Below the pieces are notes generated by a model that ran no database searches, was not told the DNA's origin, and saw only the letters and a program-made list of their open reading frames with translations. 28,200 bases of DNA, taken from assembly GCA_030526225.1 (NCBI GenBank), contig JAUNDF010000025.1, positions 1-28,200 of the forward strand, in the 5' to 3' direction. Every line of letters starts with the position of its first letter. The first letter of the stretch is position 1. Below, piece by piece: positions 1-28,200 of this stretch. Source of the stretch: Clostridia bacterium. GTDB lineage: Bacteria > Bacillota > Clostridia > Christensenellales > Aristaeellaceae. Both the position numbers and the translations under genes were made by a program.

Positions 1-113
1 TGGCCAGCCAGCTGCTGAACACCCTGGTGGGCAGCTTCGGTCTGGTAGCCGCAGCTCCGCTGACGGCATTGATTGCCGCTGTCATGTATGTCCGCACGGC
101 AGATATCAAATAA
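1..113 (+). CDS. C-terminal end of a membrane protein (partial, enters from the left edge)
   Basis: Frame 3 is open from the window edge to TAA at 111-113. The tail ASQLLNTLVGSFGLVAAAPLTALIAAVMYVRTADIK is hydrophobic and TM-like. The family cannot be assigned from 36 residues. Confidence 0.4.
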   Translation, partial: ASQLLNTLVGSFGLVAAAPLTALIAAVMYVRTADIK

Positions 114-196
114 ACTGCTTAAAAAAACATGGCGCGAAGGTTTCCAAAGGGCGACCGCAAAGCCCTTTGGTCTCCTCCGCAGAGGCGAAATCACAG

Positions 197-239
197 CAAA
201 ACAGGCACCCTGCCCGTCAAGCAGGATGCCTGTTTTTTA
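197..239. terminator. Bidirectional intrinsic terminator between convergent genes
   Basis: Hairpin ACAGGCA (201-207) / TGCCTGT (227-233) with inner CCTGC/GCAGG. It is followed by T6 (234-239) and preceded by A4 (197-200). It lies between gene ends at 113 (+) and 249 (-). Confidence 0.6.
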
Positions 240-248
240 TGTCATCTG

Positions 249-1088
249 TTACTCGCCGTATACCGCCTTCATCAGCTGAGGCAGCACAGGCTCAAAGTGC
301 ACACCGTACCAGCGGTCATCATCATCGTTGGTAGCCCGCATACAGGCCAGCACAAAATCCGCGGCGGCTGCGGCGGCATCATAGGCAGATTTGCCGGTGA
401 GCAGCAGTCCTGTAAAAGCGGAGGCAAAGATGTCCCCGGTGCCGTGTCGGCTCTGCCGTTCCCTGTCATGGCGGTAATAGCTTGCATCGCCCTGCTGACT
501 GATCCATACACCGGTGGAATTTTCATCAAAGCCGACACCCGTCAGGATGATGTTTTTCGCGCCCAGCCCATGCAGCTTGCCGCACAGCCTGCCCACAAAC
601 ACCTTGTCATATTGCTCCTGATAGGGCGTGTCGGTGAGCAGACAGGCTTCGGTGATGTTGGGCAGCAGATAATCCGCACCGGCGCACAGGCGCTTCATCT
701 CATGGACAAAGGCTCCGTCAAAGCCGGTGTACAGCTTGCCGCCATCGGCCATGGCCGGGTCAATGATGCGAAGGCCGCCCGGCACAAGGCAGCGGGTCAT
801 GGCATCCAGCACCAGGTCAATCTGCCGCTTGCTGCCCAGATAGCCGGTGTACACGGCATCAAAGGCAATGCCCTCATCCGCCCATTTGGTGATGATGGGG
901 CTCATTTCCTCCGTCAAATCGTGAAAGGTAAAGCCGTGGAATTTGTCAGCCGTGTGGTTGGACAGCACCGCCGAGGGCAGAATGCATGTCTCCGCTCCGC
1001 AGGCGGAAATCACCGGCAGCGCCACGGTCAGGGAGCACTGCCCCACGCAGGAAATGTCCTGCACGGTCAGGATGCGCTTCGTTTTCAT
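249..1088 (-). CDS. pdxK: Pyridoxal/pyridoxamine kinase (PdxK/PdxY family, ribokinase fold)
   Basis: 279-aa ORF with a GAGGTG RBS upstream of the ATG. The N-terminus MKTKRILTVQDISCVGQCSLTVALPVISACG and the GTGDIFASAF motif near the C-terminus are typical of this kinase family. Stop is TAA. Confidence 0.85.
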   Translation of the reverse strand: MKTKRILTVQDISCVGQCSLTVALPVISACGAETCILPSAVLSNHTADKFHGFTFHDLTEEMSPIITKWADEGIAFDAVYTGYLGSKRQIDLVLDAMTRCLVPGGLRIIDPAMADGGKLYTGFDGAFVHEMKRLCAGADYLLPNITEACLLTDTPYQEQYDKVFVGRLCGKLHGLGAKNIILTGVGFDENSTGVWISQQGDASYYRHDRERQSRHGTGDIFASAFTGLLLTGKSAYDAAAAAADFVLACMRATNDDDDRWYGVHFEPVLPQLMKAVYGE

Positions 1089-1358
1089 TATCTGTCACCT
1101 CAAATTTCCCACACAAGCTTTTCCGGCTTGAGCTGGGGTACCTTGTCCCAAGAGGCAGTATAAACGGGAAATGTCATGAAAAAGGGCGGAGTATTGTAAA
1201 GAGTGGGAAAAGAATTGACAGCTTATTTTGCTGCCGGATATACCTTTTCCGATATTGTTGCTTGCTGTTGGATTTGCCGATGTCATTGAAAAGAGCCTCC
1301 CCAACGGGCACCACCTGCCTATGCAGGCTTGCCAAATCAGGAAGGCTCTTTCTTCATC

Positions 1359-1435
1359 TGGTGATCCCGGCGGGAGTCGAACCCACGGCCTGCTGCTTAG
1401 GAGGCAGCCGCTCTATCCTGCTGAGCTACGGAACC
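1359..1435 (-). tRNA. tRNA-Arg (anticodon CCU, reads AGG)
   Basis: The reverse complement GGTTCCGTAGCTCAGCAGGATAGAGCGGCTGCCTCCTAAGCAGCAGGCCGTGGGTTCGACTCCCGCCGGGATCACCA folds as a 77-nt cloverleaf. It has a 7-bp acceptor stem (two G-U pairs), D stem GCTC/GAGC, and anticodon stem GCTGC/GCAGC with loop CTCCTAA. The T arm is GTGGG-TTCGACT-CCCGC and the CCA is encoded. Confidence 0.9.
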
Positions 1436-1571
1436 ACATATCCAAATGGGACTGAACTATTATACCATATCAGCAGGCAAAAGACAACACGAAAAAGAGC
1501 GGCTGACGGCGGGGGCTGTCAGCCACATCATCGGGCACGATAATTCCGGTCGCGGCGATGCCGCCGCGGCG

Positions 1572-1808
1572 TTACTTCAGGGCGTTGTCGTCGCGCTGCT
1601 GTTTTTCTTCCTTGTCGGCCAGCTTCCAGGTGCGCCATGCGTAATAGAGCAGGTAGATGCCTGCCACGGCGAAAAGCACGATAAACAGAATCATAATGGG
1701 CATGGCCATGGTGGTGGGTTCATTGCGATTGCGGAAAAGGTCGTAGGCCAGATACAGGATGTACAGCCCCGCAATCACCACAATGGATGCGCGCGTTCTT
1801 TGATTCAT
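1572..1808 (-). CDS. Small two-TM membrane protein (78 aa) at the tail of the ABC operon
   Basis: I chose the internal start MNQRTRASIVVIAGLYILYLAY because a GGGAGAG RBS lies 6-8 nt upstream. The protein has two hydrophobic helices and a charged tail (KEEKQQRDD). A hairpin AGCCCCGTG/CACGGGGCT (1830-1856) separates it from the upstream permease. Stop is TAA. Confidence 0.55.
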   Translation of the reverse strand: MNQRTRASIVVIAGLYILYLAYDLFRNRNEPTTMAMPIMILFIVLFAVAGIYLLYYAWRTWKLADKEEKQQRDDNALK

Positions 1809-1862
1809 ACGGATTCTCTCCCATCGGAAAGCCCCGTGACCATGTGCCACGGGGCTGTTTTG

Positions 1863-3032
1863 TTACTTGGACTTTTTCTTGGACAGGATGTCAAACACCA
1901 CCGCGGCCAGAAGCACAAAGCCCTTGATGACGCGCTGATAGTTGGCGTCCAGACTGATGAGGCTCATGCCCAGGTTGATGACACCGATGAGCGTTGCGCC
2001 GATGACCATGCCCAGCACCGTGCCGGCACCGCCGCTGGCGGATACGCCGCCCACCACGCAGGCGGAGATGGCATCCATCTCAAAGTTCTTGCCCACATCG
2101 GCATAGGCGGACTGGCTGCGGGCCACCACGGTCATGGCGGCAATGCTGGTCAGCACGGCCATGTTCAGGTAGGCCAGGAACATAATCCGCTTGGTGTTTA
2201 CGCCGGAGAGGCGGGCTGCCTCGATGTTGCCGCCCACCACATAGAAATGGCGGCCGATGGTGGTCTTGGCGGTGATGAAGCTGTAGATGAGGATGATGGC
2301 TGCCACCCACACCAGCGTGGTGGGGATGCCGCCGTCCATGGCCAGCTTGGTCATCAGCAGCATGATGGCGGCGCATTCCAGCACCAGCTTGCCCACCATG
2401 TTCATCACCGGCTCCACCTCATAGTGCTTGCTCTGGCGCACCATGCGGCTGCGCACAGTGGTCAGCACCACCAGCAAGGCGGCCACAAGGCCTGTGATGA
2501 AGCAGACCCAGTTGAACACGCCCACCGGGGTGGCAAAGATGCGGCCGAAGAAAATACGGTTGAAGGCATCCGGGAAGGGTGCCAGCGAGCCTGTGGCAGA
2601 GTTGGAGGACAGGATGAAGGTGCCCAGACCGCGGAAGGCCAGGAAGCCCGCCAGGGTGGCAATCCACGGAGGGATGTTCACATAGGCAATCAGGAAGCCC
2701 AGCACCACGCCGTACAGGATGCCGATGAGCAGCAGCAATGCGATGGATGCGCCCACGCTCATCTTGTTGACAATCATGAACAGGCCGCCGAAGGCACCCA
2801 GCAGGCACACGAAGGAGCCGCAGCTCAGGTCGATGTTGCCGCCGGTGAGCATGCACATCAGCATACCGGCACCGAGAATGTACACGTAGGTGTTCTGATT
2901 AATCAGCTCGGAGAAGTTTGCCGGAGAGAAAATCTTGCCCTGGGTCAGGATGAGGAAGAGCAGATACACCAGAACCAGCGCCACCAGCATGGCATTCTTT
3001 TTCAGACCGGCCAGAATGGACTTTGTATTCAT
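1863..3032 (-). CDS. CUT2-family monosaccharide ABC transporter permease (RbsC/XylH-like)
   Basis: 389-aa polytopic ORF with an AGGAGG RBS 9 nt upstream. The motif GGNIDLSCGS and the C-terminal ...GFVLLAAVVFDILSKKK are typical of ribose/xylose-type permeases. Confidence 0.85.
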   Translation of the reverse strand: MNTKSILAGLKKNAMLVALVLVYLLFLILTQGKIFSPANFSELINQNTYVYILGAGMLMCMLTGGNIDLSCGSFVCLLGAFGGLFMIVNKMSVGASIALLLLIGILYGVVLGFLIAYVNIPPWIATLAGFLAFRGLGTFILSSNSATGSLAPFPDAFNRIFFGRIFATPVGVFNWVCFITGLVAALLVVLTTVRSRMVRQSKHYEVEPVMNMVGKLVLECAAIMLLMTKLAMDGGIPTTLVWVAAIILIYSFITAKTTIGRHFYVVGGNIEAARLSGVNTKRIMFLAYLNMAVLTSIAAMTVVARSQSAYADVGKNFEMDAISACVVGGVSASGGAGTVLGMVIGATLIGVINLGMSLISLDANYQRVIKGFVLLAAVVFDILSKKKSK

Positions 3033-3051
3033 ATTTCTGTTCCTCCTTTCC

Positions 3052-4329
3052 TCAGCGCTTCTTCTTGTTGCTCAGCACGTCAAACATCACGGCCAGCAGC
3101 AGCACCAGACCTTTGATGACCTTCTGGAAGTTGGCATCCACGCCGATGATGTACATGCCCTTGTTGATAACACCCATCAGGATGGCGCCGATGATCATGC
3201 CGGAAATCTTGCCCGTGCCGCCGTAAGCGGAGGCACCGCCGATAAAGCAGCTGGCGATGGCATCCATCTCGTAGCCTTCACCGTACACAGGGTCGATGCC
3301 CTTGGCGCGGGCGGCGGTCAGCACACCGGCAAGGCCTGCCAGCAGGCCCATGTTGGCATAAGCCAGCCAGTAAACGTTGCGGGTCTTGACGCCGGAAAGC
3401 GCCGTGGCCTTTTCGTTGCCGCCCACCGCGTACAGGTGACGGCCGAAGGTGGTCTTGTTGGTGATGTAGGCGTAGATGCCCAGCACCAGACCAATCCAGA
3501 TGAGAATCATGGGGAAGCCGCGGGAGCAGCTGAGCTTGAAGGCAATCCACAGGGTCATCAATGCGATGATGGCGGTGGAGATAATCTGCCCGGGGATGGA
3601 CTGCTGGATGCCCAGCTTCTTCTGCTTGACAATGTTGATGGCCTTGATGACCACAAACAGGATGGCACCGATGATGCCGATGGTCATGCAGGTCACGTTG
3701 AACTTGGCGATGAAGTTTTCGCCGATGATTTTTGCCAGCGCCGTGTTATCCTTGGTGAACACCGCATCCAGCGAGGGGATGCTCTGGCGGATGAAATCGG
3801 GGATGTAGCTTGTTTTGCCGTTGCCGAACACATCCAGGAAGGCCTGATTGGTCACGTCCACGCGCATGCCGTCCAGCACCACGTTGGTAAAGCCGCGGAA
3901 GGCGTACATGCCGGCCAGGGTGGCAATAAAGGCAGGCACGCGAATCTTCGCAATCCAGAAGCCCTGGAAGATGCCGATGGCAAGGCCGATGAGCAGCATC
4001 ACCAGCGTGGAAAGCCACGGATCCGCGCCGTTGGCCATCATGGTACAGCCGATGGCCGCGGAGAAGCACAGCACAGAGCCAACCGACAGGTCGATGTTGC
4101 CGCCGGTGAGGATGCACAGCAGCATGCCGGTGGAAAGCACAAACACGTAGGCGTTTTCGGCAATCAATGCCGTTACGTTGGCGGGGAGCAGAATCTTGCC
4201 TTCAGCACCCGGCCAGAAGTTGAACACCATGGTGACCAGAATCAGGGCCAGAATCATGGTGTATTTGCGGAAGAAGCCCGCCACCGCGCCTTTCTTCAAC
4301 AAGGGGGATTTTACCGCTCTTTCACTCAT
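3052..4329 (-). CDS. CUT2-family monosaccharide ABC transporter permease, long form (XylH/GguB-like)
   Basis: 425-aa polytopic ORF with [10 protein letters not shown] and ...[19 protein letters not shown], paralogous to the downstream permease. Its ATG overlaps the ATPase stop (ATGA at 4326-4329). Confidence 0.85.
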
Positions 4330-5876
4330 GCCTCATCACCCTTTCCGGAGCCGAGAATCGTGGCCATGATGTTTTCCTGCGTGGCCTCGGAGGCCTTCAT
4401 CTCGCCCACGATTTTTGCTTCATTCATAATGTAGATGCGGTCGCTCATGCCCAGCACCTCCGGCAGCTCGGAGGAGATGAGAATCACGCTCTTGCCGGCG
4501 GCGGCCAGATCATTGATGATGCAGTAGATTTCATACTTGGCACCCACGTCAATGCCGCGGGTGGGCTCATCAAGAATGAGGATATCGGGCCCGGCAAACA
4601 TCCACTTGGCCAGCAGCACCTTCTGCTGGTTGCCGCCGGACAGGTTGCCCACCAGCTGCTCCACGGTGGGGGTCTTGGTCTTCAGCTTGCTCCGGTACTC
4701 CTCGGCCACGGCGTATTCCTTATCGCCGTCGATGACAGTGGATTTGGAAATGGCGCGCAGGTTGGCCAGGGATGTATTCACCTTGATGGACTGGGGCAGC
4801 ACCAGACCGTTGCCCTTGCGGTCCTCCGTTACATAGGCAATCTTGTGCTTGATGGCATCGGCGGCGGAGTGCTTCAGCTTTGTCTCCTTGCCGTTCAGGA
4901 ACAGCTTGCCGGAGAAATCCGTGCCGTAGGTGTAGCCGAAGATGGACATGGCCAGCTCCGTGCGCCCGGCACCCATCAGGCCGTAGATGCCCACCACTTC
5001 GCCCTTGCGGACGTTCATGGAAACGTTGTCAACCACCTTGCGCTCCACATAAATGGGGTGGTGAACCGTCCAGTCCTTCACCTCCAGGGAGATATCGCCG
5101 ATTTCAACATTTTCCCTTTTGGGGAAGCGGTTGGTCATTTCGCGGCCCACCATGCCCTTGATAATGCGCTCTTCGCTGACGGGCTCGGGACCGTGATTGT
5201 CGATGGTTTCAATGGTGGTGCCGTCGCGAAGCACCGTTATTTTATCCGCAACATAAGCGACCTCGTTCAGCTTGTGGGTGATGATAATCATGGTCATCCC
5301 CTGCTTTTTAAAGCTGAGCATCAGGTCCAGCAGCGCGCGGGAATCTTCTTCGTTAAGCGACGAGGTAGGCTCGTCGAGAATCAGCAGCTTGGCATGCTTG
5401 GCCAGCGCCTTGGCAATTTCCACCAGCTGCTGCTTGCCGGTGCCGATGGTGTTCACCTTCACCTTGCTGGATTCCGTCAGGCCCACCATCTTCAGGTACC
5501 GGTCGGCCTCGGCATAGGTCTCGTTCCAGTTGATGGCAAACTTGTGCCCGCGCTCGTTGCCCAGGTACATGTTTTCGCCGATGGTCATTTCGGGCACCAG
5601 TGCCAGCTCCTGATGGATGATGACGATGCCCAGCTTTTCCGAATCCTTGATGTTGTTGTGCTTGCAGACTTGTCCGTTGTAGATGATGTCACCCTCATAC
5701 GTTCCGTAGGGGTAAATGCCGCTGAGCACGTTCATCAGCGTGGATTTTCCGGCGCCGTTTTCGCCCACCAGGGCGTGAATCTCGCCTTCCTCCACCTGAA
5801 AATTCACGTTGTCCAGTGCCTTGACACCCGGAAAAGTCTTGGTGATATTTTTCATTTCCAGCAGTACCTTGGCCAT
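4326..5876 (-). CDS. Sugar ABC transporter ATP-binding protein with two fused ABC domains (MglA/XylG/RbsA type)
   Basis: The start [15 protein letters not shown] has a GGAGGAG RBS. The first ABC domain has Walker [10 protein letters not shown]. The second has Walker [10 protein letters not shown], the signature LSGGNQQK and [10 protein letters not shown]. Confidence 0.9.
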
Positions 5877-6005
5877 ACTTCTCCTCCACTTTTCCATCAG
5901 TTGATTGATTTGTTACAAAAAGTGAATGCATCCGTTTCCTGTTAGGAAAATTATACCACAAACAGGCGCGGATTTCAATTTGCTGTTTTTCTGCTTGTGC
6001 CATAA

Positions 6006-6040
6006 GAAAAAGGATGCAGGCGGGCAGAAGTCCGCCTGCA
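6006..6040 (-). terminator. Intra-operon hairpin (partial terminator or mRNA stabiliser) between the binding-protein and ATPase genes
   Basis: On the minus strand, TGCAGGCGG-N8-CCGCCTGCA (6015-6040) is followed by a T-rich run (complement of 6007-6011). It lies in the 204-nt gap between the SBP stop (6081) and the ATPase start (5876). Confidence 0.55.
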
Positions 6041-6080
6041 CCCCTCAGTTTTCAATGATGTGCCTTGTCGGGGCAATCAA

Positions 6081-7127
6081 TTACTTCAGCTGATCGGCAG
6101 TGTAGTAGCCGGAGTCAACCAGCAGAGCTTCGTAGTTGTTCACATCGGCGAACACGGGAGCGCACAGGAAGGAAGGAACAACAATCTTGTTGTTGTTGTA
6201 GGTTTCGGTGTCGTTGACGTCAACGGTTTCACCGGCCAGAATCTGGCCAACCATCTTCACAACCTGAGCAGCCAGGGTACGGGTATCCTTGAATACGGAC
6301 ATAGCCTGCTTGCCGGCAATCATGTTCTTCACGTTGGAGATATCGCAGTCCTGACCGGTGATGATGGGCCAGGTGCCGTCATAGTTGGCTTCCAGAGCGT
6401 TGGTTACGCCCAGAGCGGTGGAGTCGTTGGAGCACAGCCAAGCATCGATGTTGGTGCCGTCGGCATAGTAGGAAGAGATGATGGAGTCAGCACGCTGCTG
6501 AGCGATCTCGGTCTTCCAGGTGGGGGTGGCTACTGCGGAGAAGTCGATCTGGCCGGATACGACGACGATCTTGCCTGCGTCGATGTAGGGCTTCAGAACG
6601 TCCATAGCACCGCTGTAGAAGAAGTTGGCGTTGTTGTCACCGGGGTCGCCGGCGGTGATTTCCATCACGAAGGGGCCATCAGCATTGTCCAGATCCAGCT
6701 TTTCCTTGATGAAGTTGCCCTGTACCTGGCCAACCATGTAGTTATCAAAGGTAGCATAGTAGGAAACGCCGTCGGATTCCATCAGCAGACGGTCATAAGC
6801 GATGACCGGGATGCCCTTTTCCTTGGCCAGGTCCAGAGCGGAGCCGAGGGAGGAACCTTCGATTGCGGCGATAACGAGCACTTCGCAGCCGCTGTTGATC
6901 ATGTTGGTAACCTGATTCAGCTGCTGCTGAACGTCATTGGAGGCAAACTGCAGGTCTACGGTGTAGCCGGCAGCTTCCAGCTGCTTCTGCATGTTTTCGC
7001 CGTCCTGGTTCCAACGCTGCAGATCCTTGGTCGGCATGGAAACGCCAACCTTCTGGCCATCAGCCAGAGCACCGAAGCTGGCACATACCAGCATCAGAGA
7101 CAGCACGATTGCGAGAATCTTTTTCAT
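6081..7127 (-). CDS. Periplasmic-type monosaccharide-binding protein (CUT2; ChvE/MglB/XylF-like)
   Basis: The start MKKILAIVLSLMLVCASFGALADGQKVG (signal peptide) has an AGGAG RBS 10 nt upstream. The mature part (VGVSMPTKDLQRWNQDG...VIAYDRL) is typical of type I sugar-binding proteins. Stop is TAA. Confidence 0.85.
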   Translation of the reverse strand: MKKILAIVLSLMLVCASFGALADGQKVGVSMPTKDLQRWNQDGENMQKQLEAAGYTVDLQFASNDVQQQLNQVTNMINSGCEVLVIAAIEGSSLGSALDLAKEKGIPVIAYDRLLMESDGVSYYATFDNYMVGQVQGNFIKEKLDLDNADGPFVMEITAGDPGDNNANFFYSGAMDVLKPYIDAGKIVVVSGQIDFSAVATPTWKTEIAQQRADSIISSYYADGTNIDAWLCSNDSTALGVTNALEANYDGTWPIITGQDCDISNVKNMIAGKQAMSVFKDTRTLAAQVVKMVGQILAGETVDVNDTETYNNNKIVVPSFLCAPVFADVNNYEALLVDSGYYTADQLK

Positions 7128-7184
7128 ACGGGGCACGCTCCTTTTTGTTGTATGTGGGACGAAACAGCCCACTAATTTATATCA

Positions 7185-7213
7185 ACTATAACATCGCCAT
7201 AATGGGATGTCAA
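7185..7213 (-). promoter_or_regulatory. Sigma-70/SigA-type promoter of the sugar ABC operon
   Basis: The minus strand reads TTGACA (complement of 7208-7213), a 17-nt spacer, then TATAGT (complement of 7185-7190). It lies about 55 nt upstream of the SBP start codon. Confidence 0.6.
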
Positions 7214-7225
7214 TAGCTTATGGGC

Positions 7226-7281
7226 TGCATAACAGAATTATTATGCAATATTAAAACGGTTTTGCATGGATTTATGCATAA
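7226..7281. promoter_or_regulatory. Cluster of TTATGCA half-sites (candidate regulator binding sites) upstream of the -35
   Basis: TGCATAA-N8-TTATGCA forms an inverted repeat at 7226-7247. TGCAT-N6-ATGCA lies at 7263-7278 and extends to TTATGCATAA (7272-7281). Confidence 0.35.
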
Positions 7282-7667
7282 TTTTTCACACCCCTTCTGC
7301 AGCCCGAAACGGTCGTCCTGTCGGGCGTAACCCCACGGCGTGACACCCGTGTAACACAGCCGCCGCAAACAGGTCTGCAGTCCTGTTTTGAGGAAGGTTC
7401 AAAATCATTCTGCTTTTGTTGTATTTTGCTTTTGTTTTTCGTCCGAACATGTTTTTTATCCCCTTCCCTGCCATGTCCGCTGCCCAGGGAAGACATCAGA
7501 CATTCTGCCGTGTTCTCTTGGCTGTTATCCGGTTTTGGAAGGTGGATATGAAACAAAGTTACCATACCTGTCCTCCGATTGAATCGTTCTTATGCCCGGC
7601 ATGAATTTATATGCAGAGCGTCATACGCCTTTCTGCCATAAGCAGAAGCTATCCGGAAAAAGGCGGC

Positions 7668-7705
7668 AAAAAAAGGCCTGCAATCCCGCAAAAGGGACTG
7701 CAGAC
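7668..7705 (-). terminator. Intrinsic terminator of the Lnt-GGDEF gene
   Basis: On the minus strand, CTGCAGTCCC-TTTTGC-GGGATTGCAG (one G-U pair) is followed by GGCC and T7 (complement of 7668-7674). It lies about 45 nt after the stop at 7748. Confidence 0.7.
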
Positions 7706-7747
7706 CTTGGTTTTCATATGGTTTTCGAAAAGCCCTCCCCCACCCTG

Positions 7748-10282
7748 TTACCGCTTTGTTTTCGGAAACTTTTCGTGGAAGATTTCCTTTTCCGCATACA
7801 TGATGGCCTCTGCCTGATGCACCAGAGAATCCACCGTGCCGTTGCTGCCAAAGGCGGCACCGATGCAGGCCAGGGGCTGTTCATCCTGACCCAGCCGGTC
7901 CTGCAGTGCTTTCACGCGGGCATTGAAGGTGGTTTCCTCCACGTTCTCCATCATGCAGATGAATTCATTGCCGCTGATGCGGTAGATTTCATTGAGCCGG
8001 AAGATGCCGGCCAGCAGCTGGGCATACTGGATGAGCAGCTTGTCGCCGGCCTCGTGGCCGAAGTTGTCATTGGCGTACTTCAGCCCGTTCAGGTCGCCAA
8101 AAATCACGCCGCTGGTACCGTCGGTGACCTTCAGCTGTTCCGTCCGCTGCCGGAAGGCGCGGCGGTTGTTCAGGCCCGTCAGGTCATCATGCATGGCATA
8201 GTGGCTGACCAGCTGCCCTTCGTGGGCGATGCGTTCCACCCTGTCGGTCTGCAGCATCACATAAATCAGCACCATGGACAGGGTCATGGAGGGATAGGCG
8301 AAGGAGAATTCCTCCACAAACATGTTCAGCACTGCCGCCAGCACAGGGATGAGCATGTACACATACAGCACAATCTGGTCATAGCGGGTGTGGAGCTTGC
8401 GCTGCACAAAAATCACGCCGATGCCGAAGGCCATCATGCCCACGTTGGCCGCCACATACACATCGTACAGGGGACCGGCGGCATACACGCCGTTTGTAAT
8501 CGTGTACAGGCTGCCGTTGAGGCTGGTTATCACCGTAACCACCATGGAAAGCACCACATAGCCCCAGGCCATGTACATGGGCGCATGGGAAATTTTGCCC
8601 CGTTCACCGGCAAAGGCCGTTAAATAGGAAGCAAAGGCGCCGATGACCGCAAAGGACAGCAGCATGGCCACAAGGCTGGTGCCCCAGATGATGGGCGTCA
8701 GACGCACACAGCCATCCAGCAGCCAGGAGGCGGCATCCGCCAGGTTGCCCGCCAGATTGATGCCCACCATGGCCGTAAACCATCGGGTCCGCTTGCTCTG
8801 CTCGCTGCTGACGAACACGTTGGCCACAATCAGCAAGATGCAGATGATGCCGGCCATGATTTCCGTGCCGATGATGGCAAAGATGAACGGGTCATGCTGC
8901 TCATACACCCGATCAATGACGGCGGTGGATTTGATGGGCATCTCCACCAGCTGCACGGTTTCATAACCGGTCTGTGCCGTATCGGAGGTATGGAACACCT
9001 CGCCGTCGGGATTGACCGCGATGGAAATGCCGTCATAGGTGGGCTTCAGGATGGCCATGCCGCTCTCAATGGCGGCGGCGCGGCACAGATGGCTGTGCAG
9101 CTCCGTAATGGCGGCCCAGTCCCAGGAGGGCAGGAAGAGGATATCCGTATCCTGCTCCACCTTTTTTACATAGGAAGGGAAATTGCTGTCGTAGCAAATG
9201 AGGTACGAAATCTTGACCTTTCTGCCGCGGATATCCAGCGTGTGCGAGGGGATGGTACCGTCACCCGGCTCATAGTCCGATTCAAGGATGGGCAGCAGGT
9301 TGGATTTCTGATAGCTGCCCAGCACCTGACCATCCGCGCCGATAAACACCAGCTTGTTTTCACCCTTGCCCTGATGGCTGCCGTCGGTGTCCTTCACATC
9401 AAGGCCCACCAGCATGGCCATCCGGTTTTCATCGGCCAAGGCCGCACACTGAGCCACAAAGGCGCTCTCCTGCACATCAGCCAGCTCAAAGGCTTCCTCG
9501 CAGAACACCAGCATATCCGCCTGTTCCGCAGCCGCCGCTTCGGCGGAGCGCTTCAGGCTCGCCTCGTTTTCCGCATACCCCGGCGACTGATAGTGCATAA
9601 AATCGCCGCCGTAGGGTCCGGTGGTGTACGCCACGCGGATGGTTTCCGCACCGGTGATGTTGGGCATCAGGTTGATGATGCCCGGGAGCATCAGCAGGCA
9701 GAACAGGGTGATGCACACAACGCCCCACCGCAGCTGCTTTTTCCACACGGCATAGCGCACCAGCGAGACCATCCACAGGATGGCGAAGGACAGGCCGAAG
9801 GAGCCAATCAGCCGCTCGGACTGAATCAGCACCCGCATGTCGGTAAACATCATATCCACCCGGACCAGCGCCGGGAAGCGAATCACCGTGGCCAGCACAT
9901 ACAGCATCATCCACACCGTCGGGAAAATCAGCGTGCTCCAGAAGCTGCGCCACTTGTTCATCAGCCACGAGGACAGCAGCATCACCCCGTAGATCGCCGC
10001 GCCAAACACGGTAAACACCGCAAGGTTCACCCCAAAGGCCGACCCGAACACGCCCAGATAATTCAGGTTAAAGCCCAGCACAAACGCCGCCCCGGTCACC
10101 GCCAGACTGATTTTGTCCCGCCGGCGGCAGGTCAGCGTCAGGTAAGCGTACATCCACCCGAAGGTGCACAGGCTGTCCGCCCATTCCATCGCCAGCAGCC
10201 GCGGCAGCAGCTGGCACACAAAGCCCGCCAACAGCAGCAGCCCGTCCAGCGCCTTGCTTCTGTCCTTTTTCTCTATCACCAT
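7748..10282 (-). CDS. Multidomain membrane protein: Lnt-like TM region with CN-hydrolase domain, second polytopic TM region, and degenerate GGDEF domain (SGNEF)
   Basis: 844-aa ORF with a GGAGGT RBS. The CN-hydrolase triad context is FCEEAF (Glu), SYQKSNLLP (Lys) and YLICYDSNFP (Cys), preceded by about 6 TM helices as in apolipoprotein N-acyltransferase. About 6-7 further TM helices follow. The C-terminus has DDLTGLNNRRAF...GDLNGLKYANDNFGHEAGDKLL...RISGNEF, a GGDEF fold with SGNEF in place of GG(D/E)EF. Confidence 0.8.
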   Translation of the reverse strand: MVIEKKDRSKALDGLLLLAGFVCQLLPRLLAMEWADSLCTFGWMYAYLTLTCRRRDKISLAVTGAAFVLGFNLNYLGVFGSAFGVNLAVFTVFGAAIYGVMLLSSWLMNKWRSFWSTLIFPTVWMMLYVLATVIRFPALVRVDMMFTDMRVLIQSERLIGSFGLSFAILWMVSLVRYAVWKKQLRWGVVCITLFCLLMLPGIINLMPNITGAETIRVAYTTGPYGGDFMHYQSPGYAENEASLKRSAEAAAAEQADMLVFCEEAFELADVQESAFVAQCAALADENRMAMLVGLDVKDTDGSHQGKGENKLVFIGADGQVLGSYQKSNLLPILESDYEPGDGTIPSHTLDIRGRKVKISYLICYDSNFPSYVKKVEQDTDILFLPSWDWAAITELHSHLCRAAAIESGMAILKPTYDGISIAVNPDGEVFHTSDTAQTGYETVQLVEMPIKSTAVIDRVYEQHDPFIFAIIGTEIMAGIICILLIVANVFVSSEQSKRTRWFTAMVGINLAGNLADAASWLLDGCVRLTPIIWGTSLVAMLLSFAVIGAFASYLTAFAGERGKISHAPMYMAWGYVVLSMVVTVITSLNGSLYTITNGVYAAGPLYDVYVAANVGMMAFGIGVIFVQRKLHTRYDQIVLYVYMLIPVLAAVLNMFVEEFSFAYPSMTLSMVLIYVMLQTDRVERIAHEGQLVSHYAMHDDLTGLNNRRAFRQRTEQLKVTDGTSGVIFGDLNGLKYANDNFGHEAGDKLLIQYAQLLAGIFRLNEIYRISGNEFICMMENVEETTFNARVKALQDRLGQDEQPLACIGAAFGSNGTVDSLVHQAEAIMYAEKEIFHEKFPKTKR

Positions 10283-10418
10283 ACCGGTACCTCCGTAATT
10301 TCAAATGGAGACCCCTCATCTATGTGCTTCAGTTCTTCTGCTTCGTATGTTATCAGTGATGTCAGTCAAAGGATATTGTAGCACGAAAACGGGGATGGTT
10401 CAAGGGCGGGATACTTAC

Positions 10419-10448
10419 GAGCACGACGGGCAGCCTTCAGGCCGTACT
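10419..10448. repeat. Direct repeat copy 1: 30-bp perfect duplicate of the rpsI 3' coding sequence
   Basis: GAGCACGACGGGCAGCCTTCAGGCCGTACT is identical to 19164-19193, which encodes [11 protein letters not shown] of S9 on the minus strand. The flanks of this copy are unrelated to rpsI. Confidence 0.9.
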
Positions 10449-10616
10449 CTGTCAAAAAATGCAGGCGGCTGAATGGAAATGCATAAGTTTACAAAACGAG
10501 AAAGGAGAAGGCGTGAGGGGGATTTCGGTGTGAGTTGTTGCGATTCGGACTCTGTAGTTGATTAAGCAAATCAGGAGGAAAAAGCAATGGAACGCACCTA
10601 TAACGAGATTGTCTAT

Positions 10617-10772
10617 CAATAACCCAGCAATGATTTGCTGCTCTGCCGAGTAACGCTTTAGAAGCCCGTTTTTGACTTGGATGATATATCTGTCGTCCGG
10701 TTCAGGAATGGGTTTCTCTTGTGTCCTGAACACCGCTATTTTGCTGGGTTTTGCAATTTCTAAAGCGTTACT
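10617..10772. repeat. AT-rich IR-bounded element, copy A
   Basis: A perfect 15-bp inverted repeat AGTAACGCTTTAGAA (10649-10663) / TTCTAAAGCGTTACT (10758-10772) bounds the element. A second interleaved pair is AACCCAGCAA (10621-10630) / TTGCTGGGTT (10741-10750). The inner hairpin is GTTCAGGA (10700-10707) / TCCTGAAC (10724-10731). It shares TAACCCAGCAA and a roughly 35-nt block (10666-10700) with copy B at 18075-18197. Confidence 0.7.
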
Positions 10773-10861
10773 GAAGATGTTATTTCAATGTTAAGGAGGT
10801 GTATTTTCGCATTTTAGATAAAAATGCTTCGTTAAACGGCACATTTCGTTAAAAATCCCCC

Positions 10862-11605
10862 TCACCTGTGCGCCTTCATGCGGGCTTCCCGCTCGGCCAT
10901 GTATTTTTCAAAGCCCTCAAAGGTGAGGTTGACGATTAGCTCTGGAGGAAAGCCGATTTCGTCCAGCATTTCCAACGCCCGGGGGACCCTGCCGATGTTA
11001 GCTGCATAGTGGGCATCGCTGTCCACGCAGACGCGCACATCATACCGCATGCACAGCTGAGCAATCTTCCGGCAGGTGGTGTCGCAGCCGGGGCGGGCGG
11101 TAAAGGAGTTGTTGTTGATTTCAATCAGCCTGCCATGCTGTGCCGCCGCTTTGACCAGGCGTTCCTCCTATACGGGATAGGCAGGGATGCCGGGGTGGCC
11201 AATCAGGTCCACGCAGTCATGGGCCATGGCGCGGATGTATGCCTCGGTGTGGGCTTCACGGCTGATGAAGGGCATGATGTTCCTGTGCATGCTGGCAATG
11301 CCGAAGCGGAACAGCGGAAAGGCGGTTTCGGGGTAATCATCCAGATGGCCTTCCGTATCCCAAAGGTTGAACTCCATCCCCGGGTATACGCGGATGCCTT
11401 CGATGGATTCGGGCAGCTGAACAAAGGACCAGGGTGCCCAAATGGTCCCGCTTCCCTTCATGCGGGGGCCGTGGTCCGTCATGCAGATGGCCTTCATGCC
11501 GGATTTCGCAGCAGCGGCACAGTTTTCCTGCAGGGTAGACCAGGCATGGCCTGACATCACCGTGTGGGTATGGGCATCAACCTGAATTTTCGCATGCTTT
11601 AACAT
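10862..11605 (-). CDS. YcdX-like PHP-family phosphoesterase with one in-frame TAG at 11168-11170 (pseudogene under code 11, or recoded)
   Basis: The N-terminal ORF (MLKHAKIQVDAHTHTVMSGHAWS...GHPGIPAYPV) and the C-terminal part (EERLVKAAAQHGRLIEINNNSF...DSDAHYAANIG...) are in the same frame. A single TAG separates them. Together they make 247 codons, colinear with the roughly 245-aa YcdX. The final stop is TGA. Confidence 0.8.
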
Positions 11606-11689
11606 AGGAAGTCCCGACCTTTCTCTTGCAGGAACACAATGTGGAAAATGCATTGTGTTCCGTTTTTTTCTTGTTTTTTCACAAACGGT

Positions 11690-11719
11690 ATTGACAAATC
11701 ATGGAATTGGTTGTACTAT
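11690..11719 (+). promoter_or_regulatory. SigA-type promoter of the frl operon
   Basis: TTGACA (11690-11695), an 18-nt spacer, then TACTAT (11714-11719). It lies about 90 nt upstream of the frlB start. Confidence 0.6.
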
Positions 11720-11732
11720 CCCGTCATGAGAT

Positions 11733-11752
11733 GTCATATAACATTATATGAC
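11733..11752. promoter_or_regulatory. Candidate GntR/HutC-type (FrlR) operator
   Basis: A perfect palindrome GTCATATA-ACAT-TATATGAC sits immediately downstream of the -10. Extra GTCAT/ATGAC half-sites occur within 11723-11765 (GATGTCAT ... ATGACATC). Confidence 0.5.
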
Positions 11753-11808
11753 GAGAGATGACATCTTGCAAGCGCATTTTTCGGATTAAGAGAAGGAGGA
11801 TTTCCAAC

Positions 11809-12900
11809 ATGAATCTGGACCAGGTAAAGGAACTGAATGCATCCATCGAGGCCGTGAAGGGGCGCGAGATTGACAACATCTATTTTGTTGCCTGCGGCGG
11901 CTCCAAGGCCATCTTCGACCCCGCACAGTACATCTTCGACCGTGAATCCGCCATCCCCACCTTTGTGTTCAACGCCAATGAGTTCATCCACCGCTGCCCC
12001 AAGGGCCTGGGCGAGAAGAGCCTGGTGGTGACCTGCTCCCACTCCGGCAACACCCTGGAAACCACCCGCGCCACCCAGCTGGCCAACGACAAGGGTGCCC
12101 TGACCATCAGCTTCTCCTTCCAGAAGGATTCTCCCCTGTGGAACGCCACCCAGAACCCCATCTCCTACACCTGGGGCCCCGAATCCGACCCCGGCGACAG
12201 CAACAACCCTATGCTGTACCGGCTGGTGTTCGGCATCCTGAATGTGCTCCAGCCCAACGAGAAGTATGAGCGCGCCATCAAGTGCTGCGACAATGTGGGC
12301 GCTGTGTTTGCCGCCAACAAGGCCCTGTTCGCCGAGCGTGCGGAAGCCTTCGGCGCCAAGTACAAGAACGAGAAGCTCATCTACACCATGTCCTCCGGCC
12401 CCTGCTACGGTGTGGCTTACTCCTTTGCCATCTGCCTGCTGCAGGAGATGCAGTGGATTCATTCCGAGCCCATCCATACCGGTGAGTTCTTCCATGGCCC
12501 CTTCGAGGTGACCGATGCCGATGTTCCCTTCATCGTGCTGAAGAACTACGGTGCCGACTGCGATGACAATGTGAAGGCCAACTGGATTACCGAGTACGGT
12601 GCCGATTATCACCGTCCCCTGGTGGCCCTCGACAGCGCCGTGGGTGAATATGCCGACAGCATGAACGGCGAAACCCGCGTGCTGGATGTGCGTGCCGAAG
12701 CCTTCATCAAGCGCTTCTCTGACAAGGTCATCACCATCGACTGCAACGAATTCGACATGAACGGCATCGATGAAGACCTGCGCGGCTACTTCGCTGTGCT
12801 GGTTGCCGGTGTGGTGCTGCGCAGCTATGCCGATACCATCGCCTACCATCGCGGCCATCCTCTGTCCGTCCGCCGCTACATGTGGTGCATGGAATACTGA
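11809..12900 (+). CDS. frlB: SIS-domain fructoselysine-6-phosphate deglycase-like protein
   Basis: The start MNLDQVKELN has an AAGGAGG RBS. IYFVACGGS, HTGEFFHGPFEVTDADVPF and the C-terminal RRYMWCMEY parallel E. coli FrlB as I recall it (IYFVACGS, ESGEFRHGPLEIVEPGVPF, RRYYGGLVEY). Stop is TGA. Confidence 0.8.
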   Translation: MNLDQVKELNASIEAVKGREIDNIYFVACGGSKAIFDPAQYIFDRESAIPTFVFNANEFIHRCPKGLGEKSLVVTCSHSGNTLETTRATQLANDKGALTISFSFQKDSPLWNATQNPISYTWGPESDPGDSNNPMLYRLVFGILNVLQPNEKYERAIKCCDNVGAVFAANKALFAERAEAFGAKYKNEKLIYTMSSGPCYGVAYSFAICLLQEMQWIHSEPIHTGEFFHGPFEVTDADVPFIVLKNYGADCDDNVKANWITEYGADYHRPLVALDSAVGEYADSMNGETRVLDVRAEAFIKRFSDKVITIDCNEFDMNGIDEDLRGYFAVLVAGVVLRSYADTIAYHRGHPLSVRRYMWCMEY

Positions 12901-12981
12901 TGAACGCAGCAATGCCGGCATCAGTCCGGTGCCGGCATTGACAATTTCTTCCATAATACTTATTCTCGGGAGGGAATCCAT

Positions 12982-14238
12982 ATGAAAAAGTTTGTCGCGC
13001 TGCTGCTGGCCATGACCTTCGTCTTCACGCTGGCAGCCTCTGTCGCCCTGGCAGACCAGACCACCGTGCACTTCTTCCACCGCTGGCCCAACGAGCCCAA
13101 GCATAGCTACCTCAATGCGCTGGTGGAGAAGTTTGAGGCCGAAAACCCCGACATCGATGTGGTTGTGGACTGCGTGCTCAACGATTCCTACAAGGAAAAG
13201 ATCCGCGTTCAGGTGTCTTCCGATAACCTGCCCGATATTTTCTTCACCTGGTCCGGTGCCTTCGGCGAAAACCTGACCAAGTCCGGCCGCGTGCTGGCCC
13301 TGGATGATGTCATCGCTGCCGACCCCGAGTGGGCAGCCAAGGTTGTGGAGAGCCAGTGGGGCCCCTTCAACTATGACGGCAAGCAGTACGGTGCTCCCTG
13401 GTCCATGGATGGCAAGGCATTCTTCTACAATGTGGATGTATTCAACGAGCTGGGCCTGACCGTCCCCACCACCATGGAAGAGCTGTACGCCGTGTGCGAA
13501 ACCCTGATGGAAAACGGCTATGACGAGCCCATCTCCGTGGGCTTCTCCATGGCATGGTCCGTGTCCCACTACATGGGCACCCTGTGCCAGCGTGTAGTTG
13601 ACCCCGAGGTGCTGGCAAAGGACTATGCCGGCGAGGGCGATTTCACCGACCCCGGCTATATCGATGCCCTGAATGTGTTCAAGACCCTGGGCAAGTACAT
13701 GACCGCCGACCCCTGCTCCATCGATCATGAGTTTGCCCGCAACGCCTTCATTGCCGGCATTTCCCCCATCTGCTACATGCAGCTGGCCGAGCTGTCCTAT
13801 GCCAAAGAGGCAGAATTCGAACTCGGTTTCTTCAACTTCCCCGCCGTGGAGGGCGGCAAGGGCGACCCCGGCCAGCTCACCGGCGCGCCTCAGGGCTTTA
13901 TGATTTCCGCCCTGGCAGAGCCCGAGGTGCAGGAGGCTGCCATCAAGCTGATGAAGTACATCATCTCCCAGCCCTCCGGCTATGACCTGATTGCCCAGAC
14001 CGGCGAAATCTCCTGCGTCTACGGCGCATGGGACGAAACCAACTGCACCCCCAAGCAGCTGGAGGCCATTGACCTGATTCTGTCCGCTACCGATTCCACC
14101 CAGTGGCAGGATTGCGCCACGGATGCCGCCATTGCCAACGCCTTCATGTCCGGCGGTCAGCTGCTGCTCACCGGCGACATGACTGCCGAAGAAGTGATGG
14201 CTTCCGTTCAGGCTGCCGCTGCAGGGCTGAAGAAGTAA
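12982..14238 (+). CDS. frlO: CUT1-family extracellular solute-binding protein (Amadori-product/fructosamine binding, FrlO-like)
   Basis: 418-aa ORF with a GGGAGGG RBS and signal peptide MKKFVALLLAMTFVFTLAASVALA/DQ. Its position between frlB and two MalF/MalG-type permeases matches B. subtilis frlBONMD. Confidence 0.75.
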   Translation: MKKFVALLLAMTFVFTLAASVALADQTTVHFFHRWPNEPKHSYLNALVEKFEAENPDIDVVVDCVLNDSYKEKIRVQVSSDNLPDIFFTWSGAFGENLTKSGRVLALDDVIAADPEWAAKVVESQWGPFNYDGKQYGAPWSMDGKAFFYNVDVFNELGLTVPTTMEELYAVCETLMENGYDEPISVGFSMAWSVSHYMGTLCQRVVDPEVLAKDYAGEGDFTDPGYIDALNVFKTLGKYMTADPCSIDHEFARNAFIAGISPICYMQLAELSYAKEAEFELGFFNFPAVEGGKGDPGQLTGAPQGFMISALAEPEVQEAAIKLMKYIISQPSGYDLIAQTGEISCVYGAWDETNCTPKQLEAIDLILSATDSTQWQDCATDAAIANAFMSGGQLLLTGDMTAEEVMASVQAAAAGLKK

Positions 14239-14442
14239 GGTTCATTCATCGCTATTCACTGCCGGCGTCCTTGCTGTATGGCCGGGGCGCCGGCTTCCGC
14301 TTCATTCATAATGACAGGATGATTTATTTTTGCATTGTATCCAATTTTTCAAATGGGTGGTCATGGGTTGTCTCTCAGGTGAGGGCGGAGTCCCCTGAAA
14401 GGCAACCCGTCGTAAGCCGAATCAGATGATGGAGGTGATTGT

Positions 14443-15336
14443 ATGCAGACAAAGCGAGCCGGAATGCGCTGGTTTACCCCCTATCTGTATGTGCTTCCCT
14501 GTGTTTTGCTGCTGGGCATTTTTGTTTACATCCCGGTTGTGAGCAATTTCTACTACTCCACGCTCAACTTCAGTGCCTTTTCCCCCACGAAAACATTTGT
14601 CGGTCTGGAGAACTACAAGACATTGCTGACAGACCCCGTTGTCCGCACCGCGCTGATGAACAATATTTGGTACTGCATCATTTCTGTGGTGTGTCAGGTG
14701 GGCTTGTCCCTGTGCATCGCCGCTGTGCTGGAGGATAAGCTGCTGCGCAGAGTCAGCACGGTACTTCGCACCGTTTACTTCATGCCGACGCTGATTTCCG
14801 TCACGGTCATCGCGCTGCTGTTTTCCTTTGTCTACCATCCCAAAATCGGCCTGATTAATCAGGGGCTGAAGGCCATCGGTCTCAAATCCCTGACCCACGC
14901 CTGGACAGGCAGCACGGATTCCGCCATTTTCTCCGTCATCGCCATGAGCCAGTGGCATGCCATGGGCTACACCATGATGCTGTTCATCGTGGCTATTCAG
15001 GGCATCCCCCAGGATCTGTACGAGGCAGCTGAAATCGACGGTGCCGGCCGGCTTCGCCGCTTTATCCATGTGACCCTGCCGCAGGTGCGTGAGACGGCCT
15101 TCGTGACCATGGTCACCACCGTGACCGGTGCCTTCCTGGCATTTAACGATGTGTATATTCTCACCGGCGGCGGCCCCGGCGATTCCTCCACCACCCTGGC
15201 CGTGTATATGTACAAGAACGGCTTCGCGCTGGATAAGATGGGCTACGCTTCCGTCATCGCCGTGGTCATGTTCGTCATCTGCATGCTTCTGGCACTGGTT
15301 CAGAAGGTCATCTTCCGTACAGGAAAGGGGGATTAA
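14443..15336 (+). CDS. frlN: CUT1 ABC permease (MalF-like)
   Basis: 297-aa ORF with a GGAGGTG RBS. It is polytopic and has the EAA loop LYEAAEIDGAGRLRRFIHVTLPQV. Confidence 0.8.
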   Translation: MQTKRAGMRWFTPYLYVLPCVLLLGIFVYIPVVSNFYYSTLNFSAFSPTKTFVGLENYKTLLTDPVVRTALMNNIWYCIISVVCQVGLSLCIAAVLEDKLLRRVSTVLRTVYFMPTLISVTVIALLFSFVYHPKIGLINQGLKAIGLKSLTHAWTGSTDSAIFSVIAMSQWHAMGYTMMLFIVAIQGIPQDLYEAAEIDGAGRLRRFIHVTLPQVRETAFVTMVTTVTGAFLAFNDVYILTGGGPGDSSTTLAVYMYKNGFALDKMGYASVIAVVMFVICMLLALVQKVIFRTGKGD

Positions 15337-15339
15337 GCC

Positions 15340-16206
15340 ATGTCTGCCGCAAATGTCAGAAAAGCAAGAAACCGCATTGCCAGCGAAAAGATGACCCCCT
15401 TGATGGCTCTGATTATCTTTGCCCTGGTCATCTACTTCGTCATCATCGCCTATCCCCTGATTTGGATGCTCTTCAACTCCCTGAAGACCTACAAGGAAAT
15501 CTACAAGGACATCTGGGCCCTGCCCTCTGTCCCCCAATGGCAAAACTTCACCGATGCCTGGGAGCACGGCATCTCCAACTACTTCCTCAACTCCCTGCTG
15601 GTAACCGGCTCCACGGTGATTGGCGCCATCCTGTTTGCCGCCCTTGCCGCCTACGCGCTGGCACGGTTCCGCTTCCGGGGAAGCCAAATCATTTTCGCCA
15701 TGATCATGGGCGGCATGATGCTCTCCCCCCAGGTGACGCTGATTCCCCTGTACAAGATCATTCAGACCCTGAACATTCACAATACCTTCTGGGCGCTGAT
15801 TATCCCCTATATCGCCTACCGCATCCCGCTGATTGTGATGCTCGTGCGCTCCCACTTCCTGACCATCCCCAAGGAAATGGAAGAATCCGCCATTCTTGAC
15901 GGCTGCTCCAGCTTCGGCGTGTTCACCCGCATTTTCCTGCCCATGAGCAAGCCGATTCTGCTCACCGCCACCATCCTTGTGGCCTACTATGCATGGAACG
16001 AGTTCATGTACGCGCTGATTTTCATCGACAGCGACAAGCTGCGCACCATCCCGGTGGGCCTGATGAATCTGCGTGACGCGCTGCTGACCAACTGGGGCGT
16101 GCTGCTGGCCGGCATGACCATTTCCGCCCTGCCGCTGATTATCCTGTTCCTGCTGATGCAGAAGCAGTTTATCCGGGGCATGACCGCCGGTGCCGTAAAG
16201 GGCTGA
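15340..16206 (+). CDS. frlM: CUT1 ABC permease (MalG-like)
   Basis: 288-aa ORF starting 4 nt after the frlN stop. It has the EAA loop EESAILDGCSSFGVFTRIFLPMSKP. Confidence 0.8.
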   Translation: MSAANVRKARNRIASEKMTPLMALIIFALVIYFVIIAYPLIWMLFNSLKTYKEIYKDIWALPSVPQWQNFTDAWEHGISNYFLNSLLVTGSTVIGAILFAALAAYALARFRFRGSQIIFAMIMGGMMLSPQVTLIPLYKIIQTLNIHNTFWALIIPYIAYRIPLIVMLVRSHFLTIPKEMEESAILDGCSSFGVFTRIFLPMSKPILLTATILVAYYAWNEFMYALIFIDSDKLRTIPVGLMNLRDALLTNWGVLLAGMTISALPLIILFLLMQKQFIRGMTAGAVKG

Positions 16207-16240
16207 CCGCGAATTGTTAACAGATGAGGAGGAATCACCA

Positions 16241-17059
16241 ATGAATGGGAAATTAATTGCCGTTGGAGACAATGTTGTTGACTGCTATCTTGATGACGGT
16301 GTATACTATCCTGGTGGAAACGCCGTCAATGTTGCTGTCAATTGCAAGCGTGACGGCCTGACCGATGTTGCTTATATCGGCATGTTCGGCGATGATGAAA
16401 AAGCTGCCCATATCAAGTGGGCACTCAATATGGAAGGCATCACCTATGACCGCAGCCGCACCATGTACGCCCCCTCCGGTTCCCCGGGGGTGAAGCTTGT
16501 GGACGGCGACCGTCAGTTTGTGCCCGGCCTTCGCAACACCGCCCAGCATGTGGCCCGCATCCGCCTGATGCCCGAAGACCTGGATTATATCGGCCAATAT
16601 GATGTCTGCCATACCAGCTGCTTCTCTTCCATTGAGTACGAGTTGCCGGCCATGGCAAAGGTGTGTCAGGTATCCTTCGACTTTTCCGAGAATACGGATG
16701 AAGCCTACCTGCAGCGGGTTTGCCCCCATCTGACCTACGCCTTCTTCTCCGGTGCCGACAAAACGCCGGAGGAGCTGGACAAGCTCATCGACACCTGCCA
16801 CGCCCTGGGCGTGAAGGTGGTGGGCATTACCATGGGTTCCCGCGGCGCGCTGTTCTCCGAGGACGGCAAGCGCTATACCCAGGGCATCGTGAAGGTGGAA
16901 GCCATTGACACCATGGGTGCCGGCGACAGCTTTATTGCCGGCTTCCTCACCCGCCGCGTGCTGGGCGATGCCATGGAGGATGCCCTGCGCTACGCCGCGC
17001 AGGTGGCTGCCAATACCTGCATGATTCACGGCAGCTTCGGTTACCCCCATCAATTATAA
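16241..17059 (+). CDS. frlD: PfkB-family fructoselysine 6-kinase-like sugar kinase
   Basis: The start MNGKLIAVGDNVVDCY has a GAGGAGG RBS. GGNAVNVAV and IDTMGAGDSFIAGFL match my recollection of E. coli FrlD (IGDNCVD, GGNAVNVAV, IDTMGAGDSFIAGFL). Confidence 0.8.
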   Translation: MNGKLIAVGDNVVDCYLDDGVYYPGGNAVNVAVNCKRDGLTDVAYIGMFGDDEKAAHIKWALNMEGITYDRSRTMYAPSGSPGVKLVDGDRQFVPGLRNTAQHVARIRLMPEDLDYIGQYDVCHTSCFSSIEYELPAMAKVCQVSFDFSENTDEAYLQRVCPHLTYAFFSGADKTPEELDKLIDTCHALGVKVVGITMGSRGALFSEDGKRYTQGIVKVEAIDTMGAGDSFIAGFLTRRVLGDAMEDALRYAAQVAANTCMIHGSFGYPHQL

Positions 17060-17108
17060 TCATTGCCCTTGACCGGTGCGGCAGGGGCTGCGTTTTGGAG
17101 GCCTTGCC

Positions 17109-17879
17109 ATGTCTATATTGGATACCAACAATGCCGTTCCGCTGTTTGAGCAGGTCAAGCTTCAGCTGCTGCAAAAGCTGGAGGACGGCATTTATCCGAC
17201 CGGTGCCCGTATGCCCTCCGAGGCAGAGCTGTGCGAAAAATATAATGTGAGCCGGATTACCATCCGCCGGGCAGTGAACGATCTGGTGGAGGATGGCTAT
17301 CTGGAGCGCCGTCAGGGAAAGGGTACCTTTGTGGCCACCAAGCGCACGCCGGTTGCCATGCTGCCCCTTGATGATCAGGCAAGCGTGGGCTTTTCCCTGC
17401 GTTACAAGGACAGGAAAAAAAGTATTATCATCAGCGAGAAGGAATATGCCGCCAACAGCCACGAGCAGCAGACGCTCCATCTGCAGCCCAACGATACGGT
17501 GCTGGTGCTGTACCGGCAGATTCTGGTGGACGGCAAGCCCTGGATGCTTGACCGCGCCACCTATCCTGCCAAAAAATTTCCCGGCTTCTTCGAGCAGATT
17601 ACCGATGACACCTCCACCTATGCCGTCCTTTCCGATCAGTACGGGGTATCCATGGTCACCGCTCACCGTGAAATCAGCCTGGCCTATGCCACCAATGAGC
17701 AGGCCCGGCTCCTGGATCTGGCTCCCGGTGCTCCCCTGTTTAAAACCTTCAAGCTCGTCTGTGACCGTGACGGCAATCCCGTGCATATGTCCTACACCTA
17801 CAGTCAGGCCGAAAATGTGGTCATCACCCTGGACAACTGCGATTGCTGCGCAGTCCCCGAGCAAAATCACCGGCCTTAA
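17109..17879 (+). CDS. frlR: GntR/HutC-family transcriptional regulator (wHTH plus UTRA domain), FrlR-like
   Basis: The start MSILDTNNAVPLFEQVK has a GGAGG RBS. It contains PSEAELCEKYNVSRITIRRAVNDLVEDGYLERRQGKGTFV and a UTRA-like C-terminal half. Confidence 0.8.
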   Translation: MSILDTNNAVPLFEQVKLQLLQKLEDGIYPTGARMPSEAELCEKYNVSRITIRRAVNDLVEDGYLERRQGKGTFVATKRTPVAMLPLDDQASVGFSLRYKDRKKSIIISEKEYAANSHEQQTLHLQPNDTVLVLYRQILVDGKPWMLDRATYPAKKFPGFFEQITDDTSTYAVLSDQYGVSMVTAHREISLAYATNEQARLLDLAPGAPLFKTFKLVCDRDGNPVHMSYTYSQAENVVITLDNCDCCAVPEQNHRP

Positions 17880-17897
17880 ATCGCTCCTCTTTACATC

Positions 17898-17936
17898 GGC
17901 GTCATCCGCGGTGCATTCCGCAGATGGCGCCTTTTT
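17898..17936 (+). terminator. Intrinsic terminator after frlR
   Basis: The stem GGCGTCAT (17898-17905) / ATGGCGCC (17924-17931) has one G-U pair. It is followed by T5 (17932-17936). Confidence 0.6.
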
Positions 17937-18074
17937 GCATTTGTGCCAAGGTGTATGACAAAATGCTCCCTACCCGTGCCTTACACAAAGCAGCCCAGGG
18001 CTTTGCAGGACAACGGGCAGGGAGCTTTTATGCATTAGTATAGATGATGCTGCGCTGTGTGTTCTTACCCTTTT

Positions 18075-18197
18075 GTAACGCATTAGAGGTTCTGTAACCC
18101 AGCAAAACCAAGGGGTTCAGGGCGGTGAAAACGGCTGTTTTTGATGGGGATGATATATTCTTCGTCCGTGGCAAAAATCGGAATTCTAACGCGTTAT
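18075..18197. repeat. AT-rich IR-bounded element, copy B
   Basis: An imperfect inverted repeat GTAACGCATTAGA (18075-18087) / TCTAACGCGTTAT (18185-18197) matches 11 of 13 positions. TAACCCAGCAA lies at 18095-18105. The block 18135-18171 is about 80% identical by eye to 10666-10700 of copy A. Confidence 0.65.
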
Positions 18198-18259
18198 CCA
18201 ATTGCACTCGTTTTCCTGTTTAGCATTTCAACTTTAATGGAATATGCATCTATGGGATT

Positions 18260-18294
18260 GAACTGCGCAGTTAACAAATGCGCGTTCCTTTTTT
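18260..18294 (+). terminator. Orphan plus-strand intrinsic terminator with no annotated gene upstream
   Basis: GAAC(T)GCGCA (18260-18269) / TGCGCGTTC (18279-18287) forms a 9-bp stem with one bulge. After one C comes T6 (18289-18294). Confidence 0.5.
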
Positions 18295-18334
18295 GAACTG
18301 GCCGCAACGCTTCCCTTTATAATGCGTCATCAGG

Positions 18335-19051
18335 TTAATTAATAATGTCTGCACCCTCATCAACCCATATCAAGAGTTTTTCAACTTCCCAAAATGATTT
18401 CCCGTCAAAAACTGGTGCAATTAAGAAATGTTTTTTCAATTCATCCACATCGGTCCCTGATTTTTCAAATACACGCTCATAATCAATCAGGCTTCCTTCA
18501 CCAGTCACAAACTGGTGATATAATCGTCCATCGGATTCTGCCTTCCAACGGTCTACAAAGCAGGTTGTCGTGTTCGTTTCAAAATCAGTTACAGCTTCGC
18601 ACCAGTATACATATCCCTGATAGAAAACAGAAGCCCCCATGTACCATCCAGTATCCAAAAACTGTGAAAGTTTGCCGTTTTTCACAAGCCATACACCTCC
18701 AAGTATTTCTTGAACTTCTTGTACAATGGATGCGCTTTTCGCCTTCACGGAAAAGGACACCGTTTCGGTCAAGGAAGTACAGGAACAGCGCCGGAATTCT
18801 ACGCCTCGTTTGGACTTAACTCGGTATCCCACGGAAATAATCATGTCAAGGCTGTAATACTCGGTCATGTGCGTATGTGTTTTTCCTTCCATCGCACCAT
18901 GCTGAGTGGTAGTCGCAAATTTTGCGACAACCTCTTCCCTGTCCAGTTCTTCCTTCAGCGCATTGGCGATATGCTTGACGACGGTCTTCACATCCCGGCC
19001 AAAGAGCTCTGCAAGCTGATTGCGGTTCAGCCAGACGGTTTCCGCATCCAT
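18335..19051 (-). CDS. Chimeric ORF: truncated RhuM-family N-terminal segment fused to an unrelated, AT-richer C-terminal region of unknown function
   Basis: Residues 1-88 (MDAETVWLNRNQLAELFGRDVKTV...YYSLDMIISVGYRVKSKRGVEFRR) match the conserved RhuM core. They lack the usual roughly 25 N-terminal residues. After FRR the sequence no longer resembles RhuM, and base composition is visibly AT-richer from about 18335 to 18790. There is no RBS. A TTGTGA-17-TATACT promoter ends 6 nt before the ATG. Confidence 0.5.
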   Translation of the reverse strand: MDAETVWLNRNQLAELFGRDVKTVVKHIANALKEELDREEVVAKFATTTQHGAMEGKTHTHMTEYYSLDMIISVGYRVKSKRGVEFRRCSCTSLTETVSFSVKAKSASIVQEVQEILGGVWLVKNGKLSQFLDTGWYMGASVFYQGYVYWCEAVTDFETNTTTCFVDRWKAESDGRLYHQFVTGEGSLIDYERVFEKSGTDVDELKKHFLIAPVFDGKSFWEVEKLLIWVDEGADIIN

Positions 19052-19086
19052 GTCCGCAGTATATCACAAACTGTCATACCTCACAA

Positions 19087-19120
19087 GAAAAAGCACCCAT
19101 CCCAACCGGGACAGGTGCTT
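19087..19120 (-). terminator. Intrinsic terminator of the rplM-rpsI operon
   Basis: The minus strand reads AAGCACC-TGTCCCGGTTGGGAT-GGGTGCTT followed by TTTC. It lies about 25 nt after the rpsI stop. Confidence 0.65.
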
Positions 19121-19143
19121 GGAAAAGCTATTCTCGTGCGAAA

Positions 19144-19533
19144 TCAGCGCTTGCTGAACTGGGGAGCACGACGGGCAGCCTTCAGGCCGTACTTCTTACG
19201 TTCCTTCATGCGAGGATCGCGGGTCAGCAGGCCTTCCTTCTTCAGGGTGGCGCGCAGCTCGGGATCGGCCTTGCACAGGGCACGGCTGATGCCGTGACGG
19301 ATGGCACCGGCCTGGCCGGACAGACCACCGCCGGTAACGTTTACCAGCACGTCATAGTTGTTGACGTTGGTCAGGGCCATGGGCTGACGAACAACCATCT
19401 TCAGGGTCTCGAGACCGAAGTAGTTGTCGATATCACGCTTGTTGATGACGATCTTGCCGTCACCGGCAACCAGGCGAACGCGGGCAACGGCCTTCTTGCG
19501 GCGGCCGACAGCGCTATAATCAATCTTAGCCAT
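19144..19533 (-). CDS. rpsI: 30S ribosomal protein S9
   Basis: 129-aa ORF: [21 protein letters not shown]...[19 protein letters not shown]...RAPQFSKR. It has a GGAAGGAG RBS and a TGA stop. Confidence 0.97.
19164..19193. repeat. Direct repeat copy 2, inside the intact rpsI 3' end
   Basis: Identical 30-mer to 10419-10448. Confidence 0.9.
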
Positions 19534-19557
19534 GATTCACTATCTCCTTCCGTAAAA

Positions 19558-19986
19558 TTACAGCTCGATCTTCTCAGGATTCTGAGCGGCATGGGGATGC
19601 TCAGCACCTGCATAGACCTTCAGCTTCTTGGCCATCTGGCGGCCCAGGGGTCCCTTGGGCAGCATGCCGGTCACAGAACGACGGATGGCGAAAGCGGGCT
19701 TTTCAGCCAGCAGCTTGCGGTACTTGGTTTCCTTCAGTCCGCCCGGGAAGCCGCTGTGATGATAGTAAATCTTCTGATCCAGCTTCTTGCCGGTCATCAC
19801 AACTTTATCTGCATTGATGATGATGACGAAATCACCGGTATCAACGTTGGGAGTATAAATCGGCTTGTTCTTGCCGCGCAGGATGTTAGCAACCTGGCTG
19901 CACAGACGGCCATAAACCTGGCCCTCAGCGTCAATGACATACCACTTGCGGGTGATGTCAGCTGCCTTCGGCATAAAAGTCTTCAA
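19558..19986 (-). CDS. rplM: 50S ribosomal protein L13 (TTG start)
   Basis: (M)[27 protein letters not shown]... is a conserved L13 sequence. The only start with an RBS is TTG at 19984-19986, with GAGGAGG 8 nt upstream. The longer 161-aa ORF prefix has no RBS and no L13 similarity. Confidence 0.93.
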
Positions 19987-20092
19987 TGGTATTTCCTCCT
20001 CGAAAATGGTTGAGAGAAAAACGTGTCGGTGTGATGGTCGCACACTTTCACTGTGTCAATAGTTTCCGGGGCTGGCGGAGCTATCGATACCA
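19987..20092 (-). promoter_or_regulatory. rplM-rpsI 5' leader with a terminator-like hairpin (possible L13 autoregulatory leader)
   Basis: The leader is about 105 nt long. The minus strand reads GTGTGCG-ACCATCACAC-CGACAC followed by GTTTTTCTCTC (complement of 20017-20045). This lies just upstream of the RBS. Confidence 0.35.
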
Positions 20093-20098
20093 TCTGCT

Positions 20099-20127
20099 AT
20101 TTTACTGCAGATTCAGGGAAAAGTCAA
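20099..20127 (-). promoter_or_regulatory. SigA-type promoter of rplM-rpsI
   Basis: The minus strand reads TTGACT (complement of 20122-20127), a 17-nt spacer, then TAAAAT (complement of 20099-20104). Confidence 0.6.
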
Positions 20128-20210
20128 TACAAAATATTGCGATTCATCAAGGAATTTTGCTTGATAGGAGGTGCTTCGCCTCTTCCATTTTTGCTCCTTC
20201 CATGCCGGAT

Positions 20211-21965
20211 TCATTCCGCGCACAGATGCTCCGCGTATTTCCGCGCCATCTCGTACCAGTTGTACAGGGATTCGCCCATCACCGCGCCGCAGCTTTCCCG
20301 GTACATGGCCCATACGAACCAGTACCATGCGATGAGGGCGGTGTAGGCCATGTAGTGGAACATCAGCGTTTCGTCGCGATTGCCCTCCAGATAGGCAAGG
20401 ATGAACCGCTCCGCCGTGTCAAAATCGTACATGGCATCCACGATGTAATAGCCCACGTCCACACCGGGGTCGGCATAGCCGGCGTATTCCCAGTCGATGA
20501 GAATCACATCCCCGTCGGGCTTGAGCATCCAGTTGTGGCAGTAGGTGTCGCCGTGGCAGAAGCAGGGCTGAACGCCATCCCCCAGGGTCTTCTCATACAG
20601 GGCGTGAATTTTTGCCTTCAGGCCCTCAAAGGGCGCCATGCAGTTGGGGTCCTTTTGGCGCAGCAGCGCTTCCATGGCCAGCGCATCCTCCCAGGGGCGC
20701 AGACCGTAATCCACCTTCACCGGCAGGCTGTGGAGCCGCCGGAGCATGGCCACCACCTTTTCGCTGTCGGTCTCGCTGGCATAATCCGGTTCGCGGAAGA
20801 CCGGCACGTAGCGGGAAATCTTCCAGCCCTCCTGCACATCGGCGCAGATGAAGGTGGGGTCGATGCCCCTTTCCCGGGCAATCTCCAGCGAGCGGCGCTC
20901 GTTTTCCCGGCTGATGATGTTCGCCGTGCCGTCCCCGGGGTGGCGGTAGATGTAGTCCTCATCGCCGATGCGGAACACGAAGGAGGTGTTGGTCAGCCCC
21001 TCGGAAATGTTGCGGAAGCCGATGATGTCCTTTTCGCTGCAGCCGAACACCTTCGCGATGTTGCCCATGATGCGGCTGTGGGTTTCCCCCAGATAGGCAT
21101 CGTCAAAGCGGCGCAGCTCCTCAAAATAGTCGAACTCAAAGATGCAGTCCGGGCCGTATTTCTTCATATATAACGGTGGCAGCTGCTCCAGCTGGTCCTT
21201 CACCATCCATTCCCAGAACATGTGGTCATAGATGCCCGTGTGCAGGTCCTCCTCCGCCAGACGCAGGAACGCCTCCGCGAAATCCGCCGTCCAGAAGACA
21301 TGCCCCGCCATGATGGTGCCGCCGTTTTCCCCCGGGCGCATGGACAGGATGCGGCCGTCCTCCCCGCAGGTGACGTACATCTCGTTGATTCTGTCCGCGG
21401 TGGCAATGCCGGCATTGAAGCTGCGGTACTCAAAGGTGCGGAAGGGGCTCACCGTGAGGTAATGGTCACAGCAGCACAGGTAGGCATCACACAAAGCATC
21501 ACCGGCCAGCCGGATGGACTCGATGTTGTTCTTCACGCTGTAGCGCTCGTTGAACACGAACCGTACATCATACTTGTCCCGCAGGTAGAAGAACATCTCC
21601 GCCTTGTAGCCCAGCACCACGGTGATATCGGTGATGCCGGCCTCCCGCAGCTGCTTGATTTGCCGCTCAATCAGCCGCTCGCCCTTCACCTCAAACAGGC
21701 CCTTGGGCTGCTCCAGGGACAGGGGAATGAACCGGGTGGACGGCCCCGCCGCCAGAATCACCGCACCCTTGACGCGGTACGGTTCCAGCGCCTCCTCACC
21801 CTTTTGGGTGATGGCCGGGGGATTCACCGTCACCAGACCCTCCTGCGCCAGCCGGGGCAGCAGCGCGGCCTCGTCACAGCCTTCCGCAGAGGGAAGCACC
21901 GTCCGCCCCCGTGCGCGGTCGTACAAATCGTTCAGCAGGCAAAACGCCTGATAGGTCAGTTCCAT
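20211..21965 (-). CDS. Bifunctional LicC-like nucleotidyltransferase / LicA-like choline (amino-alcohol) kinase with an N-terminal wHTH-like extension
   Basis: 584-aa ORF with an AAGGAG RBS. The nucleotidyltransferase region has GAVILAAGPSTRFIPLSLEQPKGL. The C-terminal kinase fold has HGDTYCHNWMLKPDGDVILIDWEYAGYADPGVDVG (Brenner/APH-type motifs). Stop is TGA. Confidence 0.8.
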   Translation of the reverse strand: MELTYQAFCLLNDLYDRARGRTVLPSAEGCDEAALLPRLAQEGLVTVNPPAITQKGEEALEPYRVKGAVILAAGPSTRFIPLSLEQPKGLFEVKGERLIERQIKQLREAGITDITVVLGYKAEMFFYLRDKYDVRFVFNERYSVKNNIESIRLAGDALCDAYLCCCDHYLTVSPFRTFEYRSFNAGIATADRINEMYVTCGEDGRILSMRPGENGGTIMAGHVFWTADFAEAFLRLAEEDLHTGIYDHMFWEWMVKDQLEQLPPLYMKKYGPDCIFEFDYFEELRRFDDAYLGETHSRIMGNIAKVFGCSEKDIIGFRNISEGLTNTSFVFRIGDEDYIYRHPGDGTANIISRENERRSLEIARERGIDPTFICADVQEGWKISRYVPVFREPDYASETDSEKVVAMLRRLHSLPVKVDYGLRPWEDALAMEALLRQKDPNCMAPFEGLKAKIHALYEKTLGDGVQPCFCHGDTYCHNWMLKPDGDVILIDWEYAGYADPGVDVGYYIVDAMYDFDTAERFILAYLEGNRDETLMFHYMAYTALIAWYWFVWAMYRESCGAVMGESLYNWYEMARKYAEHLCAE

Positions 21966-21977
21966 GGCTCGTCTCCT

Positions 21978-23546
21978 TTATGCCTTTGCGGATGAAAACA
22001 TGGCCGCCACAAGGCTTGGCACCACCGGCCGTTTGCAGGATGCATAGGGCTTGCCCGCCAGCAGCAGCTGCTCCACCTGCAGGGTGTGCAGTTTGTCCGC
22101 CGGGGTCTCGTAGGGGTTGCCGGACAGGATGACCATGTCGGCCACCTTGCCCATTTCCAGGGTGCCGCGGGTGTCATCATCAAAGGCGGCGGCATAGCCG
22201 TTGACGGTGCACATGCGCAGTGCCTCCTGCACCGTCAGCCGCTGGGCCGGGTTGGTGTGGTTCACTGCCTTGTCCATCCACGCGATGGGGTCAGGCTCGG
22301 TGCAGGGTGCATCGGAGCCGGCGGAAATCATCACGCCCTTGTCCCAGAAATCCCGCAGGGGATTGAGGGCTTCGGCGCGCTCCGGCCCCAGAATCTGCGC
22401 CAGATATTCATCCGGCTCCTGCTTCCAGCCGATAAAGGCAGACTGCACCGGCATCTGAATGTGGTACTGCTGACAGATGGCCAGCCCCTCCGCCGTGGGC
22501 AGGCAGTCATGGATGATGCCGTGGCGGTGGTCCTCCCGGGGGAAGTCATCCAGCGCGGCCTTCAGGCAGCGGCAGGCCTGGTCAAAGGCACGGTCGCCGA
22601 TGGCATGCAGCTCGATTTGCAGCCCCGCCCGGTTGGCCTTTTTGCAGAACGCCGTCACCTTTTCATCATCGTAATACAATACGCCAAGGTCCTTGCCGTC
22701 ATCCGCATAGGGCTGATTCATGGCCGCATCGTGGGAGCCGAAGCAGCCATCCAGCGCACACTGGAAGCATCCGCCGATGCGGGGCAGACCGCGCCGGAGC
22801 GCCGTGTTCACATCCAGCGACTGGGGGAATACCCGCACCTGAAAGCCGTTTTTCAGGGACTTGGCAAACAGCATCTCCATGGTGATGTCCAGATTCATGG
22901 GGAAGCCTACGCCGCTGACAGTGTGCACACAGCCGATGCCCTTCTTCGCCAGATCATCCACCGCCTGCTGCATATGCCCGATGAGCCCCAGCACGGAAAT
23001 GGAGCCGGTGATGTCATCGGAGACCTTGAAGAACGCCTCCTGATTCATCTCCCCCGTGTCGGGATGATAGCCCCGCAAGCCCTCCACCTTGCGCTTCAGC
23101 CTTGCCAGCAGCTTGCTGTTGACGATGCAGGCGTGGCCGTCATACTTGACCACCATCACCTCCCGGTCGGGCACCACGCTGTCCAGCTCCTCCCGGGAAA
23201 TCAGCCGCCCTTCCGCCACGGAATAGGGCGATGCCCCGAAGGCAATGAGGGTCCTGCCCTTTTCCCGGGCGGCAAAATCCCCCAGCAGCTGCATAATCTC
23301 CTTGTTGGAGACGGCCTCCATCACATTCAGCCCCGCATGGAAAATGGCATAGGAGGCCAGATGCTCATGGGTATCGGCAAAGGACGGCACCAGCGCCCGG
23401 TCGCCCAGGTCAATCCGTTCAGCAGATTGATACTCCTCCGGCAGCGTATCGCCGGTATACACGATTTTTCCCCCATCCTCCACCAGATAGCGGACCACCC
23501 GGTTGTCCCTGTCCACGGTGAGAATGGCACCGGTATAGCACTTCAT
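21978..23546 (-). CDS. Amidohydrolase-family (amidohydrolase 3, metal-dependent TIM-barrel) hydrolase
   Basis: The ORF is open to 23564. I prefer the third ATG (MKCYTGAILTV) because GAAAGGA lies 8 nt upstream. It has the HxH metal motif FADTHEHL and ...HAIGDRA...SAGSDAPC. Its stop lies 12 nt before the downstream lic gene start. Confidence 0.8.
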   Translation of the reverse strand: MKCYTGAILTVDRDNRVVRYLVEDGGKIVYTGDTLPEEYQSAERIDLGDRALVPSFADTHEHLASYAIFHAGLNVMEAVSNKEIMQLLGDFAAREKGRTLIAFGASPYSVAEGRLISREELDSVVPDREVMVVKYDGHACIVNSKLLARLKRKVEGLRGYHPDTGEMNQEAFFKVSDDITGSISVLGLIGHMQQAVDDLAKKGIGCVHTVSGVGFPMNLDITMEMLFAKSLKNGFQVRVFPQSLDVNTALRRGLPRIGGCFQCALDGCFGSHDAAMNQPYADDGKDLGVLYYDDEKVTAFCKKANRAGLQIELHAIGDRAFDQACRCLKAALDDFPREDHRHGIIHDCLPTAEGLAICQQYHIQMPVQSAFIGWKQEPDEYLAQILGPERAEALNPLRDFWDKGVMISAGSDAPCTEPDPIAWMDKAVNHTNPAQRLTVQEALRMCTVNGYAAAFDDDTRGTLEMGKVADMVILSGNPYETPADKLHTLQVEQLLLAGKPYASCKRPVVPSLVAAMFSSAKA

Positions 23547-23624
23547 GTTGATCATCCTTTCCATAGGGGTTACAATTCCGAAAATCCTGCGAAATTCATC
23601 GCTTCGGGCAAATTCCCAGCAGAA

Positions 23625-23677
23625 ACCTCATCCGTCACGCCGCAAGCGGCGCGCCACCTTCCCCAGAGGGGAAGGCA
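23625..23677. repeat. 53-bp inverted repeat, left arm, flanking the DUF559 gene
   Basis: ACCTCATCCGTCACGCCGCAAGCGGCGCGCCACCTTCCCCAGAGGGGAAGGCA contains two hairpins: CGCCGC-AA-GCGGCG and CCTTCCCC-AGA-GGGGAAGG. It matches the reverse complement of 24206-24258 at 49 of 53 positions. Confidence 0.85.
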
Positions 23678-23735
23678 ATTTTTGTTTACGCCTTGGCGAA
23701 TGATATCTCTGTATTCGTCTTCATCTGATTCTTGT

Positions 23736-24134
23736 TTATTCTTCCGGACCTTCTCCGTAAGGGTTTGCCATGAAATATTTGCTTCTCTTCTGTGTAACCG
23801 TATCAATTTCAAGACAGACATCGTCAAAATGAGAATCAATTTGGCTGTTTGTAAAACGAAGCACCTGCAAATGGTATCGTTTCAGCATCTGTGTACGCTC
23901 TTCGTCATATGCGGCCCCCTGCTTTGTAAAGTGCTGCATGCCATCCACCTCAACAACAAGCTTTGCTGCCGCACAATAGAAATCAACAATAAAGCAGTCT
24001 ATTTGCTTCTGCCGCCGGAACTGTATCGGATATAGTCGCAAGTACTCATACCAAAGCCGTTTTTCCTAAGGCGTCATATTTCTGCGCAAATCTTGAGCCG
24101 CCTGTTTATTCTTTCTGTCATAGTGAATAATCAC
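23736..24134 (-). CDS. DUF559 (Vsr-like) endonuclease-domain protein with one in-frame TAG at 24066-24068
   Basis: A GTG start at 24132-24134 has a GAGGGA RBS 5 nt upstream. Translation is VIIHYDRKNKQAAQDLRRNMTP[TAG]EKRLWYEYLRLYPIQFRRQKQIDCFIVDFYCAAAKLVVEVDGMQH...LRFTNSQI. It is colinear with typical DUF559 proteins (MTxxExxLW, FRRQ, DFYC, VExDG). Stop is TAA. Confidence 0.75.
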
Positions 24135-24205
24135 GCAATATCCCTCACAAAATTGAACGATACCAGAACCTCATCCGGCCGAACTGCGTTCAGTTCCACT
24201 TGCTT

Positions 24206-24258
24206 TGCCTTCCCCGCTGGGGAAGGTGGCGCGGCGCCTGCGCCGTGACGGATGAGGT
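24206..24258. repeat. 53-bp inverted repeat, right arm
   Basis: TGCCTTCCCCGCTGGGGAAGGTGGCGCGGCGCCTGCGCCGTGACGGATGAGGT. Both hairpins are preserved, and the CGGCGC-AG-GCGCCG stem carries compensatory changes relative to the left arm. A partial third copy, AACCTCATCCG, lies at 24168-24178. Confidence 0.85.
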
Positions 24259-24323
24259 CCTCGCAGCAGAAAGGGTCTTCCACAAGGGATTCACGCCCCT
24301 CAACAGTCCCCCTCTTCCATCCA

Positions 24324-25223
24324 TCACAAATACGCCGCATCCACTTCCTGCAGTTCCGCGTAGTTGTCGATTTCCATCACTGCGCCTTTGGGGCAGGGGC
24401 GGATTTCCACGCGGTAGTTGTCCTTGTGGGTCACCAGGGGGATGTACTCCCAGAACAGGTCATGGCCGCCCTCGGCGCGGTAGGCCTCCTGCCAGTCACG
24501 GCGGAGCTTGCGGCAGTCCTCCGCGTCCCAGTAGGTGATTTCGTACTGATTGTAGCAGCGGGTGCCGCCCTTGCGGTAGTTGGCGGCATAGCCTCCCTCC
24601 CAGTCGAAGCACCAGTCATCGGTCTCGAGGGAATAGCTGGCCAGATAGTTGCTGCAGTAGTGGTATTTGCGGATGACAGCGGGGTCGGTGAGCAGCAAAT
24701 CCCCGGCGCAGATGTAGGTGCGGTCGATGCTGTCCAGCGCCGCCAAAGCAGAGGAGATGTTGTTCTCCGTTTCGTACTTGTCGTTGTCCGCAAAGCGGAT
24801 GGCGGGGTACTTGTCCTTCAGCACATCGAACTTGTCCTTCAGGTAGCCGCGGACAATGGTGATGTCCGTAATGCCCACCGCCAGAAAGGCATCCAGCAGG
24901 CGGTCAATCATGCGGATGCCGTGGACGGTCACCAGCGGCTTGGGGGTGGTCAGGGTCACGGGGACCATGCGGGAGCCGAAGCCGGCGGCGAAAATCACCG
25001 CCCGTCTGGCGCGGTAGGGCTCCAGTGCCTCCAGCCCTGCAGGGGTCACAGCCAGCGCATCCCCCGTATCGCACAGCAGACCGCGGGCAAGCAAATCATC
25101 CCGCACGGATGTATATCTGCTGCCGGAAAGGCACAGTGCCTCGGCGCTCTCCCGCCATGCACGGCGGGGCAGGCCGCTTCTTTCCGCCAAAGCCAAAACC
25201 TCAAAGGAATATCTGTCAAGCAT
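24324..25223 (-). CDS. LicC-like nucleotidyltransferase (phospho-alcohol cytidylyltransferase family) with an N-terminal wHTH-like extension
   Basis: 299-aa ORF with an AGGAGG RBS 7 nt upstream. AVIFAAGFGSRMVPVTLTTPKPL is the nucleotidyltransferase P-loop. The N-terminal roughly 75 aa is paralogous to the 584-aa protein (..GLEALEPYRARRAVIFAAG versus ..GEEALEPYRVKGAVILAAG). Confidence 0.8.
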   Translation of the reverse strand: MLDRYSFEVLALAERSGLPRRAWRESAEALCLSGSRYTSVRDDLLARGLLCDTGDALAVTPAGLEALEPYRARRAVIFAAGFGSRMVPVTLTTPKPLVTVHGIRMIDRLLDAFLAVGITDITIVRGYLKDKFDVLKDKYPAIRFADNDKYETENNISSALAALDSIDRTYICAGDLLLTDPAVIRKYHYCSNYLASYSLETDDWCFDWEGGYAANYRKGGTRCYNQYEITYWDAEDCRKLRRDWQEAYRAEGGHDLFWEYIPLVTHKDNYRVEIRPCPKGAVMEIDNYAELQEVDAAYL

Positions 25224-25301
25224 GGAATTGCCTCCTGTTTGCTGGAAATCTACCTTTTATTATATCACCGAATGCCCGCGATTGCTACCGCGAATATGGG
25301 C

Positions 25302-25330
25302 TGTACAAACACACCCAATCACGCTATAAT
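25302..25330 (+). promoter_or_regulatory. Candidate promoter of ktrBA
   Basis: TGTACA (25302-25307), a 17-nt spacer, then TATAAT (25325-25330). It lies about 50 nt upstream of the ktrB ATG. Confidence 0.45.
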
Positions 25331-25380
25331 ATGGAAGAATTATCCTGACATATTTCTTTTTTGGTATAGAAGGAGGCAAT

Positions 25381-26751
25381 ATGCTTTCATCCGCCAGGCA
25401 AAAAAAGCGTGATTTCCGGCCCGAGCTGGTGATGCCGCTGGGCTTTCTTGTGCTGATTCTTCTGGGCATGGTCGTGCTGGCCCTGCCCTGCGCGACGGTG
25501 AAGGGCAAGAGCATCGGCCTGTTCAACGCACTGTTCACCGCCACCTCCGCCGTGTGCGTCACCGGCCTTGTAGCCGTGGATACCGGCACCACCTTCTCCA
25601 TGTTCGGGCAGTCGGCGCTGCTGGTGCTCATTCAGGTGGGCGGTCTGGGCTTTATGGTCTTCGCCACGCTGGTGATGCGCGCTCTTGGCATGCGCCTGAC
25701 GCTCCATGAGCGGATGATGATGCAGGAGGCCTCCGGCGCCTCCTCCATGTCCCAAATCCGCCGCATGATTCTCCGCTACGGTCGATTAGCCGTGTGCATC
25801 GAGCTGATTGGCGCGCTGCTGTTGGCCATCCGCTTTGTGCCCATGTACGGTCCGGGGAAGGGCATCTGGTTTTCCGTGTTCCACTCCGTCTCCGCCTTCT
25901 GCAACGCCGGCTTTGACCTGTTTGGCCGCTATTCCAGCCTGACGGGCTTCTGCAACGATCCGCTGGTAATTTTCACCATCAGCGGGCTGATTATCACCGG
26001 CGGCCTCGGCTTTGCGGTGATGCTGGAGATGTCCGGCAAGCGCTTCCGTTGGCGGGAGTTCTCCCTGCACACAAGGGTCGTGCTGCTGATGTCCGTCATC
26101 CTCACCCTGGGCGGCACCCTGCTGTACGCAGTCCTTTAGTGGAACAACCCGCAAACCCTTTCCGGCAGCGCCATTTCCGGTGACGGCAGCAGGCTGATGA
26201 ACGCCTTCTTCCAGTCAGTCACCATGCGCACCGCCGGCTTCAACTCCATCGACCTTAGCCGGATGCACGGCTCCAGCAAGCTCATCAGCGTGGTGCTGAT
26301 GTTCATCGGCGCGTCTCCCGCCTCCACCGGCGGCGGCGTGAAGACCACCACCATCGCCCTTGTGTTCCTGCTGCTGCACAGCGTGGCCAAGGGTCAGGAG
26401 GATGTGAACTGCATGCACAAGCGCATCCCCGAGCGGATGGTCAAGCGGGCCGTGAGCATCGTGACCATCGGCATGCTCAGCACCCTTGGCTGTGCCATCG
26501 CCCTGTCCATCACCCAGAAGGACACCGTGCCGATTATCGACCTGCTGTTTGAATCCGCCAGTGCCGCCGCCACCGTGGGCGTATCCTCCGCCGGCACGCC
26601 AACCTTCCGCATGCTGAGCAAAATCATCCTCATTCCCATTATGTTCGGCGGCCGCGTAGGCTCCCTGACACTGGCCACCGCCTTTGCCAGCCGCCATTCC
26701 ACCCGCAAGAACCTGATGAAATACGCCGAAGAAAGCATCATGATCGGTTAA
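25381..26751 (+). CDS. ktrB: KtrB/TrkH-family K+ transporter membrane subunit with one in-frame TAG at 26137-26139
   Basis: Two same-frame ORFs (25381-26136 and 26140-26751) are joined only by a TAG: ...LGGTLLYAVL[TAG]WNNPQTLSGSAISGDGSRLMNAFFQSVTMRTAGFNSIDLS...ASPASTGGGVKTTT... The total of 456 codons is full-length and colinear with KtrB/TrkH. It has an AGGAGG RBS and a final TAA stop. Confidence 0.85.
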
Positions 26752-26764
26752 AGGAGAGATTGAT

Positions 26765-27424
26765 ATGAAAAAGCAGAGAAAGCAGTTTCTGGTCATCGGT
26801 CTGGGCCGCTTCGGCTCCAGCGTGGCCAAGGCTTTGAGCGAGCTGGGCCACGAGGTGCTGGCCCTGGACAAGCAGCAGGAGCTGGTGGATGCCATGGCCC
26901 CCTATGTGACCGAGGCCATCTGCGCCGATTCCTCCGACGAAGATGTCCTGCGCTCCGTGGAGCCCTCCGTGTTTGATGCGGCCGTGGTCTCCATCGGTCA
27001 GGACACCCGCGGCTCCATCCTCATCACCGTGCTGTGCAAGGAAATGGGCTGCCCCTACGTCATCGCCAAGGCACAGGATGACCTCCACGGCAAGGTGCTG
27101 ACCAAGGTGGGCGCGGACAAGGTGGTCTACCCCGAGCGCGACATGGGTCAGCGGCTGGCCCGGAGCCTGAGCATGAACCACTTCATCGACATGATGGAGC
27201 TGGCCGACAATTTCGAGATGGTGGAATGCGCCGTCCCCGACGAGTGGGAAGGCCGCTCCATTCTGGAGCTGAACATCCGCCGCAACTACGGCATCAGCAT
27301 CGTGGCCATCAAGCGGGGCAGCAAGCTGATTCCCTCCCCCACCGCCGAGGAGATGTTCTCCGCCGACGATGTGCTGCTGATGCTGGGCGAAACGGACAAA
27401 ATTTCCAAGATTATCGGCAGGTGA
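26765..27424 (+). CDS. ktrA: KtrA/TrkA-type RCK-domain K+ uptake regulatory subunit
   Basis: 219-aa ORF with an AGGAGAG RBS. It has the Rossmann motif FLVIGLGRFGSSVAKAL and a TrkA-C domain. Its TGA stop overlaps the next ATG. Confidence 0.9.
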   Translation: MKKQRKQFLVIGLGRFGSSVAKALSELGHEVLALDKQQELVDAMAPYVTEAICADSSDEDVLRSVEPSVFDAAVVSIGQDTRGSILITVLCKEMGCPYVIAKAQDDLHGKVLTKVGADKVVYPERDMGQRLARSLSMNHFIDMMELADNFEMVECAVPDEWEGRSILELNIRRNYGISIVAIKRGSKLIPSPTAEEMFSADDVLLMLGETDKISKIIGR

Positions 27425-28200
27425 TGATGATGAAAACGCGTCCCGTCCCCGATTTTACTCTGCCCGAGGCACAGCCCTTCTTCCTCCCCGGGGATGACCA
27501 CGGCGTGCTGCTCATCCACGGCTTCACCGGCTCTGCGGCCCATATGCGCATGATTGGCGACCACCTGCATGACCGGGGCTTCACCGTGATGGGCATTAAC
27601 CTGCGCGGCCACGCCACGGAAATGAACGACATGCTCGCCTGCTCCTGGGAGACATGGCTGGAGGATGCCGTTTCCGCCCTGCATCAGCTGCAGGAAAAGT
27701 GCGGCAAGGTCAGCGTTTGCGGCCTGAGCATGGGCGGCGACCTGTCCCTGATTCTGGCCGCCCGGGAAAAGGTGACCGCCTGCGTCCCCATCTCCGCCCC
27801 CATGGCCGTAAAGGCCAAGCTGATGGGCATCGCCCGCCCGGCCTCCAAAATCGTGAAGCAAATCAACTGGGGCATGGATGACAAGCGGCAAGCCATGCTG
27901 GACAGCCGCTACGATCAGGGCTACATCGGCTTCCCCACCCGCACCGCCGCGGACCTGAACCGGCTCATCAAGCTGGCCAAGCGCAGCCTGCCGCAAATCA
28001 CCTGCCCGGTGCTGGCCATCCAGTCCCACGGCGATGAAACCATCTCCGCCAGCAGCGCCGGCACCATCGTCAAGGGCGTATCCTCCCCCACCGCCAACAT
28101 TCTCTGGCTGGATACCGTCCCCCACGTGTGCACCATCTCCTTCGAGCACGAGCGCATCGGCGAAGCCATCGGGGATTTTTTGAGAAGAGCGGAAGGGTGA
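27424..28200 (+). CDS. Alpha/beta-hydrolase carboxylesterase / monoacylglycerol-lipase-like protein
   Basis: The start MMMKTRPVPDF overlaps the ktrA stop (TGATG). HGFTGS is the oxyanion motif and CGLSMGG the nucleophile elbow. QSHGDE and VPHV are candidate Asp and His residues. The TGA stop falls at 28198-28200. Confidence 0.8.
   Translation: MMMKTRPVPDFTLPEAQPFFLPGDDHGVLLIHGFTGSAAHMRMIGDHLHDRGFTVMGINLRGHATEMNDMLACSWETWLEDAVSALHQLQEKCGKVSVCGLSMGGDLSLILAAREKVTACVPISAPMAVKAKLMGIARPASKIVKQINWGMDDKRQAMLDSRYDQGYIGFPTRTAADLNRLIKLAKRSLPQITCPVLAIQSHGDETISASSAGTIVKGVSSPTANILWLDTVPHVCTISFEHERIGEAIGDFLRRAEG

Follow-up and report, generated by a model that had tools for sequence, protein, structure and literature searches.

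Does the in-frame TAG in the middle of the K+ transporter gene ktrB of this Clostridia bacterium end translation, or is it read as an amino acid? The codon lies in a chromosomal segment that carries rplM-rpsI, ABC transporters and ktrAB. This window, by which we mean the whole 28,200-nt stretch of DNA analysed, has a GC content of 56.6% and true reading frames that are recognisable by a GC3 of ~0.8. Here we describe the interrupted gene, compare it with two other genes of the window that carry the same codon, and weigh readthrough of UAG against nonsense mutation and less probable explanations. The features are listed in Table 1.

Table 1. Coordinates of the genes, codons and repeats discussed in the text
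Feature	Position	Strand	Details
ktrB, whole ORF	25381-26751	+	ATG 25381; RBS AAGGAGG 25370-25376; TAA 26749-26751
ktrB 5' part, 252 codons	25381-26136	+	D1 (CVTGL), D2 (CNAGF), helix M1 of D3
In-frame TAG (amber) of ktrB	26137-26139	+	invariant Glu of the L-E-W-N-N-P-x-T-L motif
ktrB 3' part, 203 codons + TAA	26140-26751	+	D3 pore loop (RTAGF), D4 (ATVGV), GRVGSLT intact
First in-frame ATG past the TAG	26197-26199	+	MNAFFQSV...; sole candidate restart site
ktrA, RCK-domain partner (TrkA_N + TrkA_C)	26765-27424	+	intact; RBS AAGGAGAG at 26751-26758
YcdX-like PHP phosphatase gene	10862-11605	-	in-frame TAG 11170-11168; downstream DSDAH metal site intact
DUF559 endonuclease gene	23736-24134	-	GTG start 24134; TAA 23736; in-frame TAG 24068-24066
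Cassette with the DUF559 gene	23625-24258		54-nt inverted repeats 23625-23678 and 24205-24258

The interrupted ktrB gene

An earlier note on this DNA had placed an amber codon mid-ktrB, and the TAG is indeed in frame from the ATG of the gene, with a local reading of CTG TAC GCA GTC CTT TAG TGG AAC AAC CCG. Alignment to the Pfam TrkH profile (PF02386) and to orthologues, which that note had proposed, placed both halves of the gene in the family. The 5' part matched profile positions 56-240 (E = 4.8e-24) and was alignable to B. subtilis KtrB, and the 3' part matched positions 313-495 (E = 6e-34), co-linear with the first match and with the frame unchanged. The 3' part contains no frameshift and no further stop, and the GC3 after the TAG (0.86) is as coding-like as that before it (0.80). 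Since the two halves match TrkH co-linearly in one frame, they form one gene with one interrupting codon rather than two chance ORFs. With Glu or Gln at the TAG, the sequence that spans it reads LLYAVL-[E/Q]-WNNPQTLSGSAISGDGSR. The 456-aa KtrB obtained with Glu matched structures of B. subtilis KtrB (E = 5e-83) and the NCBIfam profile TIGR00933 in a single stretch (profile positions 1-391) with a score of 323 bits, which falls just below the cut-off of 331 bits. The glycine motifs of the four pore loops are all present in this translation, and, among the 139 columns conserved to 95% or more, the protein differs at 9, as its divergence predicts and with no excess. Judged by its sequence, the gene is a bona fide ktrB apart from the interrupted frame.

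The motif L-E-(W/Y/F)-N-N-P-x-T-L, which the earlier note gave for this segment with the TAG at its Glu, was borne out by the homologues. Glu occupies the TAG column in 120/120 database homologues and in 15/15 genome loci (135/135), and it is followed by W in 115/120 of the database homologues and then by N-N-P and T-L. As the Glu codon at this site is GAG in most of the GC-rich relatives, a single G-to-T change accounts for the TAG: a real substitution of one base has turned the invariant Glu codon from GAG into TAG.

Termination at this TAG would give a protein of 252 aa that has lost the D3 and D4 pore loops. Because the TAG follows helix M1 of D3, the product cut there would consist of D1, D2 and one extra helix. 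The description of this product in the earlier note as a half-transporter with two of the four repeats holds for the missing pore loops but overlooks the first helix of D3, which is retained. The partner gene ktrA follows with an intact RBS, as that note had stated, and the gene order ktrB-ktrA-hydrolase is conserved in two relatives (L031 and L032).

Amber codons in the window and in relatives

The window contains 24 called genes, which amount to 8,059 codons at a coding density of ~87%. Three of them are interrupted, each by one TAG, and the in-frame stops of the 24 genes include no TAA and no TGA; frameshifts are likewise absent. Besides ktrB, the "three TAG cases" to which the earlier note had alluded were located in genes for a YcdX-like PHP phosphatase and a DUF559 endonuclease, both on the minus strand. 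A RhuM region considered as a fourth case was rejected, being a truncated fragment. TAG thus occurs at a density of ~1 per 2,700 codons inside genes, and the 24 genes end in TAA (14) or TGA (10) and never in TAG.

In the phosphatase gene, the PHP domain lies before the TAG and PHP_C after it, and a match to E. coli YcdX spans the codon (E = 8e-37). The TAG column contains D in 94, E in 11 and H in 8 homologues; the site reads GAT, GAA or GAG in the closest relatives, and among the 8 closest homologues 3 have E. The truncated 145-aa product has been deposited as MDO4483812.1 (P0133; MAG, 'Clostridia bacterium'). Truncated PHP homologues were considered as hidden TAG cases and rejected, since they proved to be frameshifted or chimeric sequences from a common species. 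In the DUF559 gene, the catalytic core 3' of the TAG is intact. Its TAG column contains E in 83 homologues (72%), Q in 16 and A in 6, and the two closest homologues carry CAG at the site. This gene sits on a mobile cassette bounded by inverted repeats, the motif of which also flanks a DUF559 homologue in L033. Extra stops, frameshifts and lost motifs, taken as signs of pseudogene decay, were absent from all three genes: each carries its single lesion, and the catalytic or pore motifs downstream are undamaged. This lack of further decay is compatible with a very recent nonsense mutation, which it does not exclude. All three genes, ktrB, PHP phosphatase and DUF559, are dispensable or accessory.

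The nearest available relatives are 77-81% identical in the PHP phosphatase (L017, L029, L036) and 57-61% identical in KtrB (L001-L004, L031, L032). At all three sites their codons are sense codons, and none of their intact genes has an in-frame TAG, so that sharing across a clade, by which a reassignment is recognised, was not seen among them. No second genome of this species was found in the collections searched. KtrA, S9 and the two KtrB fragments, looked up by exact match, yielded neither the same species nor a sister strain; KtrB scans of GTDB genomes and JGI metagenomes reached a best identity of 58%, again with no sister strain; and a KtrB search of a collection of 5.8 billion proteins reached 61%, with no hit to the same species. 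The only match to the same organism was the 145-aa truncated PHP protein.

TAG is a rare terminator in this family. In the contigs of the KtrB-defined family it ends 2 of ~146 genes (~1.4%): there are none in L001-L004, L017, L019, L029, L032, L033 and L036, and 2 among 20 in L031, where TAG is a working terminator. In more distant loci, TAG terminators number 7 of 25. One family contig, L019 of Ca. Egerieenecus merdigallinarum, has an in-frame TAG where two relatives have GAG, and its sister strain L018 has a TGG-to-TGA change in the same gene. Clade-wide reassignment on the strength of the L019 codon was rejected, because the TGA in the same gene of L018 and the true TAG stops of L031 make the L019 codon read as ordinary gene loss. 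This contig shows that GAG-to-TAG polymorphisms occur naturally in the family.

Readthrough, nonsense mutation and other explanations

We infer translation of UAG, the amino acid inserted and the decoding machinery from these codons and their homologues. Our preferred reading, in its narrow form, is readthrough of UAG as Glu or Gln by this organism, to which we give a little less than an even chance. UAG would then be ineffective as a terminator, ribosomes would insert an amino acid at it, most compatibly Glu and possibly Gln, and full-length KtrB, PHP phosphatase and DUF559 protein would still be made. Decoding would fall to a tRNA with a CUA anticodon. Most Clostridia have no GlnRS; a non-discriminating GluRS loads Glu onto their tRNA-Gln as a first step. 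A tRNA-Gln whose anticodon had changed from CUG to CUA, by one mutation, could for this reason deliver Glu or Gln. A weakened or lost release factor 1 (RF1) may be an alternative or additional step; the window does not include prfA, the gene for RF1. On the Osawa-Jukes codon-capture route, a codon that is rare or absent at gene ends permits RF1 to be weakened or lost. As the family almost never ends genes in TAG, either a new tRNA(CUA) or a weakened RF1 would be tolerable. A broader proposal is capture of UAG by the lineage, a relative of Christensenellales/Aristaeellaceae, as a codon for an amino acid, most likely Glu, by means of a tRNA(CUA) and an RF1 that is lost or weakened; we regard it as quite possible and hold it somewhat more tentatively.

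Under the standard code, each of three dispensable genes would have acquired its TAG by a recent point mutation, from GAG in two of them and from CAG or GAG in the third, and the genes would now be young pseudogenes or population polymorphisms. The 252-aa KtrB fragment would be non-functional, ktrA orphaned and K+ taken up by another system. We consider this a serious contender that also stays short of an even chance. TAG means stop in bacteria by default, it terminates genes in the relative L031, and the strain-level change in L019, with the TGA break of the same gene in L018, offers a parallel within the family. The accessory nature of all three genes fits as well. Polymorphisms that place an in-frame stop in a bacterial gene are widespread and do not persist for long; Belinky et al. 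(2021) describe single in-frame stops in conserved bacterial genes, mostly on the scale of population polymorphism and with TAG/CAG examples, and low-level readthrough has been suggested for such short-lived stops (PMC7918605). Those cases are isolated within their genome regions, unlike the present ones, which affect 3 of 24 neighbouring genes and are TAG only.

Two features that might be taken for recoding are close to what the codon usage here and the stop usage of the family would give without it. TAG is the commonest nonsense outcome here, with GAG and CAG as major sources: random nonsense mutations under this GC3-rich codon usage yield TAG in 56-61% of cases, so that three TAGs out of three have p ~0.2. 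We therefore rejected the observation that all three stops are TAG as evidence of recoding. The absence of TAG terminators from the window was likewise rejected, since at the baseline of 2 in ~146 the probability of none in 24 is 0.71.

Other figures weigh against nonsense mutation. Disrupted genes number 3 of 24 in the window versus 2 of ~146 in relatives (Fisher p = 0.02), and at ordinary per-gene nonsense rates of 0.5-2% the probability of at least three nonsense genes in 24 is 2e-4 to 1e-2. A fast-decaying genome should show frameshifts, TGA and TAA stops and a low coding density, none of which is seen in the window; that 3 of the 24 genes carry TAG only, with no lesion of another type in the 8,059 codons, supports readthrough. 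The codons hit follow the pattern E, E and E or Q, which has p ~0.012 under random nonsense mutation. Glu alone is compatible with each of the three columns, on a count of three sites in one contig from one sample. The downstream motifs and the partner gene ktrA, all intact, likewise speak against nonsense mutation. The three sites, again no more than three in number, differ in their consistency with a single amino acid, KtrB having E throughout (135/135), PHP mostly D and the nearest DUF559 homologues Q. The D-rich PHP column, the Q of the nearest DUF559 homologues and the true TAG stops of L031 count against readthrough.

A tRNA with a CUA anticodon was found neither in the window, whose only tRNA, and only Rfam match, is a tRNA-Arg(CCT), nor in the relatives' loci examined, and chromosomal sense decoding of UAG is unprecedented in bacteria; both points count against readthrough and favour nonsense mutation. 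A screen of 2.7 million assemblies did not report TAG sense reassignment in bacteria, and we found no literature on bacterial UAG reassignment. Collectively, the data fit readthrough and three recent nonsense mutations about equally. Readthrough keeps a slight edge because under nonsense mutation lesions of one type would have to cluster, improbably, in a region that is otherwise healthy. The earlier note held the ktrB codon to be the hardest of the three to dismiss as a tolerated pseudogene. The invariant Glu that has been replaced, the intact ktrA and the unconvincing restart on which this view drew all stand; the evidence neither establishes nor overturns the implied conclusion that ktrB is something other than a tolerated pseudogene.

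It is improbable that the TAGs are artefacts, either consensus errors (from low-coverage G-to-T oxidative damage, for example) or an allele of a minority strain that became fixed in the MAG consensus. In favour of an artefact are the origin of the sequence from one MAG contig of one sample, the G-to-T change that two of the three sites would require, and the single occurrence of the organism in the protein collection. Against this, Logan contig L016, independently assembled from SRR24915835, agrees with the window at 100% identity over 3,708 bp, the PHP TAG included, and no shared sequence motif that would point to methylation or systematic error was found around the three TAGs; these two results make a consensus artefact unlikely. 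L016 probably comes from the same sample as the MAG and confirms the DNA at the PHP TAG, without being an independent strain. Three stop-creating errors would, moreover, imply ~60 such errors per 28 kb, yet frameshifts and damage to conserved proteins are absent.

Pyrrolysine is encoded by some Firmicutes, and UAG might specify it (or selenocysteine) in an organism equipped with pylTSBCD that decodes UAG as the Code 34 archaea do. We consider this very improbable. Scattered in-frame TAGs together with few or no TAG terminators are indeed the pattern of pyrrolysine-decoding archaea (10.1101/2024.09.30.615893). Against it, the invariant Glu of KtrB and the acidic or amide columns of PHP and DUF559 suit a bulky Lys derivative poorly, no pyl gene and no methylamine methyltransferase gene was found within the window, and pyrrolysine in bacteria is confined to a handful of enzymes. 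The regions 3' of the three TAGs have no shared stem-loop or other common recoding RNA structure (fold z-scores of -2.0, +0.8 and +0.5). Selenocysteine recoding fits poorly too, as a shared stem-loop (SECIS) is absent and Cys is absent from all three columns.

Least probable of all, and barely credible, is a split transporter in which ribosomes terminate at the TAG and start again 19 codons further on, at the in-frame ATG of the conserved MNAFF motif, to give two fragments that form a working KtrB: this ATG has a poor RBS, a weak Shine-Dalgarno-like AGCAGG at a spacing of 3 nt, in keeping with the earlier claim that it lacks a clear one; the cut would fall inside repeat D3, between the first helix and the pore loop, with 19 residues including E-W-N-N-P lost; none of ~135 homologues is split; and the PHP and DUF559 TAGs would be left unexplained.

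Known recoding systems and the meaning of the locus

The pattern resembles several known recoding systems, fits none of them and cannot be filed under any, the nearest available relatives having sense codons where this organism has TAG. In crAss-like and Lak gut phages, TAG is reassigned to Gln (genetic code 15) by phage suppressor tRNAs (PMC9523058, PMC7886860). The window shares with these phages amber codons inside otherwise intact genes, an absence of TAG from the terminators (here those of 24 genes), and a gut or animal host setting. Phage code 15 works through a tRNA(CUA), of which the window and the loci examined hold none, and its genomes have many TAGs per gene decoded as Gln, whereas the present contig is chromosomal (rplM-rpsI) and has one TAG per affected gene, at which Glu fits best. 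Archaea with Genetic Code 34 read every TAG as pyrrolysine (10.1101/2024.09.30.615893). They too have rare in-frame TAGs spread over diverse genes and few or no TAG terminators. In contrast to the present case, with its acidic and amide columns and no pyl genes visible in the window, Code 34 is archaeal, has the pyl machinery and is backed by proteomic proof.

The reassignments described in bacteria are of UGA, to Trp (code 4; Mycoplasmatales, Eggerthellaceae and others) or to Gly (code 25) (PMC13462651, PMC8629427). As in those, a stop codon here occupies conserved positions of housekeeping-type genes and is missing from the ends of the 24 genes. The UGA reassignments, however, are clade-wide, have a high codon density and an identified tRNA, and a bacterial case for UAG, the codon concerned here, is unknown. 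Glu, the best-fitting residue here, is the meaning of UAR in peritrich ciliates and Blastocrithidia, which use a tRNA-Glu with a mutated anticodon (PMC12153298); unlike the present case, those codes are eukaryotic nuclear ones in which UAA has been reassigned too. Closest in the proposed mechanism are E. coli strains with supE-type suppressors or with RF1 deleted, in which in-frame UAG is tolerated as tRNA(CUA) or near-cognate tRNAs outcompete termination (PMC4434889). Such tolerance is feasible where few genes end in TAG, and the present family is likewise poor in TAG at gene ends. Those strains are laboratory strains, however, and a natural bacterial lineage that accumulates chromosomal amber codons is so far unknown.

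If the three TAGs are nonsense mutations, the finding is an ordinary one, the very recent loss of one K+ uptake system from a strain. It would also serve as a warning that, in GC3-rich genomes poor in TAG terminators, a pattern of stops that are TAG only and never at gene ends is not in itself evidence of recoding. If the preferred reading of readthrough is true, this chromosome would be the first known in bacteria on which UAG has a sense meaning, at a stage that is early and of low density. Under standard annotation these genes are already truncated or dropped, as the PHP phosphatase deposited as a 145-aa fragment illustrates. The organism would then offer a natural bacterial solution, in tRNA and synthetase, to amber decoding for genetic code expansion, and the family a rare snapshot of codon capture, in which TAG was lost from gene ends family-wide and then reappeared inside genes.

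In-frame TAG genes and the DUF559 cassette

In the YcdX-like PHP phosphatase gene, the TAG occupies a column that holds D or E in homologues. The GenBank entry for this gene, MDO4483812.1, is limited to a 145-aa N-terminal fragment. The DUF559 endonuclease gene has a GC3 (GC at third codon positions) of 0.45, lower than the ~0.8 typical of genes in the window. The inverted repeats bounding its cassette are 93% complementary, and the cassette motif, ACCTCATCCGTC...CCTTCCCC-NNN-GGGGAAGG, also flanks the closest DUF559 homologue, in the relative's locus L033. Since the same motif borders this homologue, the sequence suggests that the DUF559 gene lies in a small mobile cassette. The insertion point is between the second and third genes of a cluster that encodes, in order, a LicC/LicA-like fusion of a nucleotidyltransferase with a choline/aminoglycoside kinase, then an Amidohydro_3 enzyme, and lastly another MobA-like nucleotidyltransferase.

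Coordinates of features in the window
Feature	Position	Strand	Remark
850-aa protein	7748-10300	-	Carbon-nitrogen hydrolase domain, C-terminal GGDEF diguanylate cyclase domain
YcdX-like PHP phosphatase gene	10862-11605	-	Second in-frame TAG, 11170-11168
Low-GC island	17880-19063		Adjoins rpsI-rplM; contains 242-codon ORF
Three-gene cluster	20211-25223	-	Nucleotidyltransferases and Amidohydro_3 enzyme
DUF559 cassette	23625-24258		Bounded by 54-nt inverted repeats
DUF559 endonuclease gene	24134-23736	-	Third in-frame TAG, 24068-24066

RhuM-like island and GGDEF fusion

The match of the 242-codon ORF to the RhuM virulence-protein family is limited to residues 45-101 (profile positions 2-55 of 252). 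The ORF is a remnant, either truncated or fused, and a mobile element is its probable source. The domain combination of the 850-aa protein is an uncommon fusion, and its gene is flanked on both sides by non-coding gaps of ~560 bp each (7182-7747 and 10301-10861).

TAG codons among relatives

A 540-aa gene in two Ca. Egerieenecus merdigallinarum strains appears, from its codon changes, to have been knocked out independently. In one strain (contig L019) it carries TAG at 16154-16156, where relatives have GAG. In the second (contig L018, examined around 6375 and 7413), codon 194 has changed from TGG to TGA and the terminator from TAA to TAG.

TAG terminators were compared between loci of the KtrB-sharing Clostridia family (L001-L004, L017, L019, L029, L031-L033 and L036) and those of more distant GC-rich relatives (L005, L006 and L012). 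TAG terminates ~2/146 genes in the family, both in L031, whereas it accounts for ~28% of stops (7/25) in the distant relatives. Such scarcity of TAG across a whole family is out of the ordinary, and it could favour amber capture, the shift of UAG to a sense codon that is proposed for this organism.
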